DNA of 64,000 nucleotides from an uncultured Alphaproteobacteria bacterium (GTDB lineage Bacteria; Pseudomonadota; Alphaproteobacteria; CAAGCB01; CAG-977): NCBI GenBank assembly GCA_944393745.1, contig CALYBD010000001.1, positions 72,628 to 136,627 on the forward strand. Reading direction: 5' to 3'. A program made the translations under genes and the position numbers. Shown one piece after another: positions 1-64,000 of this stretch; positions within the stretch are counted from its first letter, which is position 1, and every line of letters starts with the position of its first letter. The notes under the pieces were generated by a model. That model did no database searches and was not told the origin of the DNA. It worked only from the letters and a program-made list of their open reading frames with translations.

Positions 1-603
1 CCGACCGATTGGACGACTTATCTGTGCTATCTGGGATTATTTGCCGTATTGTTTGTCTGCAAAAAGGATTTCCGGGAAAAAGACGAAAAAAGAGCTTGGC
101 TGATTTTCTGTTTTTTTGCTCTGGCCGCTTTTTTGCGGGAAGCCGGAATCCAGCATTGGCTGACGTTCAGTGATTCAACGGCTTTTAAATTGCGCTTTTT
201 TACAAATCCGGATAATCCTGTTTCTGAAAAAATTATTGCGGGTTTATGCCTTCTGTGCGTCGGCGGACTGTTCGTGTACACCATGTTTTTATATTTAATC
301 CCGGCTTTTAAAGGATTCTTTAAAAAAATGCCGGGATCTTGGACGATTATCACGCTGTTATCAACCGGTGCGGTATCCAAAATCATTGACCGTCTGCCCA
401 GCAATCTGAAAAAAGCGGGTATCATTTTAGACCGCGACGGCACAATATTCGGCGTATTCCAAATTTGCGAAGAAACGTTGGAAATGATGTTGCCTGTTTT
501 GGCAATCATTGCTCTGATGCAGTTTCATCAGGATAAAAAGCTGTTTTTTCCCCACAAATCTGATCAAACAGAACCGGACGGCGACAATACCGCAGGAAAA
601 TAA
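1..603 (+). CDS. Polytopic membrane protein of unknown function; reading frame is open from window position 1, so the 5' end lies outside the window
   Basis: Frame-1 ORF with no stop from nt 1. The hydrophobic segments look like TM helices. No motif recognised. Confidence 0.35.
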   Translation, partial: PTDWTTYLCYLGLFAVLFVCKKDFREKDEKRAWLIFCFFALAAFLREAGIQHWLTFSDSTAFKLRFFTNPDNPVSEKIIAGLCLLCVGGLFVYTMFLYLIPAFKGFFKKMPGSWTIITLLSTGAVSKIIDRLPSNLKKAGIILDRDGTIFGVFQICEETLEMMLPVLAIIALMQFHQDKKLFFPHKSDQTEPDGDNTAGK

Positions 604-614
604 CATTCTTACAT

Positions 615-1259
615 TTACGGCAGAATTGTCTGAGAACGCATGGCATTGACAAAACCGGCCAGACCGTTTTGGCGCAGGCGTTTCAGGCGTTCAGCCTGAA
701 TAATGGAACGAACATTTTTGACGCTTTCTTCAAAATTAATATTTACGATCACGTAATCATATTCGTTCCAATGGCTCATTTCCGCGGCGGCCGTAGCCAT
801 TCTTTGGCGAACGACTTCTTCGGAATCCTGGGCACGGGAAAACAAACGGCGTTCCAGTTCGGCCATTGACGGCGGCAGAATGAAAACGCTGACCAGATCT
901 TCGCGGGCATTTTCGGCAATTTGCTGAGTGCCTTGCCATTCGATATCAAACAGAATATCCTTGCCCTCTTCCAAAGCCTTACGAACAGGTTCGCGCGGCG
1001 TACCGTAGCAGTTGCCGCAAAATTCGGCGTGTTCCAGAAATTCGTCACGCTGAACCATACCGTCAAAAGTCGGACGATCAACAAAGAAATAATCTTTGCC
1101 GTTGATTTCTCCGGGACGAGGAGAACGGGTCGTGACGGAAACAGACAGCGACATATTGTCTTCCGTTTCCAGGATACGATGTGCAATGGCGGTTTTTCCG
1201 GCGCCGGACGGCGAAGAAAGAACCAACATAAAGCCTCTGCGTGTAATGGATTCCGACAT
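615..1259 (-). CDS. gmk: Guanylate kinase
   Basis: P-loop SSPSGAGKT near N-terminus. Length about 214 aa and overall GMP-kinase motif order. Confidence 0.9.
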   Translation of the reverse strand: MSESITRRGFMLVLSSPSGAGKTAIAHRILETEDNMSLSVSVTTRSPRPGEINGKDYFFVDRPTFDGMVQRDEFLEHAEFCGNCYGTPREPVRKALEEGKDILFDIEWQGTQQIAENAREDLVSVFILPPSMAELERRLFSRAQDSEEVVRQRMATAAAEMSHWNEYDYVIVNINFEESVKNVRSIIQAERLKRLRQNGLAGFVNAMRSQTILP

Positions 1260-1269
1260 TTGTTTTCTC

Positions 1270-2142
1270 CTATTCGATATTTTGAACCTGTTCCCTGAAT
1301 TGATCTATTGTTGTTTTGAGCGCCATACCGGTTTTTGTCAACTCTATATCAGCCGATTTGGAACAAAGCGTATTGGCTTCGCGATTAAATTCCTGGCATA
1401 AAAAGTCCAGCTTTCTGCCGACGGGACCTTTTTCCGCAAACAATTCCCGAGCCGTGTGGACATGGGCTTCCAATCTGTCGAGTTCTTCGCGTACATCGGC
1501 GCGCAGCATACAGGCTGTTACTTCCTGCATAAAGCGTTCTTCGGATAAATCAATCGTTCCCTGAATTAAGGAAAGCCCTTCTTTGAGTTTTTCGCGAATC
1601 TTTACGGGCTGAACGGCGGCAAGGGTTTTGGCCTGCTGCACCAGCTGTTCGATCTGACTGATTTGATCGTTTAAACATACAGCCATTTTTGCGCCTTCCG
1701 TCAGGCGGGCGGATTTTAACGATTCGGCCGCCTGTTCCAAAGACGTTAAAAACAGTCGGCACAATTCATCATGATCCGCGCCGTTATTCTGATCGGATTC
1801 GACAACACCGCGCACATTCATTAACCCGTCAATCGAGGCCGGTCGCAAAAGCGGATATTTTTCATGAATTTGCCCGGCCAAAGTGCACAGTTCCTCTAAA
1901 AACGGCAGATTGACACGTGAACTAAGATTCTGAACTTGCGAAAAAACGTCCAAAGAAACAAGAATACTGCCGCGGGTAAAGAAAGAACGCAGACATTCGC
2001 GGATTTTCAATTCCAAATCTTCGTAACCGGCCGGACAACGGCAACGGATTTCCAACCCTTTCGCGTTAACGCTGCGCAGTGTCCATGTCCATGAAACACC
2101 GTTTTGCATCGAAAAAGAACCAAAGCCTGTCATACTTTCCAT
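1270..2142 (-). CDS. yicC: YicC-family stress-induced protein (UPF0701)
   Basis: N-terminal MxSMTGFG signature and about 290 aa length. Adjacent to gmk, as in many proteobacteria. Confidence 0.85.
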   Translation of the reverse strand: MESMTGFGSFSMQNGVSWTWTLRSVNAKGLEIRCRCPAGYEDLELKIRECLRSFFTRGSILVSLDVFSQVQNLSSRVNLPFLEELCTLAGQIHEKYPLLRPASIDGLMNVRGVVESDQNNGADHDELCRLFLTSLEQAAESLKSARLTEGAKMAVCLNDQISQIEQLVQQAKTLAAVQPVKIREKLKEGLSLIQGTIDLSEERFMQEVTACMLRADVREELDRLEAHVHTARELFAEKGPVGRKLDFLCQEFNREANTLCSKSADIELTKTGMALKTTIDQFREQVQNIE

Positions 2143-2214
2143 ATCAAAAGCCTCTTTATTTATTAAATTGTTTGCATTAACTTACATAAAACCGGTCAAA
2201 ACAGGAATCTAAAA

Positions 2215-2982
2215 ATGAAAAATCCTCAGCATATTTTAATTACGGGCGCTTCCAGCGGAATCGGCGAAGCTTTGGCTTTGTTTTATGCCCAAAAAGGCAT
2301 TACTTTGTTTTTATGCGCGCAAAACACGGAACGATTAAGCCGCGTTGCCGAACAATGCCGGGAAAAAAGAGCAGACGTTTTCGCCGAAAAAGTTGATGTG
2401 ACCGATATGGCCGCCATGGAAAACTGGATCAGCCGATGCGATAAAATAGCGCCGCTGGATCTGGTCATTGCAAATGCCGGTATTTCGGCCGGCCCCGGAA
2501 AAAACGGAGAATCCAGCGAAACGACACGGAAAATTTTTGCCGTCAATGTTAACGGCGTTTTAAACACCGTTCTGCCGGCTTTGGAAAAAATGAGCCCGCG
2601 CCGTAACGGTCAAATCGCCCTTTTAAGCTCTATGGCCGGTTACAGAGGGTTGCCGTCCGCGCCGGCTTATTCCGGATCCAAAAATGCCGTCCGCGCCTGG
2701 GGGGAAGCGTTAAGAGGATACATCAAACCGTACGGCATTGAAGTCAATGTTATCTGTCCCGGATTCGTTATTTCGCGTATTACGCAGAAAAACAAATTTC
2801 CCATGCCCTTTTTAATGCCCGCGGATAAAGCGGCGCTGATTATTGCCGAAGGACTGCGGAAAAACAAAGGGCGGATTTCTTTTCCGCCCCTGTTGACTTT
2901 TTTTGCCTGGATCGTCAGCTGCCTGCCGGCCGGACCGGCTGAGTTTATTTTAACCAAGCTGCCGAAAAAAGGATCCGATTAA
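2215..2982 (+). CDS. Short-chain dehydrogenase/reductase (SDR) family oxidoreductase
   Basis: TGASSGIGEALA Rossmann motif and a YSGSK catalytic motif. About 255 aa. Confidence 0.85.
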   Translation: MKNPQHILITGASSGIGEALALFYAQKGITLFLCAQNTERLSRVAEQCREKRADVFAEKVDVTDMAAMENWISRCDKIAPLDLVIANAGISAGPGKNGESSETTRKIFAVNVNGVLNTVLPALEKMSPRRNGQIALLSSMAGYRGLPSAPAYSGSKNAVRAWGEALRGYIKPYGIEVNVICPGFVISRITQKNKFPMPFLMPADKAALIIAEGLRKNKGRISFPPLLTFFAWIVSCLPAGPAEFILTKLPKKGSD

Positions 2983-3431
2983 TCAATTAAGCGTCCCCAC
3001 GGAAAGATACGGCGCAAATCTTTGTAATCATCAGGCATCTGCATGAAAGCCCGATTCATGTCTTCGCCGAAAACATCAAAATCGATTCTGTCATCGACTT
3101 CAAATTCATTTAACAGCGACAACAACAGATATTCGGCAAAAACACGTGCCGCCGAAGCCTTTGGAATAAAGCCGAAAATACGAAATTCAGATAACAGATA
3201 CTGTTTGTAATCTTTCAGATTTTCCAGCGACTTTAATTTATTCGCCAACAGCGGATCCATATCCTTGCGCACACGCAAAGCCGTATCAACCATGGCGTTG
3301 ACGCGCAAAGAACGTTCGGATTCTTCGGAAAAATCCGATTCGTCCGATTTTTCCATCAGATCTATCAGCGTTTCTTCGTACATATCAATAAATTCCTGAC
3401 GAACAGGATCTGTAACAGGAGTCGTATTCAT
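2979..3431 (-). CDS. Hypothetical acidic protein
   Basis: 150 aa ORF with coding-like composition and a tight 4-bp overlap with neighbour. No recognised motif. Confidence 0.45.
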   Translation of the reverse strand: MNTTPVTDPVRQEFIDMYEETLIDLMEKSDESDFSEESERSLRVNAMVDTALRVRKDMDPLLANKLKSLENLKDYKQYLLSEFRIFGFIPKASAARVFAEYLLLSLLNEFEVDDRIDFDVFGEDMNRAFMQMPDDYKDLRRIFPWGRLID

Positions 3432-3492
3432 TTTTCAAACCTTTATAAGACTTTTGCAAAAAGCATAGCACCTTTAAAAAAAATAAAAAAGC

Positions 3493-4026
3493 TTATTCGT
3501 TTGATCCCGGATTTTGACGACATAAACGATTAATCGCCTCCATCGCATTATTAAAGCCTTTCATGGAAAAGGTGTCATATGTTTCAATGCCTTCAGCCGT
3601 TATTCCTTTTAATGTCACGCGAACGGCTTTGTTCATGGCTTCGGCAATTTCCGCGTCCGTCTTTAAATTCTTCGCCCAGGCCGTATCCTCGCTGGTAAAT
3701 AATTTAACCTTTAAATTCCCTGCGCGGAATTGCACTTCCGAACGCGGCAGATACGTATATCCCGCAACAAAAGTCAAAACATCGTACAATCGTTCATACG
3801 GTCGATGAGACACAATTAAAAAAACATCGCCGCGACGGGTATATTCGCCGGCCGATTTTAACGGCATGGAGGAAACAAAACAAACTTTGTCCTTTTTATC
3901 GTTGAAAATATAAGCATTCCAATCGTCAAAAACGCCGATATGTTCGACTTTTTTGGCATCAATCAGATTTTGCGCCCCGCAGGGAAAAGAAAACAGCAGC
4001 AAAAAAAAGACAATATATTTTTTCAT
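3493..4026 (-). CDS. Secreted/periplasmic protein, tentatively invasion-associated locus B (IalB)-like
   Basis: Signal peptide MKKYIVFFLLLFSFPCGAQ, then a 150-aa domain. Size and architecture resemble alphaproteobacterial IalB-family proteins. The family call is a guess. Confidence 0.35.
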   Translation of the reverse strand: MKKYIVFFLLLFSFPCGAQNLIDAKKVEHIGVFDDWNAYIFNDKKDKVCFVSSMPLKSAGEYTRRGDVFLIVSHRPYERLYDVLTFVAGYTYLPRSEVQFRAGNLKVKLFTSEDTAWAKNLKTDAEIAEAMNKAVRVTLKGITAEGIETYDTFSMKGFNNAMEAINRLCRQNPGSNE

Positions 4027-4042
4027 GCGTTATTCTCCTAAA

Positions 4043-4684
4043 TTAATCCTTATTCAACAATCCGGTCAGCTTATTTAAATCCGGCCCGCCATAAAGAGAA
4101 GCATATAAATCCGTCCAAAAGTCAACGGTATTTTGCCGCATCGTTTCAATATTCAGGTTTTCCGGAATATCCTGTGCCGCCGGTGCTAACCAGGCCGCAG
4201 AGGAAAAACGAGGCGGAATTTTGTTGCGCACATCTTCTGTCCGACAGATCAGTTTTGCCGCATCGGCCAGCATTAACGAAGCGTAATGGGAAAATTTTTC
4301 GGCATTCTGAACGGAAACAACAAAACGTACGCGATTCATCTTTGCCGTATTCCCCCAACATAAAAGAGAAATTAAATCCGGACAATGTACGACATGAACT
4401 TTATGAGTCCTGAAAAAAAAGAAAAGCGGCAAAGACGAACAAACCAGTTTGAACAATACCGTAAAATAAAAATCTCTCGCCCCTACCGGACGGGAAAACG
4501 GTACTTCTTCAAAAGGAAGGTGAGCCTTCTTTAACAAAGATGATATACGCCCCGGTTTATCAACGCTGATTAAAACATCAACGCGACGGCTGCGCTGAAT
4601 CCATGAAATTTCTTCAATAAAAGATTCCGTTTGTTCGTTGTATCCGTCTTCCATAAACGGATAAAGAACCGTCATTTTATTCAT
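4043..4684 (-). CDS. Hypothetical protein (overlaps rsmB stop by 4 bp, probably co-transcribed)
   Basis: 213 aa ORF. No motif recognised. Confidence 0.45.
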   Translation of the reverse strand: MNKMTVLYPFMEDGYNEQTESFIEEISWIQRSRRVDVLISVDKPGRISSLLKKAHLPFEEVPFSRPVGARDFYFTVLFKLVCSSLPLFFFFRTHKVHVVHCPDLISLLCWGNTAKMNRVRFVVSVQNAEKFSHYASLMLADAAKLICRTEDVRNKIPPRFSSAAWLAPAAQDIPENLNIETMRQNTVDFWTDLYASLYGGPDLNKLTGLLNKD

Positions 4685-6078
4685 TTTTCCCCCTTCTTTT
4701 TTAAGCGAGCCGCAAAAAAACCATCGCAGCCCCCCGTTGATTCATAAAAAAACGGCAGAACACACAAATCTCCGTCCTTTGTAATCATTTCCGCCGGAAC
4801 ATCGGCAGAAGTCAACGCCACCCGTTCCACCTGACCGTTTTGAACGGCAGAATCTATTATCAGACGTCCTTCTTCGGGAAGAACCGAACAAACACAATAC
4901 ACCAACTCGCCTTGATCCGTCATCATATCGACGGCCGTTTTTAACAAGTCCGCCTGCATTTGATTTAAACGTTTAATGTCTTGCGGTGTTCTGTGCCAGG
5001 CCACATCGGGATGACGGCGCAGCGTTCCCGTTGCAGAACAGGGCGCGTCCAGTAAAACAGCATCAAATTTTGTCTGATGACGTCCTTCACTTTCCCACCA
5101 TTTGCACGCATCGGCACAAACTGTTTTTGCGTTCAAACGCAAACGATTCAAATTTTCGTTCAGTCGCCTGATACGGTTGGCAGAAACATCAACGGCCGTT
5201 ACTTCCGCCCCTGCCATAATCATCTGCGCCGTCTTTCCGCCCGGTGCCGCACAAATATCAACGGCTTTTTTCCCGGCCAATGCGTGAAACAAACGAGCCG
5301 GTAAGGCGGCAGATAAATCCTGTACCCACCAGATCCCGTCCTGAAATCCCGGTAAAGACGGAACCGAAGCCTGCTGTTTTCGCCTGAGTGTTCCCGTCGG
5401 CATTTCAACGGCCTGCAGCTGTTCGGCCCAAACGGCGGAATCGAACTTGACGCTGAAATCCAGCGGCGCTTCCCGAAAACCCGCTTCGGCAATCTTACGG
5501 GCCTTTTCTTTTCCGAATTCTTTTTCCCATTTTTCATACAGCCAGGACGGAACATTCAATTTAACGGCGTCCTGAACCTGAACAATTTGTTTTCCTTCCC
5601 GGGAAATCCGACGCAAAACAGCATTGGTCAAAGCCGAAAAACCGCCGTATTCTCTGTTCTGTTTAACCAAAGAAACGCCTGTTGAAACGGCCGCATGAGC
5701 CGGCGTATCCAAAAAAACCAGCTGAGCCGTACCGATTCTGAGAACGTCTTGAACATAGCAGGCTTTATCCGGCAGCGGCTTTTTTAAAAAACGCCCGATA
5801 ATGTCATCAATCTGTCCCAGACGACGCAACATGACGGTCGCCAGCAACCGAACAAAAGTACGATCCCTGTTTTCCAACGGCTGTTTTTGTTCCTGTCGTT
5901 CCATACAGGCGGAATATTCATCTTCCAATCCTTTATTATGCCGCAAAACGGCATCAAATATTTCAACAGCCAAACGGCGTGGCAGTAAATCAGGGCTGAT
6001 CATGCGGCGCATTCTCTTCTTTGTTTGTTTTATCCGCCGTCTTGGCTCGATGTTTTTCTTTGAATTCGGAAATTGCAA
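4681..6078 (-). CDS. rsmB: 16S rRNA (cytosine-C5)-methyltransferase RsmB/Sun; true start probably internal, near 6003
   Basis: NusB-like N-terminal region plus a NOL1/NOP2/Sun methyltransferase core (DxCAAPGGKT, LDAPCSATGTLRRHPD). The ORF 5' end overlaps the upstream membrane-protein gene. Confidence 0.85.
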   Translation of the reverse strand: MQFPNSKKNIEPRRRIKQTKKRMRRMISPDLLPRRLAVEIFDAVLRHNKGLEDEYSACMERQEQKQPLENRDRTFVRLLATVMLRRLGQIDDIIGRFLKKPLPDKACYVQDVLRIGTAQLVFLDTPAHAAVSTGVSLVKQNREYGGFSALTNAVLRRISREGKQIVQVQDAVKLNVPSWLYEKWEKEFGKEKARKIAEAGFREAPLDFSVKFDSAVWAEQLQAVEMPTGTLRRKQQASVPSLPGFQDGIWWVQDLSAALPARLFHALAGKKAVDICAAPGGKTAQMIMAGAEVTAVDVSANRIRRLNENLNRLRLNAKTVCADACKWWESEGRHQTKFDAVLLDAPCSATGTLRRHPDVAWHRTPQDIKRLNQMQADLLKTAVDMMTDQGELVYCVCSVLPEEGRLIIDSAVQNGQVERVALTSADVPAEMITKDGDLCVLPFFYESTGGCDGFFAARLKKKGEK

Positions 6079-7165
6079 AACCGGTACTGGTCAACCCTTT
6101 TTTGGCATCTTTTTTAACTTGTCTGTACAGTTCCGTAAAAGAAGCCTTGGCCATATCGGGATCGGAAATGTAGAAATACATTTTAACATATAACAGAGCC
6201 GCCAAAACAACAGGTTGTAACTGAATGTTTGTATACACAATGAAAAAAATCAAACCGCTGTCTATGAAATGATACCTTAAAATAAGATGAACGATTTTTT
6301 CATTTGAAACCCCTTCTTCCGACAGCGTTTCAAAAAAGAACAACGGCATCTTTGTCCGAAAAATCAAATTCTTGACAAAGCGATAGCACACCACCGTTAA
6401 TTCAAACAGGGTATAAATCATTATCAATGCGGCAAAACCCCAATTTCCCGTCATGACCATTAAAAACGACAAGCCCGTCAAAGAAAAACACAATACATTA
6501 AGGCTGGGGCCTTGCAACGGCAGTTTATACCGCAAAACGTAATAAAACGGCGACAGCATGAAAATCAACACACACAGCAGTCCGTTTACCTGTAACAGCG
6601 AATAAAAAGCAATGGGAAAAGAAAAAGAAATTAAAACAAACACCAGCAAAGAAGAAAATCCGATATGGAAAAGCTGTGCGGCAATTAATCCTTCAAATCT
6701 GTTTAATACCAAAGAAAATTCAAATAATACAAACCAAATTGCCACCATGCCGGCACGAACGGCATAATCCGGCAAATCAAATTTTGAAAACAATTCATTA
6801 TCCGGCATCATAAAAACAAATCCGGTAATGCCGGCCAGTTCCAGCAAGGCCTTAAGAATTTTAAAAATTTTTTTATGAACGGAAATAAATCCCAGTCCGG
6901 CAAAAACAACGGCGAATCCCAGAAAATATAAAAATTTTGATTCCAAAAACCAGGTTTTATCCGACGAAAAATAAAACAAGGCCGCCGCACCGATCAAGAA
7001 ACTGAGGACTAAAATAGGGTAAGCTTTGGGCAAAGAAGCAATAAAAGTTTCATTATGAATTTTTTCGAATTCTTTTTCTTCCCGACGCAGGAAATAAGTG
7101 TATAAAACGGCGATGTTAAAAGCCAACAGACAGGCCAGAAAAATAAAATAATGAAGCAGTGTCAT
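5990..7165 (-). CDS. Polytopic integral membrane protein, unknown function
   Basis: 391 aa with at least 9 hydrophobic helices. No catalytic motif recognised. Confidence 0.5.
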   Translation of the reverse strand: MTLLHYFIFLACLLAFNIAVLYTYFLRREEKEFEKIHNETFIASLPKAYPILVLSFLIGAAALFYFSSDKTWFLESKFLYFLGFAVVFAGLGFISVHKKIFKILKALLELAGITGFVFMMPDNELFSKFDLPDYAVRAGMVAIWFVLFEFSLVLNRFEGLIAAQLFHIGFSSLLVFVLISFSFPIAFYSLLQVNGLLCVLIFMLSPFYYVLRYKLPLQGPSLNVLCFSLTGLSFLMVMTGNWGFAALIMIYTLFELTVVCYRFVKNLIFRTKMPLFFFETLSEEGVSNEKIVHLILRYHFIDSGLIFFIVYTNIQLQPVVLAALLYVKMYFYISDPDMAKASFTELYRQVKKDAKKGLTSTGFAISEFKEKHRAKTADKTNKEENAPHDQP

Positions 7166-7214
7166 CAGAATCTCCGTTTTTTTTTCAGATTATCTTCAAA
7201 AAATATTAAAAACT

Positions 7215-7718
7215 TTATAATTTACAAAGATAACACAGTATACAGCAATTTTCCTTTGTTTTTGCAATATATTCGGTTCTTTGCGCAAAAAGAGAAAAAC
7301 CCGCTTTTTCAAAAGCGTTCCGAGAAGCTTTGTTCGTCTGACGTATATCCGCCAACAAAGCAAAGACATTCTGCGTTTTCATATATCGACAGACAGCACC
7401 GAGAGCTTCCGTACCGATCCCTTCCCCCCGGCGGTAAGGCGCAACATTAATCATAACTTCTATAATAATCTGTCCCGGATAATCGGGCAGATTTGTTTTT
7501 TCAAAACGGATAAATCCTGCCGGTTCGCCGCTTTCAATAATAAAGACCGGACAAAACTGTTCTTCTTTAAAATATCCTTCGCTGTATTCCAGCCAAAAAG
7601 AATCCCACGTTTTGGGTAAGGTGATATAAGACGCGGCAACCGTTTTCGGATCATTGCGCCAAGAAAAAGCAATCTTGGCATCGTGTTTGTTGTTTTTGCA
7701 GGGACACAGGGTAATCAT
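7215..7718 (-). CDS. GNAT-family N-acetyltransferase
   Basis: Acetyl-CoA binding region RRGEGIGTEAL and a C-terminal NxxSxxxxEKxGF motif. Confidence 0.7.
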   Translation of the reverse strand: MITLCPCKNNKHDAKIAFSWRNDPKTVAASYITLPKTWDSFWLEYSEGYFKEEQFCPVFIIESGEPAGFIRFEKTNLPDYPGQIIIEVMINVAPYRRGEGIGTEALGAVCRYMKTQNVFALLADIRQTNKASRNAFEKAGFSLFAQRTEYIAKTKENCCILCYLCKL

Positions 7719-7784
7719 TTTCTTTTTTTATCCAATCGTGATACAAACGTAGTGTAAAAGATTTAACCGCATGGATAAAGCACT

Positions 7785-8030
7785 ATGTTCAGAATTATAT
7801 ATTCGGTTCTTCTGCCTTTTTTAACACCGTTCGCGCTGTATTGGCTGGCCGGATATTTTTCGAAATCAGTACCGCGACACTGGCCGGTAAAAACTTTGAC
7901 CGCCGCGGGACTGGGACTGGTGTTGATTTTTTTGTTCGTTTTTTCCGATCCGGACAAAGCGCCTGCCGGCAGTGCTTATGTTCCGCCGAAATTTGAAAAC
8001 GGAAACATAATACCGGCGCATTACGGATAA
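7785..8030 (+). CDS. Small membrane protein, unknown function
   Basis: 81 aa with two hydrophobic helices. Immediately upstream of cca on the same strand. Confidence 0.35.
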   Translation: MFRIIYSVLLPFLTPFALYWLAGYFSKSVPRHWPVKTLTAAGLGLVLIFLFVFSDPDKAPAGSAYVPPKFENGNIIPAHYG

Positions 8031-8036
8031 ACGGTT

Positions 8037-9284
8037 ATGCAGATTGATTCTCCTGTTTGGACGGATTGCGAACAAATCAAAAAAATCGTGTTTTTGCTGG
8101 ATAACAACGTTCGTTTTGTCGGCGGGTGCGTCCGTGACAGCCTGATCGGCAAAAGACCGGACGACATTGATCTGGCAACGCCGTTAAAACCGCGAAAAGT
8201 AACGGAATTTTTGGAAAAAAGCGGCTTTAAGGTATTGCCGACCGGTCTTTCGTACGGTACCGTCACGGTATTGACAAAAAGCAAAATATTCCCGGCCGTC
8301 GAAATAACAACCTTGCGCCGGGATATTCGTTGCAGCGGCAGGCAGGCGCAAATATCCTACACCGAAGACTGGCGTTCGGACGCGCTGCGTCGTGATTTTA
8401 CTTTTAATGCTTTATATGCGGATTTTAACGGAACCGTTTACGATTTTTGCGGCGGCATACAGGATCTTCAAAACGGCCGCGTCCGATTTATCGGAGATCC
8501 CGAACAGCGCATTCAAGAGGATTACTTAAGAGTTTTGCGCTACTTTCGCTTTCTGGCTTTGTTTGAAAAATCGCCGATAGAATCACGCCTGTTAAAAGCC
8601 TGTCGGGCGGCAATTCCCTTTTTGCCGCAAATATCGGCTGAACGCACAAAACGCGAATTATTTAAACTGATTAAAGCCAAAGGGGCTTTTCGCGGCATTC
8701 AGGCGATGGATCAAGCCGGCGTGTTGCCGCTGTATTTCCCCGACGCCGATCTGCCGGTTTTTAACAGACTGCTGCACCTGTCACCCGATACCGATCTGTT
8801 AATCCGACTGGCAGCTTTAAGCGTTCTGACGCCTGAAAGCATCACTATGCTGATTCAACGCTGGCAGTTATCCAAAGCAGAACAAAAAAGAATCAATCGC
8901 CTCCTTTTATTTAACCGAACAAAAAAACCGACCGAATACACCGACAACGATCTGTTTCGGCTGGCTGTTTATTTTAAACGGGACAATCTTAACGAAATAC
9001 TTTCTTTGTTTGAGGCCGTCTGCCCCGAAATCGGCTGGGCGGAACTGAAAGAAAAAAGCAAAAACATTCTTCTGCCTCCGTTTTTGTTTTCCGGCGCCGA
9101 TTTTGTTCCTTTCATTGAAAAAAAGCAGCTTAAGGCCTTGACGGCCCGTGTTTATGAGTACTGGTTGTCAACCAACGGCCGCGCTGATCATGCGGAATTG
9201 TTTGATTATGCGCAAAAAATCTCAGGCATTAAAATCGGGGTTGATCCAATCCCCGAAACGGGTAAACTGCCGTTCAAACGATAA
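8037..9284 (+). CDS. cca: CCA tRNA nucleotidyltransferase / poly(A) polymerase family protein
   Basis: GGCVRDxLxGxxxxDIDLAT nucleotidyltransferase head motif, followed by an RxxRxxRF tRNA-NT body. Confidence 0.8.
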   Translation: MQIDSPVWTDCEQIKKIVFLLDNNVRFVGGCVRDSLIGKRPDDIDLATPLKPRKVTEFLEKSGFKVLPTGLSYGTVTVLTKSKIFPAVEITTLRRDIRCSGRQAQISYTEDWRSDALRRDFTFNALYADFNGTVYDFCGGIQDLQNGRVRFIGDPEQRIQEDYLRVLRYFRFLALFEKSPIESRLLKACRAAIPFLPQISAERTKRELFKLIKAKGAFRGIQAMDQAGVLPLYFPDADLPVFNRLLHLSPDTDLLIRLAALSVLTPESITMLIQRWQLSKAEQKRINRLLLFNRTKKPTEYTDNDLFRLAVYFKRDNLNEILSLFEAVCPEIGWAELKEKSKNILLPPFLFSGADFVPFIEKKQLKALTARVYEYWLSTNGRADHAELFDYAQKISGIKIGVDPIPETGKLPFKR

Positions 9285-10694
9285 ATCAATCGTTCCCAAC
9301 GATCCGTGACGCTGTTTGGCAATAATCAGTTCGGCTTTGTTTTCCAAATCCACCAAAGATTTTTCCCATTTGTGCATACGGTCGTTAAATTTATCATCTG
9401 ATTCGTTTTGACGCTGCACGGGAATGCTGTTTTTAATATAATAATGTTCACGGAAAACAAACATAACGATATCAGCGTCCTGTTCAATAGACCCGGAATC
9501 ACGCAGATCAGACAGCAGCGGCCTTTTATCTTCACGTTGTTCAACCGCACGGTTTAACTGAGATAACACCAAAACCGGAACGTTTAAATCTTTGGCCATA
9601 ATTTTCAACAGGCGCGTTGTTTCCGTTAAACCGCGCACCATATCGCCTTTATAAGCCGAATTTGACATATCAATCAGCTGCAAATAATCGATAACGACCA
9701 ACCCCAGCCCTTTTGCCGATTCCCGTTTTAAACGCCGGCAACGGTTGTGAATGGCAGCGACATTTAATCCCGGAGTATCGTCAACATATAACGGAACCTT
9801 TTCCAATTCTGCGGCAAATCCGACCACGCGACGGAATTCGTCGGCCGTAATTTTGCCGTTGCGCAGCTTATCCGAAGCAATCTGCGTTTCCATGGCCAAA
9901 ATACGTCCGGCCAGCTGTGCCGACGACATTTCCAAAGAAAAAAAAGCAACACTTTTACGTTCTTTGCCGTTTTTGATGTCTTCCAAAAAACTGCGTGCGG
10001 TATTAAAGGCCAAACAAGTCGCAAAAGCCGTTTTTCCCATACCGGGACGGCCGGCCAAAATCAACAGATCCGATTTATGCAACCCGCCCATTTTACTGTC
10101 CAAATCCCGAAAACCCGTCGGTACCCCCGAAAGCCCGTTCGGATTTTTTGTTGCTTCGGAAACTTCCTGAATAACCTCGGTCAACGTATCGACAAACGGC
10201 TTCGGCCCGCCGTCAATTTGTCCTTCCGTTCCCAATTCATATAATTTTTTTTCCGCCTGCGCCATCTGCAAAGAAGCATCGCTGTCCAAATTAACGGCAT
10301 AAGCGTTATTAACGATATCCGTTCCCAATCCGATCAACTGACGGCGCAGATACCGATCAAAAATCAGTTTAGCGTAATCTTCGGCATTAATAATGGTGAC
10401 GGCATTGGCGGTTAAATCCATCAAATATTTAACGCCGCCGACTTCGTTCAACGTGCCGTCATTTTCCAAATATCCCTTCAGTGTTACCGGATCGGCGGAA
10501 TGACCGCGGGAATGCAGCGTCAGAACAGCCTGATAAATTGCGGCATGAACCGGGCTGGCAAAATGAAAAGGTTTCAGAAACTCAGCCACTTTTTCCAAAG
10601 CATGGTTATTCGCCAAAATAGCGCCCAGCAAAGCCTGCTCCGCTTCGATATTCTGCGGCGGCATGCGAATTAATTCAGATTCCGTATTTTCCAT
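9222..10694 (-). CDS. dnaB: Replicative DNA helicase DnaB
   Basis: N-terminal PPQNIEAEQALLG, Walker A GRPGMGKTAFA, Walker B VVIDYLQL, C-terminal ...KQRHG motif. Confidence 0.92.
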   Translation of the reverse strand: MENTESELIRMPPQNIEAEQALLGAILANNHALEKVAEFLKPFHFASPVHAAIYQAVLTLHSRGHSADPVTLKGYLENDGTLNEVGGVKYLMDLTANAVTIINAEDYAKLIFDRYLRRQLIGLGTDIVNNAYAVNLDSDASLQMAQAEKKLYELGTEGQIDGGPKPFVDTLTEVIQEVSEATKNPNGLSGVPTGFRDLDSKMGGLHKSDLLILAGRPGMGKTAFATCLAFNTARSFLEDIKNGKERKSVAFFSLEMSSAQLAGRILAMETQIASDKLRNGKITADEFRRVVGFAAELEKVPLYVDDTPGLNVAAIHNRCRRLKRESAKGLGLVVIDYLQLIDMSNSAYKGDMVRGLTETTRLLKIMAKDLNVPVLVLSQLNRAVEQREDKRPLLSDLRDSGSIEQDADIVMFVFREHYYIKNSIPVQRQNESDDKFNDRMHKWEKSLVDLENKAELIIAKQRHGSLGTIDLSFERQFTRFGDWINPDFNA

Positions 10695-10698
10695 ATTT

Positions 10699-11601
10699 TT
10701 ATCGTCCGAGTCTGCCTTTTACAGCTGTCAGCACAGTTGTATTTGTCTTTGGTTTTTGAACGGCGCGGGTTACTTTATCCGGTGTAACGACAAAACTGGC
10801 AATATCGTTTTTTTCGGCAGTCGTGCAGATTAATCGGTTATCATCGTAAAATCTGACCCTTTTGCAATCAAAATCCGGGCCGTATCTTTTTTCAAGAAAG
10901 GCCTGAAAATTCTCCCAGCCTCTGTCGTTTTTCTTTGTCAGACCGGTATCAAACATGTCGTACACAAAGTCGAACATTTTGGGATTGTATCCCAACGCTT
11001 TGGCGATTTGAATGCCGTTTTCCGCTGAGTTGTCGGTATAAATACCGACAGCGTCGCCCCGTTGCCTGGCCTCTTGAATAACTTTTTCAATAGCCGGATT
11101 GCGCTTGATGTCATACGCGCCGTAGTCAATTGTCGCATATTTACGGTAAAAATCGGCGATATGGGACGTATTGATGCCAAATTCGGGCTCTAAATTAATC
11201 ATTGCAGAAACACGGTGGTTTCTGGGGGTGCTGGGGGGCAACATTTTTAACAAGGCACGCGCAGCAATCAGGCGCATTTTTTCCGCGTCTTTCTTTGAAA
11301 CGTTCTGCGGGTTCATCAGTTCTGAAAACTTGCGCCCGGCGACCAGGTTGGCTTCGGCCGAACTGCCTTCTTTGGATTCATGATTGGCATTATGAAAATT
11401 AATGCCAAGTTTTGTTTTATCAAAATCCTGAAACATCGTGTCCAGCCGAGCGATAGTTTCAGGGTACTTCGGGTGGTTTTTTTTGCTTTCAAGAAGATAC
11501 AGCATAGACATGTCAATCGCGTCTTCCAATACAGGAATGGCCGCCGTCGGCGTCAGGTACATACAACCGTCCGCATCTAAAACAACCACATTTTTTTTCA
11601 T
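10699..11601 (-). CDS. Hypothetical protein with HAD-hydrolase-like motifs, located between rplI and dnaB
   Basis: 300 aa. Candidate HAD motif I is VVLDADGCMY and a late YDDN motif is present. The family assignment is tentative. Confidence 0.4.
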   Translation of the reverse strand: MKKNVVVLDADGCMYLTPTAAIPVLEDAIDMSMLYLLESKKNHPKYPETIARLDTMFQDFDKTKLGINFHNANHESKEGSSAEANLVAGRKFSELMNPQNVSKKDAEKMRLIAARALLKMLPPSTPRNHRVSAMINLEPEFGINTSHIADFYRKYATIDYGAYDIKRNPAIEKVIQEARQRGDAVGIYTDNSAENGIQIAKALGYNPKMFDFVYDMFDTGLTKKNDRGWENFQAFLEKRYGPDFDCKRVRFYDDNRLICTTAEKNDIASFVVTPDKVTRAVQKPKTNTTVLTAVKGRLGR

Positions 11602-11708
11602 TTTCTTTTTCCTCTTGTTTTATAAAGCATACCGGGAGTTTTGAGAAAACAACGGCGGGAGTCTTTATTCAAAGCCCCCCGCCTTCATATTTAAACGTTT
11701 GATTAAAA

Positions 11709-12263
11709 TCAGGCGCTGGCCGTTTCGGCGGTTGTTTCAAAAGCTTCGACCGCTTCGCTTGCAGCCGCGGCTTTGGCAGCAGCCTTAGCGGCAGCTTTGG
11801 CATTGCGTTCGGCTTCTTCGGCGGAACGGGCCACCGTCACACCGACCATACGGCTGACATCGGGATGCAGAACAATACGAATATTGTAATTGCCGATTTC
11901 TTTTAACGGCTGATCCAGAACAACCTGGCGGCGTTCGATATTATAGCCGGCTTCGCGGATAGCATCGCGGACATCACGTCCGGTAACTGATCCGTACAAC
12001 TGCCCTGTTTCGGCGGCCTGACGAATAATCACCAGATTCAAGCCTTCCATTTTTGCGGCAATTTGTTCGGCTTCTTCTCTGCGTTTCAGGTTAGCGGCTT
12101 CCAGCTGAACCTTGCGGGCTTCAAACAAAGCCAGATTTTCTTTGTTTGAACGCAAAGCTTTGGCCTGAGGCAGCAAATAATTGCGGGCAAATCCGGGTTT
12201 TACCTTAACGATATCCCCCATTTGTCCCAGTTTTTCAATACGTTCCAGCAAAATAACTTCCAT
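11709..12263 (-). CDS. rplI: 50S ribosomal protein L9 with Ala/Lys-rich C-terminal extension
   Basis: MEVILLERIEKLGQMGDIVKVKPGFARNYL L9 N-domain. Conserved position after rpsR. Confidence 0.92.
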   Translation of the reverse strand: MEVILLERIEKLGQMGDIVKVKPGFARNYLLPQAKALRSNKENLALFEARKVQLEAANLKRREEAEQIAAKMEGLNLVIIRQAAETGQLYGSVTGRDVRDAIREAGYNIERRQVVLDQPLKEIGNYNIRIVLHPDVSRMVGVTVARSAEEAERNAKAAAKAAAKAAAASEAVEAFETTAETASA

Positions 12264-12278
12264 TTTTCTTCTCCTTCC

Positions 12279-12515
12279 TTAGTCCATGACATAAGGCAGC
12301 AGACCCAGAAAACGGGCACGTTTGATTGCTTTTGCCAATTCACGCTGTTTTTTAACGGAAACGGCCGTGATACGGCTGGGAACAATTTTACCGCGTTCGG
12401 AAATGAAACGCTGCAGCAACTTAATATCTTTATAATCAATCTTCGGCGCGTCTTTGGCCGCGAACGGGCAAGCCTTGCGACGGCGGAAGAACGGACGACG
12501 TGTTGTGGCTACCAT
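12279..12515 (-). CDS. rpsR: 30S ribosomal protein S18
   Basis: [27 protein letters not shown] motif. Confidence 0.92.
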
Positions 12516-12910
12516 CAGATTTCCTCGCTTTCATCTTCAAGATCAAATTTATCATCGAATTTTTTACCGCGGCCCTTAACGTCTTTGCCTTTGTATGTCA
12601 TCATGGCGGACGGACCGTCGTCAAGTTCTTCGACACGGACGGACAGATAGCGGATAACGTCTTCGTCAAAACGCATCTGACGTTCCAGTTCAATCAGCGC
12701 CTTTGCAGGAGCATCAATATTGAACAAAACGTAATGTCCTTTGCGGTTTTTCTTCATACGGTAAGCCAGAGAACGCAGTCCCCAGTTTTCCTTTTTCGTA
12801 ACTTTGCCGCCGTTGGCCGTAACGATGCCTTCAAAACGTTCGATCAAAGCATCAACCTGTGAAGCGGCAATATCCTGACGTGCGATAAACACGCTTTCAT
12901 ATAAAGCCAT
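12515..12910 (-). CDS. rpsF: 30S ribosomal protein S6
   Basis: [13 protein letters not shown]... S6 N-terminus with acidic C-terminal tail. Operon rpsF-rpsR-rplI without priB, which is alphaproteobacteria-like. Confidence 0.92.
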
Positions 12911-13088
12911 TTAAAATTCTCCTTTTGGCTTCTCTCAATTTCAAAAAACAGACCGCCCCCCATGGACGGCCGCCTTGAAACATAGCCGGTCCGTTATGCC
13001 GGCAAGGAGTAAACGGAGTTTGAACTATAAGCAATCTGTTTCCCGAATGCAAGGAAATGATTCAAAAAAATCATTTTTATCGAACCGT

Positions 13089-13117
13089 TGACAAACACCG
13101 CGACTTCACTAAAATAA
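13089..13117 (+). promoter_or_regulatory. Sigma70-like promoter for argG (TTGACA-16-TAAAAT)
   Basis: TTGACAaacaccgcgacttcacTAAAAT lies about 45 nt upstream of the argG start. Confidence 0.45.
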
Positions 13118-13157
13118 GCGCGCATTTGAAATTTAAGTTTCTGAAAAGGATAACAAA

Positions 13158-14387
13158 ATGAGTAAACCTAAAGTCGTATTGGCCTATTCGGGCGGACTGG
13201 ACACGTCTGTTATTCTGAAATGGCTGATTAATAAAGGATTCGACGTTATTACATATACGGCTAACGTCGGACAGGACGATGACTTTAAAGCAATCGAAGA
13301 AAAAGCTTTGAAATGCGGAGCCATCAAAGCTTATGTTCTGGATCTGCGCAGCGAATTTGTCACAGATTATATTTTCCCTGCTTTTAAAGCCGCGGCAATT
13401 TATGAAGACCGTTATCTGCTCGGCACTTCCATTGCCCGCCCGCTGATTATCAAACACCATATTCGCATCGCCGCCGAAGAAGGCGCAGAATATATTGCGC
13501 ACGGGGCAACGGGTAAAGGAAACGATCAGGTACGTTTCGAACTGGGCGCTTATGCGCTGAACCCGGCCATTAAAATTATTTCTCCGTGGAAAGACGCCGA
13601 GTTCCTGAACGAATTCCAAGGGCGCCCCGATATGTTGGCTTATGCCGAAAAGAACGGTATTGAAATTAAAAAACACGCCGGCAAAGCTTACAGCGAAGAT
13701 GACAACCTGCTGCACATCAGCCATGAATCCGGTATTTTGGAAGACCCGAATACCGAATGTCCGCAAAGTGTTTATTCTAAATCCGTTTCCCCGCAGGAAG
13801 CCCCCGATAAAACAACAAAAATCGCTTTATCCTTTACACAGGGCGTCCCCGTCAAAGTCGAAAATCTGGACGACGGTACCGTTATCGAAAACCCGTTGGC
13901 TTTGTTTATTTACTTAAACAAACTGGGCAGTGAAAACGGAATCGGCCGGCTGGATATGGTGGAAAACAGATTTATCGGCATTAAATCCCGCGGCGTATAC
14001 GAAACGCCGGGCGGCACAATCCTGCATAAAGCCCACATTGATCTGATGGGACTGTGCATGGATAAGGAAGTTTACCGTTTAAATCAACAGTTCGGCGTTA
14101 AAATGGGCGATTTGATTTATAACGGTTTCTGGTTTTCTCCGGAAATGGAAGTGCTGATGAAATCGGTTGATGTCTGTCAGCAAAACGTTAACGGCCGCGT
14201 GGTCATCGAACTGTATAAGGGCAACGTCTACCCCGTAGCCAGATCCAGCGATACGACCCCGTATGACGCAAATATCGCTTCCATGGATATTCACGGCGGA
14301 TTTAATCAGATGGATTCTTACGGTTTCATTAAAATCAACGCCGTTCGTCTGATGGGCGATTACAGAATGAAGCATCAAAAAAAATGA
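13158..14387 (+). CDS. argG: Argininosuccinate synthase
   Basis: [11 protein letters not shown]-loop. About 409 aa. Confidence 0.92.
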
Positions 14388-15754
14388 GCAAAACAAATCA
14401 GATGTGGGGCGGGCGTTTTGACCTGCCCCCGGCCGAACTGATGTTGGAAATAAATGCTTCTTTACCGTATGACCGGCGCCTTTACGCGCAGGATATCCGC
14501 GGGTCTCGGGTTCATGCGGAAATGCTGGCAAAACAGAAAATCCTGACGGAACAAGAAAACCGGGACATACAAAAAGGCCTGGCTGAAGTCTTAAAAGAAA
14601 TCGAAGACGGACGTTTTGAATTCCGACGCGAACTAGAAGATATTCATATGGCCGTCGAAGCCAGATTAAAGGAATTGATCGGCGATGCGGGCGGAAAACT
14701 GCATACGGCCAGATCACGCAATGATCAGGTTGCGACCGATTTTAAGCTGTTTGTGCGCGAAGAATGCCAAAAAGCCGTTTCTTTGCTGTCAACGCTGCGC
14801 AATGTTTTAAAAGAAAAAGCCCTTGAACACGTTGAAACAATCATGCCCGGTTTTACGCACCTGCAGGTCGCGCAACCGGTATCGTTCGGATTTTACCTGA
14901 ATGCTTATGCCGAAATGTTCGGCCGCGACATAAAACGGTTCTTAAACGCTTTTGATGTTATGGACGAATGCCCGTTGGGCGCGGCGGCGCTGGCGGGAAC
15001 GCCGTTTGATATTGATCGCTTCTTTACCGCGGAAAAACTGGGATTTAAAGCACCGACAAAAAATGCACTGGACAGTGTTTCAGACAGGGACTTTGCGCTG
15101 GAATATCTTTCTTGCGCGTCAATCTGCGCCATGCATTTGTCCCGTTTGGCCGAAGAAATGGTTATCTTTTCTTCCCAACCGTTCGGTTTTGTCAAAATGC
15201 CGCAGGAATATACTTCGGGCAGCTCGATCATGCCGCAAAAATGCAATCCCGACGCTGCCGAACTGATGCGGGCAAAAACGGGACGCATTTACGGTTCTTT
15301 GATGACTTTGCTGAGCGTCATGAAAGGGTTGCCTTTGGCTTATTCCAAAGATATGCAGGAAGACAAAGAATGCGTTTTTGATGCCTGCGATACGCTGACG
15401 CTGGCGTTAAAAGTAATGACGGCCGTTATAAACGGGCTGACCGTTAATGCCGAAAATATGCGCAAAGCTTTGGAAAACGGTTTTCCGACAGCCACGGATC
15501 TGGCAGACTGGTTGGTTAAAAAAGCCGGTATCGCGTTCAGGCAGGCGCATCATATCACCGGACAAATTGTTAAATTTGCAGAAAAAAATAAACTGCGCCT
15601 GGTCGAAGTGCCTTTGGCCGAAATGCAAAAAATCTGTCCGCAGATTACGCAGGACATCTACGACGTTTTGGACGTATATCATTCTTTGAACGCTCGAAAA
15701 AGCTATGGCGGGACGGCACCGGATCAATTACGCCGCCAATTAAACGAAAAATAA
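14384..15754 (+). CDS. argH: Argininosuccinate lyase
   Basis: Fumarate-lyase signature region [12 protein letters not shown]. 4-bp overlap with argG. Confidence 0.92.
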
Positions 15755-15921
15755 TTCTGCTATTGTTTTTCCGTGCGGCCGTTTGGTTGCACGGAAAAGG
15801 ATATTTGAATGCAGAAAAATCGATTTTATCGAAAAAATAGAAAAAATTTTGTCAAATTTTTCTTTTTCTTTTCCGATTTTTTTTGTATTATGAACAGGTT
15901 CGTTTTTTAATAGGGGATTGT

Positions 15922-16650
15922 ATGGAAAATTATTTTTCGGATAAAACGGAAGCAGCGCTGATTGCCGAACGTTCGGCGATTCTGGCGGCGTCTTGTTTTG
16001 ACGAAAAAGCCCTGAACCGAACAGAAGACGAAGCAAAACGGCGGTTGACCTCTTTTTTATCGGGTGAAACGGAAATCGATCCCGAAGAAGCTCCGATGTT
16101 TTACAGCTTCATCAAAGTTTTCGGCGAAACGGAAAATGCGGATCTTAGGCTTTGCGCCAAAAAAGCCGAAGCAAAAATTACGCCCGTTTTAAAACAGTTT
16201 GATCAGATGATCGGCTACGACAATCTGGCAAAAATAACGGCCGAAGAAATCGAACGTAACCTTGCGGATTTGGATCGTTTTGAGCAAATCGATCCGTTTG
16301 AACGTACTGCGGACGGACAGCTTGTCTTTCCTCAATTCGAATTGGTTTTAAAAGTAATCGACAACGTTGAAATCGTTGATGATGATGAAACGTCTTTGTC
16401 TGCAGATTCCGGCGAAACTTTCAAAGAAACCGTTTTAGAAACGGCCAGAATAAAAACGTATATGCGTATATGCGTTTCGGAAACCGAAATAACGCGGGAA
16501 TATTATCTGGATATGCTTCAAACCGAAATGGAAAAGGCATTAATCGTCTTATTCGTCATGGATAAATCTGCCGTTGATTTTCCGTTAAACACCGCACAGG
16601 CCGAAAAAATCCATCGGGAATTTCAAAAATTATTAGACGTTCTTGAATAG
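15922..16650 (+). CDS. Hypothetical acidic protein (ATG at 15922 preferred over upstream TTG at 15883)
   Basis: RBS-like agggga precedes ATG MENYFSDK. Strongly acidic composition. No motif recognised. Confidence 0.45.
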   Translation: MENYFSDKTEAALIAERSAILAASCFDEKALNRTEDEAKRRLTSFLSGETEIDPEEAPMFYSFIKVFGETENADLRLCAKKAEAKITPVLKQFDQMIGYDNLAKITAEEIERNLADLDRFEQIDPFERTADGQLVFPQFELVLKVIDNVEIVDDDETSLSADSGETFKETVLETARIKTYMRICVSETEITREYYLDMLQTEMEKALIVLFVMDKSAVDFPLNTAQAEKIHREFQKLLDVLE

Positions 16651-16658
16651 GTGACAAG

Positions 16659-17675
16659 ATGACGGAATCTGCTAAAAAAGACGCTTCTAAAAAACTGACT
16701 CTGCGCAAAGGGACGCTGGAAATGTTCGTGTCCGGAACGGCACGCGGCGTAATGAATGCCAAAGAACGCCTGAAACAAAAAAAAGAAAAAGTCGTTCACA
16801 ATATTCCGTTTTTGGAAAAAATCGATCGCAGATTGAAAGCCTTTGATTCGAAAATGGAACAAAAATACGGGCAGGTCTATGTAAAATTACGCGACAGCGC
16901 AAAAAATATTGCCCGTACCGTTTTGGCTGCAAAATTATTCGGAATCCCGGGCGTCATCGGCATCTGTGCCTATAAAACGTGTGAAAAAGCGATGTCTTTG
17001 TTGGAACCGGCGCAAAAGGCAAAGCAAAACGGTGAAGCAAAGGGTGTTCTGGATTATTTGGCCCAAAATAAAGGGGAAGCTCATTTTACGATGACGTCCG
17101 GCGCTTTGAGCATAGCGACGATGGCGTGTGACGTTGTCGGGGATTATGTGACCAAAGGGGCGATTCGCGTGGGAAAAGCGTCTTTGTTAATCGCTCCCGA
17201 AGTAAAGAAATTCGTTCAGACAACGGGCAAATGGTTCAGAGGGGAAGAGGCTTTTAAAGAAGTCAGACGTGATGCCGCCGTTATGGGAATTACATTCGGA
17301 ACGTACTTTGTTTCTGATATTCCGATGACACGCGGATCAGGAAAACCGCAAACGGATGAATCCGGACAGCGGCAAACGTGGCAGTCTAAAGAATTGCCGA
17401 CAAAGACGCCTAAAGAAAAGCTCAGCGAGTATATGCAAAAAGTCAAAGCGTTGTTCGCGGCGAGATTCGGCAATCCGGACGGTATGGTGACGGTGCCGCA
17501 GGAACCGAAAAAAGAAGATAAAGCTCCGCAGACTGATCAAAAAACGCCGGAAAATAAAGAAAAGAAGACGTCCGCGTATAAAGATGAAGTCAATAAACTG
17601 TTTGCAAGCGGTGCCGGCAATCCGGGCGGAATGATTACCGTCTTTGACATTAAAAGTCAAAAAGGCGGCCGCTGA
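16659..17675 (+). CDS. Hypothetical Lys-rich protein with internal C-terminal repeat (LFAxxxGNPxGMxTV twice)
   Basis: RBS aggtga then ATG. The gene starts 9 bp after the previous stop, so the two form an operon. Repeat units are KVKALFAARFGNPDGMVTV and EVNKLFASGAGNPGGMITV. Confidence 0.45.
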   Translation: MTESAKKDASKKLTLRKGTLEMFVSGTARGVMNAKERLKQKKEKVVHNIPFLEKIDRRLKAFDSKMEQKYGQVYVKLRDSAKNIARTVLAAKLFGIPGVIGICAYKTCEKAMSLLEPAQKAKQNGEAKGVLDYLAQNKGEAHFTMTSGALSIATMACDVVGDYVTKGAIRVGKASLLIAPEVKKFVQTTGKWFRGEEAFKEVRRDAAVMGITFGTYFVSDIPMTRGSGKPQTDESGQRQTWQSKELPTKTPKEKLSEYMQKVKALFAARFGNPDGMVTVPQEPKKEDKAPQTDQKTPENKEKKTSAYKDEVNKLFASGAGNPGGMITVFDIKSQKGGR

Positions 17676-17687
17676 AAAATAAAAAAA

Positions 17688-17720
17688 AGCCCTCAAACGA
17701 GGGCTTTTCTTTTTATTCGA
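17688..17720. terminator. Bidirectional intrinsic terminator between convergent genes
   Basis: aaaagccctcaaacgagggcttttcttttt is a GC hairpin flanked by A-run and T-run. Confidence 0.6.
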
Positions 17721-17731
17721 CTGTATTATTG

Positions 17732-18688
17732 TTATTTATTATATAGTTCTTCTGCAGGATGCCAAGTTTTTCCATTATCAGTAGAATATTCACAATCTCG
17801 CCAAACATTCATACTTTTTGTTTTGGTATAATAAATGGCGGACATTGCGGCGTTTAATGTTGGGAATGTTTTTCCAACAGCGTTCATTCCATGAAGATCG
17901 GTATAATCAGACCATATTTCACCATCTTTTTGAACGGGTAAAACCTTATAAGAATTCTTTTTTTCATAAAGAACTGTTAAGATGCAACCTTTATATTTTT
18001 TATAGGGCAGTGTTGTTTTTTTCGCTTCGTATTTAAAAAGTGTGCCGACTTGTAAAATACTTTCTTTAAGAGAGGGGATTTGTTTTGCATTATCCTTGCT
18101 TTTGAAAAGCTCTTTTAAATTGATATTTTCAATTTCATTTATCTGGGTTTCAGAAAAAGTTTTTCCAAATTTAATGTAATATAAACAATCTAGAAGATTA
18201 TAAAAATCTTTGTAGTACGATTCCGACAAATCTTTAGCATTGACTGATTCTCGTGTTTCTAGTTCGGTTTGTATGAAATTAAGAGCCCATTTTAAAAGTT
18301 TTATTAAGAGGGCTTTTTTTTGAATCAAGCGAGCTATTTCAAGATATTTTGTTGTAGCAATTATTTCATAAAACGATCCTGTTTTTTGATATATCTCATA
18401 ATAATTATCTTTTTGGCAAATAATTGCTTCTTCGGATTGCTTTAAAAAGTTTGAAATAAGGGTTTTTAATCGTTGGTAGCCTAATGCTTGTTTAGCCATT
18501 TCAGATATGTCGCCTTTTGCGCTAATCCAATTATTAGCAGTTGAGACTGAAATATCTAGCATATCTGCTAATTCTTGCGCAGTTCCCTCCCAATTATCCC
18601 AAAGTTCTTTAATATCCAGATCTCCCTCGGTTTCTCTCAATTCTTTGTTAATCATAAAATCTGTATCAGGGAAAAATTTATGAAACAT
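17732..18688 (-). CDS. Low-GC hypothetical protein with N-terminal helix-turn-helix (Xre-like), probable horizontally acquired gene; ORF extends to 18793 but RBS-supported start is 18688
   Basis: aaggag RBS lies 8 nt before ATG MFHKFF. An HTH-like segment reads TAQELADMLDISVSTANNWISAKGDIS. GC is clearly below neighbouring genes. Confidence 0.5.
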   Translation of the reverse strand: MFHKFFPDTDFMINKELRETEGDLDIKELWDNWEGTAQELADMLDISVSTANNWISAKGDISEMAKQALGYQRLKTLISNFLKQSEEAIICQKDNYYEIYQKTGSFYEIIATTKYLEIARLIQKKALLIKLLKWALNFIQTELETRESVNAKDLSESYYKDFYNLLDCLYYIKFGKTFSETQINEIENINLKELFKSKDNAKQIPSLKESILQVGTLFKYEAKKTTLPYKKYKGCILTVLYEKKNSYKVLPVQKDGEIWSDYTDLHGMNAVGKTFPTLNAAMSAIYYTKTKSMNVWRDCEYSTDNGKTWHPAEELYNK

Positions 18689-18828
18689 TATAATCTCCTT
18701 TTTTTGTCTTGTTATTAGTGTAATTTTGCATATTTTAGAAAAAAAGTAAAGATAAAATATAAAATTTATAAAAAAATTTTTTAAAAACTCCAAATTTTAT
18801 AATTTATTTGGAAAATTTATAATCAGAC

Positions 18829-18872
18829 AAAAACGATCTTTCTTCAAAATCACATGAGGAAAGATCGTTTTT
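18829..18872 (-). terminator. Intrinsic terminator downstream of htpG (bidirectional shape)
   Basis: cgatctttc...gaaagatcg is a 9-bp stem, with A5 before it and T5 after it. Confidence 0.6.
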
Positions 18873-18897
18873 AAAAGTTAGTTGGACGAAATATTTT

Positions 18898-20754
18898 TCA
18901 GAGCGCGGACATCATAAAGTCGGTGACGCGTTGTGAAAAAGCGGCAGGGTCTTTGATCGGTTCGCCTTCGATGATTTTGGCTTGGTCAAACAAGACCTGA
19001 ACCAAAGCTTTGTTCGTGTCGCTTGTGTCTCCGACAGCGACTTTCGCGGCCAGCTTTTTGATCAGCGGGTGACGCGGGTTGATATCAAAGTAACGGTTGC
19101 TGACGTATAAAGACGGTTGATTGTGTTGGCGCATCAGGCGTTCCAGATGAATGGACGCTTCGCCGTCTCCGGTCGAAAGGGCGACGGGACTTTTGGTCAG
19201 GCGTTCCGTCGTGCGGACTTCCTTGACTTCGTCTCCGACAATTTCTTTCATAAACTTTGTCAAAGCGTCCAAATCCGCTTGAGGCGCTTTTTCCAGTTTG
19301 TCGGATTGATCCGTAATCAACAGTGTTTCCAATTCCTGCGCGCCGGCGTTGACCGATTTGATCGGCTTTTCTTTGTACTGCGTCAACCCCTGCGGCCAAA
19401 ATTCGTCAATCGGATCGGTTAAAAGCAGGACTTCGATTCCGCGGGCGGCAAAGCCTTCCAGCTGCGGATTGTTGCGCAGAACGCCCAAATCGTCGCCGGT
19501 AATGTAATAAATGCTCTTTTGACCGTCTTTCATGCGGGAAATATAATCCGCAAGCGTTGTCAGACCGTCGCCGTTCGTTGAATAAAAACGACACAGTTCG
19601 GCAACATCTTCACGATTGGTAAAGTCTTCAAAAATACCTTCTTTCAACACGGCGCCGAAAGCGTTCCAAAACGTCAGATAATCCTGTTCGTTTTCGGAAC
19701 GTTTTTTCAATTCGCCCAGAATACGACGAACAACGCCTGTTTTGATCTTTGCCAGAACGGGTGTCTTTTGCAGCATTTCGCGCGAAACGTTCAGCGGCAA
19801 TTCTTTGGTGTCGATTACGCCCTGGACAAAGCGCAGGTAATTCGGCAGCATGTCGGGTACCTGATCGGTGATGAAAACGCGGTTGATATACAGCTTGATC
19901 TGCGCGTTGCGGTTGGGCTGAAAAATGTCAAAAGGCGTTTTGGTCGGGATAAACATCAGGGCCGTGTATTCGATTGTCCCTTCGGCCTTGTAATGCAGAA
20001 TATCCCACGGATCGTCAAAAGCGTGCGAGATATGGCGGTAAAAATCTTTGTACTGCGCATCGGTGATGTCGGCTTTGTTGCGCGTCCACAAAGCGCTGGC
20101 CATGTTGATTGTTTCCGTTTCGCCCATGTAATGCATAATCACGGGAAAAGAAATATGATCGGAAAACTGGCGCACGATACGGCGGACTTCGGCGGCTTCG
20201 GCATATGAATAAGCGTCCGGCTTTAAATAAAGCGTGATTTTCGTGCCGCGGGAAACGTCTTTTTCTTCGGTAATCGTAAAGGATCCTTTGCCCGTTGACG
20301 TCCACAACCAGCCTTCTTCTTCGCCGGCTTTGCGGGAACGCACTTCGACTTTTTCCGCAACCATGAACGCCGAATAAAATCCGACGCCGAACTGGCCGAT
20401 AATCGTTGCGTCTTTTTGTTTGTCGCCGGTTAAGTTATTTAAAAATTCCGCCGATCCGGAACGCCCGATGGATCCCAGATCTTTGATTAAATCCTGTTTG
20501 TTCATGCCGATGCCGTTATCGGCAATCGTTAAAGTATGAGCGTCTTTGTCAGGGGTAATGTCAATTCTGAATTCGCCGTCCCCTTTGGCGATATCCGGCT
20601 TCATAATGGCTGCATAGCGCAGTTTATCGCAGGCGTCCGACGCGTTTGAAACCAATTCCCTTAAAAAAATGTCCGTATCCGAATAAAGCGCATTGACAAC
20701 AATATCTAAAATTTTGCCGACTTCGGCTTGAAATTGCATTTTTTCTTCCGACAT
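18898..20754 (-). CDS. htpG: Molecular chaperone HtpG (Hsp90)
   Basis: N-terminal FQAEVxxxLDIVxNxLYSxxxIFLRELxSNASDA Bergerat fold. About 618 aa. Confidence 0.92.
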   Translation of the reverse strand: MSEEKMQFQAEVGKILDIVVNALYSDTDIFLRELVSNASDACDKLRYAAIMKPDIAKGDGEFRIDITPDKDAHTLTIADNGIGMNKQDLIKDLGSIGRSGSAEFLNNLTGDKQKDATIIGQFGVGFYSAFMVAEKVEVRSRKAGEEEGWLWTSTGKGSFTITEEKDVSRGTKITLYLKPDAYSYAEAAEVRRIVRQFSDHISFPVIMHYMGETETINMASALWTRNKADITDAQYKDFYRHISHAFDDPWDILHYKAEGTIEYTALMFIPTKTPFDIFQPNRNAQIKLYINRVFITDQVPDMLPNYLRFVQGVIDTKELPLNVSREMLQKTPVLAKIKTGVVRRILGELKKRSENEQDYLTFWNAFGAVLKEGIFEDFTNREDVAELCRFYSTNGDGLTTLADYISRMKDGQKSIYYITGDDLGVLRNNPQLEGFAARGIEVLLLTDPIDEFWPQGLTQYKEKPIKSVNAGAQELETLLITDQSDKLEKAPQADLDALTKFMKEIVGDEVKEVRTTERLTKSPVALSTGDGEASIHLERLMRQHNQPSLYVSNRYFDINPRHPLIKKLAAKVAVGDTSDTNKALVQVLFDQAKIIEGEPIKDPAAFSQRVTDFMMSAL

Positions 20755-20786
20755 TATAACCTCCCAGTTAACAAACGTGCTTTAAT

Positions 20787-20814
20787 TAAGTGCAATAACG
20801 GCAAATTTCAACCC
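20787..20814 (-). promoter_or_regulatory. Candidate RpoH (sigma32)-type promoter for htpG
   Basis: Minus strand reads gTTGAAA-N18-CTTAATT, resembling the alphaproteobacterial RpoH consensus CTTG-N17-18-CYTATNT. A GGAGG RBS lies 7 nt before the ATG. Confidence 0.35.
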
Positions 20815-20836
20815 TTTATATGGAAGTTTTTTAAAA

Positions 20837-23362
20837 ATGGAACGAATTTTAACAGCACTGCTCGGCCCGACGAACACGGGAAAAACTTACTTAGCCGTTG
20901 AAAAAATGTTAACGCATAAATCAGGCATGATCGGTTTTCCTTTACGCTTGCTGGCGCGCGAAAATTACGACAAAATTGTGCGGTTGAAAGGTGTTGAAAA
21001 CGTTGCCCTGATCACGGGCGAAGAAAAAATTATGCCAAAAAAGCCGTCTTATTTCGTCTGCACGGTTGAAGCGATGCCTTTGGATCACCCGGTTGATTTT
21101 CTGGCGGTTGACGAAATCCAAATGGCGGCCGACGTTGAACGCGGGCATATTTTTACAGACCGCCTGCTGCATGCGCGCGGTATGCGTGAAACCATGTTTC
21201 TGGGCGCGGAAACGATCAAGCCTTTGTTAAAACAGCTGATCCCGGAAACAGAAATCGAAACGCGCCCCCGGTTTTCAAAATTAAGCTATACGGGAGTAAA
21301 GAAAATCACGCGGCTGCCCGCGCGTTCGGCCATTATCGGATTTTCGGTGCAGGACGTGTATGCTCTGGCCGAACTGATCCGCCGGCAAAAAGGCGGCGCG
21401 GCCGTCGTTATGGGTGCGCTCAGCCCGCGGACCAGAAACGCGCAGGTCGATATGTTTCAGTCCGGCGAAGTCGATTATCTGGTCGCGACCGACGCGATCG
21501 GCATGGGACTGAATATGGATATTTCCCATGTCTGCTTTACGTCTTTGCGCAAATTCGACGGGCAGAAAATGCGCGCTTTGTCCGCCGCGGAACTGGCGCA
21601 GATTGCCGGACGCGCCGGCCGGTATATGAAGGACGGCACATTCGGCGCGGCGGCGGAAGCGTCCGCTTTGACGCAAGACGTGATTGACAGAATTGAAGAA
21701 CACCGGTTTGAACCTTTATCCCATCTGTTCTGGCGCAATCCCGATTTAAAAACAACGTCTTTGGACGCGTTGATTTACAGCCTGAATGTCCGTCCGACTT
21801 TGCCCGGTCTGATCGGTGCGCGCAAGGCAGAAGATCAACAGGCTTTGGAAATTCTGGCGCGGGATACGGGAATTTCCCGGCTGGCCAACCATGCTTCGCG
21901 CGTCAGACTGCTGTGGGAAATCTGTCAGATTCCCGATTTTCGCAAGATCACCCCCGAAGCCCACGCCCGGCTGTTGGCGCAGATTTACCGTCTGATTTTG
22001 GATAAAGGCAAATTGCCGCAGGATTGGTTTGAAAAACAAGTGAAAATGCTGGACAATACCAACGGAGATATTGATGTTGTTACGGGACGTATTGCAGGAA
22101 TCAGAATTTGGACGTATATTGCGCAAAGAAAAGAATGGATCGACCGGTCTGAATACTGGCGGGACATGACAAAAGCCGTTGAGGACAAATTGTCCGATGC
22201 TTTGCATCAAAAGCTGGCGCAGCGGTTTGTGGATAGGCGTACATCTGTTTTGGTAAAAGGTATGAAAACACAGGTAGAATTATATACGAAAATCGAAGAA
22301 GACGGCTCGGTTGAAGTCGAAGGGCAATCTGTCGGAAAAATGGAGGGGCTGCGTTTTGTGCCGATTACGGGCGCCGGGAAATTTGCGGATCGTGTTTTGA
22401 TTTCCGCGGCGGAAAAGGCTTTGCAGGCTGAATTTCAAAACAGGATTACGGCGATTCTGAATGCTGCCGAAGACGACTTTACGCTGGAAAACAATGCGCA
22501 GATTTTATGGAAGAAACAACCGCTGGGCAAAGTTGTCAAAGGACGCGATATTTTGCACCCGACTGTTGCCTTGTCCGTGCATGAATCGGTTGATCAGACA
22601 TACATTGATCAAATAAAAACCCGTTTAAACGGCTGGTTGGAAGTATACTTAGCCAACAAAATCGCCCCGTTATTTACGGCTTTGCGCACATTGGACGAAG
22701 AAAACGCTTCCGGTTCCGCCCGCGGTATTTTATGGCAGGTTGCCGAACAGCTGGGAACGATGCCGCGCGAAAAGGTATTTGATTTAATCAAAGGTCTGAA
22801 CGAAGCGGATAAAAAAGTACTGGCAAAAGCCGGCATGCGGCTGGGACATGATTATTTGTTTTTTCCGATGCTGTTAAAACCCGCGGCTCAGCGTGTTTGC
22901 GCGATTTTATGGAAAGTCTGGTTTGAACGAACGCAGTATGCGACAGGATTTGCGATTGACGGCAAGATGTCGTTTGCCGTTGAACACGGTGTGCCGCGCG
23001 CTTTGTATTTGGTACAGGGATATGCCATGGCCGGAACACGGGCAATCCGTGTCGACGTGATGGAACGCTTTACGGCAAAGTTGCGTGAAATCACACGGCA
23101 GGACAAAGGAAAACCGCAGGTTTTGCCGTTGGATCTGTTATCGATTGCCGGACTGAAACGTGATGAAGCCGAAGACGTTTTCGGCTATTTGGGATTTAAA
23201 GTCACGAAGGAAACGCAAACGACTACTGTCGGTGAAGAAACCAAAGAAACCGAAATTTTGATGATCCAACCGAAATTTAAAAAACGCAAGGCCCCTGTCA
23301 AAGCCGAACCGGTCGACATGACGTCTCCTTTTGCGGCGCTGGCGTCTTTGAAAAAGAAATGA
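20837..23362 (+). CDS. Suv3-like SF2 ATP-dependent helicase (alphaproteobacterial helicase-related protein)
   Basis: Walker A LGPTNTGKTY and Walker B/DExH-like VDEIQM. About 840 aa. N-terminal organisation resembles Suv3-type helicases. Confidence 0.6.
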   Translation: MERILTALLGPTNTGKTYLAVEKMLTHKSGMIGFPLRLLARENYDKIVRLKGVENVALITGEEKIMPKKPSYFVCTVEAMPLDHPVDFLAVDEIQMAADVERGHIFTDRLLHARGMRETMFLGAETIKPLLKQLIPETEIETRPRFSKLSYTGVKKITRLPARSAIIGFSVQDVYALAELIRRQKGGAAVVMGALSPRTRNAQVDMFQSGEVDYLVATDAIGMGLNMDISHVCFTSLRKFDGQKMRALSAAELAQIAGRAGRYMKDGTFGAAAEASALTQDVIDRIEEHRFEPLSHLFWRNPDLKTTSLDALIYSLNVRPTLPGLIGARKAEDQQALEILARDTGISRLANHASRVRLLWEICQIPDFRKITPEAHARLLAQIYRLILDKGKLPQDWFEKQVKMLDNTNGDIDVVTGRIAGIRIWTYIAQRKEWIDRSEYWRDMTKAVEDKLSDALHQKLAQRFVDRRTSVLVKGMKTQVELYTKIEEDGSVEVEGQSVGKMEGLRFVPITGAGKFADRVLISAAEKALQAEFQNRITAILNAAEDDFTLENNAQILWKKQPLGKVVKGRDILHPTVALSVHESVDQTYIDQIKTRLNGWLEVYLANKIAPLFTALRTLDEENASGSARGILWQVAEQLGTMPREKVFDLIKGLNEADKKVLAKAGMRLGHDYLFFPMLLKPAAQRVCAILWKVWFERTQYATGFAIDGKMSFAVEHGVPRALYLVQGYAMAGTRAIRVDVMERFTAKLREITRQDKGKPQVLPLDLLSIAGLKRDEAEDVFGYLGFKVTKETQTTTVGEETKETEILMIQPKFKKRKAPVKAEPVDMTSPFAALASLKKK

Positions 23363-23733
23363 GCGTTTCTCAACGTATTGACAAGTGGCTTTATTTTACG
23401 CGTTTTGCCAAAACCCGTGCGACGGCGCAGAAAATGATTGAAGGCGGACACGTTGCCGTAAACGGCGAAAAAGTCCTGAAATGCAGTCGGGAAATTAAAA
23501 TCGGTGATGAATTAAACATTCTGCGCGGTACGGTACGGTTTTACATACGCGTAACAGGTTTTGTTGAAAAAAGAGTCGGGGCACCCGTTGCGCGGACGGC
23601 GTATGAACAAATCCGGGATCCCGAAAATCTGGCACCGCCGCCGAAAAAAGCGTTTGAATCCCGCACGACCGGATCGGGACGCCCGACAAAACGCGACCGT
23701 CGCGCGATTAACCGGCTGAAGGGGAAATTTTAA
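23359..23733 (+). CDS. hslR: Ribosome-associated heat shock protein Hsp15 (S4 domain)
   Basis: S4 RNA-binding motif RIDKWLYFTRFAKTRATAQKMIEGGHVAVNG. 4-bp overlap with the helicase stop. Confidence 0.8.
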   Translation: MSVSQRIDKWLYFTRFAKTRATAQKMIEGGHVAVNGEKVLKCSREIKIGDELNILRGTVRFYIRVTGFVEKRVGAPVARTAYEQIRDPENLAPPPKKAFESRTTGSGRPTKRDRRAINRLKGKF

Positions 23734-23795
23734 TCGGCCGAATTTTTAATTTGTTTTTTTTTAAGCATAACTTTTTTACCCGATCGGTTGGCAAC

Positions 23796-24389
23796 ATGAA
23801 CAAAGATTTTTTAAAATTGGCGCGTCAAAATCAAAAAAAAGCGTTTGAAATTATTCAAATATTGAACATTTATCCCGCCTGGGAATCCGTCGGCGGGCAA
23901 GTCAATCTGATCGGATCATTGCAAACGGGACTATTGATGAAACATCTGGATATCGATTTTCATGTCTATACGCCTCAATTAAAATTATCCGACAGCTTTT
24001 ATGCCATTGAAAAAATCGCCGAACATTCCGGCGTTCAAAAAATCGAATACGCCAACTTGCTGACCGATCGGGACGCCTGTTTGGAATGGCATCTTTATTA
24101 CAATGATTCGGCCGGCAATACCTGGCAGATTGATATGATGCACATTGTCAAAGGATCGTATTTTGACGGATTTTTTGAAAACATTGCCGCACAAATCAAT
24201 CGCAAAGCGACACAACAACAAAAAGAAACCATTCTGCGTTTGAAATACGAAACGCCCGATCATGAAAAAATCGCCGGTATCGAATACTGCCGCGCCGTTT
24301 TACAAGACGGTATATCGACCTATCCGGAATTTATCAAATGGCGTGAAAAAAATGTCTTTAACGGTATTTGGGAATGGCAACCGGAATAA
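23796..24389 (+). CDS. Nucleotidyltransferase-fold protein of unknown function
   Basis: A GS...hxLDIDF arrangement (IGSLQTGLLMKHLDIDF) is typical of the pol-beta-like NTase fold. Start chosen at MNKDFL. Confidence 0.45.
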   Translation: MNKDFLKLARQNQKKAFEIIQILNIYPAWESVGGQVNLIGSLQTGLLMKHLDIDFHVYTPQLKLSDSFYAIEKIAEHSGVQKIEYANLLTDRDACLEWHLYYNDSAGNTWQIDMMHIVKGSYFDGFFENIAAQINRKATQQQKETILRLKYETPDHEKIAGIEYCRAVLQDGISTYPEFIKWREKNVFNGIWEWQPE

Positions 24390-24643
24390 CTTAAATATCT
24401 CCTTTGGCCATTTGTTTGTATAAAAATCCGATTCCGTATTTTGGCAATAAAAAATAATAAGATAAATAACAGTGTTTTTTGATTAAAAAAAAAACACAAC
24501 TTTCATATCGGAAAGCCGCGTCAATTTAACACTTAAAAATTGTACTTCCACAAAATCACCTTTTTGCCACATTTTCGCCATAATTATTAACAAAGGGAGG
24601 TGCCGTTTTTGTTTTTTCGTTTATTTTCAACATATTATCCATG

Positions 24644-24652
24644 CCCCCCCCC
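24644..24652. repeat. Homopolymeric poly-C tract (9 nt) followed 6 nt later by T8, about 90 bp upstream of the secreted-protein gene
   Basis: Sequence reads catgCCCCCCCCCtgtatgTTTTTTTT. Direct observation. Confidence 0.9.
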
Positions 24653-24739
24653 TGTATGTTTTTTTTATCATAATTTTGCCACAATTTAATCGTATTATTA
24701 AAAGTGGAAAATATGGAAATATCATAGGAGGTCCAAACC

Positions 24740-25957
24740 ATGAAAAAAATTTTCCTTCTGGCAGCAGCGGCAGGGATATTCCCCCTGTGTACTGCTCACG
24801 CTGCAGTAACACAGACAACGATGAAAAACTCTGCTGCGGCAAACCTCAGCATAGTCAACACCGGTGGTAATGGCGGCAGCACAAGCAGAAGTGCCCCTTC
24901 TGTTACGTACTCTGCGAACGTTACTAATGTTAACTCCGGTGCCACAAGCACTTCTACGTCAAAACAGCCGACGTATAACACAAGCACGTCGACGGGAAAT
25001 TTCACATTAACCTCGAACACCAGTTCCAGTAAGCTTAATACCCTTACGCCGACCGAATGGCAAACTGTAAAAGTTTCGGATCTGAGCAATGAACAGGTTT
25101 CCGGGTTATCCGGTTCGGCTATTTTAAAAATGCCCACGACATCACAGGTATCTTTGGTACAAAGAGAACCTGCAGTCATTACAAAACTGGAACCGTCTCA
25201 ACAGCTGACCCTGGTAAAGGATCAATTAAATGATTCCTCTGCCAACAAAGTAACGCTGACACCGCAGATTGTTCTGGATCGGTCTCCGAACTTGCAGATC
25301 GTAGGAACAATCGCCAAAAAAATTCCCTGTGTCGAATTTGATGCCGAAATTGTTGAAGCGCCTGAATTTCAGGTAAAATATGAACTCGACAATAACGGGC
25401 TGAAAATGGCGACTTTGACAGAGGCGGAATTTAAACCTTTTATTTCTGTAGAAAAATACCCGCAACTGTATAAAATAACGGATTGGGACCCTGAAACCGA
25501 AGTCATTAATCCGTTGACAAACAGAGTGGCATATTGCACCAGATATTCCAACAAATGCAGATTAGACACAACTCTGATCAAAAACTATATTACAAACAGA
25601 AAAATCCGCAAACTGAAACTGTGTGATAACAACTTAAAAGTGCTTCCCATTATTGATATGAAGTGCGTAGGTGTAAAATGCGGAAAAGGACAAGAATGTG
25701 TCAATGGTTGCTGTGAATATCAAGAAACAACGACAGCGAACGTAACGTTAAGACCTGCTCTGCAGTCTAAGTATGAAATCAAAGGTGTAGAGCTGATTGC
25801 CAAACCCGTAGCTTTGAAAGACGAAACAGCTAAACTGTTTCTTGATAATCCTGCCGTTGAAAAAGAGGTACTTGATTCAAAAGTCCTGATGGAAAAGGCG
25901 ACAAACACCGTACAAGGCCGTCTGCAGGCTTTAAAACCCATGATGATGGCGCAATAG
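24740..25957 (+). CDS. Secreted Ser/Thr/Asn-rich protein with C-terminal Cys-containing domain; paralogous to downstream gene
   Basis: Signal peptide MKKIFLLAAAAGIFPLCTAHA. Strong AGGAGG RBS. Low-complexity S/T region. A Cys motif KCGKGQECVNGCC is shared with the next protein. Confidence 0.6.
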   Translation: MKKIFLLAAAAGIFPLCTAHAAVTQTTMKNSAAANLSIVNTGGNGGSTSRSAPSVTYSANVTNVNSGATSTSTSKQPTYNTSTSTGNFTLTSNTSSSKLNTLTPTEWQTVKVSDLSNEQVSGLSGSAILKMPTTSQVSLVQREPAVITKLEPSQQLTLVKDQLNDSSANKVTLTPQIVLDRSPNLQIVGTIAKKIPCVEFDAEIVEAPEFQVKYELDNNGLKMATLTEAEFKPFISVEKYPQLYKITDWDPETEVINPLTNRVAYCTRYSNKCRLDTTLIKNYITNRKIRKLKLCDNNLKVLPIIDMKCVGVKCGKGQECVNGCCEYQETTTANVTLRPALQSKYEIKGVELIAKPVALKDETAKLFLDNPAVEKEVLDSKVLMEKATNTVQGRLQALKPMMMAQ

Positions 25958-25991
25958 TTTGGCAAACCTAATGATTTAAAGGAGAAATCTT

Positions 25992-27140
25992 ATGAAAAAA
26001 CTGTTTGTGTTTTTTACGGTTGCCTGGTTTGCCGCAAGCTCTGTTCAGGCTGTGGAAACTTCCGGCACATTTTCAGATGATACGATTACGCTTGCCTCTG
26101 CGATAAAAATCGGAAAAGGCGGAATTGTTTCAAGTTCGCAATATATTCCCGGAGTAAGCAACGGCTTTCCCGGCGGTGGCGGCGGTGGCGGCGGTGGCGG
26201 CGGTAATGATGTCGATCTGGCCGTCTGTTCAACCGACAACGATTGCGAATACAATGAAAAATGTTCTGCCGATCACGCCTGTGTTCCTGTTTGTACACCG
26301 AACAGCTGCAGCAAAGGACAGATGTGCGTTAATACCGCAGCTCATGTCGGCAAGTGCGGTCTGGCCTGCGATTTCGTTACCTGTGAAAACGGCCTGAAAT
26401 GTGTCAACGAAGGCAGCAGCGCGAAATGTGTAAGATGTATTACGGACAGCGATTGCGGTAGTAACGGCGTATGCACGGCGAACAATATCTGCCTTTATAA
26501 AGTCATCAACTTGTGCAGCAATAAGAACTGCGACAAAGGACATCGTTGCTTCCTCGGACGGTGCGAACCGTATCCGCTCGGATCCACGGAAGACCCGCAG
26601 TGTTCCAGCACACAGGTTGCCGATGGTTCTGGCGGCTGCATAAATCCGTGCGAAGGCGTCGTCTGCCCGCGCGGAAAGATCTGCACCGTTTCCAGAAGCA
26701 ATTCCAAAGGAAAAGCCTGCTGTGGTGACTGTACACTCAAAGCCGTTAACCTGGGAAGCCTGAAGACAATTAATTCGCAGTTAAAACTTTCAACAGCAAC
26801 GCCGTTGAAGTGGCACCCGCAATTAAATGTCTGTCTGCCGCAAATCGCTTATCCGGCGTTTAAGGCCGAAGACTTCGTCATCGCTAAAAAACCGCTTCCG
26901 TATACGGGATTGGTCAGAGCTGTTGAATTGGATACCAATCTGACAGACAGAACGATTACCGGGTTGATTAAAGCAACACCTGTAGAATTCAAGCCTGACA
27001 ACACTTTGTCAGTTAAAAAGGCTGTGGAATTGCGTTCGGATCCCGTGATTGTAAAAGCGATCACCAATCCTAAGGCTACAACACTGACTGTTGAAAAAAC
27101 GACGGTTAACTCTTCACCGATACTGACTCAACTGAAGTAA
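25992..27140 (+). CDS. Secreted protein with Gly11 tract and about 8 tandem 3-Cys modules (Cys-rich repeat extracellular domain)
   Basis: Signal peptide MKKLFVFFTVAWFAASSVQA. Repeating CxxDxDC...C...C units of about 22-25 aa. The C-terminal non-Cys domain resembles the previous protein. Confidence 0.6.
   Translation: MKKLFVFFTVAWFAASSVQAVETSGTFSDDTITLASAIKIGKGGIVSSSQYIPGVSNGFPGGGGGGGGGGGNDVDLAVCSTDNDCEYNEKCSADHACVPVCTPNSCSKGQMCVNTAAHVGKCGLACDFVTCENGLKCVNEGSSAKCVRCITDSDCGSNGVCTANNICLYKVINLCSNKNCDKGHRCFLGRCEPYPLGSTEDPQCSSTQVADGSGGCINPCEGVVCPRGKICTVSRSNSKGKACCGDCTLKAVNLGSLKTINSQLKLSTATPLKWHPQLNVCLPQIAYPAFKAEDFVIAKKPLPYTGLVRAVELDTNLTDRTITGLIKATPVEFKPDNTLSVKKAVELRSDPVIVKAITNPKATTLTVEKTTVNSSPILTQLK
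26172..26204 (+). repeat. In-frame (GGC GGT GGC)n trinucleotide/9-mer repeat encoding Gly11
   Basis: ggcggtggc repeated about 3.7 times inside CDS 25992-27140. Confidence 0.9.
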
Positions 27141-27158
27141 TCCCGGTCTAACCTAAGG

Positions 27159-27187
27159 AAAAGCCCCCGGCAACGGGGGCTTTTTTT
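27159..27187 (+). terminator. Intrinsic terminator after the secreted-protein gene pair
   Basis: aaaagcccccggcaacgggggcttttttt. Confidence 0.7.
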
Positions 27188-27374
27188 ATACCATGAAAAT
27201 CCGTGTCGCTTAACTGCGGCTGTGTGTCTTTCTTGTAAACAAAAGACTTTTTTGTGCGACAGAAACGTCGTTTCAATCTTGCAAAACTTCCGAAACCATT
27301 GACGAATAAAAGCAACACAAAACATTGTTCTGCCCTGCGTTATATACGAGGAAGTTTTTTAAAACGACAACCGT

Positions 27375-28535
27375 CTAATCATCGTAGGCGCCGCGCCGTC
27401 CGATCTGAACATCGCGGTTAACATTGACGCATTCAATCAAACCGAACGAAAACATCAATGTCAGCATAACCGTCCCGCCGTAGGAAATCATCGGCAAAGG
27501 CACGCCGACAACAGGCAGCAGTCCCATCACCATGGCAATATTGATAAAAACATACAAAAACAAATTCGTCGTTAACCCCAAAGCCAGCAAACGACCAAAA
27601 AAGCTGGTGGATCTGAAGGCAATCACATAACCGTAAAAAATCAATGCCAAATACAACAATAACAAAGATACCGATCCGATCAGGCCGAATTCTTCGGCTA
27701 AAACGGTAAAAATAAAATCCGTATGCTTTTCCGGCAAAAAATTCAGCCGGCTTTGTGTCCCCTGCAAAAATCCTTTCCCGAAAACACCGCCCGATCCCAA
27801 CGTAATCTTGGATTGCAGAATATGATATCCTTTACCCAACGGATCACGTTCCGGATCCAAAAAGGTAAAAACGCGTTCTTTTTGATAATCATGCAGGAAT
27901 CGCCAGGCAATCGGAATGGAAATCAATCCGGCCACCCCCAGTGCGGCAAATTTCCACATCTGAACACCGACCAAAAAGAACAATGTCAAAGACCCCGCCC
28001 CCATTAAAACCGCCGTTCCCAAATCAGGTTGCTTTAAAACCAACGCGACCGGAATTAAAACCATAAATGACGGAATGACAATGGCCGACATACTCATCAT
28101 TTCCTGCAAAGAACTGCCGTGAAAATACCGGGAAAGCGCCAAAATCAACGCTATTTTCATCAATTCGGACGGCTGTATCCGAATAAATCCTAAATTCAGC
28201 CAACGCTGCGCCCCCATGGCATCATGACCGAAATATTCCACAAAAAACAATAAAGCCACCGCACCGATATAAAAAATATACGCATATTTCAGCCAGAAGC
28301 GCAGATCAATCATGGCAACAACGAACAATACCGCGCAGCCCATCCAGAAACGATAAAATTGCCGGCTGGCCCAGGGTTCCCAATTTCCGTTCGCCGCAGC
28401 ATACAAAACGACAAAACCGGAAGCCGCAACTAAAAAAATCAAAAAAATGTAACACCAGCTGAGGTTTAAAAAACGTTCCTTCAGCGTCAGATTCGGATCA
28501 CGCAGTCTGAAAGGCGAAAAATCAGATGTTATCAT
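27375..28535 (-). CDS. mrdB: Rod shape-determining protein RodA (SEDS family)
   Basis: FtsW/RodA/SpoVE family polytopic membrane protein. Final gene of the mreBCD-mrdA operon. Confidence 0.88.
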   Translation of the reverse strand: MITSDFSPFRLRDPNLTLKERFLNLSWCYIFLIFLVAASGFVVLYAAANGNWEPWASRQFYRFWMGCAVLFVVAMIDLRFWLKYAYIFYIGAVALLFFVEYFGHDAMGAQRWLNLGFIRIQPSELMKIALILALSRYFHGSSLQEMMSMSAIVIPSFMVLIPVALVLKQPDLGTAVLMGAGSLTLFFLVGVQMWKFAALGVAGLISIPIAWRFLHDYQKERVFTFLDPERDPLGKGYHILQSKITLGSGGVFGKGFLQGTQSRLNFLPEKHTDFIFTVLAEEFGLIGSVSLLLLYLALIFYGYVIAFRSTSFFGRLLALGLTTNLFLYVFINIAMVMGLLPVVGVPLPMISYGGTVMLTLMFSFGLIECVNVNRDVQIGRRGAYDD

Positions 28536-30403
28536 ATTCCCTCCATCGGCGTATTTTTCTTTAACGTTCCGGGTGATTCAGAAGCCGGATCCAGCGTCAG
28601 GACGGCTTCCATAATTGCACGTGCGATCGGCGCTGCCGTAGTGGCGCCGCCGCCACCGTGTTCAATAACGACCGACAAAGCATAACGCGGATTATCCGTC
28701 GGCCCGAACGCAACGAACAAAGCGTGGTTTCTTTCTTCCCACGGCAATTCGTCCTGACGGCGCAATCCTTCTTCGCGCTCTTTCATCGAAATACGTTTGA
28801 CCTGCGTTGTGCCCGTTTTCCCGGCAATCAGTTTCCCGTTCACGTTAACCCGTGCTGTTTTTGCCGTTCCCTTGGGCGCGTTAACCACGTTAAACATACC
28901 TTCGCGCATTAACTGCAGATATGTTTTTGAAATATTCAGGTCTTCTCCGAGACAAACTGTCGTATCCCTGTTTTTCGGTACTAAAATCGTCGGTTTTACT
29001 TTATAACCGTCATTCGCCAAAGCCGCCGCCATAACAGCCAGCTGAATCGGCGTTGTTAAAACATAGCCCTGCCCGATCCCGGCGTTATAGGTATCTCCCT
29101 GCAACCATTGTTCGCCCAAAATCACTTCTTTCCACCGCCGGGTCGGCATCAAACCGGATCTTTCCCCGGGCAAATTGATACCCGTCGGCATGCCGAAACC
29201 GAATCGTTTGGCCATCGCGGCAATCTTGTCAATTCCGGTTCGGCGCGCGACTTCGTAAAAATAAATGTCGCAGGAATGCATCAAGGCTTCCTTTAAATCG
29301 ACATTGCCGTGCCCGTCAGGCTTCCAGCAATGAAAACGATGCGATCCCATCATAATATGGCCGCCGCAAAAAATCTTTGTATCCGGACGAATAACACCGG
29401 CTTCCAACGCAGCCAGAGCAACGATCATCTTAAACGTTGATCCGGGGGAATATAATCCGCCCAACGCTTTGTTTAACAGCGGATTTTTTTTGTTCGTGGA
29501 AATGGTTTCCCATTCTTTGTTGGACAAGCCGCGGTTAAATTTGTTCGGATCAAAACTGGGCGTTGATACCAAAGCCAAAACTTCGCCGGTATAAATATCC
29601 AAAAGAACGGCGGCGCCGCTTTCTTTTTTCATTTTTTCATAAACAACTTTCTGCAACCGCATATCAATCGTTAACGGCAGTACCGCACCGGGAACCCCTT
29701 CATCGCGTTCAATTTCACGAATAACACGCCCTACGGCATTAACTTCAACACGTTGGGCACCTTCTTTGCCGCACAATGCCGTGTTGTATTCCAACTCTAT
29801 ACCCGATTTGCCAACACGAAATCCCGGCAGCTTTAACAACGGATTGCCGGACGCAATCTCTTCTTCCGAAACGGCACCGACATAACCGACAACATGGGCC
29901 GCCGCCTCATTAAACGGATAAAACCGGCTGAGCCCTTCATCAATAATAATTCCCGGCAGATCCGGTGCATTCAGCTGGATTGCCGCCATTTGCTCCCAGG
30001 TTAAATTTTCGCGAATTGTTACCGGCGTAAAATCACGCGAACGGCGAACATCTTTGCGGATCCGCTGAATTTCACTTTCCGTCAACGGCAAAATCTTGTT
30101 CAAAGCTTCCAATGTTGCATTCAGATTACCTTCCGTTTGTTCCGAAATCACCAATACACGGAAATTTTGGTTGTTCTGCGCCATCGCAACGCCGAAACGA
30201 TCGAAAATCAATCCTCTGGGCGGCGCCAACAATCGCGTGCTGATCCGGTTTTCTTCCGCCAACGTTTTATACCGATCCGATTCCAATACCTGTAAATAAT
30301 ACATACGCCCCAATAATACCGAAGACAAAAACAACTCTCCGCCGGCCAGCATCATTGCCCGGCGGGTCAGCATTTTTCCTTTGTCTCCGTCACGCGTAAT
30401 CAT
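28532..30403 (-). CDS. mrdA: Penicillin-binding protein 2 (peptidoglycan D,D-transpeptidase MrdA)
   Basis: SxxK (STFK), SxN and KTG(T) transpeptidase motifs. 4-bp overlaps on both sides. Confidence 0.9.
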   Translation of the reverse strand: MITRDGDKGKMLTRRAMMLAGGELFLSSVLLGRMYYLQVLESDRYKTLAEENRISTRLLAPPRGLIFDRFGVAMAQNNQNFRVLVISEQTEGNLNATLEALNKILPLTESEIQRIRKDVRRSRDFTPVTIRENLTWEQMAAIQLNAPDLPGIIIDEGLSRFYPFNEAAAHVVGYVGAVSEEEIASGNPLLKLPGFRVGKSGIELEYNTALCGKEGAQRVEVNAVGRVIREIERDEGVPGAVLPLTIDMRLQKVVYEKMKKESGAAVLLDIYTGEVLALVSTPSFDPNKFNRGLSNKEWETISTNKKNPLLNKALGGLYSPGSTFKMIVALAALEAGVIRPDTKIFCGGHIMMGSHRFHCWKPDGHGNVDLKEALMHSCDIYFYEVARRTGIDKIAAMAKRFGFGMPTGINLPGERSGLMPTRRWKEVILGEQWLQGDTYNAGIGQGYVLTTPIQLAVMAAALANDGYKVKPTILVPKNRDTTVCLGEDLNISKTYLQLMREGMFNVVNAPKGTAKTARVNVNGKLIAGKTGTTQVKRISMKEREEGLRRQDELPWEERNHALFVAFGPTDNPRYALSVVIEHGGGGATTAAPIARAIMEAVLTLDPASESPGTLKKNTPMEGI

Positions 30404-30936
30404 TTTTCTTTATCCAGCAAATATAAATGCAGCGCCGCACACGGCCAGGAAATCAGCGGATAACATAACAGCAGCAGCAAATAACTGATAAAAGCGATGC
30501 CGATCGGCGTAAAAACTGCATAACTGATCGACACAAACAACCATTTTAAAAAATATGCGCCGAACGACAAAACGGCAAATCCGAACCAAACAAACACAAA
30601 CGATCTTCCTGTTAAATAACGGCGCTGTGTTTTTGTGACCAGATAAAACAACGTAAAAACCAGCGTATTGATCCCCAGCGGCGTCCCGTCCAAAAGATCC
30701 AAAAACAAACCCGTTACAAAAGCGCTGAGAATTGAAAAATCGTACGGTCTGTAAACAGCCCAATAAAAAATCGGAACCAATACAAAATACGGCCGGACCG
30801 AAGAATAACCGGGTAAATAGGTCGGCGTAACGGAAAATAACAAAATCAGAATTGTCAGCAGCTTTGGCGCATACTGTCTGAATTTCGCCGCAGCTTTGTC
30901 ATAAAAAGGCTGATTGATTAAGGAGAAACTTCGCAT
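30400..30936 (-). CDS. mreD: Rod shape-determining protein MreD
   Basis: Small polytopic membrane protein between mreC and mrdA. Confidence 0.75.
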   Translation of the reverse strand: MRSFSLINQPFYDKAAAKFRQYAPKLLTILILLFSVTPTYLPGYSSVRPYFVLVPIFYWAVYRPYDFSILSAFVTGLFLDLLDGTPLGINTLVFTLFYLVTKTQRRYLTGRSFVFVWFGFAVLSFGAYFLKWLFVSISYAVFTPIGIAFISYLLLLLCYPLISWPCAALHLYLLDKEK

Positions 30937-31787
30937 ATCGGATCCGGTAACAAACCTGAAAGACCATAATCAACAATACGAACCATTTCCAGCCGGCTGC
31001 GATTAAAGAAAGGACGAACTTTAATCACCCCGTCATTGACGGAAACAATCACGCCGACCGGCAAACCGGCCGGATAAACACCGGCCATACCGGACGTTAC
31101 GATTTTATCGCCGACCGAGACTTTGGCATTGTTGGGCAAAGAAATCAGCTGCGGATATTCCGTATTGTCGCCCGATAAGATTGCCGGTATATCCATCGGT
31201 TCAACCTTAACCGGCACGCGCGAGTTAATATCCGTAATCAGCAAAATTCTGGCGGCATTAATGCCGACCGAAGCGATACGACCGACCAGACCGTCACCCG
31301 TTAAAACGACGTTTCCTTTTTCAATTTCCTGTTTTTGTCCGACAAAAGCGATCAAAGACTGAGCAAAAGAATTGCCCGTATCAGCAATGACACGTGAAGT
31401 GATGGAAATTGCCGGCGGCGGCGGCACATAATTTAAAAGATCGGTTAAATAAGCATTTTCCTTGCGCAGTTGTTCCGTATCCAGGCGGATCAGATTCAAT
31501 TCCTGATTTTCACGCCGCAACCGCGCATTTTCCTGACGGATCGACACCAATTCCTGCATATTTTGCACAAATCGCGATGCGGCTTCGGCCGGTTTCGACA
31601 ACAAAGACAGGATTGGCGTCGCAATATCATTAAAAACAATCTGGACTTTTTCGACCAGGATCGTATCGGCTTTTCCCAGCAGCATCAATCCGAACGCGAC
31701 CATCACCAACACCAAAACGGCAAAACGCCGTAATTTTGTTTTAATATGATGCAGTGACGCCGTATTGCCGGAATGCTGCTTTCCCAT
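30918..31787 (-). CDS. mreC: Rod shape-determining protein MreC
   Basis: N-terminal TM, coiled coil, and a Gly-rich beta domain (VVTSGxxGxxPxGLPVG). Confidence 0.85.
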   Translation of the reverse strand: MGKQHSGNTASLHHIKTKLRRFAVLVLVMVAFGLMLLGKADTILVEKVQIVFNDIATPILSLLSKPAEAASRFVQNMQELVSIRQENARLRRENQELNLIRLDTEQLRKENAYLTDLLNYVPPPPAISITSRVIADTGNSFAQSLIAFVGQKQEIEKGNVVLTGDGLVGRIASVGINAARILLITDINSRVPVKVEPMDIPAILSGDNTEYPQLISLPNNAKVSVGDKIVTSGMAGVYPAGLPVGVIVSVNDGVIKVRPFFNRSRLEMVRIVDYGLSGLLPDPICEVSP

Positions 31788-31818
31788 ATGAATACCCCTG
31801 TCTTAAAAGGGAAAAAGC

Positions 31819-32868
<1,050 letters not shown>

Positions 32869-32947
32869 TTAAAAAATTAAACTTATAAATACTTTTCCGC
32901 CTTTTTTTGCCTGAAACAAGCAAAAATACGGCAATTTTCAATCTAAT

Positions 32948-33937
32948 CTACTCCAAGAAGTGTAAAGCCTTGGTTAATATATCCGGACTTTTTGCGTCAT
33001 TAATAATGTAATCCGGCGCAAAACGATGCTTAAACCAGGTCATTTGACGTTTGGCGTAATTTCTGGTCATGCGGCAGGCATGATCAATCGCTTGATCCCG
33101 GGTCATTTCCGCGCTCAAAAAAGCTTTGATTTCAAAAACGCCGAGAGCTTTTAACACCAGGCTGTCCGCCGGCGGATTTTTGGCAAGCAGAAGACGAACT
33201 TCCTCAACGGCTGAACCGCACATCATTTTTTCAAAGCGTTCGTCACAGCGTCGATACAACTCTTCACGCGGCAGCTGGGTTAAAAAACATAAAAAATCAG
33301 CCTCAATTTCCTTTTTAAACGGCAAAGATTGCCAGTAAGTAACAGATTTTCCCGTCTGCGTCAGCACTTCGGCCGCACGCAAAATCCGCTGCGGATCCGT
33401 AAAAGAAAAAGAAGGATCTTTCTTTTGAAAATCGGCCAGAAAACGCTCATGGCCCATTTCTTCAAATTCCCGGCGGACTTGGCGGCGCACGGTTTCATCG
33501 GCCGGCGGAACCGGAGAAATACCCTTGATCAAAGTCTGCAAATAAAATCCCGTACCGCCGACAACGATCGGAATCCTGCCGTCTGTTCGTGCGGCTTCTA
33601 TTTCCCGCGCCGCCAACTGCACCCATTTAAAAGCAGAACAGTTTTCTTCGGGTTCCAAAAAACCGTACAGCCGGTGTTCCGCCGTTTTTTCCTCGGCCGG
33701 CGAAGGACGCGCCGTTAATGTCGGCACATCGCGGTAAACCTGCATACTGTCGGCATTGATTATTCTGCCGCCCAGCCGCTGCGCCAGTTCCAAAGCCACC
33801 CCCGACTTTCCCGAAGCCGTCGGTCCTGCGATAACTATCACTTTGTTTTTCCCTTGTTTTGGGGTACAAAGAAAATGTTCTTCGTTTTTACAAGAGGAGA
33901 CCGCCGTGAATACCATTCCTTTATTTCGTCCTTTCAA
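32948..33937 (-). CDS. miaA: tRNA dimethylallyltransferase MiaA (true start probably downstream of the ORF-track start)
   Basis: P-loop GPTASGKS. The annotated 5' end overlaps the divergent DUF1015 gene. Confidence 0.85.
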   Translation of the reverse strand: MKGRNKGMVFTAVSSCKNEEHFLCTPKQGKNKVIVIAGPTASGKSGVALELAQRLGGRIINADSMQVYRDVPTLTARPSPAEEKTAEHRLYGFLEPEENCSAFKWVQLAAREIEAARTDGRIPIVVGGTGFYLQTLIKGISPVPPADETVRRQVRREFEEMGHERFLADFQKKDPSFSFTDPQRILRAAEVLTQTGKSVTYWQSLPFKKEIEADFLCFLTQLPREELYRRCDERFEKMMCGSAVEEVRLLLAKNPPADSLVLKALGVFEIKAFLSAEMTRDQAIDHACRMTRNYAKRQMTWFKHRFAPDYIINDAKSPDILTKALHFLE

Positions 33938-35150
33938 AGCCGTCCGGCCGGCGCCCGAATTTGCCGCCGAAGTCGCAGCGCCGCCCTATGATGTCCTTGA
34001 TACAAAAGAAGCACGGGTAAAAGCAAGCGGAAAACCGTATTCTTTCCTGCATATTTCCAAAGCGGAAATAGATTTGCCTGAAAATACCGATCCTTATGAT
34101 CCTTCCGTTTATATAAAATCGGCTCAAAATTACATTGTGCTGTTGAATAACGGTATTCTGAAGCAAGATGCAAAACCCTGTTATTACGTTTATCGTGCCA
34201 TTATGGGAAACCACACCCAAACCGGCCTGGCCGTTGCCGCCAGTGTTGCCGAATATGATAAAAACAGAATTCGCCGTCATGAATTTACCCGCATTGACAA
34301 AGAAGACGACCGTGTGCGTCAAATTGATGCTTTAAGTGCGCAAACCGGCCCCGTTTTACTGGCTTATCACCAGATCCCCGTCGTTGATGCCCTTATTAAA
34401 AAAACAACAAACCAGCCGCCGGCCTACGAAGTCACGGCCGATAATGATGTCCGCCATGCCGTCTGGGTCATTGACAATGATGATGATATCCGGGCCATAA
34501 CGGCGGCCTTTGACAAACAGGACGTTGTTTATATTGCCGACGGACATCATCGTTCGGCCGCAGCGTCCCGCATTGCCAAAAAACGCGCAGAACAAAACCC
34601 CAATCATACGGGAACCGAAGATTATAATTCGTTTTTAGCCGTTGCTTTTCCGATCGAAGAAATGAAAATTTTAGATTACAATCGCCTTGTTTCGGATTTA
34701 AACGGATTAACGCCCGCCGGATTTCTGAAAGCATTGGAAAAGGATTTTGAGGTTGCGCCCGTTACGGGAATTGCCGCGCCGTCTGAAAAAAATACGTTCG
34801 GCCTTTATCTGGAAAAACAATGGTATCTGCTGACGCTGAAAAATAAACCGGCCGGCAGCGATCCCGTAAAATTGTTAGATGTCAGTCTGTTATCGGATCT
34901 GGTTTTGGATCCGATTTTAGGCATTAAAGACCTGCGTAAAGATAAACGCATTGATTTTGTCGGCGGCATACGCGGATTAAAAGAATTGCAGACCCGTGTT
35001 GACAGCGGAGATTTCATTGCGGCGTTTGCTTTGTACCCGACACAGATGTCCGAATTAACCGCTGTTGCGGACAGCGGACAGGTCATGCCGCCGAAATCGA
35101 CATGGTTTGAACCGAAACTGGCCGACGGTCTGATTTCAAATCCGATATAA
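33906..35150 (+). CDS. DUF1015-family conserved protein (GTG start preferred)
   Basis: Family-typical N-terminus ...IPLFRPFKAVRP follows GTG at 33906, with a gaggag RBS upstream. The longer ATG ORF (from 33756) overlaps miaA by 180 bp. Confidence 0.6.
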   Translation: MNTIPLFRPFKAVRPAPEFAAEVAAPPYDVLDTKEARVKASGKPYSFLHISKAEIDLPENTDPYDPSVYIKSAQNYIVLLNNGILKQDAKPCYYVYRAIMGNHTQTGLAVAASVAEYDKNRIRRHEFTRIDKEDDRVRQIDALSAQTGPVLLAYHQIPVVDALIKKTTNQPPAYEVTADNDVRHAVWVIDNDDDIRAITAAFDKQDVVYIADGHHRSAAASRIAKKRAEQNPNHTGTEDYNSFLAVAFPIEEMKILDYNRLVSDLNGLTPAGFLKALEKDFEVAPVTGIAAPSEKNTFGLYLEKQWYLLTLKNKPAGSDPVKLLDVSLLSDLVLDPILGIKDLRKDKRIDFVGGIRGLKELQTRVDSGDFIAAFALYPTQMSELTAVADSGQVMPPKSTWFEPKLADGLISNPI

Positions 35151-35181
35151 TAAATGTAAAGCGGGGAAATCCCCGCTTTAA

Positions 35182-36096
35182 TTATCTGATCGGAATTTTC
35201 ACCGTCAACGGCTGTGTGATATCAATGTCATGCGGCGGTTCCAGCAGCGGTTCAAAATACTTGGCAATACAGGTACGTATTTTTTCGTCAACGGGCATGC
35301 CCAAAATATCAAATGTTTCCTTAAAACCGAATGCCGGCAAAGTGCCGAACGGAGAAACCATAAAAGAAACTTCGCGCATTTCGGTCAGACCGCATTTTTT
35401 AAAATCAGCGGCATGAGCATTGATCTTAATTTGCAAATGACGCAGATACCGGCGCCGTATTTCGGGTTCCGTCACAAAAAAGGCTGAAGATTCCGCCGCG
35501 GAATATTTCAAAACATAGCGCTGATAAAATTCCGTATCCGACAAACCTCCCGAAATCATGCGTCCGGAATCTTTTTCAATAAAATGAGACAACAAATACA
35601 GCAATTTATCCTGTGCCGATCTGAAATCCGGCGCATGATCTTTTTTGGAAACGGTCACTTTCCAAAATTGCCGGTCTTCTTTGCCGGCCTGTACCGCCGT
35701 CAGCGAGATGAATTTTTCATAAACGGTATAACGATCATATACGGCCGTCGGCAAAATGGAGGGTTCATCGATCGGGTGTTCGTATTCGGCAGTATCAATA
35801 CTGCTTCTGATACTGGTTGTTCCTTCTTTTTTCACTCCGAATTTCAGCCTTAAAATAACGGCTGCGGGCGAAGTCAGGCGATATCCCTTTGCTTTCAAAA
35901 TCGGTTTTAATTTTGCCAACAACTGTTGGTATTCGATATCATCTTTGGACAGATCTTCATTCATCAGATGAATCACGGCCGTTTTTACCGGCGGCGTCCG
36001 GCTGAGATAAGAATCAACAGACATGGAAATTTTATCTTCTATCGGCAGCTGACAGCCGACAAGAAAGAACAAAACCGGCAATAAAACTTTTTTCAT
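35182..36096 (-). CDS. Lipoprotein of unknown function
   Basis: Lipobox MKKVLLPVLFFLVGC. Confidence 0.5.
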   Translation of the reverse strand: MKKVLLPVLFFLVGCQLPIEDKISMSVDSYLSRTPPVKTAVIHLMNEDLSKDDIEYQQLLAKLKPILKAKGYRLTSPAAVILRLKFGVKKEGTTSIRSSIDTAEYEHPIDEPSILPTAVYDRYTVYEKFISLTAVQAGKEDRQFWKVTVSKKDHAPDFRSAQDKLLYLLSHFIEKDSGRMISGGLSDTEFYQRYVLKYSAAESSAFFVTEPEIRRRYLRHLQIKINAHAADFKKCGLTEMREVSFMVSPFGTLPAFGFKETFDILGMPVDEKIRTCIAKYFEPLLEPPHDIDITQPLTVKIPIR

Positions 36097-36099
36097 TGC

Positions 36100-36417
36100 T
36101 TACGCCAAAGAAATTATACCGGCATCAATGGCTTTCAGCATAACGGCAATGTCGCGCCAGCCCGAAACGGGAAATCCGTCGTCTCCGATGACATCAATCC
36201 CTTTTTCGCGGCAAAAATCGATCATTTCCTGTTCGTTCGCATGAAAGACCTGTTGCCATAAATCTTCAAATTCTTTTTTGGAATAATCCGGCGCCGCACC
36301 GAACAAACGAAAAGTCAATCCATCTGTTTCGGAAACAAGTTCGTCCGTTGCCCCTTCGGCCAGTTCGGGTTCTTCGGACAGATAATCCTGAGCACGAATG
36401 ACGGTTTGTGTTTGCAT
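36100..36417 (-). CDS. Hypothetical acidic protein
   Basis: 105 aa ORF directly upstream (same strand) of the lipoprotein gene. Confidence 0.4.
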   Translation of the reverse strand: MQTQTVIRAQDYLSEEPELAEGATDELVSETDGLTFRLFGAAPDYSKKEFEDLWQQVFHANEQEMIDFCREKGIDVIGDDGFPVSGWRDIAVMLKAIDAGIISLA

Positions 36418-36484
36418 TTTTTTCTCCTTTGTTCATATTACTGATATGTAAGCATATTTATTTTCTGCAATAAAGGAAAAAACA

Positions 36485-37777
36485 ATGATACCGCGTTACA
36501 GCCGTCCTGAAATGAGTGCCGTTTGGTCTGATGAAAACAAATTTAAAACCTGGTTTGAAATTGAATTATATGCCTGTGAAGCTTTGGCAAAGCTGGGAAA
36601 AATCCCGCAATCTGCCGTTGACGACATTCGCACAAAAGGCAAATTCGATCAAAAACGCATTGACGAAATCGAAGCCGAGGTCAAACACGATGTCATTGCT
36701 TTTTTGACAAATGTCGGGGAAAACGTCGGGGAAAGCGCTCGTTTTATGCATCAGGGCATGACGTCTTCGGACGTTTTGGATACCTCGTTTAATATGCGCC
36801 TGACGCAATCCGTCGATATTTTATTAAAAGATATGGACAGGTTGCTGGCCGCTTTGAAAAAACGCGCCGAAGAACACAAATACACGCTGTGCATCGGACG
36901 CAGTCACGGCATTCATGCCGAACCGACAACGTTCGGTTTAAAAATGCTGGGTTTTTATGCCGAATTTGCCCGCAACAAAGAACGCCTGGCCGCCGCGCGC
37001 AAAGAGGTTTCCACCTGCGCGATTTCCGGCGCGGTCGGCACGTTTGCGACGATTGATCCGCGTGTGGAACAATATGTTGCCGAAAAGCTGGGATTAACGC
37101 CGGAACCCGTTTCAACACAAGTCATTCCGCGTGACAGATATGCCGTTTTATTTACAACCGTCGGCATTATTGCTTCGTCAATCGAACGGCTGGCCGTCGA
37201 GATTCGTCATCTGCAACGCACTGAAGTCCGCGAAGCCGAAGAATATTTTTCGGCCGGGCAAAAAGGATCTTCGGCCATGCCGCACAAACGCAACCCCGTT
37301 TTATCCGAAAACCTGACCGGTTTGGCACGATTGCTGCGTTCTTATGCGATTCCGGCCATGGAAAACGTTGCGTTATGGCATGAACGCGACATATCGCATT
37401 CTTCCAACGAAAGAATCATTGCCCCCGATGCGATGATCGGATTGGATTTTTGTTTAAACCGTCTGGCGGGAATTATCGAAAAGCTGCTGATTTATCCGGA
37501 AAATATGCTGGCAAACCTGAACCGATTGAAAGGATTGATCTTTTCCCAGCGCGTCATGCTGGCTTTGGTCGATACGGGCATGAAACGCGAAGAAGCTTAT
37601 CGGCTGACACAGCGCAACGCAATGAAAGTCTGGGCAAACGAAGGAACATTCAAAGACTTGCTGGAATCCGACGCGGACGTGATGAACGTCATCACAAAGG
37701 AACAGTTGGAAGCTTTGTTCGATTTAAATTTTTACACCGCGCAAATCGATTTTATTTTCAAAAAAGTGTTCGGATAA
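36485..37777 (+). CDS. purB: Adenylosuccinate lyase
   Basis: N-terminal MIPRYSRPEM and a fumarate-lyase signature region (SSAMPHKRNP). Confidence 0.92.
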   Translation: MIPRYSRPEMSAVWSDENKFKTWFEIELYACEALAKLGKIPQSAVDDIRTKGKFDQKRIDEIEAEVKHDVIAFLTNVGENVGESARFMHQGMTSSDVLDTSFNMRLTQSVDILLKDMDRLLAALKKRAEEHKYTLCIGRSHGIHAEPTTFGLKMLGFYAEFARNKERLAAARKEVSTCAISGAVGTFATIDPRVEQYVAEKLGLTPEPVSTQVIPRDRYAVLFTTVGIIASSIERLAVEIRHLQRTEVREAEEYFSAGQKGSSAMPHKRNPVLSENLTGLARLLRSYAIPAMENVALWHERDISHSSNERIIAPDAMIGLDFCLNRLAGIIEKLLIYPENMLANLNRLKGLIFSQRVMLALVDTGMKREEAYRLTQRNAMKVWANEGTFKDLLESDADVMNVITKEQLEALFDLNFYTAQIDFIFKKVFG

Positions 37778-37782
37778 ATCAA

Positions 37783-37826
37783 AAAGGCTCGGTTTGAACT
37801 GTACCCCGAGCCTTTTTATTTTTTGA
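37783..37826 (+). terminator. Intrinsic terminator after purB
   Basis: aaggctcggtttgaactgtaccccgagcctttttatttttt. Confidence 0.7.
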
Positions 37827-38138
37827 TTGAACAGATTACCGTTATTGCGTATCCTGTCGGCTGTGTCTTAACAGGCACGGAGACTTAGAAAATCTCTTTA
37901 ATAAGGTCGGCGCAGATATGCGTCGTTAGCTGTTTTGCCTATGGTGAAACAGACAAAATATCCCCGATTTTTTCAAAGGTCGGGGAGCTTTTGGCGTATG
38001 TTCAGAACACACCCCGTCATTATCTCTGAAAAAACGGAGGTGTTTAAAGGTCAAAAGGATCATTTACCTTATTATGGTTTTTCTACTCCCCGACCGCCTG
38101 ATTAAGGCGGTTTTCGTTTACTTTAAGGAGATTAGAGC

Positions 38139-40775
38139 ATGAAACAATCGAAAACAACGATGAAAGAATTGACGCGCCGCTATCGCGCGGTGCTGATCAA
38201 ATGCGCTTTGCTGAATTTGGCGGCATTTTCCGTCGCAATGCCGGCAAAGGCGGATGTTGTAATCGGCGATGGAGATACAGCAATTTATACACGAATTTCC
38301 AAAAAAGGAGAAGGAGAGGAAAAAAGAAATCGTTACACGATTAAAGTCAACAACAACGACGAAGAATTTTTCAACTTTTCTCCCGACGCTTTGAAAATGA
38401 CGGGCGGGAATCTGATTGTTGAATCCAAAGTCGGCGATTGGCTGGATTGGCAGGGAACGGGCGGTATCGACATTTCCGGCGGAACGGTTTCGGCAAAAAA
38501 TGAAGAAACTTTGAGCTTTTACCGCGGTCCGGTGTCAATTTCGGGAAACGCCGTTATCAATACGGCGATGATGTCCGATGTAAACACAACAATTTCCGGC
38601 GGAAGAATCACACTTGCCGATACAAACGACGCCAACAGAGAACTGTACTTCGGCAAAGGATTGGGGATTGACGCGGCGGATGAACAAACTTCCGGAACTT
38701 TATCAATTTCCGGCGGCGACATCACTTTGGGGAAAAACCGTTATATTGTGTTGTTGAGAGAATGGGGCGATGATGACACGGAAAACCTTCCCGCCGCCTA
38801 TCACGGAGACATTAAAATCAGCGGTGGAAATATTACGCTGAATAAAAACGCTCAAATTATCAGAACCGATAACGACAACAACGAAGTCGGCAAAACTCTG
38901 GTTTTCAACTATCTGAAAGATTCCCGTCCGAATGAACTGTCCAAAACAACGGGTGAAATCGACATCTCCGGCGGAACGGTTACTCTCAACGACACGGCGT
39001 CGATTGTAAATCATTCGTCCGACGGCACAATTCGCATTTCCGACGCGGCAATCATCAATGTCAACGGAAACAACAGATTTGAAAACGCAAAGGGCATCGC
39101 CGCGGCGGACTTTACGGGCGGCGAAATCAACTTGAACGGCGCGCTGACGGCGAACATTGCCGCAACGGGAGGAACGATTGTTTTCGGCAAAGAAACGGCT
39201 CGTCTGAACGGCGATTTGTCGGGGTCGAATGTTGATTTGATATTCAAAGACAACTATGCGCTGTCCAACTTGAACAACAAAGCGACATTGAAAAACATCA
39301 CCATCGCCGACGGCAAAACGCTGGACATCGGAACGGGTACGCTGACGGCTGATCTGATTTCCGGCGGAACGATTTCGGCGATTTTGACCGACGCGGCGAA
39401 AACGTCCGCGATCGTCAATGCGACGGCGCAAAACGCAACGCTGAAACTGGACATGAGCAACGCTTCGCGCGACGCGGTGACGGAATACAAAATCACAAAC
39501 GGCGTGGGTTTCACGTTCGGCGACTATGCGACCAACCGCTACGCCGTATCCGATTCCGAATTCGACATCGCCGCCGCCAAAACGCTTGAAAAGCTGAGCA
39601 ACTGGAAAGGCGGCAATTTGTGGATTTTGCGTTTGGCGACCGCTTCCGAAGCCGCAATTGAAGATTTGGAAAAATCCGGCGTCGTATTGCCCGAAAGCGA
39701 AAAACAGGCGTCGAAAATTCTGGATCTGGCGAACGAAGTGCTAAACAAGCTGCCCGAACATACGCAAAAGATCATTGAAAAAGTCAACGACTTGCTGGAC
39801 AAGGCGGCGGGCAAAACCGCCGAAGTGCGCCAAATCCTAAAAGAAGTCGCCCCCGACACCGCTCAATCCGGCTCGAAAATGGCGACAAGCACGGCGAAAT
39901 CCGTCATCAACGTCGTCGGATCGCGTTTCGGCGGCGGCATGAAATCGGGCGGATCGTTCGGCGGGCGCGGTCGTTCGGGCGGTGATTACGCCGCCGGCAG
40001 ATCGTCCGTTTGGGCGCAGGGCATGATGAACTACGCCAAACTGGATAAAGAGGACGGCTTCAACGCGCATTCAAACGGATTCGCGGCGGGCGCCGAAGTC
40101 AACTTCACCGACAGCTTCAAAGCCGGTATCGGTTACGCCTACACGTCCGGCGACATTTCGACCGACCGCGCGCAAACCGACGTCGATACGCACACGGGAT
40201 TTGTGTACGGCGAATACAAACCGCACAAAGCCTATGTCAACGGTGTTGTCAGCTACGGTCGTTCCAAATACGACGAAAAAACGCGCACGGTCGGTTTGAC
40301 CAGCGACTATAACGCCGACACGATCGCCGCGCAAATCGCCGCCGGATACGATTTAGGATTGCTGACCCCCGAAGCCGCCGTCCGTTTCACCAACGTCCGG
40401 TTGAAAGAATACACCGACGCGGCGGGCGCGACGTTGCGCGACAAAACGCAGAACACGTGGACGGGCGTCGCGGGGATCAAAGCGGCAAAAGGATATCACT
40501 TGACCGCGAATCCGAAAATCAACTTCACGCCCGAATTAAAGGTGGCGGCGACGTATGATTTCGCCCGCGACGACGAAAACCGCACGGTCGTCCTGCCCGA
40601 TCATTCCAGCTATGTCGTGTCCGGCGATCCGATGAAACGGTTCGGCGTCGAAACCGGCGCGGGATTGACGGTCACGTTCGGCAATTCCTCCGAACTTTCC
40701 GTCAGCTACGAAGGCAAATTCAAGGATCATTACAAAGATCACACCGGTATGGTCAATTTGAAAGTCAACTTTTAA
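38139..40775 (+). CDS. Type Va autotransporter (beta-helical passenger with ISGGxITL repeats + C-terminal beta-barrel)
   Basis: Extended signal peptide MKQSKTTMKELTRRYRAVLIKCALLNLAAFSVAMPAKA. Repetitive passenger. C-terminal barrel ends NLKVNF with an aromatic terminal residue. Confidence 0.8.
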   Translation: MKQSKTTMKELTRRYRAVLIKCALLNLAAFSVAMPAKADVVIGDGDTAIYTRISKKGEGEEKRNRYTIKVNNNDEEFFNFSPDALKMTGGNLIVESKVGDWLDWQGTGGIDISGGTVSAKNEETLSFYRGPVSISGNAVINTAMMSDVNTTISGGRITLADTNDANRELYFGKGLGIDAADEQTSGTLSISGGDITLGKNRYIVLLREWGDDDTENLPAAYHGDIKISGGNITLNKNAQIIRTDNDNNEVGKTLVFNYLKDSRPNELSKTTGEIDISGGTVTLNDTASIVNHSSDGTIRISDAAIINVNGNNRFENAKGIAAADFTGGEINLNGALTANIAATGGTIVFGKETARLNGDLSGSNVDLIFKDNYALSNLNNKATLKNITIADGKTLDIGTGTLTADLISGGTISAILTDAAKTSAIVNATAQNATLKLDMSNASRDAVTEYKITNGVGFTFGDYATNRYAVSDSEFDIAAAKTLEKLSNWKGGNLWILRLATASEAAIEDLEKSGVVLPESEKQASKILDLANEVLNKLPEHTQKIIEKVNDLLDKAAGKTAEVRQILKEVAPDTAQSGSKMATSTAKSVINVVGSRFGGGMKSGGSFGGRGRSGGDYAAGRSSVWAQGMMNYAKLDKEDGFNAHSNGFAAGAEVNFTDSFKAGIGYAYTSGDISTDRAQTDVDTHTGFVYGEYKPHKAYVNGVVSYGRSKYDEKTRTVGLTSDYNADTIAAQIAAGYDLGLLTPEAAVRFTNVRLKEYTDAAGATLRDKTQNTWTGVAGIKAAKGYHLTANPKINFTPELKVAATYDFARDDENRTVVLPDHSSYVVSGDPMKRFGVETGAGLTVTFGNSSELSVSYEGKFKDHYKDHTGMVNLKVNF

Positions 40776-40802
40776 TAACGAAAAGGCGGAGAAATTATCC
40801 TC
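40772..40802 (+). terminator. Intrinsic terminator after autotransporter (bidirectional with holA)
   Basis: aaaggcggagaaattatcctccgccttttt. Confidence 0.7.
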
Positions 40803-40832
40803 CGCCTTTTTCATCATGCCTGTTCGGGACGG

Positions 40833-41846
40833 TTACTTCCTTGCTTGCGCGGCGATTTGCATAAACACGCGGGCGACCGTCAGCTGTTGAGGTCGTCCCG
40901 TTTTTTTGCATTCCGTTTCAGTCCGCGTCAGCAAATCCAATGCCCGTCCGACTTTTATCAGGTTCCATTGTCTTAACTGGCGCTTAAATTCATCAACGCG
41001 TTTGAAATGAAGGCGCAAAGGGATAATTGCGGCTTCTACGCTTGATCCGTCAGAAATTTTAGCAAGTGTAAAGTGAAACTTTTTAAAATGTCCGGCAGCC
41101 GAACGTAACAAACCAATCGGGCTTTGTCCCTCTGCCAACAAACGATCCAATGTTTCATGCAGTTCTTTTTGCCGGCCGGCAGATAAAGCATACAACATCT
41201 GGTCAATCGACAAAGCCGATGCATCACCGATACAGGCTGCGGCATCGTCCATTGTTATTGTTTTTTGCGTTCCCATATAAGCAAACAATTTTTCCAGTTC
41301 GGAACGCGACTGCAGCCGATCCGCCCCCAGGTTATCGGCGATAAAGGTAATAACGTCCGGCGTTGTCTGAAATCCCCGGTCGGATAAAGTCTGAAAAACC
41401 AACCGCTTTAACGCTTCCCCTTCGTCCGCATAACAGGGAAAAACAGCCAGATCCGGCGATTCTGCAAACAACAACGGCAGCGAATCCTTTGTTTTTAATC
41501 CGCCGGCCGTAATGATCAACAGGGAATCCCCTTTGTATAAAGGCAAAAAATCCTTTAACACGGCCGTAAAATGATTATCCGCCCCGCGGACAATAATCGC
41601 GCGGCGGCCGCCCATCAAAGAAAGGGCGTTGGCTTCCGCCGACAACAGCGCCGGATCGTCTTTGATCTGCGCCGGCGTCAATTCCACCAAACGAAAAGGA
41701 TCCTTGTCGGCGACAACGGCCAGGCTCATGCGCGATCGGCATTCTTCGACCAATCCTTCGTCCTGGCCGTAAAACAAAACGGCTTTCAGATCCGGAGCGC
41801 CCGTTTTAAATAACGTTTCAAGGGCAGATTGTGTTAATTTCGTCAT
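40833..41846 (-). CDS. holA: DNA polymerase III delta subunit
   Basis: About 337 aa. Sits in the conserved leuS-lptE-holA arrangement, with a 4-bp overlap with lptE. Confidence 0.7.
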   Translation of the reverse strand: MTKLTQSALETLFKTGAPDLKAVLFYGQDEGLVEECRSRMSLAVVADKDPFRLVELTPAQIKDDPALLSAEANALSLMGGRRAIIVRGADNHFTAVLKDFLPLYKGDSLLIITAGGLKTKDSLPLLFAESPDLAVFPCYADEGEALKRLVFQTLSDRGFQTTPDVITFIADNLGADRLQSRSELEKLFAYMGTQKTITMDDAAACIGDASALSIDQMLYALSAGRQKELHETLDRLLAEGQSPIGLLRSAAGHFKKFHFTLAKISDGSSVEAAIIPLRLHFKRVDEFKRQLRQWNLIKVGRALDLLTRTETECKKTGRPQQLTVARVFMQIAAQARK

Positions 41847-42385
41847 TGTTCGGGCTTTTCGGAAACATCATAGCTTTTTAAAAACGCCGCCAGACGCAAG
41901 GCGATATCGTCTCCCAGAATTTTCATGATGCGTTCTTTGGCCGTTTGTTCGGCAACATCTGTTGCATAAGGAGACAACTGAACGTCATAACTGCTGCGTC
42001 CGACAGTACTGTCACTGAGCAATACACGATTTCCCGGATAAGAATACAGCGTATAATAAGCCGTAAATGTCATCACATAACGCGTTGCCAGGTTATCCTG
42101 CCTGACCCCCTGCTGAGAAAGTGCCGCTTCCGACAAACGAACGGACAACCTGTAACGGGGTGTCTGCGGTTCTCCGCGCGGTGACAGCCTGTCAACCAAA
42201 GACCGATGCAAAATTTGTCCCGTTCTGTCCGGAATTTCATCAACAAAAACAGCTGCCAGTTCTTTTACCAGTTGCTTTCCGGAAACAGAATCGTTTGTCC
42301 CCTGTCCGACATACAGCGGACGAAATCCGCAACCTGTCAGAAAAATAAACACAAATAAAAAAACTATTCTATGCAGCAACGACAT
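41843..42385 (-). CDS. lptE: LPS-assembly lipoprotein LptE
   Basis: Lipobox LTGCGF. Conserved position between leuS and holA. Confidence 0.7.
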
Positions 42386-44954
42386 TGATCACTTTATTCT
42401 TTACAACAATGATTTTGCGAATGGTTTTACCGGCCAGCTGCGCCTGAACCGTCGGTAAGGCCAATGCGATTTCCTTAACGGTTTCGTCATCGCTGTCTTT
42501 GGCGACTTCTATTGTACCGCGCATTTTGCCCATAACCTGAACAGCCATGGTAATTTTATCGTCTGCGGCCAGCGCAACATCGGCAACAGGCCATTTTTCC
42601 GACGCCAACAACGTTTCGTTTCCGAGGAAATGCCACATTTCTTCGGCAATATGCGGTGCAATCGGCGCCATTAATCGAACCAGCGTTTCAAAAGCAAACC
42701 GATACGCGTACTTATCACCGTCATCCGTCAGCTTTAATTCACCGATCGCATTGGTTAATTCGCGTAAACGCGCAACGGCAACGTTAAAGCGTAATTTATC
42801 CAGATCTTCGGTCACCGAAACGATTGTTTTGTGCGCCATACGGACTAATTTGTCAGCCGCGGCGGACAAAGTTTCGGGGTTGGCCGTTTTTCCGGGACAG
42901 GCCAAAGCCATGCGCCATAAACGGTTAATATAACGCCAGGCGCCGTCAATACCGGCTTCCGTCCATTCCAGATCGCGTTCCGGCGGCGTATCCGACAGCA
43001 TAAAGACGCGTGCGGCGTCGGCTCCGTATGTCGTTAAAATCGTTTCGGGATCAACCAGATTATATTTTGATTTGCTCATTTTTTCAGACCGGCCGACCGT
43101 AACGGGCGTACCGTCTTTGATCTTTACCGCCGTGCCGTCGGATTTCTTTTCAACTTCCGTCGGAAACAACCAGTTGCCGTTCACGTCCTTATAGGTTTCA
43201 TGGCAAACCATGCCCTGCGTGAACAATCCTTTAAACGGTTCATCAATATCCAGATAGCCGCAGTCGCGCAAAGCCTTGGTAAAAAACCGGGCATATAACA
43301 GATGCAAAACGGCGTGTTCAATGCCGCCGATGTACTGATCAACCGGCAACCAATGGTTCGCCGCGTCTTTTTTAAAGCCGCAATCCGTTTCATGCGGCGA
43401 AGCGTAACGCGCAAAATACCACGAAGATTCAAAAAACGTATCAAACGTATCCGTTTCCCGCACGGCCGGTTTTCCGCAAACCGGGCAGGTAACATGCTTC
43501 CATGTCGGGTGACGTTCCAGCGGATTGCCGCCGGACGCTTCAAACGTGACGTCTTCGGGCAAAGTCACGGGCAGATCCTGTTCGGGAACAGGAACAATAC
43601 CGCAGTGTTCGCAATGAATAACGGGAATCGGACAGCCCCAGTAACGCTGACGTGAAACGCCCCAGTCACGCAAACGGTACTGCACGGTGGCTTTACCTTT
43701 TCCGATTTCTTCCAGTCGCTTGATCATTGCGGGAATTGCGTCTTTGGTCGCCAGGCCGTCCAGAAAGGCGGAATTGACCGCCACGCCGTCGGCAATATCG
43801 TCAAAGGCTTTATCTTCAACGACAGGCACGCCTTCATCTTTATGTGCGACAACGACACGGACGGGCAGACCGTATTTACGGGCAAAGTCCAAATCGCGCT
43901 GATCATGGGCGGGACAGGCGAAAACAGCGCCGGTGCCGTATTCCATTAATACGAAATTCGCCACATACAGCGGCAGTTCCGGATTGCCGCCCAGCTTTTT
44001 AAATTCTTCGGCAAACGGGTGCATAACCTTTAATCCCGTATCGAAACCTTTCTTTTCGGCCGCTTCAATCGTGGCAACCGATGTGCCCAGAGCTTCGCAT
44101 TCCTTGATAAACTTTGCCAGTTCCGGGTTGGTTTTTGCCAATTCCTGCGCAATCGGGTGACCGGCGGAAATCGCGCAGAAAGACGCTCCGAACAAAGTAT
44201 CCGCGCGCGTTGTAAAGACTTCCAGCGTTTTATCCGTTCCGATCACGGGGAAATACATATAAGCGCCATAAGATTTGCCGATCCAGTTTTCCTGCATCAG
44301 ACGGACTTTTTCCGGCCAGCCGTCCATTGTTTTCAGGTTTTCCAGTAATTCGTCGGCATAATCCGTAATTTTCAAAAACCACTGTGACAACTTGCGCCGT
44401 TCGACAGGAGCCCCCGTACGCCACCCTTTGCCGTCAACGACTTGTTCGTTCGCCAGAACCGTTTGATCGACAGGATCCCAGTTCACCCATGAATCCTTGC
44501 GGTAAGCCAGCCCTTTTTTCAAAAAGTCCAGAAACATTTTCTGTTCGTGTTTGTAATATTCGACCTCACACGTTGAAACTTCGCGGCTCCAGTCAATGGA
44601 AAGTCCCATTTTTTTCATTTCTTCGCGCATATTGGCGATATTTTCGCGTGTCCATTTCGCTGGGTGGACGCCGTGTTTAATCGCCGCGTTTTCTGCCGGC
44701 AGACCGAAAGAATCCCACCCCATCGGGTGCAGTACGTTATATCCTTGCGCCAGTTTAAAACGGGCAATCACATCGCCCTGAGCATAATTGCGCACATGTC
44801 CCATGTGAATTTTTCCGGACGGATACGGAAACATTTCCAAAGCATAATACTTTGGCTTTTCAGAAGTTTCCTTTACTTTGAAAACTTCAGCTTTTTCCCA
44901 GGCTTTTTGCCATTTTTCTTCGGTTGTACGGAAATTGTATCTTTCTTCGCTCAT
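42369..44954 (-). CDS. leuS: Leucine--tRNA ligase
   Basis: HMGH and KMSKS class-I motifs. About 861 aa. Confidence 0.95.
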
Positions 44955-44977
44955 AATCGGACTTTCAGCACAAAAGG

Positions 44978-45529
44978 TTAGTGGTTAAACGATTGCTTCA
45001 CAATATCATTTTTAATTTTATCTGCAAGTATTGCGTCATTTTTTTGATTAATCCAATCACCGTTTTTATCTTTTTGGCGGCGCAAGACCGTTATTTGAAT
45101 ATCCGTTCCGACCTTAACGACATTGATTTTCAACTGCCGTTGCGGGTTTTCGGGATCGGAAAACCACTCTGTCATCACCAGTTCGTCCGGCTGAATTTGG
45201 GCAATCGGATAATGCGACAACACCGGCAAAACGGCCGGCCATAACGGTTGATCAATCGTTTCTAAAGCAAGCCGTGGTGAAACGTTTTGCGTTTGATTTT
45301 TATTTTTTTCTGCTTCGGGCGGTGTGTTTTCCTTTTTCTTTGCGCCGGGACCAACAGAAAAAGTCAGATATTTTTTATCAAAAAGCGTTTCTTTTTTCTC
45401 AACTGCCGTGCGGGAAGACGGCATTTCATAACGTCCTTTGATTTTTTCAGGGTATTTGTACTCTACCTGCCCCGTCTGACAGGCATTTAAAAAACAGCAC
45501 AGTACCGAAATAATATACTTTCCCTGCAT
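44978..45529 (-). CDS. Lipoprotein of unknown function
   Basis: Signal/lipobox [17 protein letters not shown]. Confidence 0.45.
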
Positions 45530-45826
45530 TTTTGACTTTTTCTCCGCATTGCCTTTTTCAAGTTAAAAGATACCATATCATATCCGACTATGCCCGATAA
45601 CAAAAATAATTATGGCTTTTTAACAAGATATTGTATTACGGCCAGCTAATATTTTATTTACAAATTTATTAGAGTATATTTTTCGGGGCTTTTACGTTAC
45701 GGCCGGGAATTAAACGGTGTTTCGTTTCCGGAAAGCAAACGATCGTGCTTTTTTAAGCGTTTCTTAAGTTTCGGGTGTTGAACTGAACACATTGCAGTAA
45801 TTGATTTTTAAGGAGAAAAAATAATT

Positions 45827-47002
45827 ATGAAAAAGTATTTTCTTTCCGGGCTTTTCTTAACGACGGCTCTTCCGTTCACGGCTGCGGCTCAGACAACAAC
45901 CATTGAAGCTTTTGACCAGCCGATCGAATTGCAGCTGGGCGGTTTTATGAGCTGGTACGGAACATACGCCGATCAGAAAAAAACGACATTAAAATCCGGC
46001 GTTCCTGTCGGAGACTATAATAATTTTGATATCATGGGCGATGCCGAAATATATTTTTCGGGTTCAACCACTTTGCGAAACGGCGTTAAAATCGGCGCCA
46101 TCGTCCAATTGGAAGCCGGTACCGACAGCGACACCTCCGATCAGACGATAGACGAAACATACATGACGCTTGATTCCAAAATCGGGCGCATTATTGCCGG
46201 TAACGTAAAGAACGTTTCCAATCAGATGTCCGTTACGGCACCCACCGTCAGCACGCTGGGCGTACAGGAAACGGATTTCAGACGCGTCGTTGTGGTTCCC
46301 GAAGAATTTGCATACAACAAAGCGACTTATGCCCTGTTGGACGATATTTCAACGAAATTATCCTATATTACGCCGACGGTTTCCGGCTTTACCGCCGGGA
46401 TCAGCCTGATGCCGGGCAACAAGAAAAAAGGAAAAGACGCTGATGATCTGCTGATTCCGAGCGGCGGCATTAAATTATTCAAATACGGCGCGGACGCTAC
46501 GGCTTTGTTCCAACATGATTTCGGTTCTTTTGATGTGGAAGCCAGTGCTTCTTATACGTTTTACAAACCGAACCTTCATGCAAACAACAATTTCGCGGAC
46601 GAAAAAAATATCCACGAATACGGCGCCGGTCTGAATATTCATTTCGGAAACTGGTCCGTAGGCGGATCTTATCACTACACAAACATGTCCCGCGAAACGG
46701 CCGAATGGCTGAATCCTTACGCCAATGTTGCCAAAGGCGTCAGCTGGGACGCCGGCATCGAATTCAGCGCCGGGCCGTTTGCCGCCAGTGCAAACGTTTT
46801 TCAGTCCCGCGCCGACAGTATCACGGTTAACGGGAAAAAGGATATTTTCAGCCTGTATCAGCTTTCCGGACAATATAAAATTCTGGCCGGAGTCAGTCTT
46901 TTTGTTGATTTGGCCTATTTGGATTTTAAATCCGCTTCAGACATCCGCGGTTCAAGCAACAAAGGCCCTGCCGCCGCCATCGGCATGAACCTGAATTTCT
47001 GA
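45827..47002 (+). CDS. Outer-membrane porin (beta-barrel)
   Basis: Signal peptide ...TALPFTAAAQ. Alternating beta-strand pattern. C-terminal NLNF. Confidence 0.6.
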   Translation: MKKYFLSGLFLTTALPFTAAAQTTTIEAFDQPIELQLGGFMSWYGTYADQKKTTLKSGVPVGDYNNFDIMGDAEIYFSGSTTLRNGVKIGAIVQLEAGTDSDTSDQTIDETYMTLDSKIGRIIAGNVKNVSNQMSVTAPTVSTLGVQETDFRRVVVVPEEFAYNKATYALLDDISTKLSYITPTVSGFTAGISLMPGNKKKGKDADDLLIPSGGIKLFKYGADATALFQHDFGSFDVEASASYTFYKPNLHANNNFADEKNIHEYGAGLNIHFGNWSVGGSYHYTNMSRETAEWLNPYANVAKGVSWDAGIEFSAGPFAASANVFQSRADSITVNGKKDIFSLYQLSGQYKILAGVSLFVDLAYLDFKSASDIRGSSNKGPAAAIGMNLNF

Positions 47003-47012
47003 GAAAAGAATC

Positions 47013-47681
47013 ATGACCGTTTTGGAAAATTTCAACGCCGTTCGCGCCGCTGTTAAAAAAGCAGCGCAATACAGCAAAAGAAACCCCGAAGATATTACGC
47101 TTGTCGCCGTTTCAAAAATGCACGAACAAGAGGAGATTTTGGAATTGATCAAAGCAGGACAGCGTGTCTTTGCCGAAAACAGAGTTCAGGAAGCTTTGCG
47201 AAAATTCCCGCCTTTAAAAGAAAACTATCCCGATTTAAAGCTGCATCTGATCGGATCACTGCAAACCAACAAAGTCAAAGACGCCGTTCGTTTATTCGAT
47301 GTTATTGAAACGGTTGACCGGCCGGAACTGGCAAAAAAACTGGCCGAAGAAATGAATAAACAAAACAAAAACCTTCCCTGTTTTGTGCAGGTCAATACCG
47401 GCGAAGAACCGCAAAAAGGCGGATGTGTTCCACGTGAAACAATTTCACTGGTTAATCACTGTCGTAATTTGGGTTTGAATATAATCGGATTAATGTGTAT
47501 TCCACCGGTTGATGATGAACCGTCACCGCACTTTGCTTTGTTAAAAAAGCTGGCCGGTCAAGCCGGTCTGAAAGAACTTTCCATGGGAATGAGCGCCGAT
47601 TATCCCTTGGCCGTTCAGCAGGGAGCCACTTTTATCCGAATCGGTACCGCCTTGTTCGGTGCAAGAGATTATTCAAAATAA
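47013..47681 (+). CDS. yggS: YggS-family pyridoxal-phosphate homeostasis protein
   Basis: VAVSKxxxxxxIxxxxxAGQRxFAENRVQE motif of the alanine-racemase-N-domain YggS family. Confidence 0.85.
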   Translation: MTVLENFNAVRAAVKKAAQYSKRNPEDITLVAVSKMHEQEEILELIKAGQRVFAENRVQEALRKFPPLKENYPDLKLHLIGSLQTNKVKDAVRLFDVIETVDRPELAKKLAEEMNKQNKNLPCFVQVNTGEEPQKGGCVPRETISLVNHCRNLGLNIIGLMCIPPVDDEPSPHFALLKKLAGQAGLKELSMGMSADYPLAVQQGATFIRIGTALFGARDYSK

Positions 47682-47733
47682 AATTCTCCATAAAAAAGGC
47701 TCCGGTTTCCCGAAGCCTTTTTTTATTTTTTAA

Positions 47734-48414
47734 TCAAAAATCAAACCGAACGCCAACGGAAAATTCATTGGCTCTTGTTTTGATTTTCATACTGCCGATG
47801 TCAAAATCTTTTTTGACATCTTCAACCCGCAAATAGCGATAACCGATATCAAACGTTACATTTTCAGCCACTTCGAATCCCAAACCGGCATTTAAATTCC
47901 AGGCAAATTTTGTTTTGGAAATCGAAGCCAAATCCTCTGCGTCCTGATATTTTATCTTAATATCGGCCAGTCCCAATCCGAACCCGACATACGGTTTAAC
48001 AAACGTCTTTGTTGAAAAATCATAATAAGCATTCAACATATATGTCTGCATACCGAATTTTTCTTTTCCGACAATGTCTTCTTCAACAGACGTTTTTGAT
48101 TTCAGCGCACGGTACGCATATTCGATTTCGGCGCGGATTCCGTCTTCGGCACGGATTCCCTGCAAATCAGCACCGACGGCAATATTTACTCCCGGAGATT
48201 TAAAAGAAGAAGACCCGAAACTTTCTTCATCGTTTATTTTTACTTTTTCCCAAGAATAAACAGCTTTAACGGCAGCATACGGCGTTATGGCTTTTGTTTC
48301 CTTTTGAACGGCGGGTTGCCGTGATCCGGACACCGATTGATCGGCAACCGGCGCAGCCTGAACGGAAAAAGAAAACAAAACAGCTGCAGCTGTTAATAAT
48401 ATTGTTTTTTTCAT
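47734..48414 (-). CDS. Small outer-membrane beta-barrel protein (Omp25/RopB-like)
   Basis: Signal peptide. 226 aa. C-terminal ...VGVRFDF. Confidence 0.55.
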   Translation of the reverse strand: MKKTILLTAAAVLFSFSVQAAPVADQSVSGSRQPAVQKETKAITPYAAVKAVYSWEKVKINDEESFGSSSFKSPGVNIAVGADLQGIRAEDGIRAEIEYAYRALKSKTSVEEDIVGKEKFGMQTYMLNAYYDFSTKTFVKPYVGFGLGLADIKIKYQDAEDLASISKTKFAWNLNAGLGFEVAENVTFDIGYRYLRVEDVKKDFDIGSMKIKTRANEFSVGVRFDF

Positions 48415-48702
48415 TTTTTAAACCTTTCGTATATTCTTAACAGCCTGATCATAAATGAATGACTGTATTTTTTAAATATGGCCAAAAGGTCTGCTTTTTT
48501 TTAAACCAAAATGCGCATCACGGAAAAGGGATGGAACGATAGTTTTTACCGAGTGATGTTTGTTTATACCAACATATTGATATTATTGAATAAATAGGCG
48601 TTAATGAAGGTTGTGAGGACAAACTGAAATATACTTTCCTTTGGCGAAAAGCCCTTCCGGAAGTTACCTCCGTGTTACCTCAAATCGAAAGGATAAACGC
48701 CT

Positions 48703-50022
48703 ATGAATATCAATAAATCTTTCATCAACAGCCTGTCTTTTACGAGCAAGGAAACGACCTATTTCGACGATAGCGTCAAGGGCTTCGGCGTCCGCGTCTG
48801 CAAATCGTCCGCGAGTTATATTCTGATGTATCGCAACGCCTACGGGCGGCAAAAGAAGCTGACCATCTGTAAAACAACGCTGATGATGCCGACCGAAGCG
48901 CGGGACGAAGCCAAGCGGCTTTTGGCTTTGGTCGTTCAGGGCAAAGACCCGGAACAGGAAAAACTGGAACGCCGCAAAGAATTGACGATCGGCGAACTGG
49001 CGGACGAGTTCCTTAACTTCAAACTGCCGTTTCTGAAACAAGCGACACGGAACTCGTATCAATCGGCGGTCAAAAAGCACATCAAGCCGGATTTGGGCAA
49101 AATACCGATCAAAGCGTTCAGACATTCGGACGCTCAACGGTATTATAACGACTTGCTGATGGGAAAAGGGATAACGACCTTTCACTCCGAAAAAGAAGAC
49201 TTCCGGCATATCGGATCGGCGAACACGGTTCTCGTCCCTTTGCGGTGTATGTTCGATTACGCCCGTTCTTTGGGACTGGTGAACTTCAATCCGGTCAAGG
49301 AGTTGCAGACTTTCCCCAATCCGTGCAGTTACGAGTTCTTTGACGAAGCGGAAATCCGAAAGCTCGGCAGAATCATAAACACCTGCAATTACGTCAATCC
49401 GTATTATCTGAATGTTATCCGTTTGCTTGTAATGACGGGATGCCGGAAAAAGGAAATCGAAAATCTAAAATGGTCGTATATCGACTTCAAGCATCAGTTG
49501 TTCCTCTTTCCCGACACGAAGACGGGCGCGCAGGACAGACCGTTCGGCATAGCGGTCAAGGAGTTGCTTCTTCAAATGAAAGACGCCGTTCAGCCGCAGA
49601 GTAATGACAAGTTTGTGTTTCCGAAATCGGGGAAAGGAACGGACGTTGCCAAGAACTTCTTTCAGGTTCACGTCAAATCAAAGCCGGAGTTTGCGAAGAA
49701 GAAAGTTCACAGCTTGCGGCACACGTTTGCGTCGATGGCGGCGGCGATCGGCTTTCCGGAAGCGGTCGTGGCGAAGCTATTGGGACACAAGCAACAGAGT
49801 ATGACCGCGCGATACACGCACTTGACGGAAGACGCCGTTCAACAGGCGGCGGATAAGATAACGCGAAGGATTGCCGCGTTGCTGAATATCCCCGAACAAG
49901 GCGCCAAGCCGGAGGACGTGAAGATGTTTCCGCGGGGGATTCACCTTTACAAGCTTCATCTTGTGAAGTCGGAGAAATATCCGCGTCCGATACTCGCCCG
50001 AAAACAGAGGGCGGCGGGGTGA
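48703..50022 (+). CDS. int: Tyrosine-type site-specific integrase (phage integrase family)
   Basis: N-terminal arm-binding/SAM-like region, then a catalytic domain with R...HxLRH...Y (HSLRHTFAS ... RYTHL). Confidence 0.85.
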   Translation: MNINKSFINSLSFTSKETTYFDDSVKGFGVRVCKSSASYILMYRNAYGRQKKLTICKTTLMMPTEARDEAKRLLALVVQGKDPEQEKLERRKELTIGELADEFLNFKLPFLKQATRNSYQSAVKKHIKPDLGKIPIKAFRHSDAQRYYNDLLMGKGITTFHSEKEDFRHIGSANTVLVPLRCMFDYARSLGLVNFNPVKELQTFPNPCSYEFFDEAEIRKLGRIINTCNYVNPYYLNVIRLLVMTGCRKKEIENLKWSYIDFKHQLFLFPDTKTGAQDRPFGIAVKELLLQMKDAVQPQSNDKFVFPKSGKGTDVAKNFFQVHVKSKPEFAKKKVHSLRHTFASMAAAIGFPEAVVAKLLGHKQQSMTARYTHLTEDAVQQAADKITRRIAALLNIPEQGAKPEDVKMFPRGIHLYKLHLVKSEKYPRPILARKQRAAG

Positions 50023-50191
50023 TCCGAGAGGGGCGAAGTCCCTCTGGCAAGGGCGCAAAAGTTTTGCGCTAACTTGCTATGGTAGATTTTTTCTGCCGCG
50101 GCAAAGAACCGGAAACAAGGGAATACCGATGTAAAAAGATGCTACGAATGAATACGGACGAATACGAATGTAAACGACCGAATACGAACGT

Positions 50192-50878
50192 TTACATTAA
50201 GTTTTTCGCGTATGCGATAAACGGATAATCGTCGGCTCCTTCTTTGATTTTACCGAGATTTTCTTTTGTTCCGATTATCTTAGCCATCACGGCCAAACAG
50301 GCGGCATCAAGCAAATCATCAAATTTGAAAAAAGCGTCCTTTTCCTGTTTTGAGGCTTCTCGCAAAAGTTTTTCAATTCCGGCAACGCCAAGATATTCTT
50401 TCAAAATCAAAAGTCGTTCGGCTTGTCCCGCACCTGTTTTCTTGGGAAAAATCTTTTTGCTGTTGTTTAGCAGTTCAAAGCAAAACTCCGGATGAGATTC
50501 CCAAAAATGAAAAACGTCAGGATTGTTTCCTGCCGCGAACTCTTTTACTTCATAAATTTTGTGCATAATTGCTTTCGTTTGTTCTGACATCGTAATCGTA
50601 TCTTTGATACGGTCATATTCCTCTTCCGTAGGAGGTAAGTTTTCGGGAAGAGAAAAAACAGAATTTTTATTCCCTTTCATAGCATTACGCAACGCTCCGT
50701 CAGGTCTTTTTTTTAAGCCGATCGGCATATCAATCAGAATAATGTCTTTCGGGTTGCTTCTGTTAAAATCAAAGCCTGTTAATTTTTCTTTGACCGTAAC
50801 GTTTGCCACGCCATATTCATTTATAAAAACGGCGATCCATCCGGCAGGACACCCGTCAATCCCCACATATTCAGTCAT
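50192..50878 (-). CDS. DUF429-family protein (predicted RNase H-like fold)
   Basis: N-terminal GIDGCPAGW hallmark. 8-bp overlap with the upstream HD gene. Confidence 0.55.
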   Translation of the reverse strand: MTEYVGIDGCPAGWIAVFINEYGVANVTVKEKLTGFDFNRSNPKDIILIDMPIGLKKRPDGALRNAMKGNKNSVFSLPENLPPTEEEYDRIKDTITMSEQTKAIMHKIYEVKEFAAGNNPDVFHFWESHPEFCFELLNNSKKIFPKKTGAGQAERLLILKEYLGVAGIEKLLREASKQEKDAFFKFDDLLDAACLAVMAKIIGTKENLGKIKEGADDYPFIAYAKNLM

Positions 50879-51425
50879 TTATCAATTCCTTGTATAAAGC
50901 TAAAAACTCATTTTGCACATCTTCGAAAGGACGTATTTGCGATGACAACATAATATGGAGCATTTGGCCGTTATCCGGAATAGGATTTGCTTTCACATCA
51001 TTCTTAAAATAATTTTCAAATTCCCAATACAGCATTGTATCGTCAATCGTGTGCCATAATGCCTGTTCATCGAAAAACGGTTCTATGCAGTGCGAAGCAA
51101 GAGCCGTTAAAATAGCTTTTTCCAATCTGTCTTCGTTTTCCATATATGCTTGTCCTTTAATGGGACGAGGAATATCGCACATATACGCTTCGGAAGCATC
51201 GTGAAGAAGACAACAAAGCTGAATCGTTTTATCGTATCCTCGTGCAGCGGCTTCTTTACAGCAATTTATGGAATGTTCTGCAACGGAATAAAAACGGTTG
51301 AAATGACCGTTTGCACGACATAATAACGACAATGCGTGCGCTATGTCCTCAATTTTGACGGTCGTCGGATCAGGGGTGAGGATATTAAACGATTCTCCGG
51401 TAAAAGTGGAGATAATATTTTTCAT
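50871..51425 (-). CDS. HD-domain phosphohydrolase, YfbR-like (5'-deoxynucleotidase-type)
   Basis: H..VAEHS ... LLHDASE ... D metal-binding motif order typical of YfbR-type HD hydrolases. Confidence 0.6.
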   Translation of the reverse strand: MKNIISTFTGESFNILTPDPTTVKIEDIAHALSLLCRANGHFNRFYSVAEHSINCCKEAAARGYDKTIQLCCLLHDASEAYMCDIPRPIKGQAYMENEDRLEKAILTALASHCIEPFFDEQALWHTIDDTMLYWEFENYFKNDVKANPIPDNGQMLHIMLSSQIRPFEDVQNEFLALYKELIND

Positions 51426-51479
51426 TGGTTTCCCTAAAATAAAAGTTCGGTGCGGGAAGATATTCCCGCACCGAAAGCG

Positions 51480-51716
51480 TTATTTTTTCTTTTTCAGTTC
51501 TTCAGCCACGGCTTTGTTGAAATCTTTTTGCAGCTGATCCATTTTCTTGCGCTTTTCGTTCATTTTCTTCGTATAATCATCAAGCTTCTTTTGTGAATTC
51601 TGCGCCTGTTTCATATAGTTGTCATAGGTTCGTTTTTCCGAATCATACTGACGCTGAACGCTGTCGATTTCACGCTGTAAAGAATCCATATTTTTCTTGA
51701 TTTGTTCACTTGTCAT
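51480..51716 (-). CDS. Small (79 aa) all-coiled-coil protein, unknown function
   Basis: aggagt RBS then ATG MTSEQIKK. Heptad-rich K/E/Q sequence. The longer track ORF (to 51875) runs into the structured repeat and is probably an artefact. Confidence 0.45.
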   Translation of the reverse strand: MTSEQIKKNMDSLQREIDSVQRQYDSEKRTYDNYMKQAQNSQKKLDDYTKKMNEKRKKMDQLQKDFNKAVAEELKKKK

Positions 51717-51794
51717 TTTTTTACTCCTATTAAAGTTAACGACAAAAACAAGATAATTCGTATATACGTCAAAATATGTCATATTAAATTTCTT

Positions 51795-52145
51795 CGTATA
51801 TACAAAGCCCGCCTTAAAAGGCGGGCGGATGTTCAAACACCGTTTATCTATGGACGGCACAGCGGTTTCGCGCATAGCCTTATAACGCCGTCATTGTTAG
51901 AAAGAAAAGATGTATACTCTAATTTAGTAAACAGGCATTTAGCCTGTTTATGTCCGATAGAGAGTTGCAACTCTCTATCGGACGGCAGTTGAACGAACGG
52001 CGCCGACATAGAGATCCGCCCGTTCGGGACAGATTTGCGGCGTATAATTTGTTAGTCGCCATACACAATGCGACATAGATAAAAGGGTGTTTGAAGCCCT
52101 ATGCCTTTCAACAAAGCATATCTGATTTTTAACCAACTTTTTTCA
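51795..52145 (-). ncRNA. Copy A of a structured noncoding element (candidate leader/sRNA, minus sense) upstream of the coiled-coil gene
   Basis: Homologous to copy B, sharing blocks GGATGTTCA.A.ACCGT, GCCGACAT..CCGCC, AGTCGC..GCGAC and AAAAGGGT..CCCT. In minus sense it ends in a gcccgcc/ggcgggc hairpin plus T-run. Calling them repeats is firm; calling them RNA is inferred. Confidence 0.45.
51952..51983. repeat. Perfect 32-bp palindrome (16-bp arms, no spacer) inside copy A
   Basis: gtccgatagagagttg|caactctctatcggac. Absent from copy B. Confidence 0.9.
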
Positions 52146-52557
52146 TAAAGCAAATTAAATTTATCAATGGGATTACAAGAGGAAAAATAAGAGTCAGCAA
52201 AAGTGGCAGGATACGCAATTCGTAATACGAACGCTTGCCGGTGAACTCTGCGAGGCATTTGCCGACGGCAAAGAGGAAAAAAACGCACGGTCGAATTTTT
52301 TATTTTTGCCATCTATCAGCCGGATGATTTTCCGTTGCTAAAAATCCGTTCTTGTTTTACTTTAACAACAGAGGGAATAGTCCATAAAATTATTCTCTCA
52401 TCGGAAATCTTCGGAAGATTTCGGCAAAGGACTTTTTTCTGTTACCTCGCTGTTACCTGCTGCCGTTTTCGATAATATCAAGAAACATCAAAAACATCGT
52501 TTTTATGTTTCACTTCAACAAGTTGTAAAATACCATCAAAACCTTAAACCCGTTGTA

Positions 52558-53010
52558 TTACAAAAGATCAAACATTCCTGTCTGACGCAAAGCTTCGCCC
52601 AATACAACGGCCCCCGAAAGGGCAACATTAACGGATCGGGCTTCCGGACGCATCGGAATACGCAACCGCGCGTCCGCCGCCTGATGCACGAAATCCGGTA
52701 CTCCCGCGCTTTCGCGCCCCAACAGCAAAATATCATCGCGTCTAAAAGAAAATTTCTGATACGGCTCGGATCCCTTTGTCGTCAATAAAACGATCCGCCC
52801 CTGATGAGCGGCATAAAATTTTTCCCACGAATCATGGCGGGTATAATCGACAATATCCAGATAATCCATCCCTGCCCGACGCATTTTTTGATCGTTAAAA
52901 ATAAACCCGCACGGTTCGATAATATCCACGGGAATGTCAAAACACGCCGCCAAACGCATCAATGTACCCGTATTCTGCGGTATATCCGGTTCGTAAAGAG
53001 CTAAACGCAT
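52558..53010 (-). CDS. trmL: tRNA (cytidine/uridine-2'-O)-methyltransferase TrmL (SpoU family)
   Basis: MRLALYEPDIPQNTGTLMRLAACF N-terminus. About 150 aa SPOUT. Confidence 0.8.
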   Translation of the reverse strand: MRLALYEPDIPQNTGTLMRLAACFDIPVDIIEPCGFIFNDQKMRRAGMDYLDIVDYTRHDSWEKFYAAHQGRIVLLTTKGSEPYQKFSFRRDDILLLGRESAGVPDFVHQAADARLRIPMRPEARSVNVALSGAVVLGEALRQTGMFDLL

Positions 53011-53019
53011 ACCGCGCCC

Positions 53020-54123
53020 CTAAACATTAAACAGGAAATGACAAATATCACCGTCCTGAACAACATATGTTTTGCCTTCGGAACGCAGTTTGCCCATTTC
53101 CCGGGCTTTGGCTTCACTTTTGCAGGCAATGAAATCATCATAAGAAATGACTTCGGCCCGAATAAATCCCTTTTCAAAATCGGAATGAATAACACCCGCC
53201 GCCTGCGGCGCCGTCATACCGTCCCGAATTGTCCAAGCCTTTGATTCTTTGGGGCCGACAGTAAAAAATGTTTTTAAATTCAATAGCTTATAGCCAGCCG
53301 CGATTACACGGTTCAATCCCGTTTCCGCCAACCCGAGCGTTTCCAAAAATTCTTTTTGTTCTTCGGCATTTTCCAACAAAGCCACTTCGGCTTCGATTGC
53401 GGCGGAAATTACAACGGCTTGATTACCCTGCTTTTCAGCCATTTCAAAAACACGTTTTGAAAATTCATTTCCCGTTGCCGCCGAAGTTTCGTCAACATTG
53501 CAGACATACAAAACGGGTTTAGACGTCAATAAGTACAGCTGTTTATAAAGCTTTTGTTGTTCTTCATCTTCAAAATGAACGGTACGCGCCGGTTTCCCCG
53601 CGCGCAAAGCGTCTAAAACGGGTTGCATGACGGCAACCATTTCCTTGCCTTCTTTTTCGCCCGCACGGGCTTTTTTTTCAAACGGCACGATCCGGCGTTC
53701 CAAACTGTCCAGATCCGACAGCATTAATTCCGTTTCGATCGTTTCCGCATCACGTACCGGATCAATCGACCCTTCGACATGCGTAATGTCGCTGTTTTCA
53801 AAACAACGCAAAACATGAACAATCGCATCAACTTCCCGGATCGAAGCCAAAAACTGATTGCCCAAACCTTCGCCTTTGGACGCGCCTTTGACCAATCCCG
53901 CGATATCGACAAACTCCAGCTGAGTGTAGATCGTCTGTTTGGAATTTGCCAAATCGGATAAAACCTTTAACCGCGGATCCGGTACGGCCACACGGCCGAC
54001 ATTCGGTTCAATTGTGCAAAACGGATAATTTGCCGCCTGTGCCGCCATCGTTGACGTCAGAGCGTTAAACAAAGTTGATTTACCGACATTGGGCAATCCG
54101 ACAATTCCGCAATTAAATCCCAT
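53020..54123 (-). CDS. ychF: Ribosome-binding ATPase YchF
   Basis: MGFNCGIVGLPNVGKSTLFNALT G1 motif. About 367 aa. Confidence 0.92.
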   Translation of the reverse strand: MGFNCGIVGLPNVGKSTLFNALTSTMAAQAANYPFCTIEPNVGRVAVPDPRLKVLSDLANSKQTIYTQLEFVDIAGLVKGASKGEGLGNQFLASIREVDAIVHVLRCFENSDITHVEGSIDPVRDAETIETELMLSDLDSLERRIVPFEKKARAGEKEGKEMVAVMQPVLDALRAGKPARTVHFEDEEQQKLYKQLYLLTSKPVLYVCNVDETSAATGNEFSKRVFEMAEKQGNQAVVISAAIEAEVALLENAEEQKEFLETLGLAETGLNRVIAAGYKLLNLKTFFTVGPKESKAWTIRDGMTAPQAAGVIHSDFEKGFIRAEVISYDDFIACKSEAKAREMGKLRSEGKTYVVQDGDICHFLFNV

Positions 54124-54126
54124 TTT

Positions 54127-54717
54127 CTATTCCTTTTTGATTTTTTTTTGCTGATAAACCGCCAGTCTGGAAGTAAATTCCGGGACGCCGCCCGATAAAA
54201 CAAAGGGAAACGTTTCGGCGATATCTTCTGACAAAGTCTGAATTTTTTCTAAATCTTCCTTGGGAAAACCGGCAATAATCCAGTTAACGACCGGTTCTGC
54301 ATGCAAAGGATGTCCGATTCCGATTCTGATCCGTGTATATCCCGGCGTGCAGTATTCGTCTATGCTTTTTAACCCGTTATGACCGCCGGCACCGCCGCCG
54401 ACTTTTCCTTTTACTTTTCCGATCGGGCAGTCCATGTCATCATGCAAAACAATGACATTTTGTACCGGTATTTTATAAAAAGACATTGCCGCCGAAACGG
54501 CGCGCCCCGAATTATTCATATACGTTTGCGGTTTTAACAGCAGAATTTTTTGTCCGTCAATCAGGCCTTCGGCCGTTTCCGCGCTAAATCGTTTACGCCA
54601 GGACGAAAAATTATAGCGGCGGAACAGTTCGTCCGCCGCCATAAATCCGACATTATGCCGACTGTTTTTATATTCGGATCCCGGATTCCCAAGACCAACA
54701 ACCAAAAACATCGACAA
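54127..54717 (-). CDS. pth: Peptidyl-tRNA hydrolase
   Basis: VGLGNPGxxYxxxRHNVGF signature. Confidence 0.92.
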   Translation of the reverse strand: MSMFLVVGLGNPGSEYKNSRHNVGFMAADELFRRYNFSSWRKRFSAETAEGLIDGQKILLLKPQTYMNNSGRAVSAAMSFYKIPVQNVIVLHDDMDCPIGKVKGKVGGGAGGHNGLKSIDEYCTPGYTRIRIGIGHPLHAEPVVNWIIAGFPKEDLEKIQTLSEDIAETFPFVLSGGVPEFTSRLAVYQQKKIKKE

Positions 54718-54726
54718 AACCCTTCA

Positions 54727-55380
54727 TTATTCCTTTGCTGCCGTATCGGCTGCAGCAGGAGCCGCAGCTGCATCGGTTGTTTCGGCCGCCGTTGTTTCTT
54801 CAATGGTATCTTCCATCGAAGACGGCGCCGCAATCGCAGCAATGGTCGTATCCATGTCTTCGACGGGCTTGACGCCGGCCGGGAATTTCACATCAGACAT
54901 TTTAACGACATCGCCGATTTCCAAACCGGTCAAATCCACAAACAACGTTTCCGGAATATCCTTGGGTTTACAGGAAACTTCGATCGTACGATAAATCGCG
55001 TTTAACGTACCGCCCAGCTTCAGACCCGGGCAAGCCAGTTCGTTTTCGTACATGACAGGAACTTCGATTTCCAGTTCCGCATTTTCGGAAACGCGCAGAA
55101 AATCGATATGAATCGGACGATCCGTCAACGGATGCGTCTGAATGTCCTGACAGATGGCGTGATACTTGTTTTTGCCGACTTCGATTTCGAACTGGCGCGT
55201 CCAGAAACCTTTCTGGCGCATTTGCGCGTCCAAATCCAAGGCGGAAATAGAGAACATCACGGGTTCTTTCTTTTCACCGTAAATAACACCGGGAATTAAA
55301 CCTGCGCGACGTTCCGCGCGAGCCGCCCCCTTACCTGCCGTTTTGCGTTCATTAACGCGAATGGAAGTAGTTTTAGCCAT
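54727..55380 (-). CDS. rplY: 50S ribosomal protein L25 / general stress protein Ctc
   Basis: L25 N-domain (RxxxGKxxxRRxRRAGxIPGVIYG) with an acidic/Ala-rich C-terminal tail. Confidence 0.88.
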   Translation of the reverse strand: MAKTTSIRVNERKTAGKGAARAERRAGLIPGVIYGEKKEPVMFSISALDLDAQMRQKGFWTRQFEIEVGKNKYHAICQDIQTHPLTDRPIHIDFLRVSENAELEIEVPVMYENELACPGLKLGGTLNAIYRTIEVSCKPKDIPETLFVDLTGLEIGDVVKMSDVKFPAGVKPVEDMDTTIAAIAAPSSMEDTIEETTAAETTDAAAAPAAADTAAKE

Positions 55381-55503
55381 AATATATTTTATCCTTTTAA
55401 AATCAAAACGGTTCTGCCTCCAGGGGTGCCTGAACCGTTATTTTCCGCACCATGCGGAAAGCTTTCGTCTGTTTACACCGTTTTAAAGACAAAAGCAATC
55501 TTT

Positions 55504-56067
55504 TTAACGCTGTTTTTCCCGTACAGCCGTTACTTTATAATCGCCGCCGTATTTGTACAGCAAAATACAGCAGCGGTGCTGCCCGTCAATAATGACATTA
55601 TCTTTATTCAGAACAACAATGCACAAGGCCGGATTATATCCTTTTTCGTTCATTGATTTTTCTAAATTTTCAAAGCGTTCCGGCGTTCTGTCGGCATCAG
55701 CGGGCAGTACCCCCAAATCAATATGTTTTTGAACGTAATCGGCATAAATGCCTTTGTCCCTTGTCTGCAGATATTTAAACGGAGAACACTGCGTTAAAGG
55801 ATACAGCTTTCCGTTCCATTTTCTGCGAATATCTTTTAAAGGAATCTTAACGATTTCCGTTTCTTCTATTAACCCGATGGCATCCGCCGGCAGTCGGATT
55901 CCCTGATCTGCCAGTCGTTGTGACAGCCTTTGGAAATTTTGATATCGGTAAATTTCCCGTATCATGTAGCGATAATTCCAAAATACTATTTTTTTATTCA
56001 GGATTCGAAATGTTTTTCGGATTTTCGTTTTATGAAACGAAAAAATTTTTTGTAGAACTCTGTGCAT
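55504..56067 (-). CDS. ParB/Srx-fold (DGQHR-motif) nuclease-domain protein, inserted between prs and rplY
   Basis: C-terminal VIIDGQHRCCIL motif (a DGxHR core). aagga RBS lies 9 nt before the ATG. Located directly 3' of structured element copy B on the same strand. Confidence 0.45.
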   Translation of the reverse strand: MHRVLQKIFSFHKTKIRKTFRILNKKIVFWNYRYMIREIYRYQNFQRLSQRLADQGIRLPADAIGLIEETEIVKIPLKDIRRKWNGKLYPLTQCSPFKYLQTRDKGIYADYVQKHIDLGVLPADADRTPERFENLEKSMNEKGYNPALCIVVLNKDNVIIDGQHRCCILLYKYGGDYKVTAVREKQR

Positions 56068-56094
56068 TTTCTGAACAATCCTTTTTCCGGTTAA

Positions 56095-56330
56095 ACAAAA
56101 CCTACCTTTGCAGGTAGGCGGATGTTCAGAAACCGTATAAACCTAACACGGCTCGACCTATTGGGCGAATAGCCGTATTCAGCCGACATCCGCCTGCATA
56201 GGACAGAAATCGGCATAAATATTTAAAGTCGCTTTATGCTGTGCGACTAGGTTTAAAAGGGTTTCTGACGCCCTGAATCCGATAAAACCGGATTCATATG
56301 TATACTATCGAAAAATAAAAAAAGAGCAAT
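56095..56330 (-). ncRNA. Copy B of the structured noncoding element (candidate leader/sRNA, minus sense) upstream of the ParB-like gene
   Basis: About 70% conserved blocks with copy A. Internal helices ggcggatgt/acatccgcc and tcagaaacc/ggtttctga. In minus sense it ends in a cctacc/ggtagg hairpin plus TTTTGTTT about 20 nt before the gene RBS. Confidence 0.45.
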
Positions 56331-56333
56331 CAA

Positions 56334-56359
56334 AAAGCCCTCTTAAGAGGGCTTTTAAA
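56334..56359 (-). terminator. Intrinsic terminator of prs
   Basis: aaaagccctcttaagagggctttt. A T-run follows on the minus strand. Confidence 0.7.
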
Positions 56360-56368
56360 AAGTTTCAC

Positions 56369-57301
56369 TTAATAAAACAAACTGGTGACCGAACGTTCTT
56401 CACTGATACGTAAAATCGATTCGCCGACCAGTTCGGCAACGGAAACAACCCGGATATTTCTTGCTTCTTTGACCGCCTGCGTCGGTTCAATCGTATCCGT
56501 AATTACCAAAGATTCCAACGGCGAATCCGTTACGCGCTTTACCGCTTCGCCGGACAATACCCCGTGCGTGACATAAGCATGAACCGAATTTGCCCCGGCA
56601 TTCTTTAACGCAACGGCCGCATTGCACAGTGTTCCGGCCGAATCGACGATATCGTCAACCAAAATGCAATCCTGCCCTTCGACTTCGCCGATAATGTTCA
56701 TCACTTCGGACACACCGGCGCGTTCACGGCGCTTATCAATAATTGCCAAATCGGCATGAAGACGCTTGGCAATCCCGCGCGCACGCACGACACCGCCAAC
56801 ATCAGGCGAAACAATCATCGGCGTTTTATCCCTGAAATGATACATAATATCCTTAACCATCACCGGCGCAGCCATCAGATTGTCGACGGGAATATTAAAA
56901 AATCCCTGAATTTGTCCGGCGTGCAGATCCATTGTCACGACACGGCTGGCTCCGGCGGAAGTAATCAGATCCGCAACCAGTTTGGCCGAAATCGGCGTTC
57001 GCGGCGCAGAACGTCTGTCCTGACGGGCATAACCGAAATAAGGAACGACTGCCGTAATACGACGCGCCGAAGAACGTTTAAACGTATCCAGCATAATCAG
57101 CAATTCCATTAAATGATCGTTGACCGGAGAACTGGTCGGCTGAACAATAAACACGTCCTGTCCGCGAACGGTTTCCTGCACTTCGACAAAGATTTCATTG
57201 TCGGCAAAGCGGCGGACCGAACATTTTGACAACGACATATCCATATAAGCCGCCACCGCCTGCGCGAACGGGATATTGCTGTTTCCTGAAAAAACTTTCA
57301 T
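56369..57301 (-). CDS. prs: Ribose-phosphate pyrophosphokinase
   Basis: [10 protein letters not shown]-terminus and PRPP-binding loop DDIVDSAGT. Confidence 0.93.
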
Positions 57302-57322
57302 TTTTTATTCCTTATCCTGTAA

Positions 57323-58093
57323 TTAAAACAAGGCTTCGTCCAACAACCCGATGACAGAAATCTGTCGTCCGCTGTTTTCGCCTTTTTGTGCCGAACGGCG
57401 GTAAGAAAAGTATTCTTTTTCCAAAGCATACGTATCTTCTCCGACCCATTCGGCGGCTCCGATTCCCTGACGTTCCAGCCTGGCCAAAACATATCCGGGC
57501 AAATCGAATCTGTAAGTTCCCGCCCCGGCGGGGACAAAAAACAAAGACGCTTTTGCATCTGCCTGCAAAAAAGCTTCCTTCATATCTTCGCCGACTTCAT
57601 ACGACTGCGGCGCAATGCACGGCCCGATCAAAGCGGAAATATTATCCGTTTCGGCACCCATTTCGACCATTGTTTGCACCGTGTTTTCCAAAATGCCGCC
57701 GACGGCTCCGCGCCAGCCTGCGTGTGCCGCCGCAACAATGCCGTTTTGAGCATCAGCCAGTAAAACAGGAGCACAATCCGCCGTTTTAATTCCCAAAAAG
57801 ATATTGGACTGATTCGTCACCAAAGCATCACCGTACGGTGTTTTTTCAAACGGTTCTCGTGACGTAACGGGAACGACAATAGACGAATGCGTTTGATGCA
57901 GCACAAATAATTTTTCCACGGTACAGCCCAGATTACCGGCGACGCGACGCATATTTTCACGTACTTTTGCCGGATCATCACCAACCTTGACCGAACAGTT
58001 CAAAGAAGCAAAGCCGCCCGTTGAAACACCGTTTTTGCGGTTAAAAAAACGAGACCGGATATTTTCGGGAAAATAAAGAGTCGTTGTCATCAA
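57323..58093 (-). CDS. pgeF: Peptidoglycan editing factor PgeF (YfiH/DUF152 laccase-domain protein)
   Basis: Conserved His/Cys ligand pattern (HxxxV..., ADC, HAGWRG). 4-bp overlap with the upstream gene. Confidence 0.8.
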   Translation of the reverse strand: MMTTTLYFPENIRSRFFNRKNGVSTGGFASLNCSVKVGDDPAKVRENMRRVAGNLGCTVEKLFVLHQTHSSIVVPVTSREPFEKTPYGDALVTNQSNIFLGIKTADCAPVLLADAQNGIVAAAHAGWRGAVGGILENTVQTMVEMGAETDNISALIGPCIAPQSYEVGEDMKEAFLQADAKASLFFVPAGAGTYRFDLPGYVLARLERQGIGAAEWVGEDTYALEKEYFSYRRSAQKGENSGRQISVIGLLDEALF

Positions 58094-58851
58094 ACATCGT
58101 CCTGTAATTTATCAATCTGCACTTCTTCCTGCGCTGCGATTGTTTCTTCAAGTTTTTGTTCCAGCCTTTTTTGTTTATTTTCAAACTTCAGCTGTTTCAT
58201 TTCCATTTTATGTTCGGCTTTTTCGACTTTACGTTCAAATCTTTTTTGCGTTGTTTCGATTTTCTTTTCAAGCTTTTTCTGACGGTTGGCCAATCGTCGT
58301 GCCAAAGTCTTTTGCCGGCGACGAACATACCACAACGTCCAAGCGTATGCCCCCCAGGCGCCAAAGATAATCCAAGGAACGGATCCGATCATCATGGCGA
58401 CTCCCCAATCCTTAATTAAAACGGCGCACATCGCCTTAAAGGCTTCCACAATACCGTCTTCGTTTAAAATCGTTTTGATCAGAGCATAAAATTTGGCATA
58501 CGTTGTCCGTTCGCCAAATTCGCCCGTCATGGCTTTTCCCGTCACATAAAAAGCATAATAAAACGGCGGCAACGTAAAAACATTCGTTACCCAGGTCCAC
58601 GCCAATCCGACCGGTAAACTGAAATTCCACTTAAAAACTTTTCGGGTAAACAACCAGGTTAAAAAAACCAGGTACATTTGAATTCCGACCAGCGGCGTCA
58701 TCGCCCAACCCATGCCGATCAATGCGCCGCGCGCCGTAATTTCCGGCGGATTTTTGGAACGAAGCATGGGGATAACCAGTTTCATGCGAATCAATGAAAC
58801 TATTGTTCTGAAAAAGCCCCGTCTTTTAAAACCAACCGGCATACTCTTCAA
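58090..58851 (-). CDS. Membrane protein with C-terminal K/E-rich coiled-coil tail, unknown function
   Basis: 2-3 TM helices, followed by KKLEKKIETTQKRFERKVEKAEHKMEMKQLKFENKQKRLEQK repeats. Confidence 0.45.
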   Translation of the reverse strand: MKSMPVGFKRRGFFRTIVSLIRMKLVIPMLRSKNPPEITARGALIGMGWAMTPLVGIQMYLVFLTWLFTRKVFKWNFSLPVGLAWTWVTNVFTLPPFYYAFYVTGKAMTGEFGERTTYAKFYALIKTILNEDGIVEAFKAMCAVLIKDWGVAMMIGSVPWIIFGAWGAYAWTLWYVRRRQKTLARRLANRQKKLEKKIETTQKRFERKVEKAEHKMEMKQLKFENKQKRLEQKLEETIAAQEEVQIDKLQDDV

Positions 58852-58906
58852 AGCCCTGCGCCGTTGCTGTCTGTCTTTATGGAATAGCAGAGAAAAAACT
58901 TTATGT

Positions 58907-59716
58907 CTAAGCTTTTTTCGCAGCCCATATCATTATCCATATGCCCCCGATCAACATCGGAACGGTCAGCATCTGCCCCATTGTTACCCGGGCAAACAAA
59001 AAACCGATTTGCGCATCGGGTTCCCGGAAATTTTCGACAACACCGCGCACAACGGCATAACTTACCAAAAACAGGCCGGACAAAAAACCGGGACGAATCC
59101 GTACCCAAACACTGCCCGTCCATAAAAAATACAAAATAAAAAACAACAACATTCCTTCAAACCCCGCCTCGTACAGCTGACTGGGGTGACGCGGCAAAGG
59201 ACCGCCGTTCGGAAAAATAATCGCCCACGGAACGGAAACGGTTACACGACCGTATAATTCGGAATTGGCAAAATTGGCCAGCCGGCCGAAAAACAAACCG
59301 ATCGGCGCAACACACGCCAATATATCCGTAAATTGAAAAAAACTGACTTTAACACTGCGGGCATATAAAAATACTGCCGTAATCACACCGATCAAACCGC
59401 CGTGAAAAGACATTCCGCCTTGCCATAAAGCAAAAATCTGCAGCGGGTTTTCCATATAATAGTTTAAATTATAAAATAAAATATACCCCAGCCGGCCGCC
59501 GGTAATCAATCCGACCGTTGCCCAGAAAATAACATCATCAATCATAACGTCCGTTACGGGATTCGGGTATCTTTTAACCATTTTGCGCGCTAAAAACCAC
59601 GCCAAAACAATTCCTGCCAGATAGGCCAGCGAATACCACCGCAACCCGAAACCGCCGATATGAACGGCAACGGGATCAATATCGGGAAAAGGCAGTCCCT
59701 GATAAGTCATTTTCAC
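58907..59716 (-). CDS. lgt: Phosphatidylglycerol--prolipoprotein diacylglyceryl transferase
   Basis: Lgt signature region (GGRLGxxxF, FGRxANFxNxELYG). About 269 aa. Confidence 0.88.
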   Translation of the reverse strand: MKMTYQGLPFPDIDPVAVHIGGFGLRWYSLAYLAGIVLAWFLARKMVKRYPNPVTDVMIDDVIFWATVGLITGGRLGYILFYNLNYYMENPLQIFALWQGGMSFHGGLIGVITAVFLYARSVKVSFFQFTDILACVAPIGLFFGRLANFANSELYGRVTVSVPWAIIFPNGGPLPRHPSQLYEAGFEGMLLFFILYFLWTGSVWVRIRPGFLSGLFLVSYAVVRGVVENFREPDAQIGFLFARVTMGQMLTVPMLIGGIWIMIWAAKKA

Positions 59717-59722
59717 CTCTGC

Positions 59723-60709
59723 TTATTTATACGGATCGGAGGATTCCAGATATTTTTGAACGTATTTGGCCACTCCGTCTTCCAACGGCGTAAAAGGCTT
59801 CGTGTATCCGGCTGTTCTGAGCTTTTGAATATCCGCCTGCGTAAAATACTGATACTGTCCCTTGATTTCGGCCGGCAGATCCATAAAGTCCATTTCCGGT
59901 TTTTCGCCCAATGCGGTATAAACGGCGCGTAAAACATCTGCATAAGTCCGCGCCTGCCCGGTTCCGATATTAAACAATCCGCTGATTTCAGGATGCTGCA
60001 TTAACCACAAAATCACGTCGACCGTATCTTCAATCCACATAAAATCGCGCATTTGTTCCCCGTCCTGATAGGCCGGATTTTCCGATTTAAACAAAGGAAA
60101 CAACTTGCCGTTTTTTGCCGCATTGTAAATTCTGGGAATAACGCTTTGATGACGGGTATTGTGATATTCGTTCGGGCCGTACAAATTAAAACAGCGCAGC
60201 CCGATCCACTGCGGCGGAACGGTTTCGCCGCGATTAATTGTATCAATAATCTTTCTGTCCAAAAACAACTTGGTCCATGCTGCTGCGGATAACGGCTTTA
60301 ATTTTGCCAGTTCTTCGGCAGAATCGTCATCTTTAAAGCCCAAAGATCCGTCTCCGTACACACCGGCCGTCGAATCATAAATAAACGGAACCTGATGATG
60401 AGAACACCACGACCACAACCGCCAGGTCAGATGAATGCGATCGTCAATCAAAGCGTCCACATTGTCTTCCTGAGAAAACCCCGTATAGTTGATATGCAAA
60501 ACGGCATCAATCCTTCCGGCGTGCGTATCCAGATATTCAAAAATTTTTTCGGGAAAAACAATATCTCTCAGTGCCCGTTTGGCAATATTGCGCCATCTGT
60601 CGTCCGTCTGAAAACGATCAACGATCGTAATTTCGCCTAATCCCCGTTCTTCTATGCCGGCGGCAAGATTGGATCCCAAAAAGCCGGCACCGCCCGTAAT
60701 GATATACAT
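59723..60709 (-). CDS. hldD: ADP-L-glycero-D-manno-heptose-6-epimerase
   Basis: MYIITGGAGFLGSNL NAD-binding start. About 328 aa extended SDR. Confidence 0.82.
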   Translation of the reverse strand: MYIITGGAGFLGSNLAAGIEERGLGEITIVDRFQTDDRWRNIAKRALRDIVFPEKIFEYLDTHAGRIDAVLHINYTGFSQEDNVDALIDDRIHLTWRLWSWCSHHQVPFIYDSTAGVYGDGSLGFKDDDSAEELAKLKPLSAAAWTKLFLDRKIIDTINRGETVPPQWIGLRCFNLYGPNEYHNTRHQSVIPRIYNAAKNGKLFPLFKSENPAYQDGEQMRDFMWIEDTVDVILWLMQHPEISGLFNIGTGQARTYADVLRAVYTALGEKPEMDFMDLPAEIKGQYQYFTQADIQKLRTAGYTKPFTPLEDGVAKYVQKYLESSDPYK

Positions 60710-60842
60710 GGTAACCTCGTTATTTTTTCAGCTTTTTCTTTTATATGCCAAAACAGTCTCTTTCCTCAAATGTTTTTCTTTAAAAAAAGCGGGAATCATC
60801 TTATTTTAAAAAAAATTTTTAAAAAAGCAGAAGGAGTTTTTC

Positions 60843-61664
60843 ATGAATCGGTCATCTTCTCTTTTATTGGTCGGATGCGGAAAAATGGGCGGCGCCGTTT
60901 TAAACGGACTGCGGAAAAACGGTTTCTCGCCCGATCGGATACGCGTTGCAGAACCTGATGAAACTGTCCGATCAAAATTAATGGCCGAAGGGATTACGTG
61001 TGCGGCTTCGGCTTTGGAAATGGCGGATTTTAATCCCGATATCATCTTTTTGGCCGTAAAACCGTTTTTAATTGAACAGATAATCGGCGATATAAAACCC
61101 TTTACAGACAAAGGTGCTGCCGTCTTATCCATTATTGCGGGACGGCGGATCGAGTGGTTTAAAGACAAACTAGGTGACAAAACCGTTGTTTTTCGCGCCA
61201 TGCCAAACACTCCCGCAGCCATCGGCGCCGGCATTACGGCCGTGGTTTGCTCACCGCAGGCAACCGAAGAACAAAAACAACTGACCGACCGTATTTTAAA
61301 AGCCTGCGGCGAGGTAATCTGGTTGACCGCAGAAGATCAGATTGATGCCGTTACCGCCGTTTCCGGCAGCGGCCCGGCATACGTTTTTTATTTAACGGAA
61401 GCTTTGGCCAATGCCGCAAAAACCATCGGTTTATCGGAAGAAACAGCGGAAAAACTGGCACGAGCAACCGTTATCGGTTCAGCGCTTTTGATGCGGGAAA
61501 GCAATGAAACGCCTGCAAAACTGCGCCAAAACGTGACAACGCCGAACGGAACGACCGCGGCGGCTTTGGCAGTTCTGAGAGATGATAAAAACGGGTTTGA
61601 TCCTTTGATGGTTCAAGCGGTAAAGGCAGCAAAACAACGTTCAAAAGAGCTTTCCGGAGCATAA
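60843..61664 (+). CDS. proC: Pyrroline-5-carboxylate reductase
   Basis: GxGxMG dinucleotide motif and ProC C-terminal dimerisation region (SGSGPAYVFY). Confidence 0.85.
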   Translation: MNRSSSLLLVGCGKMGGAVLNGLRKNGFSPDRIRVAEPDETVRSKLMAEGITCAASALEMADFNPDIIFLAVKPFLIEQIIGDIKPFTDKGAAVLSIIAGRRIEWFKDKLGDKTVVFRAMPNTPAAIGAGITAVVCSPQATEEQKQLTDRILKACGEVIWLTAEDQIDAVTAVSGSGPAYVFYLTEALANAAKTIGLSEETAEKLARATVIGSALLMRESNETPAKLRQNVTTPNGTTAAALAVLRDDKNGFDPLMVQAVKAAKQRSKELSGA

Positions 61665-61665
61665 A

Positions 61666-63036
61666 ATGAAAATTAATGCGCAACAGGATTTAACCCGCGG
61701 CAGTGCTTTAAAAAATCTTTGGCAGTTTTCATTTCCTTTTTTACTGGCTTATTTATTACAGGCTTTATACAACACCGTTGATTTATTCGTTGTCGGACGA
61801 TTCGGAAACGGCAGCGTTTCTGTGGCCGCAGTCGCCAACGGCAGCTGTATTATGATGTTTATCCTGAATCTGATTTCCGGACTGACAACCGGTTCAACCG
61901 TTTTAATCGGGCAATATGTCGGCGCCGGCGATCAGGAAAAACTGCGCCGCTGCATCGGTACCAGTCTGTGTTTGTTTATGATTTGCTCTGTTATCCTGAC
62001 ATTGGTCATGCTGGCAGCCATGCCGTTGATCTTAAATCTTATGCAAGTGCCGCAAAGCGCTTATCAGGAAACCAAAGCTTATTCGGATATTTGCGTTTTA
62101 GGAATTGTTTTTATTACGGGATATAACGCTTTTTCGGCTGTTTTCCGCGGATTGGGAAATTCTGTGGCACCGTTGATTTTCGTGGCGATAGCCTGTGTTT
62201 TTAACATCATCGGCGATCTGGTCCTGGTGGCCGGTTTTCACATGGGAGCCACCGGCGCTGCCGCGGCAACGGTTGCCGGACAAGCGATCAGTATGTTTTT
62301 TGCTTATTTTTTCATGCGCAAAACCGTTCGTTTTGAATTTAAAATTAAAAATTTTATTCCTGATTATGCTCTTGTGCGCGAATTGTTCAAAGTCGGCCTG
62401 CCGATTTCAGTAACGGGAGGCCTGATCGATTTTTCCTTCATGTTCATTACGTCTATTATCAACGCTATGGGAATGGCTGCCGCGGCCGGGGTGGGTATTG
62501 TCGGCAGAATAAACGCGTTCGCCATGCTGCCGGCCGTATCGGCAATGGGAGCCATTTCGGCCATTACCGCACAAAATATCGGTGCCCACAAACCGGTTCG
62601 GGCCTTATATACTTTAAAACTGGGAATTGCCGGCACGATGATTTTCGGCATCATGGCCATTGCTTTGTTTTTGCTGATTCCCGAAAAGATCATCGGTTTT
62701 TTCATGGATCGAAACGCTTTCGGCGCTCAGGAAACGATTGAAGCCGGAACGGCTTATGCCAAAAGCTTTTGTTTTGAATATATTCTGGTGCCCGTCGTGT
62801 TTTGCACCAACGGCTTTTTCAACGGATGCGGACGATCCTTTTTTTCCATGCTGAATAACGTCTTGTGTACTTTTGTTTTCAGGATTCCCATGGCGTATTA
62901 TTTCAGCACGATGGCCAATGCTTCCCTTTATGCCGTCGGGTTTGCCTCTCCGCTGGCTTCTTTTGCTTCCAATATTTTGGCTTTGATTTATCTGGCCAGC
63001 GGCCGGTGGCGTAAAAAAGGCATCAAATGGTTATAA
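61666..63036 (+). CDS. MATE-family multidrug/toxin efflux transporter
   Basis: 12-TM pattern. About 456 aa. Starts 2 bp after the proC stop. Confidence 0.78.
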   Translation: MKINAQQDLTRGSALKNLWQFSFPFLLAYLLQALYNTVDLFVVGRFGNGSVSVAAVANGSCIMMFILNLISGLTTGSTVLIGQYVGAGDQEKLRRCIGTSLCLFMICSVILTLVMLAAMPLILNLMQVPQSAYQETKAYSDICVLGIVFITGYNAFSAVFRGLGNSVAPLIFVAIACVFNIIGDLVLVAGFHMGATGAAAATVAGQAISMFFAYFFMRKTVRFEFKIKNFIPDYALVRELFKVGLPISVTGGLIDFSFMFITSIINAMGMAAAAGVGIVGRINAFAMLPAVSAMGAISAITAQNIGAHKPVRALYTLKLGIAGTMIFGIMAIALFLLIPEKIIGFFMDRNAFGAQETIEAGTAYAKSFCFEYILVPVVFCTNGFFNGCGRSFFSMLNNVLCTFVFRIPMAYYFSTMANASLYAVGFASPLASFASNILALIYLASGRWRKKGIKWL

Positions 63037-63062
63037 AAAAAGCCCTTTAAAAGGGCTTTTCT
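63037..63062. terminator. Bidirectional intrinsic terminator between MATE gene and grpE
   Basis: aaaaaagccctttaaaagggcttttc. Confidence 0.65.
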
Positions 63063-63066
63063 TTAT

Positions 63067-63726
63067 TTACACAACCGTATCAATGTGTTCCGCCGGTTCC
63101 TGCCCGGGCTGAGGACCGCCGCGCGTCACAACGACGACGGCTTCGCGCAGGACGCGTTCACCGCCGATCATATAACCTTTCTGCCATTCCTGAACGATTG
63201 TGCCGGCCGGTTTGTCCGGATCATCGATTTCCTGCACGACTTTATGCAAATTCGGATCAAAAACCCGCCCGAGACTTTCAATCGCCGTCACGTTGTTTTT
63301 TTCCAGCGCCGAATTCAAATCTTTTTGAGTCAGTTCCAGACCGATCAACAGATTCTTAATCAAGTCGCTTTGATTGTCCTTTTCCGAATCGGGAATACTG
63401 GCCATTGCGCGGGAAAGATTGTCATTAACGGGCAAAAGATCCCGGGCAAAAGAGGAAACGGCAAATTTTGAACGCTTTTCCAATTCCTGCTGCGTTCTGC
63501 GCCGCAAGTTTTCCATCTCGGCCTGAGAACGCAGATATAAATCTTTAAATTTATCAATTTCAGCCTGCATCTGATTAATCTTATCGTTCAGAGCCGCTTC
63601 GGTTTCCGCGGTGGTATCCGCCTGAACCGGCGTTTCTTGCTGTTGTATGTCTTCTTGCTGTTGCAGTTCGTCTAAATCCTGTTTTTCTTCGCTCGCTTCT
63701 TCTGTGCGTTTATGATGCTTTGTCAT
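63067..63726 (-). CDS. grpE: Nucleotide exchange factor GrpE
   Basis: Acidic N-terminus, coiled coil, and a C-terminal GrpE beta domain (...GYMIGGRVLREAVVVV). Confidence 0.88.
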   Translation of the reverse strand: MTKHHKRTEEASEEKQDLDELQQQEDIQQQETPVQADTTAETEAALNDKINQMQAEIDKFKDLYLRSQAEMENLRRRTQQELEKRSKFAVSSFARDLLPVNDNLSRAMASIPDSEKDNQSDLIKNLLIGLELTQKDLNSALEKNNVTAIESLGRVFDPNLHKVVQEIDDPDKPAGTIVQEWQKGYMIGGERVLREAVVVVTRGGPQPGQEPAEHIDTVV

Positions 63727-63732
63727 TTTTCC

Positions 63733-64000
63733 CTATCCTATCAATTTACTGACAACCTGTGACGTATAATCTACCAGAGGAATAATTCTGGCGTAATTCA
63801 TTCTTGTCGGACCGATAATGCCGACAGCACCGATGATTTTTTCCTGACTGTTGCGATACGGCGCGGTAATCATGGAACAGCCGGATAAATCAAATAATTT
63901 GTTTTCCGATCCGATGTATATTTGTATCCCTTCCGCTGTTTCTGTCAAATCCAGCAGTTTTGTTATACTTTCCTGAGCCTCCAAAACAGCAAAAAGATTA
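63733..64000 (-). CDS. hrcA: Heat-inducible transcription repressor HrcA (C-terminal part; gene continues beyond window)
   Basis: C-terminal ...GPTRMNYARIIPLVDYTSQVVSKL. hrcA-grpE adjacency typical of alphaproteobacteria. Confidence 0.8.
   Translation of the reverse strand, partial: NLFAVLEAQESITKLLDLTETAEGIQIYIGSENKLFDLSGCSMITAPYRNSQEKIIGAVGIIGPTRMNYARIIPLVDYTSQVVSKLIG

What the first reader, a model, noticed from the sequence alone, without database searches (positions are those of the whole stretch)
24390..24740. Poly-C(9)/T(8) tract in the long AT-rich promoter region of a secreted-protein operon: candidate phase-variation switch
A 350-bp intergenic region precedes the secreted Cys-rich gene pair. 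About 90 bp upstream of the start codon it holds an uninterrupted C9 run followed 6 nt later by T8. Homopolymeric C/G tracts of 9 or more are classic slipped-strand mispairing sites. They alter promoter spacing or upstream-ORF phase and switch surface-protein expression on and off. This organism is otherwise sparse in such tracts; I saw no other in this window.
Basis: partly seen in the sequence, partly recalled or inferred. Interest (0 to 1): 0.55.

Follow-up and report, generated by a model that had tools for sequence, protein, structure and literature searches.

The report
Length-variable poly-C tract in operon promoter
A run of nine cytosines sits just upstream of a two-gene operon for secreted proteins in an uncultured gut alphaproteobacterium; the run is kept at the same spot in every related species examined but changes length between near-identical strains, which marks a slipped-strand "contingency" switch of a well-known kind.

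Summary
C9 lies at 24644-24652 and T8 at 24659-24666, in a 350-bp, 30% GC intergenic region, 87 nt before the ATG of a two-gene secreted-protein operon. It is the only G/C run longer than 6 in 64 kb. One such run is not improbable by chance (about 0.02-0.3 expected per window). Comparison with other assemblies is what settles it. Among 13 assemblies of this lineage, the tract is C9 in nine and C8 in three. One C8 assembly has 0/2778 substitutions against the window. An A10 and the T8 in the same region never change length in these near-identical assemblies. In at least six further orthologous lineages (proteins 45-65% identical, in two genomic contexts) a poly-C tract occupies the same position, 12-16 nt upstream of an invariant CATAAT. 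Its length there is 12-20, it differs between samples, and assemblies often break there. I conclude it is a hypermutable promoter-region tract kept by selection, and that it most likely tunes transcription by changing promoter spacing. It works like the Bordetella fim C-stretch or Neisseria opc. The transcription start, the expression effect and within-sample heterogeneity remain untested. The kind is known; this is a new member, in an uncultured commensal.

The parts
24644..24652 (+). Poly-C tract (C9 here; C8 in three other assemblies of the same lineage; C12-C20 in orthologous promoters)
24653..24668 (+). Spacer between the tract and CATAAT. It is T-rich and includes the T8 at 24659-24666. 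Its sequence is not conserved and it is 12-16 nt long across lineages. T8 does not change length in this lineage.
24669..24674 (+). CATAAT, invariant in all lineages. First candidate for the -10 hexamer; the tract would then lie at about -37..-29, in the -35 position.
   Evidence: conservation; the -10 assignment is inference
24674..24685 (+). Third copy of the 12-mer TTTYGCCAYAWT (TTTTGCCACAAT). It reads as a TGn-extended -10 (TGcCACAAT) and is the second candidate for the -10; the tract would then lie at about -48..-40.
   Evidence: 3 copies against 0.31 expected, all in this region; TTTACA-16-CACAAT with TG in L011
24562..24584 (+). Two tandem copies of the same 12-mer, 11 bp apart (TTTTGCCACATT, TTTCGCCATAAT), about 100 bp upstream of the third copy. 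They are conserved in position in other lineages. They could be operators, an activator site, or a second upstream promoter (CTTCCA-17-CACATT).
24620..24630 (+). Invariant A/T block TTTATTTTCAA, 13 nt upstream of the tract. It is the candidate UP-like or activator element whose distance to the core promoter is set by the tract.
   Evidence: invariant columns; the role is inference
24694..24731 (+). Conserved leader block ATTATTAAAAGTGGAAAA (24694-24711) followed by the Shine-Dalgarno AGGAGG (24726-24731)
24740..25957 (+). Gene 1: 405-aa protein with a signal-peptide-like N-terminus, a variable S/T-rich region and a conserved Cys-containing C-terminal domain. No Pfam, NCBIfam or PDB match.
25992..27140 (+). 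Gene 2: 382-aa Cys-rich (29 Cys) protein with a signal-peptide-like N-terminus and a Gly11 linker. It starts 34 nt after gene 1 and has its own SD. No family match.
27156..27187 (+). Intrinsic terminator closing the two-gene operon (GCCCCCGGCAACGGGGGC followed by T7). The same hairpin follows gene 2 in L011.
   Evidence: -23.6 kcal/mol, z -5.8

Best explanation
The C9 run is a hypermutable simple-sequence 'contingency' tract. It lies in the upstream promoter region of a two-gene operon that encodes orphan secreted proteins. Slipped-strand mispairing during replication adds or removes cytosines. The tract sits between conserved upstream elements and an invariant core. The upstream elements are the A/T block TTTATTTTCAA and two tandem TTTYGCCAYAWT copies. 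The core is CATAAT / TGcCACAAT, a conserved leader and the SD. Each length change therefore alters the spacing and helical phase between the upstream elements and the -10 region, so transcription of the operon is switched or graded among cells of a clone. Shown here: the tract exists, its position is conserved across the whole protein family, it varies in length between near-identical strains and between samples of sister lineages, and it stays linked to the operon whatever lies upstream. Inferred: the location of the promoter, the effect on transcription, and high-frequency reversibility.
For: (1) In the window lineage, nine sequences (the window plus eight assemblies) have C9 and three have C8. 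L007 has C8 with 0/2778 substitutions against the window. L022 has C8 with 7/7217. L002 (C8) and L008 (C9) share a second haplotype and differ by 5/2602. (2) Among the near-identical strains, over up to 7.2 kb, the tract is the only site whose length varies within a haplotype. The A10 and T8 in the same intergenic region do not change length within the window's haplotype, which serves as an internal control. (3) Orthologues from at least six further lineages all carry poly-C at the same position, 12-16 nt upstream of invariant CATAAT. The lineages are those of P0003, P0004, P0005, P0006, P0008 and P0009, plus the P0017-linked L042, whose first gene is 364 aa, the length of P0007. The spacer next to the tract has diverged. 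Lengths are 12, 13, 13, 14, 14, 14, 16 and 20, plus two single-base-interrupted tracts. (4) Of the 30 contigs read for those lineages, 19 begin inside the tract and one begins directly after it, including contigs of 13-68 kb. In this lineage, contig L006 ends in the tract. (5) In 203 kb of fetched loci, the only G/C run of 7 or more is this tract. (6) The tract travels with the operon. The upstream neighbour is a co-directional 197-aa gene in the window and in L042, but a divergent zf-CDGSH gene in the P0003 lineage. (7) The 71 nt from CATAAT to the ATG are nearly invariant although the proteins are only 45-65% identical. (8) Tract length partly compensates for flank length. The distance from motif copy 2 to copy 3 is 100-101 in the window lineage (C8/C9) and 100-101 in the P0003 lineage at C13/C14, although the non-tract DNA differs by 5 nt. 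(9) Precedent: in Bordetella, the C-stretch in fim2, fim3 and fimX promoters sets the distance between the activator region and the -10, and even C7 against C8 changes fimX transcript levels (PMC1891110). In meningococcus, the opc poly-C tract tunes transcription (PMC6389960).
Against: No transcription start site or expression data exist, and the simple sigma-70 scan finds no promoter spanning the tract in the window. Two different -10 candidates lie 11 nt apart and cannot be told apart. Two of the three C8 calls come from low-coverage contigs (2.6x for L007, 4.1x for L022), and coverage of the third (L002) is not known. G/C homopolymers are error-prone in Illumina data, and contig breaks could be technical rather than heterogeneity. 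The spacing compensation fails in L042: the motif-to-motif distance is 106 at C14. C8/C9 is near the lower limit of tract mutability. A single C9 in 64 kb is not statistically remarkable on its own.
Confidence: 0.68

Rival explanations
1. The tract is transcribed and acts in the RNA. A promoter at the upstream TTTYGCCAYAWT copies (about 24545-24573) would produce a 5' leader of about 160 nt that contains poly(C). Tract length could then tune Rho loading (poly-C is the classic Rho activator), pairing with the AGGAGG Shine-Dalgarno, or the frame of a small upstream ORF (ATG-CCC-CCC-CCC...).
For: Sigma-70-like matches fall at the same aligned position upstream of the tract in three lineages: CTTCCA-17-CACATT in the window (read from the alignment), CTGCCA-17-CATAAT in L011 and ATGACA-17-CACAAT in L042. 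The MFE fold of the putative leader pairs the 3' part of the C-run with the SD. An ATG abuts the tract in the window and in the P0003 and P0008 lineages. A 29-aa GTG ORF spans the tract.
Against: The leader fold is no better than shuffled sequence (z +0.52). The ATG next to the tract is absent in L042 (CTCTTTG followed by C14). The SD-like GGGAGG abuts the GTG directly and is absent in other lineages, so no upstream ORF is conserved. The upstream promoter matches reach only 9 of 12. Nothing tests Rho involvement.
Confidence: 0.15
2. This is operator-spacing control of the nadA/NadR type. The three TTTYGCCAYAWT copies are binding sites for one regulator: two in tandem 11 bp apart upstream, and one overlapping the core promoter. 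The tract between them sets how well the sites cooperate or loop, so that length changes alter repression or activation rather than RNA polymerase contacts. This is a variant of the best explanation, not an alternative to phase variation.
For: The 12-mer occurs three times in the window, against 0.31 expected, and all three copies are in this intergenic region. The copies flank the tract in all three lineages where the full region is available, with a constant 11-bp tandem spacing and about 100-106 bp to the third copy. There is a precedent for operators flanking a phase-variable tract (PMC2791445).
Against: No regulator is identified. The motif also reads as a plain (extended) -10 element, so the copies may simply be promoters. 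In some strains (L002, L008, L013) one upstream copy carries substitutions.
Confidence: 0.2
3. The tract is a chance homopolymer with no regulatory role, and the apparent length differences are sequencing or assembly errors at a G/C homopolymer.
For: One C9 per 64 kb is within chance expectation (0.02-0.3). Two of the three C8 contigs are low-coverage, and coverage of the third is unknown. Illumina data degrade in long C/G runs, which could explain the contig breaks.
Against: Chance does not explain a poly-C at the same promoter position in at least seven lineages whose adjacent spacer has diverged, nor the absence of any other G/C run of 7 or more in 203 kb. Lengths in the P0003 lineage range from 12 to 16, including contigs at 21.6x and 11.7x coverage, which is more than a +/-1 error. 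The longer A10 in the same assemblies shows no length noise.
Confidence: 0.05

Closest known systems
Bordetella pertussis / B. bronchiseptica fimbrial promoters (fim2, fim3, fimX): 'C-stretch' plus fim box, activated by BvgA
   Same: Both have a poly-C tract just upstream of a -10 element, where a -35 would lie. Lengths run from about 7-8 in one paralogue to 13-19 in others, which parallels C8/9 here against C12-20 in sister lineages. Length sets the distance between an upstream conserved element and the -10. The controlled genes encode exported proteins (PMC1891110).
   Different: There is no sequence homology with the fim box or with fimbrial genes. The organism is an uncultured gut alphaproteobacterium, not a betaproteobacterial pathogen. 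The activator, if any, is unknown. The products here are orphan secreted proteins, not fimbrial subunits. No expression data exist.
Neisseria meningitidis opc promoter poly-cytidine tract (Sarkari et al. 1994, as cited in PMC6389960)
   Same: Both have a poly-C tract in the promoter region that tunes transcription in steps. Shifts of one to a few C are seen between clones: 11C to 12C or 14C in 5 of 17 clones.
   Different: The species, the gene and the surrounding promoter differ. For opc the relation between length and expression was measured; here it is inferred.
Neisseria meningitidis nadA promoter (TAAA repeats flanked by NadR operators, with IHF between them)
   Same: In both, a repeat tract lies upstream of the core promoter, with copies of a conserved motif on both sides, so that tract length changes the spacing between distal elements and the promoter (PMC2791445).
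   Different: The nadA tract is a tetranucleotide repeat, not a homopolymer. NadR and IHF binding were shown experimentally. Here the flanking 12-mers are only a sequence pattern, with no known binder.

Membership tests
Promoter-located simple-sequence contingency locus (transcriptional phase variation by slipped-strand mispairing) | An uninterrupted homopolymer or short repeat long enough to slip (G/C runs of about 7-8 or more) | tested here: met
   C9 at 24644-24652; C12-C20 in orthologous promoters
Promoter-located simple-sequence contingency locus (transcriptional phase variation by slipped-strand mispairing) | Tract length differs among otherwise near-identical strains, with recurrent changes on different backgrounds | tested here: met
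   C8 and C9 occur on two haplotypes. L007 has 0/2778 substitutions but C8. Among the near-identical strains, no other site varies in length within a haplotype over up to 7.2 kb. The P0003 lineage has C12, C13, C14 and C16. Caveat: some contigs have low coverage.
Promoter-located simple-sequence contingency locus (transcriptional phase variation by slipped-strand mispairing) | Length heterogeneity within a single population or culture (high-frequency, reversible switching) | not testable with these tools
Only indirect evidence exists: 19 of the 30 contigs read for sister lineages begin inside the tract and one begins directly after it, and L006 ends in it. A technical cause is possible.
Promoter-located simple-sequence contingency locus (transcriptional phase variation by slipped-strand mispairing) | The tract lies within or directly next to promoter elements (the -10/-35 spacer, the -35 region, or between an activator site and the core) | tested here: inconclusive
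   The tract lies 12-16 nt upstream of an invariant CATAAT and 23-27 nt upstream of the hexamer of TGcCACAAT, which would place it at -37..-29 or -48..-40. No TSS data exist, and the consensus scan finds no canonical promoter across it in the window.
Promoter-located simple-sequence contingency locus (transcriptional phase variation by slipped-strand mispairing) | Expression of the downstream gene depends on tract length | not testable with these tools
   This needs reporter fusions, or transcript or protein measurements.
Promoter-located simple-sequence contingency locus (transcriptional phase variation by slipped-strand mispairing) | The controlled gene encodes a surface or secreted product | tested here: met
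   Both products begin with MKK, then a hydrophobic core, then an AxA-like site (MKKIFLLAAAAGIFPLCTAHA|AV; MKKLFVFFTVAWFAASSVQA|VE), read directly from the sequence. No signal-peptide predictor was run.
Bordetella fim-type promoter (C-stretch + fim box + BvgA) | A conserved fim box and BvgA-dependent activation | not tested
   The sequences are not homologous by inspection, and no BvgA-type regulator was sought. This is treated as a functional analogue only, not as membership.
nadA/NadR-type operator-spacing switch | Regulator-binding operators on both sides of the tract | tested here: inconclusive
   A conserved 12-mer flanks the tract (three copies against 0.31 expected by chance). Protein binding cannot be tested, and the motif can equally be read as a -10 element.

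The most novel reading that the evidence does not exclude
The tract is transcribed from the upstream copy of the duplicated promoter block and works in the RNA. A heritable poly(C) segment of adjustable length, in an otherwise U/A-rich leader, would act as a tunable Rho-loading site (or anti-Shine-Dalgarno element). Slipped-strand mutation would then set the level of premature termination or translation, rather than promoter geometry. This would be a phase-variation mechanism not described so far. My evidence neither supports nor excludes it.
Probability: 0.08. Interest if true: 0.75.

Novelty: new member of a known kind. Interest (0 to 1): 0.45.

Why it matters
Phase variation through homopolymer slippage is textbook biology for mucosal pathogens such as Neisseria, Haemophilus, Bordetella, Campylobacter and Helicobacter. 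To my knowledge it is little documented in uncultured gut commensals, where invertible promoters dominate the literature. In this case a whole clade of uncultivated, Rhodospirillaceae-like gut alphaproteobacteria keeps a poly-C tract in front of one orphan secreted-protein operon. That singles out these two uncharacterised proteins as probable targets of fluctuating selection from host immunity, phage or niche. The mosaic, recombined C-terminal domain of gene 1 seen in one strain points the same way. There is also a practical consequence: the tract systematically breaks short-read assemblies at this locus.

Tried and rejected
- **Known RNA element in the intergenic region:** rejected. The Rfam E-value scan of 23300-27600 gave only two sub-threshold chance hits elsewhere. 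The whole-window gathering scan and the tRNA scan found nothing.
- **Upstream ORF whose frame is set by the tract:** rejected. The ATG-(CCC)n peptide and the 29-aa GTG ORF lack a usable SD, and neither the ATG nor the SD-like sequence is conserved.
- **Structured leader or poly-C:SD pairing:** not supported. The fold is no better than shuffles.
- **Strict conservation of total spacing through tract and flank compensation:** it holds for the window and P0003 lineages (100-101 bp) but fails for L042 (106 bp), so I use it only as weak support.
- **Function of the controlled proteins:** nothing found. There are no Pfam, NCBIfam or PDB sequence hits. The AF2 model has mean pLDDT 56 and no Foldseek hit in PDB with E below 1. 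The afdb50 library was unavailable.
- **Wider census:** limited. The genome-contig scan returned only one locus because its peptide patterns were too loose. The metagenome scan returned two. The look-up with the 212-aa version of the upstream ORF found nothing, and the 197-aa version gave no new strains.
- **Markov simulation:** it timed out and was replaced by an analytic estimate.
- **Minus-strand promoter at the TTTCAA block:** predicted in L042 only and, by my reading of the window and L011 sequences, not conserved.

Full report
**1. The observation**

The sequence is as described. The intergenic region 24390-24739 is 350 bp and 30.3% GC, against 45.9% for the window. It contains C9 at 24644-24652, then TGTATG, then T8 at 24659-24666. 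There are 87 nt between the end of the tract and the ATG at 24740, which has AGGAGG at 24726-24731.

A census of all homopolymers shows C9 is the only G/C run longer than 6 in 64 kb; there are seven runs of 6. Extrapolating from the decay of shorter runs gives about 0.02-0.3 C9 or G9 per 64 kb. The run is therefore unusual for this DNA, but it is not significant on its own.

**2. The genes**

The tract precedes a two-gene operon.
- Gene 1 (24740-25957) encodes 405 aa.
- Gene 2 (25992-27140) encodes 382 aa with 29 Cys. It starts 34 nt after gene 1 and has its own SD.
- A strong intrinsic terminator closes the unit at 27156-27187 (-23.6 kcal/mol, z -5.8).

Both products begin with signal-peptide-like N-termini. 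This was read directly from the sequence; no predictor was run.

Neither protein matches Pfam, NCBIfam or PDB sequences. An AlphaFold model of gene 1 has mean pLDDT 56, with the core at residues 210-360 reaching 75-90. It has no Foldseek match in PDB.

Both protein families are tiny: 10 and 12 clusters in 5.8 billion proteins, all unnamed. The one titled relative is 'uncultured Rhodospirillaceae bacterium isolate UMGS1296'. The flanking genes (Suv3-like helicase, S4-domain protein, RodA, PBP2) are housekeeping genes.

**3. Tract length in the same lineage**

The exact 405-aa protein is on 21 contigs from independent metagenome assemblies. Variants at 99% and 82% identity add two more contigs.

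| Tract state | Sequences |
|---|---|
| C9 | window, L001, L003, L004, L005, L008, L009, L010, L021 |
| C8 | L002, L007, L022 |
| contig ends in the tract | L006 |

I aligned all 13 sequences over up to 7.2 kb. Among the near-identical strains only two sites carry an indel: the tract, and the A10 run, which has a fixed 1-nt difference plus a substitution in haplotype B. The only other indels are four in-frame 3-nt gaps in the divergent L021.
- L007 has 0/2778 substitutions against the window, yet carries C8.
- L022 differs at 7/7217 positions and carries C8.
- L002 (C8) and L008 (C9) share a second haplotype that differs from the window at about 1% of positions. They differ from each other at 5/2602 positions.

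The length has therefore changed at least twice, on different backgrounds, in strains with almost no substitutions. A10 and T8 keep their length within the window's haplotype, which argues against generic homopolymer noise. Caveat: L007 has 2.6x coverage and L022 has 4.1x. Coverage of L002, a 233-kb contig, is not stated.

**4. Conservation across the family**

I fetched DNA for the following orthologues:
- P0003, P0004, P0005, P0006, P0008 and P0009;
- the second-gene orthologue P0017 (locus L042, whose first gene is 364 aa, the length of P0007).

Their proteins are 45-65% identical to the window protein. The loci have two genomic contexts. One is RodA/PBP2 downstream, as in the window. The other has an ABC/HlyD pair and a divergent zf-CDGSH gene upstream, with a 735-aa gene downstream.

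Every lineage has a poly-C tract at the same position, 12-16 nt upstream of an invariant CATAAT.

| Locus | Tract |
|---|---|
| L011 | C12 |
| L023, L037 | C13 |
| L014, L042, L029 | C14 |
| L015 | C16 |
| L034 | C20 |
| L012 | C6-A-C7 |
| L013 | C5-T-C10 |

The spacer between the tract and CATAAT has diverged in sequence and length. The tract has nevertheless been retained, which points to selection for the tract itself.

Of the 30 contigs read for these lineages, 19 begin inside the tract and one (L036) begins directly after it. These include contigs of 13-68 kb. This fits within-sample length heterogeneity, but also the known difficulty of sequencing long C/G runs, so I do not count it as proof.

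In all 203 kb of fetched loci, the only G/C run of 7 or more is this tract.

**5. Anatomy of the region**

An alignment of the window, haplotype B, two P0003-lineage alleles and L042 shows the following order, from upstream to downstream.
1. Two tandem copies, 11 bp apart, of a 12-mer TTTYGCCAYAWT, at 24562 and 24573.
2. A divergent stretch.
3. An invariant TTTATTTTCAA at 24620-24630.
4. A short divergent stretch.
5. The tract.
6. The divergent T-rich spacer.
7. A nearly invariant 71 nt from CATAAT (24669) to the ATG. This holds a third copy of the 12-mer (24674), ATTATTAAAAGTGGAAAA and the SD.

The 12-mer occurs three times in the window against 0.31 expected, and all three copies are in this region. 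In the fetched loci I checked, it occurs only in this promoter.

With Y = T the motif reads TGcCAYAAT, which is an extended -10 element. The scan tool flags TTTACA-16-CACAAT with an upstream TG in L011.

There are therefore two candidate -10 elements, CATAAT and TGcCACAAT. They would place the tract at about -37..-29 (in place of a -35) or at about -48..-40 (just upstream of the -35 position). Either way, the tract separates the conserved upstream blocks from the core promoter.

The distance from motif copy 2 to copy 3 varies as follows.

| Lineage | Tract | Distance (bp) |
|---|---|---|
| window | C8 / C9 | 100 / 101 |
| P0003 | C13 / C14 | 100 / 101 |
| L042 | C14 | 106 |

The window and P0003 lineages reach the same distance although their non-tract DNA differs by 5 nt. 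That suggests compensation, but the L042 value shows it is not a strict rule.

**6. Mechanism**

The best-supported reading is a promoter-region contingency tract. Slippage changes the spacing and phase between the upstream elements and the core promoter, and so changes transcription of the operon.

The steps shown are hypermutability between strains, conservation of the tract, and its linkage to the operon. The steps inferred are the promoter position, the expression effect, and the rate and reversibility of switching.

Three rivals remain.
- **RNA-level action in a long leader from an upstream promoter.** Matches sit at the same aligned place in three lineages, but each is only 9 of 12. The leader has no significant fold and no conserved upstream ORF.
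- **A NadR-like operator-spacing variant.** The motif copies flank the tract, but no binder is known.
- **Chance plus sequencing error.** This is contradicted by the cross-lineage conservation and by the 12-20 length range, which includes contigs at 11.7x and 21.6x coverage.

**7. Comparison with known systems**

The locus works like the Bordetella fim2/fim3/fimX C-stretch promoters. In those, tract length sets the distance between the activator region and the -10. Tracts range from C7/8 in fimX to C19, and a single C changes transcript levels (PMC1891110). It also resembles the meningococcal opc poly-C promoter (PMC6389960). The flanking repeated motif recalls nadA/NadR (PMC2791445).

There is no sequence homology to any of these, so I file it only under the general class 'promoter-located simple-sequence contingency locus'. 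For that class:
- tract presence, polymorphism among near-identical strains and a secreted product are met;
- promoter overlap is inconclusive;
- within-population heterogeneity and expression dependence could not be tested.

**8. Verdict**

The mechanism is of a well-known kind. What is new is the host, an uncultured gut alphaproteobacterial clade, together with the orphan secreted operon and the clade-wide conservation of the tract. Interest is moderate.

Noticed in passing
window 26171-26204: A perfect 9-nt tandem repeat (CGGCGGTGG, 3.8 copies) encodes the Gly11 linker of gene 2. Gly-run length differs among orthologues (2-8, against 11 here). This could be an in-frame slippage site. No length difference was seen among the near-identical strains.
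   Followed up: partly
window 25303-25896 vs L021 (ERZ17292902): Strain L021 is mosaic. Its promoter, the N-terminal half of gene 1 and gene 2 are nearly identical to the window (0-5 differences per 100 nt). A block of about 600 nt that encodes the otherwise conserved Cys-containing C-terminal domain differs at 175 positions, about 30%. This looks like allelic replacement by recombination, as expected for a protein under diversifying selection.
   Followed up: partly
window 24485-24522: An A10 run is followed by a hairpin that scores as a minus-strand intrinsic terminator (12 pairs, then T10 on the minus strand), although no minus-strand gene ends there. In haplotype B (L002, L008) the A10 is interrupted and shortened to ATAAAAAAA. 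Its role is unknown.
   Followed up: partly
L038 about 5400-5610 (ERZ779737 contig, coverage 3.4x): A coding sequence that, by my reading of its translation, resembles a type I restriction-modification methylase (HsdM) runs straight into the sequence immediately 3' of where the tract should be, with no Cs at the junction. This is probably a chimeric assembly at the tract, but a real rearrangement is not excluded.
   Followed up: no
L042 1883-2059 (minus strand): Between the 197-aa gene and the promoter cassette lies a 58-aa remnant of the N-terminus of the zf-CDGSH gene. That gene is intact (236 aa) and divergent from the operon in the P0003 lineage. The operon therefore seems to have kept about 300 bp of its upstream DNA through rearrangements.
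   Followed up: partly
L012 2901-2914; L013 2899-2914: Two P0003-lineage assemblies have single-base interruptions in the tract (C6-A-C7 and C5-T-C10). These could be stabilising mutations or consensus errors in long homopolymers.
   Followed up: no
L009 about 865-885 (ERZ24773407, coverage 2.4x): Five substitutions, all to T, cluster just after the T8 run. This looks like a low-coverage read-end artefact rather than real variation, and it was not counted as evidence.
   Followed up: no
window 1-64000: No tRNA gene and no Rfam family at gathering score were found in the whole 64 kb.
   Followed up: no

What the first reader, a model, noticed from the sequence alone, without database searches (positions are those of the whole stretch)
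48653..52462. Small integrase-bounded islet with imperfect direct repeats and no tRNA target
A tyrosine integrase starts 22 bp inside a 19-bp repeat (gttacctccgtgttacctc). A near-copy (gttacctcgctgttacctg; 17 of 19 identical) lies 3.8 kb away, just before the trmL locus. The bracketed DNA has lower GC, carries non-core cargo (an HD hydrolase, DUF429, a coiled-coil peptide, structured RNA copy A) and has no tRNA at either end. A (GAATACGA)-type short repeat cluster with a 10-bp inverted repeat (aatgtaaacg/cgtttacatt) follows the integrase. The arrangement looks like a compact integrative element or satellite using a non-tRNA attachment site.
Basis: partly seen in the sequence, partly recalled or inferred. 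Interest (0 to 1): 0.55.

Follow-up and report, generated by a model that had tools for sequence, protein, structure and literature searches.

The report
Small mobilizable island beside trmL
A 4-kb mobile DNA element has inserted at the very end of the trmL gene of an uncultured gut alphaproteobacterium; it carries its own integrase, a site that looks like a conjugative transfer origin, and swappable cargo genes, and it is a real but fairly ordinary new member of the small integrative mobilizable islands.

Summary
Two copies of GTTACCTC-NN-TGTTACCT lie at 48663 and 52441 (16/19 identical, not 17/19). They are the only two in the window, with none expected by chance. They bracket a P4-type tyrosine integrase, DUF429, an HD dNMP-phosphatase-like protein, a 78-aa coiled-coil protein and a structured RNA, and there is no tRNA.

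Sister species have trmL directly next to the OMP gene, so an empty site exists. Copies of the same element (82-98% nt identity) sit in four other contexts. These comparisons put the true ends at about 48512 and 52556-52560, roughly 150 bp and 100 bp outside the repeats.

The GTTACC-N5-GTTACC pair lies about 20 bp upstream of the start codon in every relative of this integrase and nowhere else. It is therefore most likely an arm-type Int site, not the crossover site.

The right arm begins with an inverted repeat plus TATCCTG^C, the MOBP nick consensus. The same module sits beside a MobC/MobP1-like relaxase operon in one relative. In sister copies the cargo is replaced by candidate defence genes at identical junctions.

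Sister copies insert into the oriT-like hairpin of related elements with 9-11-bp repeats. The trmL site is a degenerate secondary site, and the element appears fixed in this species.

Relatives at about 52% identity integrate into a structured sRNA gene that has no Rfam family.

The parts
48503..48511 (.). attL core-equivalent (AAACCAAAA). The 5-bp CAAAA at 48507-48511 is repeated at 52561-52565. DNA to the left is the ancestral trmL-OMP spacer.
   Evidence: Homology to the empty-site species L026 stops at 48490. Homology to sister copies starts at 48509-48512.
48512..48702 (+). Left arm (P' arm) of the element. It holds the family-conserved CCAACATATTGATATT box (48569-48584) and the left GTTACC pair.
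   Evidence: 94-97% identical in sister copies L114-L117 and L136, whose flanks differ. The box is conserved in relatives of 45-52% identity.
48663..48680 (+). Left GTTACC-N5-GTTACC pair. Inferred to be arm-type Int binding sites and an int autoregulation site.
   Evidence: present about 20 bp upstream of the ATG in every family integrase, and absent from 1.17 Mb of control loci.
48703..50022 (+). P4-type (DUF4102) tyrosine integrase, 439 aa, intact.
   Evidence: Pfam, PHROG 1, conserved catalytic residues.
50023..50120 (+). Conserved post-int three-hairpin region. Candidate second (MobV-type) transfer origin or other cis element.
   Evidence: 86-88% identical to L022 9537-9638, which lies immediately upstream of a MobV relaxase gene, although the two integrases are only 48-49% identical. 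The hairpins show compensatory changes.
50143..50189 (+). Cluster of (G)AATACG(A/G)A repeats with 10-bp period. It ends exactly at the left cargo junction (50189|50190) and resembles the att core CATACGAAA.
50190..52204 (-). Variable cargo module: DUF429 (50192-50878), HD dNMP-phosphatase-like (50871-51425), terminator (51446-51475), 78-aa coiled-coil protein (51480-51716), sRNA copy A (51800-52126).
   Evidence: Replaced at the same two junctions by a GmrSD-like HEC-05 gene in L114 and by ankyrin/PDC-M72A plus WYL genes in L117. Gene identities.
51800..52126 (-). Structured sRNA copy A, with its own promoter-like site, a terminator (51807-51826), and a 115-nt insert carrying a 32-nt palindrome (51952-51983).
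52205..52234 (-). oriT-like site. On the minus strand it reads GCGTTCGT-ATT-ACGAATTGC-G-TATCCTG^CC, an inverted repeat followed by the MOBP nick consensus. The predicted nic lies between 52207 and 52206, 2-3 nt from the right cargo junction.
   Evidence: Alignment A3: TATCCTGC is invariant in 16 family sites. The homologous site in L023 lies upstream of a mobC / MobP1-like relaxase operon. The consensus is taken from PMC3772185.
52205..52560 (+). Right arm (P arm) of the element.
   Evidence: 88-93% identical in L114 and L117, up to window position 52556.
52441..52458 (+). Right GTTACC-N5-GTTACC pair, about 100 bp inside the right end. Inferred arm-type Int sites.
   Evidence: A right-hand pair with the same CGCT spacer also occurs about 8 kb downstream of int in L022.
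52557..52565 (.). attR core-equivalent (ATTACAAAA). It overlaps the trmL stop codon (52558-52560).
   Evidence: TrmL ends ...DLL* here, against ...DLLT* in the empty-site species L026.
52558..53010 (-). trmL, the target gene. The element sits on its last codons.
   Evidence: Best NCBIfam match is TrmL, at 137.6 bits, below that model's curated cut-off of 190.6. SpoU_methylase domain.

Best explanation
The islet is a 4.05-kb integrative element (about 48512-52560). It was inserted by its own P4-type tyrosine integrase into the last codons of trmL.

Its roughly 2-kb backbone has five parts:
- a 190-bp left arm;
- int;
- a conserved structured region after int, followed by ATACGAA repeats;
- a MOBP-type oriT-like site (inverted repeat plus TATCCTG^C);
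- a 350-bp right arm.

A 2-kb cargo slot lies between the repeats and the oriT-like site.

The two GTTACC-N5-GTTACC 18-mers are subterminal. They are most likely arm-type sites bound by the integrase N-terminal domain, and the left pair would also autoregulate int. Strand exchange happens elsewhere, at a short core related to C(A/G)(T/G)ACGAAA.

The element has no relaxase or mating genes. It would spread as a relaxase-less integrative mobilizable element whose oriT is used in trans by relaxases of related elements.

The usual landing site of this lineage is the oriT-like hairpin of sibling elements. The trmL site is a degenerate secondary site, and the element is now present in every sampled genome of the species.

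Shown: the insertion, the ends, the conserved motifs and the cargo swapping. Inferred: Int binding to GTTACC, nicking at TATCCTG^C, mobilization in trans, and present-day activity.
For: Empty site:
- L026 (TrmL 90%, LeuS 96%), L027 and L032 have trmL followed directly by the OMP gene. In L026 and L032 the surrounding genes are in the same order as in the window.
- L026 aligns with the window up to 48490 and again from 52576.

Ends and mobility:
- Copies with 94-95% integrase identity in L114-L117 share window 48509-50189 and 52203-52556 but have different flanks.
- Uninterrupted versions of those flanks exist: L133/L132 for L114 and L127 for L117 show both flanks contiguous. For L116 and L115 only the left flank was recovered; it matches L130/L119 and L023.
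- The flanking direct repeats are TCGGACGAAA (L114) and GTCATACGAAA (L117).

Integrase:
- It is intact, with arm-binding and core-binding domains and the catalytic residues.

GTTACC pair:
- It precedes the ATG in about 30 family loci of 36-95% identity.
- There are 0 hits in 1.17 Mb of control loci.
- The N-terminal domain is the most conserved part of the protein.
- A right-arm pair also occurs in L022.

oriT-like site:
- Inverted repeat plus TATCCTGC is invariant in 16 sites.
- It matches the MOBP consensus (C/T)ATCCTG(C/T) preceded by an inverted repeat (PMC3772185).
- In L023 it lies upstream of mobC and a MobP1-like relaxase.
- There are no relaxase or T4SS homologues in the window.

Cargo slot:
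- The junctions are identical while the genes differ.
Against: - No excised circle and no within-species empty site was found. All 16-18 contigs carrying the exact integrase, TrmL or OMP have the islet (circle search).
- The window's flanking repeat is only CAAAA (6/9 over the core), so this copy may no longer be able to excise.
- No excisionase or RDF gene is present.
- Binding of Int to GTTACC is inferred only.
- The 8-mer YATCCTGY occurs 8 times in the window by chance. The oriT call therefore rests on context and conservation, not on the motif alone.
- The relaxase match to MobP1 is below the family cut-off.
- The hosts of the sister copies are unknown metagenome contigs.
Confidence: 0.7

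Rival explanations
1. Immobilised relic. The element did insert by site-specific recombination, but in this species it is now a fixed, non-mobile islet, and the integrase and arms are retained only by inertia.
For: Every sampled contig of the species has it at the same place. The core repeat is degenerate and the right-end inverted repeat is eroded compared with sister copies. There is no RDF gene. Two sister copies (L117, L136) already carry a 227-bp deletion in int.
Against: The int ORF is intact with all catalytic residues. Both arms, the GTTACC pairs and the oriT-like site are 88-97% conserved with copies that sit at other sites.
Confidence: 0.3
2. One reading: the two 19-mers are attL and attR, and the element is the 3.8 kb between them.
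For: They are the only long direct repeat bracketing the integrase and are highly non-random.
Against: Sister copies in other contexts share about 150 bp to the left and 98 bp to the right of the repeats. The empty site in L026 lacks that DNA too. In relatives the motif lies about 190 bp inside the element boundary, next to the int ATG.
Confidence: 0.03
3. The GTTACC pairs are operator sites for transcriptional control only (by Int or another regulator) and have no role as recombination arm sites.
For: The left pair lies between a promoter-like TTGATA-17-GTTAAT and the int RBS. In most relatives only the int-proximal pair was seen within the DNA available.
Against: A second pair lies in the right arm, where no gene starts. 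It is conserved in L114 and L117, and L022 has one with the same CGCT spacer. The integrase carries a dedicated arm-binding domain.
Confidence: 0.12
4. Phage satellite or prophage remnant (P4-, PICI- or PLE-like).
For: The integrase is P4-type (PHROG 1). The HD protein matches a phage dNMP-phosphatase family.
Against: There are no capsid, terminase, primase, AlpA or repressor genes. The only phage DNA match covers 86 bp. The only IMG/VR relatives are about 25% identical. Relatives carry relaxases, MobC and T4SS genes instead.
Confidence: 0.03

Closest known systems
Relaxase-less integrative mobilizable elements (MGIs), e.g. the Vibrio MGIs mobilized by SXT/R391 ICEs or IncA/C plasmids (review PMC5704250)
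   Same: It has a tyrosine integrase and is inserted in the 3' end of a housekeeping protein gene (MGIs use yicC or trmE; here trmL). It has no relaxase or mating-pore genes. It carries an oriT-like site resembling that of relatives that do encode relaxases. Its cargo includes defence-type genes.
   Different: It is far smaller (4 kb against 16-33 kb). No RDF or MobI-type accessory gene is present. The oriT-like site is MOBP-type (ATCCTG) rather than MOBH. Sister copies land inside the oriT-like hairpin of sibling elements. Mobilization has not been demonstrated.
Small mobilizable transposons and IMEs of Bacteroides (Tn5520, NBU1, Tn4555)
   Same: Comparable size class (Tn5520 is 4.7 kb, PMC5704250). 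A tyrosine integrase plus oriT forms a minimal chassis.
   Different: Those elements encode their own Mob relaxase, which the window element lacks. The integrase family and target sites differ.
P4-type integrase genomic islands at tRNA or tmRNA genes
   Same: Same integrase architecture (Arm-DNA-bind_3 + SAM-like + catalytic domain). The int gene sits at one end, next to the att site. Relatives at about 52% identity integrate into the 3' end of a small structured RNA gene and leave a hybrid gene, as happens with tRNA targets.
   Different: No tRNA or tmRNA is involved anywhere. This copy sits on a protein-gene stop codon, and its sisters sit in an oriT-like hairpin.
Tycheposons of Prochlorococcus (bioRxiv 10.1101/2020.12.28.424599)
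   Same: A small tyrosine-recombinase chassis with plug-in cargo modules that differ between otherwise near-identical elements. Elements accumulate next to or inside one another.
   Different: Tycheposons use seven tRNA genes, usually carry a replication module, and belong to a distinct recombinase clade. Here there is an oriT-like site and no replication genes. Clade membership was not tested.
Tandem accretion and nested integration of ICEs and IMEs (PMC5704250, section 2.3)
   Same: An incoming element integrates into a site carried by a resident, distantly related element (L114 and L117 here).
   Different: The site used is not the resident's attL or attR. It is the inverted repeat of the resident's oriT-like module, about 40-130 bp downstream of its int gene in the three residents where that distance was measured; in L023 the same site lies about 4.6 kb from int.

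Membership tests
Tyrosine integrase, P4-type (DUF4102 arm domain) | Catalytic R-K-H-x-x-R-H-Y set in a Phage_integrase domain | tested here: met
   PF00589, E 1e-21. R248, K273, H336, R339, H362 and Y371 are invariant or nearly so across 21 homologues.
Tyrosine integrase, P4-type (DUF4102 arm domain) | N-terminal arm-DNA-binding domain plus SAM-like core-binding domain | tested here: met
   PF13356, E 1.5e-11, and PF14659, E 1.1e-10.
Site-specific integrative element | Present/absent polymorphism with an intact empty site in relatives | tested here: met
   L026, L027 and L032 have trmL directly next to the OMP gene. Empty sites were also found for the sister copies: both flanks contiguous for L114 and L117, left flank only for L115 and L116.
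Site-specific integrative element | Short direct repeat (att core) at both junctions | tested here: inconclusive
   Sister copies have perfect 10-11-bp repeats. The window copy has only CAAAA, or 6/9 over the core.
Site-specific integrative element | Excised circular form, or excision | not testable with these tools
Read-level data or PCR would be needed.
Site-specific integrative element | Recombination directionality factor (Xis/AlpA) | tested here: not met
   No candidate ORF in the conserved backbone. The 86-aa ORF at 52052-52312 has no family hit and is not conserved in L114.
Integrative mobilizable element without relaxase (MGI type) | A functional oriT recognised by a helper relaxase | tested here: inconclusive
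   Inverted repeat plus TATCCTG^C at 52205-52234(-), homologous to 15 family sites, one of them upstream of mobC and a MobP1-like relaxase. Function was not tested.
Integrative mobilizable element without relaxase (MGI type) | No relaxase, coupling-protein or mating-pore genes in the element | tested here: met
   The element's ORFs are int, DUF429, HD and cc78. There are no relaxase or T4SS homologues in the whole window.
tRNA/tmRNA-targeting genomic island | tRNA or tmRNA gene at one end, with its 3' part duplicated at the other | tested here: not met
   ARAGORN finds 0 genes in the window and in relatives' loci. Rfam finds none.
Phage satellite (P4 / PICI / PLE) | Packaging or capsid-redirection genes, replication genes, and a helper-responsive regulator | tested here: not met
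   None among the ORFs. No phage or IMG/VR relatives.
Integron | IntI-type integrase with attI and attC-bounded cassettes | tested here: not met
   The integron-integrase models score 17-28 bits against cut-offs of 265-435. Cargo junctions are not attC-like.
Known anti-phage defence system (cargo) | Match to a PADLOC model | tested here: not met
   DUF429 and HD give no hit, and cc78 gives only weak coiled-coil noise. Sister cargos do match: HEC-05 and PDC-M72A/WYL.
sRNA-Xcc1 (RF02221), for the cargo RNA | Score at or above the Rfam gathering threshold | tested here: not met
   Copy B scores 27.8 bits against a gathering score of 53, E 0.011 in a 601-nt search. Copy A gives no hit.

The most novel reading that the evidence does not exclude
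This is a family built on a roughly 2-kb 'integrase + oriT' chassis with three unusual habits.

1. It homes into the inverted repeat of the oriT of sibling mobilizable elements. It leaves the host's nick site intact beside its own right end, and so rides on their transfer.
2. It acquires and exchanges cargo precisely at its own nick site, by relaxase-mediated joining rather than by homologous recombination.
3. Its relatives use a previously undescribed, independently transcribed, structured sRNA gene as attB. At least two element types, including the window's, carry a complete spare copy of that sRNA.
Probability: 0.2. Interest if true: 0.7.

Novelty: new member of a known kind. Interest (0 to 1): 0.45.

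Why it matters
The result shows how a gene-poor, uncultured gut alphaproteobacterium gains accessory genes, probably including defence genes. The vehicle is a minimal element that needs only an integrase, two arms and a borrowed transfer origin. The cis-element set is clean and testable: GTTACC arm pairs, an ACGAAA-type core, and an inverted repeat plus TATCCTG^C nick module. That set could be used to find such mini-elements in metagenomes, where relaxase-less IMEs are systematically missed. The analysis also exposes an sRNA family with no Rfam match that serves as an integration target in the way tRNA genes do.

Tried and rejected
- **Known RNA families.** Rfam at gathering and at E-value thresholds, on the window and on relatives, gave no family for the RNA. 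The only lead is a sub-threshold sRNA-Xcc1 hit. The original sRNA-Xcc1 paper is not held.
- **tRNA or tmRNA target.** None found.
- **The 19-mers as att sites.** Rejected on the sister-copy and empty-site boundaries.
- **TTAAACC (48501-48507 and 52544-52550) as the att core.** Considered. It predicts an attL that is not observed, and the sister copies' ends do not fit it. It is kept as unexplained.
- **The RNA as a leader for a conserved downstream gene.** Rejected: the downstream genes (cc78, p187, and the L023 245-aa protein) are unrelated.
- **RNA-guided recombination.** Considered and not supported. The variable RNA helix pairs with itself, and the integrase has standard arm- and core-binding domains. 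It was not tested directly.
- **Phage or satellite origin.** BLAST against phages and an IMG/VR scan gave nothing relevant.
- **The post-int region in plasmids.** No match.
- **Circle junction and post-int hairpin motif in viral contigs.** No match.
- **PADLOC and PDB sequence searches on the cargo.** Nothing for DUF429. For the HD protein, only the hypothetical HD protein Atu1052.
- **Two literature searches for the nick consensus.** Unusable; the consensus was obtained from PMC3772185 instead.
- **L119 versus L130 as a test of recombination exactly at nic.** The junction lies a few bases 5' of the motif, so the comparison is not decisive.

Full report
**1. The observation**

They are the only matches to the pattern in the 64-kb window even with two mismatches allowed, against none in 100 shuffles. 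Identity over 19 nt is 16/19, not 17/19.

Each repeat is itself a tandem of GTTACC hexamers spaced 11 bp apart.

The integrase (48703-50022) has the three domains of a P4-type enzyme. Its catalytic residues are intact.

The cargo calls hold:
- DUF429.
- An HD protein. Its Pfam match is just sub-threshold, but it matches the phage dNMP-phosphatase family PHROG 318 at E 1e-40.
- A 78-aa coiled-coil protein.
- A strongly structured RNA region.

There is no tRNA or tmRNA in the whole window and no Rfam family at gathering score. GC is lower only in the cargo and arms (0.39). The integrase is at 0.51 and the rest of the window at 0.46.

**2. Is it an insertion?**

Yes. A scan of one genome per species with TrmL as query returned close relatives. 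In L026 (TrmL 90%, YchF 97%, LeuS 96% identical) the gene order is prs, p187, rplY, pth, ychF, trmL, OMP, yggS, porin, DUF3576, leuS, with only 89 bp between trmL and the OMP gene. L027 and L032 also have trmL followed directly by the OMP gene. L026 aligns with the window up to 48490 and again from 52576.

Within the species itself I found no empty site. Every contig that carries the exact integrase, TrmL or OMP protein has the islet or one of its junctions. That covers 16-18 contigs per query from several samples.

**3. Where are the ends?**

A metagenome scan with an integrase alignment returned five copies of the same element: L114-L117 and L136. Their integrases are 94-95% identical to the window's, and the aligned DNA blocks are 82-98% identical.

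Their flanks are unrelated to the window's. Homology runs from window 48509-48512 to 50189, and from 52203-52205 to 52556. The element is therefore about 48512-52560 (4.05 kb).

Both GTTACC pairs are internal: the left pair lies 151 bp from the left end and the right pair about 100 bp from the right end.

For L114 and L117, uninterrupted versions of both flanks exist in other loci: L133/L132 for L114 and L127 for L117. For L116 and L115 only the left flank was recovered; it matches L130/L119 and L023 respectively. L114 is flanked by TCGGACGAAA and L117 by GTCATACGAAA, and in each case the repeat matches the sequence of its own empty site.

In the window the corresponding 9-mers are AAACCAAAA (48503-48511) and ATTACAAAA (52557-52565). 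They agree at 6 of 9 positions, with CAAAA shared. The right junction sits on the trmL stop codon. TrmL now ends ...DLL*, where L026 has ...DLLT*. The DNA left of the element would restore ...DLLV* (read directly from the sequence).

I conclude that the element recombined into the last codons of trmL at a poor, secondary copy of its core.

**4. What the 18-mers are**

Every relative of this integrase from 36% to 95% identity has GTTACC-N5-GTTACC 20-25 bp upstream of its start codon. The hexamers are invariant and the spacer varies. The motif is absent from 1.17 Mb of 80 alphaproteobacterial loci that lack such an integrase.

In elements found in several contexts the motif lies about 190 bp inside the boundary. 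A second pair in the right arm is conserved in L114 and L117. L022, a 49%-identical relative, has one with the same CGCT spacer about 8 kb downstream of its int. The N-terminal arm-binding domain is the most conserved part of the protein family.

The best reading, which is an inference, is that these are arm-type sites for the Int N-domain on the P and P' arms. The int-proximal pair would double as an autoregulatory site, as established knowledge of lambda- and P4-type integrases would predict.

**5. How it may move between cells**

The right arm begins with GGCAGGATACGCAATTCGTAATACGAACGC (52205-52234). On the minus strand this is an inverted repeat followed by G-TATCCTG-CC.

The same module, consensus CTTTTCGT-NNN-ACGAAAAGG-CTATCCTGC, occurs in 15 other places in family loci. 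TATCCTGC is invariant across all 16 aligned sites.

It matches the MOBP nick region (C/T)ATCCTG(C/T), preceded by an inverted repeat, as described for RP4 TraI, VirD2 and Tfs4 VirD2 (PMC3772185). In L023 the module lies just upstream of a 72-aa gene, mobC and a relaxase whose best family is MobP1, though sub-threshold.

The element itself has no relaxase, and the window has no relaxase or T4SS homologue.

A second conserved piece, 50023-50120 directly after int, is 86-88% identical to the DNA immediately upstream of a MobV relaxase gene in L022. L022 also carries T4SS genes. The hairpins in this piece show compensatory changes.

Taken together, this is the anatomy of a relaxase-less integrative mobilizable element (MGI type, PMC5704250). 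Nicking and mobilization are inferred, not shown. The 8-mer alone occurs 8 times in the window by chance.

**6. Target preference of the lineage**

All four sister insertions are in the loop and right arm of that same oriT-like hairpin in other family elements. In the three resident elements where I measured it (L127, L130, L133), the hairpin lies about 40-130 bp downstream of the resident's int; in L023 the equivalent site is about 4.6 kb from int.

The reconstructed attP of a sister copy (GCATTCGT-TGTCAT-ACGAAATGC) is itself an imperfect palindrome that resembles the hairpin (read). The ATACGAA-type repeats after int (50143-50189) resemble the same core.

So this lineage normally nests into sibling elements. 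The trmL insertion is the exception.

**7. Cargo**

Between ...GAATACG(A/G)AC| (50189|50190) and |GGCAGGATACGC (52204|52205), the copies carry different genes:
- Window, L115 and L136: DUF429 and the HD protein. The window and L115 also carry cc78; sRNA copy A was seen only in the window, because the L115 and L136 contigs end before that region.
- L114: a GmrSD-like gene matching the candidate defence family HEC-05.
- L117: an ankyrin protein matching PDC-M72A, plus a WYL regulator.

The window cargo matches no PADLOC model. Its function is unknown. A defence or counter-defence role is a guess based on its neighbours.

The right junction is 2-3 nt from the predicted nick. Homologous recombination in the conserved flanks is the simple explanation for cargo swapping. 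Relaxase-mediated joining at the nick is possible but untested.

**8. The RNA**

Copy A (51800-52126, minus strand) and copy B (56097-56300, minus strand, between prs and p187) belong to one family. Each has promoter-like and terminator sequences.

A 12-sequence alignment gives 35 pairs, 16 of them with compensatory changes. 92% of cells are paired, against 32-41% when the 3' partners are slid, and 0 of 500 shuffles reach the observed values.

A covariance model finds the RNA only in the window, in L026, and next to family integrases.

In the subfamily at about 52% identity, the RNA gene lies about 155 bp upstream of the GTTACC pair. Its 5' part varies with the host flank: it lies after rplQ in L119, after fur in L121, and after a DJ-1 gene in L021. 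The element-borne sequence starts after ...ACGGTTTCTGA. L143 even carries the 3' helix strand of L131. This is the tRNA-like pattern of integration into the 3' end of an RNA gene.

Rfam offers only a sub-threshold match of the 3' half to sRNA-Xcc1, an RNA linked to mobile elements (context). What the RNA does is open.

**9. Comparison and verdict**

The element works like, and most resembles, a miniature relaxase-less IME. It also shares the plug-in-cargo logic of tycheposons and the nested integration known as accretion.

It fails the tests for a tRNA island, a phage satellite and an integron. Membership in the IME class is incomplete, because oriT function and excision could not be tested.

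I rate it as a new member of a known kind. It is of moderate interest as it stands, and would be of higher interest if oriT homing, cargo capture at the nick site and the sRNA target are confirmed.

Noticed in passing
window 56097-56300 (-); also 51800-52126 (-); L026 6725-6933; L118-L126, L131, L138, L143 and L021 upstream of int: A structured sRNA family of about 180 nt with its own promoter-like and terminator sequences. It reaches no Rfam gathering score. 16 of 35 pairs show compensatory changes, and 0 of 500 shuffles reach the observed values. It serves as the attB of the integrase subfamily at about 52% identity, and it lies in different housekeeping neighbourhoods in different hosts. 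There is a weak sub-threshold resemblance to sRNA-Xcc1.
   Followed up: partly
window 55504-56300: sRNA copy B plus the 187-aa gene downstream of it look like another small insertion. The protein has no family hit and carries a DGQHR ParB-like motif. prs and rplY are adjacent in L031 and L033 but separated by this pair in the window and in L026.
   Followed up: partly
window 51895-52010, palindrome 51952-51983: sRNA copy A carries a 115-nt insert that other family members lack. The insert includes a perfect 32-nt palindrome. Logan assemblies from three samples all break at 51852 and 51986, on either side of it.
   Followed up: no
L023/L024/L025 about 7640-7790; L121 (-) about 15229: A second, smaller RNA-like gene (GGAGCCGUCAGAAGCUC...GGUCGGGGAGGUUUUGACG) appears to be the integration target of the P0014-type integrase. 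That element occurs in three different contexts with a hybrid 3' end. An intact copy lies in L121.
   Followed up: partly
L117 6668-7760; L136 135-963 (window equivalent 48998-49224): Two sister copies of the element share a 227-bp deletion inside int that breaks the reading frame. L117 nevertheless still has perfect 11-bp flanking repeats, so decayed copies persist.
   Followed up: partly
window 50023-50120; L022 9537-9638: The non-coding stretch after int is 86-88% identical to the DNA just upstream of a MobV relaxase gene in a T4SS-bearing relative, although the two integrases are under 50% identical. One hairpin differs by fully compensatory changes (GCGCAAAA/TTTTGCGC against GGGCAGAA/TTCTGCCC). 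It may be a second oriT.
   Followed up: partly
L119 11188-11330 against L130 11179-11225: L130 equals L119 minus about 95 bp lying between two tandem 'inverted repeat + TATCCTG' modules. The downstream DNA is 98% identical even though the integrases belong to different subfamilies. The oriT-like module therefore marks a junction between modules.
   Followed up: partly
window 48501-48507 and 52544-52550: The 7-mer TTAAACC lies just outside the left end. It also replaces the sister copies' TGCATT patch just inside the right end. This could be chance or a trace of the integration event.
   Followed up: partly
window 52362-52390 (+): The best promoter-like match in the element (TTAACA-17-TAAAAT, 10/12) points outward across the right end. 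In a circular form it would read toward int. It is only partly conserved in L114.
   Followed up: no
window 50192-50878; L002, L003, L004: The DUF429 gene is called as 228 aa overlapping the HD gene in some strains, and as 224 aa separated from it in others. This is strain-level variation at the HD/DUF429 junction.
   Followed up: no

What the first reader, a model, noticed from the sequence alone, without database searches (positions are those of the whole stretch)
50192..51425. Overlapping HD (YfbR-like) phosphohydrolase + DUF429 (RNase H-like) gene pair as islet cargo: candidate defence or anti-defence module
The two genes overlap by 8 bp, so they are translationally coupled. They sit in low-GC mobile DNA next to a tiny coiled-coil gene and a structured RNA. 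YfbR-type HD enzymes dephosphorylate dNMPs. Nucleotide-pool manipulation (dNTPases, dCTP deaminase) is a known anti-phage strategy. DUF429 is predicted to have a nuclease-type RNase H fold. I do not know this specific pairing as a described defence system. If functional, it may be a novel nucleotide-depletion-plus-nuclease module.
Basis: inference. Interest (0 to 1): 0.6.

Follow-up and report, generated by a model that had tools for sequence, protein, structure and literature searches.

The report
Mobile HD phosphohydrolase plus RuvC-like nuclease pair
A 4-kb jumping element in a gut alphaproteobacterium carries, as its only conserved cargo, an overlapping pair of genes (a small nucleotide phosphatase and a RuvC-like nuclease) whose fused version is widespread but unstudied and sits among anti-phage defence genes in other bacteria, which makes the pair a credible but untested candidate for a new conflict system.

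Summary
HD (50871-51425, -) and DUF429 (50192-50878, -) overlap by 8 bp. They are the cargo of a 4.06-kb tyrosine-integrase islet (48507-52566; cargo GC 0.40, window 0.46) found at six or more chromosomal sites in related gut Alphaproteobacteria MAGs.

The main new result is that the pair is the split, colinear form of a widespread HD-DUF429 fusion protein: at least 120 clusters of about 410-450 aa, mostly named Clostridia and other Firmicutes. Those fusions lie in defence islands or mobile elements, next to WYL regulators, McrBC, GmrSD, Azaca (ZacABC), restriction-modification genes, TIR proteins, toxin-antitoxin pairs, and repeatedly Macro and ADP-ribosylglycohydrolase genes. No PADLOC model matches them.

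The HD protein keeps the YfbR-type HDASE...D..P.P.K motif. Its nearest solved structure is Atu1052 (function unknown), and it is not a YfbR orthologue. DUF429 models as a RuvC-like RNase H fold with all conserved acidic residues. The one characterised DUF429 domain (M. smegmatis RelZ) cleaves RNA:DNA hybrids.

In decayed islet copies the cargo stays intact under purifying selection while the integrase is lost. A housekeeping salvage operon is excluded. A defence role is supported only by context in distant relatives, and the mechanism is inferred. An ADP-ribose-linked repair role and an R-loop-removal role remain live rivals.

The parts
48507..52566 (.). Integrative islet of about 4.06 kb, the unit that is shared between different insertion sites
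   Evidence: Homology with copies at five other chromosomal sites (L001/L004/L005, L002, L003, L016) stops at 48507 and 52565/52566. A sixth site is seen in L275/L277. Both ends carry CAAAA (TTTTG on the gene strand), a weak candidate for the crossover core. The right end supplies the last two codons and the stop codon of the flanking SpoU methylase gene.
48703..50022 (+). Tyrosine integrase, intact at 439 aa
   Evidence: Pfam Phage_integrase 1e-21, Arm-DNA-bind_3, Phage_int_SAM_3; phrog_1 3e-54. It is fragmentary or deleted in copies L001-L005.
50143..50190 (+). Five repeats with 10-bp periodicity (ACGAAYGWAW) between the integrase stop and the DUF429 stop; possible arm-type binding sites
   Evidence: Repeat family D1 and the sequence itself. 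Their function is inferred only.
50192..50878 (-). DUF429 protein, 228 aa: predicted RuvC-like (RNase H fold) metal-dependent nuclease
50871..51425 (-). HD-domain phosphohydrolase, 184 aa, of the YfbR/Atu1052 clade
   Evidence: phrog_318 1e-40. Invariant H30, H51, H75-D76, E79 and D128 are present. Model pLDDT 93; nearest PDB entry 2gz4 (Atu1052, function unknown), then weak matches to DatZ, YfbR and OxsA. A family profile aligns the HDASE...D..P.P.K motif to YfbR, including its catalytic Glu72.
51446..51475 (.). Strong bidirectional terminator-like hairpin (13-bp stem) between the coiled-coil gene and the HD start codon
   Evidence: Terminator scan. It implies that HD-DUF429 is expressed by read-through or from a promoter inside the upstream gene (inference).
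51480..51716 (-). Small lysine-rich coiled-coil protein, 78 aa, specific to this islet family
   Evidence: Called as 78 aa in most copies. Only coiled-coil noise hits in Pfam, PADLOC and NCBIfam. It is rearranged or missing in L002 and L005, so it is dispensable. It is not homologous to the small ORFs upstream of the fusions.
51717..52566 (.). Conserved non-coding leader of the islet, interrupted here by a copy-specific 119-bp palindromic insert (51895-52013)
   Evidence: Conserved at 91-97% in the other copies, except for the insert. The insert folds at -58.5 kcal/mol, z -7.7. No Rfam match.

Best explanation
The two genes encode one two-part enzyme. One part is a RuvC-like, metal-dependent nuclease (DUF429). 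The other is a small HD nucleotide phosphohydrolase with YfbR-type catalytic residues. The overlapping genes would make them in matched amounts, and they probably act as a complex, because in many Firmicutes the same two domains are fused in the same order in one polypeptide. The pair is the selected cargo of a minimal integrase islet. I consider it most likely a conflict module that protects the host and the islet against phages or other invading DNA. In this reading the nuclease cuts invader nucleic acid or its replication or recombination intermediates (branched DNA, R-loops or RNA:DNA hybrids). The HD enzyme dephosphorylates the released or precursor (deoxy)nucleotides, so they cannot be reused. 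Shown here: gene structure, mobility, domain identities, intact catalytic motifs, purifying selection, the fusion architecture, and the defence-island context of relatives. Inferred: physical complex formation, substrates, the order of action, and any protective phenotype.
For: Fusion evidence:
- HD-DUF429 fusions or adjacent pairs occur in 8 of the 80 best genomic HD loci outside the window clade, and in one viral contig.
- At least 120 fusion clusters of about 386-552 aa (most 410-450) were found.
- 30 fusions and 2 adjacent pairs were among 80 metagenome loci.
- The gene order in the window (HD, then DUF429) matches the domain order in the fusions.

Context of the fusions:
- WYL plus GmrSD (L037).
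- HsdM, Macro and ADP-ribosylglycohydrolase (L052).
- McrBC (L063, L176, L194).
- Azaca ZacABC directly downstream (L201, L218, L232 and others; ZacA-C E 1e-93 to 1e-280).
- TIR/ThsB and type I restriction-modification (L183/L184).
- Toxin-antitoxin pairs (L177).
- Relaxase plus a restriction-modification system (L179).
- Neighbours of fusion loci hit 288 PADLOC families. Neighbours of matched HD-only loci hit 27.
- 14 of 21 long metagenome fusion loci carry one or more of the recurrent neighbours WYL, McrBC, Azaca, Macro, ARH or GGDEF.

Evidence from the window's islet family:
- Catalytic residues are intact.
- The folds are as predicted.
- The cargo stays intact with dN/dS 0.11-0.34 while the integrase decays.
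- Copies occur at six or more insertion sites.
- DUF429 is almost absent from phage genomes (1 of 50,697 records). This argues for a cellular or island gene rather than a phage gene.

Literature:
- A DUF429 domain (RelZ) cleaves RNA:DNA hybrids and R-loops and is inactive when separated from its partner domain (PMC7591505).
- Nucleotide dephosphorylation is a known immune effector activity (CARF-HAD, PMC12715507).
Against: There is no phenotype and no biochemistry for any HD-DUF429 protein. In the window the islet lies among housekeeping genes (porin, YggS, SpoU, YchF, Pth, L25). Its defence context is therefore borrowed from relatives that share only 30-35% (DUF429) and 43-50% (HD) identity. 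A distance tree does not place the window clade specifically with the fused forms. The defence-island evidence is a sample of about 30 loci, some of them related to each other. The control comparison counts redundant PADLOC models, not genes. Close HD homologues in other alphaproteobacterial MAGs (L017, L018) lack DUF429. Many DUF429 genes of the fused subfamily stand alone (25 of 57 informative loci), so the pairing is frequent but not obligatory. The HD family is common in phages (246 records), which also fits a counter-defence or nucleotide-metabolism role. WYL regulators and the RelZ data equally fit a DNA-damage response.
Confidence: 0.42

Rival explanations
1. The module processes ADP-ribose-linked nucleic acids or nucleotides. 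DUF429 would excise or cut ADP-ribosylated (or otherwise end-blocked) DNA or RNA. The HD enzyme would clear the resulting modified nucleotides or ADP-ribose-derived phosphates. The role would be repair or detoxification against ADP-ribosyltransferase toxins such as DarT-like enzymes, or clearance of NAD-derived immune signals. That would make it immunity, regulatory or anti-defence cargo rather than an effector.
For: Macro-domain proteins (336-341 aa) and ADP-ribosylglycohydrolase (often with DUF6508) flank the fusions in at least four different gene orders: L052/L084/L097, L060/L181, L176, and L201-type loci. DUF429 is fused to NUDIX in many proteins (PMC3985635). It is adjacent to a LigT 2H phosphoesterase in L012-L014. 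It lies next to TIR/ThsB genes in L183/L184. All of these partners act on ADP-ribose derivatives or on nucleic-acid ends.
Against: The window islet carries no Macro, ARH, NUDIX or ADP-ribosyltransferase gene. The Macro/ARH loci include several related islands, so there are few independent observations. The HD protein resembles dNMP- and dNTP-acting enzymes (YfbR, DatZ, OxsA), not known ADP-ribose hydrolases. The published survey of NAD/ADP-ribose conflict systems does not mention an RNase H-type partner.
Confidence: 0.2
2. The pair is a stress or DNA-damage-response RNase H-type enzyme like the DUF429 domain of mycobacterial RelZ. It would remove R-loops or RNA:DNA hybrids (or resolve branched DNA) during replication stress. 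The HD partner would tidy up nucleotides. The islet would spread it as a fitness gene for the host, or use it for its own integration and excision intermediates.
For: The DUF429 domain of RelZ hydrolyses RNA:DNA hybrids and R-loops and is UV-induced (PMC4429107, PMC7591505). WYL regulators directly upstream of many relatives belong to a class that also controls DNA-damage regulons (my own knowledge: PafBC, DriD). The fold is closest to Holliday-junction resolvases.
Against: The distribution is patchy, mobile and multi-site, and the gene sits among McrBC, Azaca and restriction-modification genes. That is not expected for a repair function. The pairing with a nucleotidase has no obvious role in R-loop removal. 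The 2014 statement that DUF429 has a conserved, non-mobile context does not hold for this clade.
Confidence: 0.18
3. The pair is phage- or mobile-element-derived offensive or anti-defence cargo. The HD enzyme would destroy host or immune nucleotides, and the nuclease would attack host or competitor DNA for the benefit of the element.
For: The HD family is abundant in phages: 246 phage records and at least 583 viral contigs. One fusion lies on a contig classed as viral (L097). Another sits beside a relaxase on a conjugative element (L179). The cargo rides on an integrase element.
Against: DUF429 is essentially absent from phage genomes. L097 shares its gene arrangement (Macro, fusion, 222-aa ORF, 255-261-aa ORF) with the genomic locus L084, so it is not clearly phage. 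The cargo is kept intact after the integrase decays, which points to a benefit for the host.
Confidence: 0.1
4. The pair is an ordinary housekeeping dNMP salvage or nucleotide-pool operon.
For: YfbR itself is a housekeeping 5'-deoxynucleotidase, and the HD protein shares its catalytic motif.
Against: The pair sits on a mobile islet at six or more sites. It is absent from close relatives' equivalent loci. Its GC is atypical. Its relatives lie in defence islands. It fails the YfbR equivalog model.
Confidence: 0.03

Closest known systems
HD-DUF429 fusion proteins of Clostridia and other Firmicutes (database entries named 'DUF429 domain-containing protein'; one JGI name is 'predicted RNase H-like nuclease/5'-deoxynucleotidase YfbR-like HD superfamily hydrolase')
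   Same: The same two domains in the same order, with all catalytic residues shared. HD identity is 43-50% and DUF429 identity 30-35%.
   Different: They are one polypeptide rather than two overlapping genes. They sit in defence islands under WYL regulators or next to Macro, ARH and Azaca genes, not on a 4-kb integrase islet. They are uncharacterised.
RelZ / MS_RHII-RSD of Mycobacterium smegmatis (DUF429 domain fused to a (p)ppGpp synthetase)
   Same: The only DUF429 domain with reported activity (RNA:DNA hybrid and R-loop hydrolysis). It is also coupled to a nucleotide-metabolising partner, and its domains are inactive when separated (PMC7591505, PMC4429107, PMC3153485).
   Different: The partner is a RelA/SpoT synthetase, not an HD hydrolase. 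It is chromosomal and stress-induced. I did not test its sequence relation to the window protein.
E. coli YfbR 5'-deoxynucleotidase and its structural relatives DatZ and OxsA; Atu1052 (PDB 2gz4)
   Same: Small all-helical HD fold. The HDASE...D..P.P.K motif aligns with YfbR, including its catalytic Glu72. Atu1052 is the nearest solved structure (Foldseek E 9e-8, TM about 0.75).
   Different: It fails the YfbR equivalog model (13.8 against 122 bits). TM-scores to YfbR, DatZ and OxsA are only about 0.5. Atu1052 has no known function, so the substrate cannot be transferred.
RuvC and other Holliday-junction resolvases of RNase H-like clade D
   Different: Sequence identity is 8-18%. DUF429 has a long helical insertion and extra conserved His-Pro-Glu and DDxxDA motifs. 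No evidence for dimeric junction resolution.
Nucleotide-targeting immune effectors (dGTPase and dCTP-deaminase depletion systems; CARF-HAD phosphatases of type III CRISPR)
   Same: The concept of starving a phage by destroying nucleotides. CARF-HAD effectors show that dephosphorylation can be an immune output (PMC12715507).
   Different: Unrelated folds or families. No PADLOC dGTPase or dCTP-deaminase model matches. No sensor domain is evident here.
Phage T5 pre-early pair A1 (host DNA degradation) and Dmp (5'-deoxynucleotidase)
   Same: Functional analogy only: DNA breakdown coupled to dNMP dephosphorylation, which makes it irreversible.
   Different: Tested here and not homologous. T5 Dmp matches phrog_415, and hhalign probability against the HD family is 0.05%.

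Membership tests
DUF429 (Pfam PF04250; RNase H-like clade D) | Score above the Pfam gathering threshold | tested here: met
   100.8 bits against a cut-off of 23, residues 6-202.
DUF429 (Pfam PF04250; RNase H-like clade D) | Conserved acidic and His residues of the putative active site | tested here: met
   D8, D50, H129, E131, D187, D188 and D191 are invariant in 29 diverse members and present in the window protein.
DUF429 (Pfam PF04250; RNase H-like clade D) | RNase H-like / RuvC-like fold | tested here: met
DUF429 (Pfam PF04250; RNase H-like clade D) | Nuclease activity | not testable with these tools
   Reported only for the RelZ DUF429 domain (PMC7591505).
YfbR-type 5'-deoxynucleotidase (NCBIfam NF003009 equivalog) | Score above the equivalog cut-off | tested here: not met
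   13.8 bits against a cut-off of 122, local match at residues 66-92 only.
YfbR-type 5'-deoxynucleotidase (NCBIfam NF003009 equivalog) | H...HD...D metal ligands plus the catalytic Glu of the HDASE motif | tested here: met
   H30, H75-D76, E79 and D128 are invariant. A family profile aligns 'LhDaseaYlsDitrPvk' to YfbR 'YHDASEVLTGDLPTPVK', E 0.0015. The E72A mutant chain scores lower.
YfbR-type 5'-deoxynucleotidase (NCBIfam NF003009 equivalog) | dNMP-specific phosphatase activity | not testable with these tools
   The nearest structure, Atu1052, has no assigned function.
Pfam HD_3 (PF13023) / PHROG phrog_318 | Significant profile match | tested here: inconclusive
   HD_3 scores 21.3 bits, just below the 22.5 cut-off. 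phrog_318 matches at E 1e-40 over residues 3-183, but its functional label is untested and does not derive from T5 Dmp.
Any known or candidate anti-phage system in PADLOC-DB v2.0.0 | Match of either protein, or of a fusion homologue, to a system model | tested here: not met
   No hit at E <= 1 for HD or DUF429. No hit at E <= 1e-3 for two fusions.
Defence-island gene (guilt by association) | Neighbourhood enriched in known defence genes | tested here: met
   Met for the fused relatives (against 76, 82-84, 97). Not met for the window islet itself, whose flanks are housekeeping genes. No genome-wide statistic could be computed.
Integrative mobile element (tyrosine-recombinase islet) | Intact integrase, defined ends, the same unit at different chromosomal sites | tested here: met
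   439-aa integrase with arm-binding, SAM-like and catalytic domains. Sharp homology ends at 48507 and 52566. Six or more insertion sites. The att core is only a 5-bp repeat, and no excisionase was found.
Translationally coupled operon | Start codon of the second gene overlapping the stop codon of the first | tested here: met
   8-bp overlap at 50871-50878. It is replaced by a 4-nt gap in L188 and L189. Coupling itself is inferred.

The most novel reading that the evidence does not exclude
HD-DUF429, fused or split, is a previously unrecognised and self-contained anti-phage or anti-mobile-element system. Its RuvC-like nuclease and YfbR-like nucleotidase act together on invading nucleic acid, possibly on modified or ADP-ribosylated DNA, given the recurrent McrBC, GmrSD, Azaca, Macro and ARH neighbours. 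The window shows its minimal form, mobilised as the only conserved cargo of a 4-kb integrase islet in gut Alphaproteobacteria.
Probability: 0.3. Interest if true: 0.72.

Novelty: new variant of a known kind. Interest (0 to 1): 0.58.

Why it matters
DUF429 is a large, widespread RNase H-like family with almost no functional data, and the small phage-type HD family has thousands of members. This work shows that the two are functionally linked: they are fused in many Firmicutes and form an overlapping pair here. It also shows that the fusion is a regular resident of defence islands, next to Azaca, McrBC, GmrSD, WYL regulators, Macro and ADP-ribosylglycohydrolase genes. That gives a concrete and cheap hypothesis to test: a two-gene, 1.2-kb construct. 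If the pair proves protective, it would add a nuclease-plus-nucleotidase design to the known defence repertoire. It would also assign a biological role to DUF429. And it would provide an unusually small natural vehicle for moving a defence gene, a 4-kb integrase islet with loose target choice. If the ADP-ribose link is the true one, the pair would point instead to a new branch of nucleic-acid ADP-ribosylation repair.

Tried and rejected
- **T5 Dmp as homologue of the HD protein.** I recalled it from memory and then tested it. It is unrelated (hhalign probability 0.05%, phrog_415). I keep it only as a functional analogy.
- **tRNA or tmRNA attachment site.** None found. The islet inserts at short TTTTG-containing sites, here at the 3' end of SpoU.
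- **Rfam family for the 'structured RNA'.** None at gathering or E <= 1 thresholds. The structure is a copy-specific palindromic insert.
- **Empty-site comparison.** Every contig with the identical SpoU protein already carries the islet, so I took the ends from other insertion sites instead.
- **Genome scan with the diverse DUF429 alignment.** I used the HD alignment and a fusion-type DUF429 alignment instead.
- **Single-protein scans of viral contigs.** Nothing for DUF429 and one weak HD locus.
- **Distance trees of both domains.** The window clade is a long branch with no resolved affinity to fused or unfused forms. I therefore make no claim about the direction of fusion or fission.
- **The small coiled-coil protein as a conserved third component.** Rejected. 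It is not homologous to the small ORFs upstream of the fusions, and it is missing or rearranged in some islet copies.
- **The unknown 172-aa partner of stand-alone DUF429 genes as a cryptic HD.** Rejected (hhalign probability 0.16%; no PDB match).
- **Plasmid collection.** No fusions. HD and DUF429 occur only separately.
- **Housekeeping salvage operon.** Rejected (see the rival explanations).
Full report
**1. Observation**

The minus strand carries an ORF of 184 aa at 50871-51425 and an ORF of 228 aa at 50192-50878. They share 8 bp (ATGACTGA), so the start of the second gene overlaps the stop of the first.

The downstream protein is a clear DUF429 member (PF04250, 100.8 bits against a cut-off of 23). 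The upstream protein scores just under the Pfam HD_3 threshold (21.3 against 22.5). It matches phage family phrog_318 at E 1e-40 and has 5,298 database homologues. Neither protein matches any PADLOC model, even at E <= 1.

The organism is an uncultured gut alphaproteobacterium. Identical proteins carry MAG names such as 'Alphaproteobacteria bacterium' and 'Acetobacter sp.', and the closest genome is UBA2903.

**2. The islet**

The pair lies between an intact tyrosine integrase (48703-50022, +) and a 78-aa lysine-rich coiled-coil gene (51480-51716, -).

BLAST against copies of the same cassette elsewhere shows that homology stops sharply at 48507 and 52565/52566. The mobile unit is therefore about 4.06 kb. 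The cassette sits at six or more different chromosomal sites:
- the window site, also seen in L186-L193;
- the site shared by L001, L004 and L005;
- L002;
- L003;
- L016;
- L275/L277.

Both ends carry TTTTG, a weak candidate core. Here the right end supplies the last two codons and the stop codon of the SpoU methylase gene. Cargo GC is 0.397 against 0.459 for the window.

In most other copies the integrase is reduced to fragments, and in L003 it is deleted. HD and DUF429 stay intact in all of them. dN/dS is 0.11-0.22 for HD where divergence is informative and 0.20-0.34 for DUF429. The cargo is therefore maintained by selection independently of mobility.

A 13-bp-stem bidirectional terminator (51446-51475) separates the coiled-coil gene from the HD start. 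The coiled-coil gene is rearranged or absent in L002 and L005. The constant core of the islet is HD plus DUF429.

It is found only in the copies at this site and matches no Rfam family.

**3. The pair is a split form of a widespread fusion**

I scanned one genome per species with an alignment of the HD family and took the 80 best loci.
- Six encode the HD domain fused in frame to DUF429: Clostridium viride, Lacrimispora defluvii and four Firmicutes MAGs.
- One Carboxydocellales MAG has an overlapping split pair.
- One viral contig also carries a fusion.

A search with one fusion returned at least 120 clusters of about 386-552 aa (most 410-450), all carrying PF04250. One is named by JGI 'predicted RNase H-like nuclease/5'-deoxynucleotidase YfbR-like HD superfamily hydrolase'.

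A metagenome scan anchored on the fusion-type DUF429 domain gave 30 fusions, 2 adjacent pairs and 25 stand-alone genes among the informative loci.

The domain order in the fusions (HD, then DUF429) matches the gene order in the window. The link is frequent but not obligatory:
- The nearest alphaproteobacterial HD homologues outside the islet clade (L017, L018) lack DUF429.
- Distance trees do not resolve whether the window clade derives from a fusion.

DUF429 is also fused to NUDIX and, in actinobacteria, to a RelA/SpoT synthetase (PMC3985635, PMC3153485). Its habitual partners are therefore nucleotide-metabolising enzymes.

**4. What the two proteins are**

*HD protein.* The AlphaFold model has pLDDT 93. 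Its nearest solved structure is Atu1052 (2gz4, function unknown; E 9e-8). Matches to DatZ, YfbR and OxsA are weak. A family profile aligns the HDASE...D..P.P.K motif with E. coli YfbR, including its catalytic Glu72 (E 0.0015). H30, H75-D76, E79 and D128 are invariant. The protein fails the YfbR equivalog model. It is best described as a YfbR-like nucleotide phosphohydrolase of unknown substrate.

The PHROG label 'dNMP phosphatase' carries no experimental weight. I checked my recollection that it might derive from T5 Dmp, and it does not. T5 Dmp belongs to phrog_415 and is unrelated.

The only experimental data for the family concern RelZ of M. smegmatis. Its DUF429 domain hydrolyses RNA:DNA hybrids and R-loops and is inactive when separated from its partner domain.

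**5. Context of the relatives**

Neighbours of the fusions include:
- WYL regulator plus GmrSD (L037);
- HsdM, a Macro-domain protein and ADP-ribosylglycohydrolase (L052; L084 and L097 have the same gene arrangement);
- McrBC (L063, L176, L194);
- toxin-antitoxin pairs (L177);
- a relaxase and an LlaJI-type restriction-modification system (L179);
- Macro, an SLFN-like helicase and a serine recombinase (L181);
- type I restriction-modification, three TIR proteins and Nmad2 (L183/L184).

In the metagenome set, one recurrent arrangement is Macro - x - ARH/DUF6508 - fusion - ZacA - ZacB - ZacC. ZacABC is the Azaca system (PADLOC E 1e-93 to 1e-280), which cleaves phage T4 DNA in vitro (bioRxiv 10.1101/2025.07.10.664194). 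A second arrangement is WYL - unknown 165/172-aa protein - (HD-)DUF429.

Fourteen of 21 long fusion loci carry at least one of the recurrent neighbours WYL, McrBC, Azaca, Macro, ARH or GGDEF. The 113 neighbours of 11 fusion loci hit 288 PADLOC families. The 104 neighbours of 11 HD-only control loci hit 27. This comparison is crude, because PADLOC models are redundant.

The fusion itself has no PADLOC model. No paper in the library links HD, DUF429 and defence. DUF429 is almost absent from sequenced phages (1 of 50,697 records), whereas the HD family is common there (246 records).

**6. Interpretation**

The best-supported reading is a two-activity conflict module: a RuvC-like nuclease working with a nucleotide phosphohydrolase, kept by its hosts and spread by a minimal integrase islet. 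I rate this at about 0.4. The defence context is borrowed from distant relatives, and nothing is known biochemically.

Two rivals are serious.
- **ADP-ribose-linked repair or signal clearance.** The fusions recur with Macro and ARH genes in several gene orders. DUF429 is also fused to NUDIX, adjacent to LigT, and next to TIR genes. All of these act on ADP-ribose derivatives or on nucleic-acid ends.
- **R-loop or DNA-damage response.** The RelZ data, the WYL regulators and the resolvase-like fold all fit this.

A phage-style offensive or anti-defence role is less likely, because DUF429 is not a phage gene and the cargo outlives the integrase.

**7. Novelty and score**

The families and even the fusion architecture are already in databases, and candidate defence genes are numerous. 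But the functional link between the two families, the consistent defence-island residence of the fusion, the ADP-ribose neighbourhood and the 4-kb mobile minimal form appear to be undescribed, and they are cheap to test. I rate the finding a new variant of a known kind, with interest 0.58.

Noticed in passing
window 51895-52013: A 119-bp insert with a perfect 32-bp palindrome (51952-51983). It folds at -58.5 kcal/mol (z -7.7). It is present only in islet copies at the SpoU site and absent from copies at five other sites. It may be a miniature inserted element. No Rfam match and no second copy in the window.
   Followed up: partly
window 50143-50190: Five repeats with 10-bp periodicity (ACGAAYGWAW) between the convergent ends of the integrase and DUF429 genes. 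They may be arm-type binding sites for the integrase's Arm-DNA-bind_3 domain.
   Followed up: no
window 51446-51475: A strong bidirectional terminator hairpin lies only about 20 nt upstream of the HD start codon. HD-DUF429 expression may therefore depend on read-through or on a promoter inside the coiled-coil gene, which suggests a low or regulated expression level.
   Followed up: no
window 50192-50878 compared with L002-L004 8001-8642: Mosaic divergence. Islet copies that differ by 2% in HD differ by 14% in DUF429. The 213-aa allele replaces or deletes residues about 70-95 (a variable insertion after strand 4). This suggests recombination or diversifying change in the nuclease.
   Followed up: partly
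L001-L005, L016, L276 (integrase side of the islet): The integrase is intact (439 aa) only in window-type copies. Elsewhere it is internally deleted, fragmentary or absent while the cargo remains intact. The islet appears to be in the process of domestication.
   Followed up: yes
L201, L202, L218, L222, L232, L234: A recurrent Firmicutes cassette: Macro (336 aa) - unknown 279 aa - ... - ADP-ribosylglycohydrolase/DUF6508 - HD-DUF429 - ZacA - ZacB - ZacC. It may be an extended Azaca operon with ADP-ribose-processing accessory genes.
   Followed up: partly
L176 5526-6023; L209 5456-5974; L211, L213, L216, L217: An unknown protein family of 165-172 aa sits directly upstream of DUF429 or HD-DUF429, often after a WYL regulator. 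An unknown 469-aa family sits downstream of DUF429 in several loci. Neither has a Pfam or PDB match.
   Followed up: partly
L012-L014 (P0028 loci); P0027-P0050: Other DUF429 partners: an SH3-domain gene that overlaps the DUF429 start by 8 bp, a LigT 2H phosphoesterase immediately downstream, and N-terminal NUDIX fusions next to IS66 transposases.
   Followed up: no
L274 124-858 (phage T5 dmp): T5 Dmp, the classical phage 5'-deoxynucleotidase, is unrelated to the HD family that PHROGs labels 'deoxyribonucleoside 5' monophosphate phosphatase' (phrog_318). That label should not be read as experimentally grounded.
   Followed up: yes
L016 1854-2570; L025 1945-3208: The UBA2903 DUF429 gene has two in-frame micro-duplications (ILIDMP x2, KIFP x2). 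The Carboxydocellales locus is an HD-DUF429 fusion split into two overlapping ORFs, which shows that fused and split states interconvert (or reflects a sequencing error).
   Followed up: no
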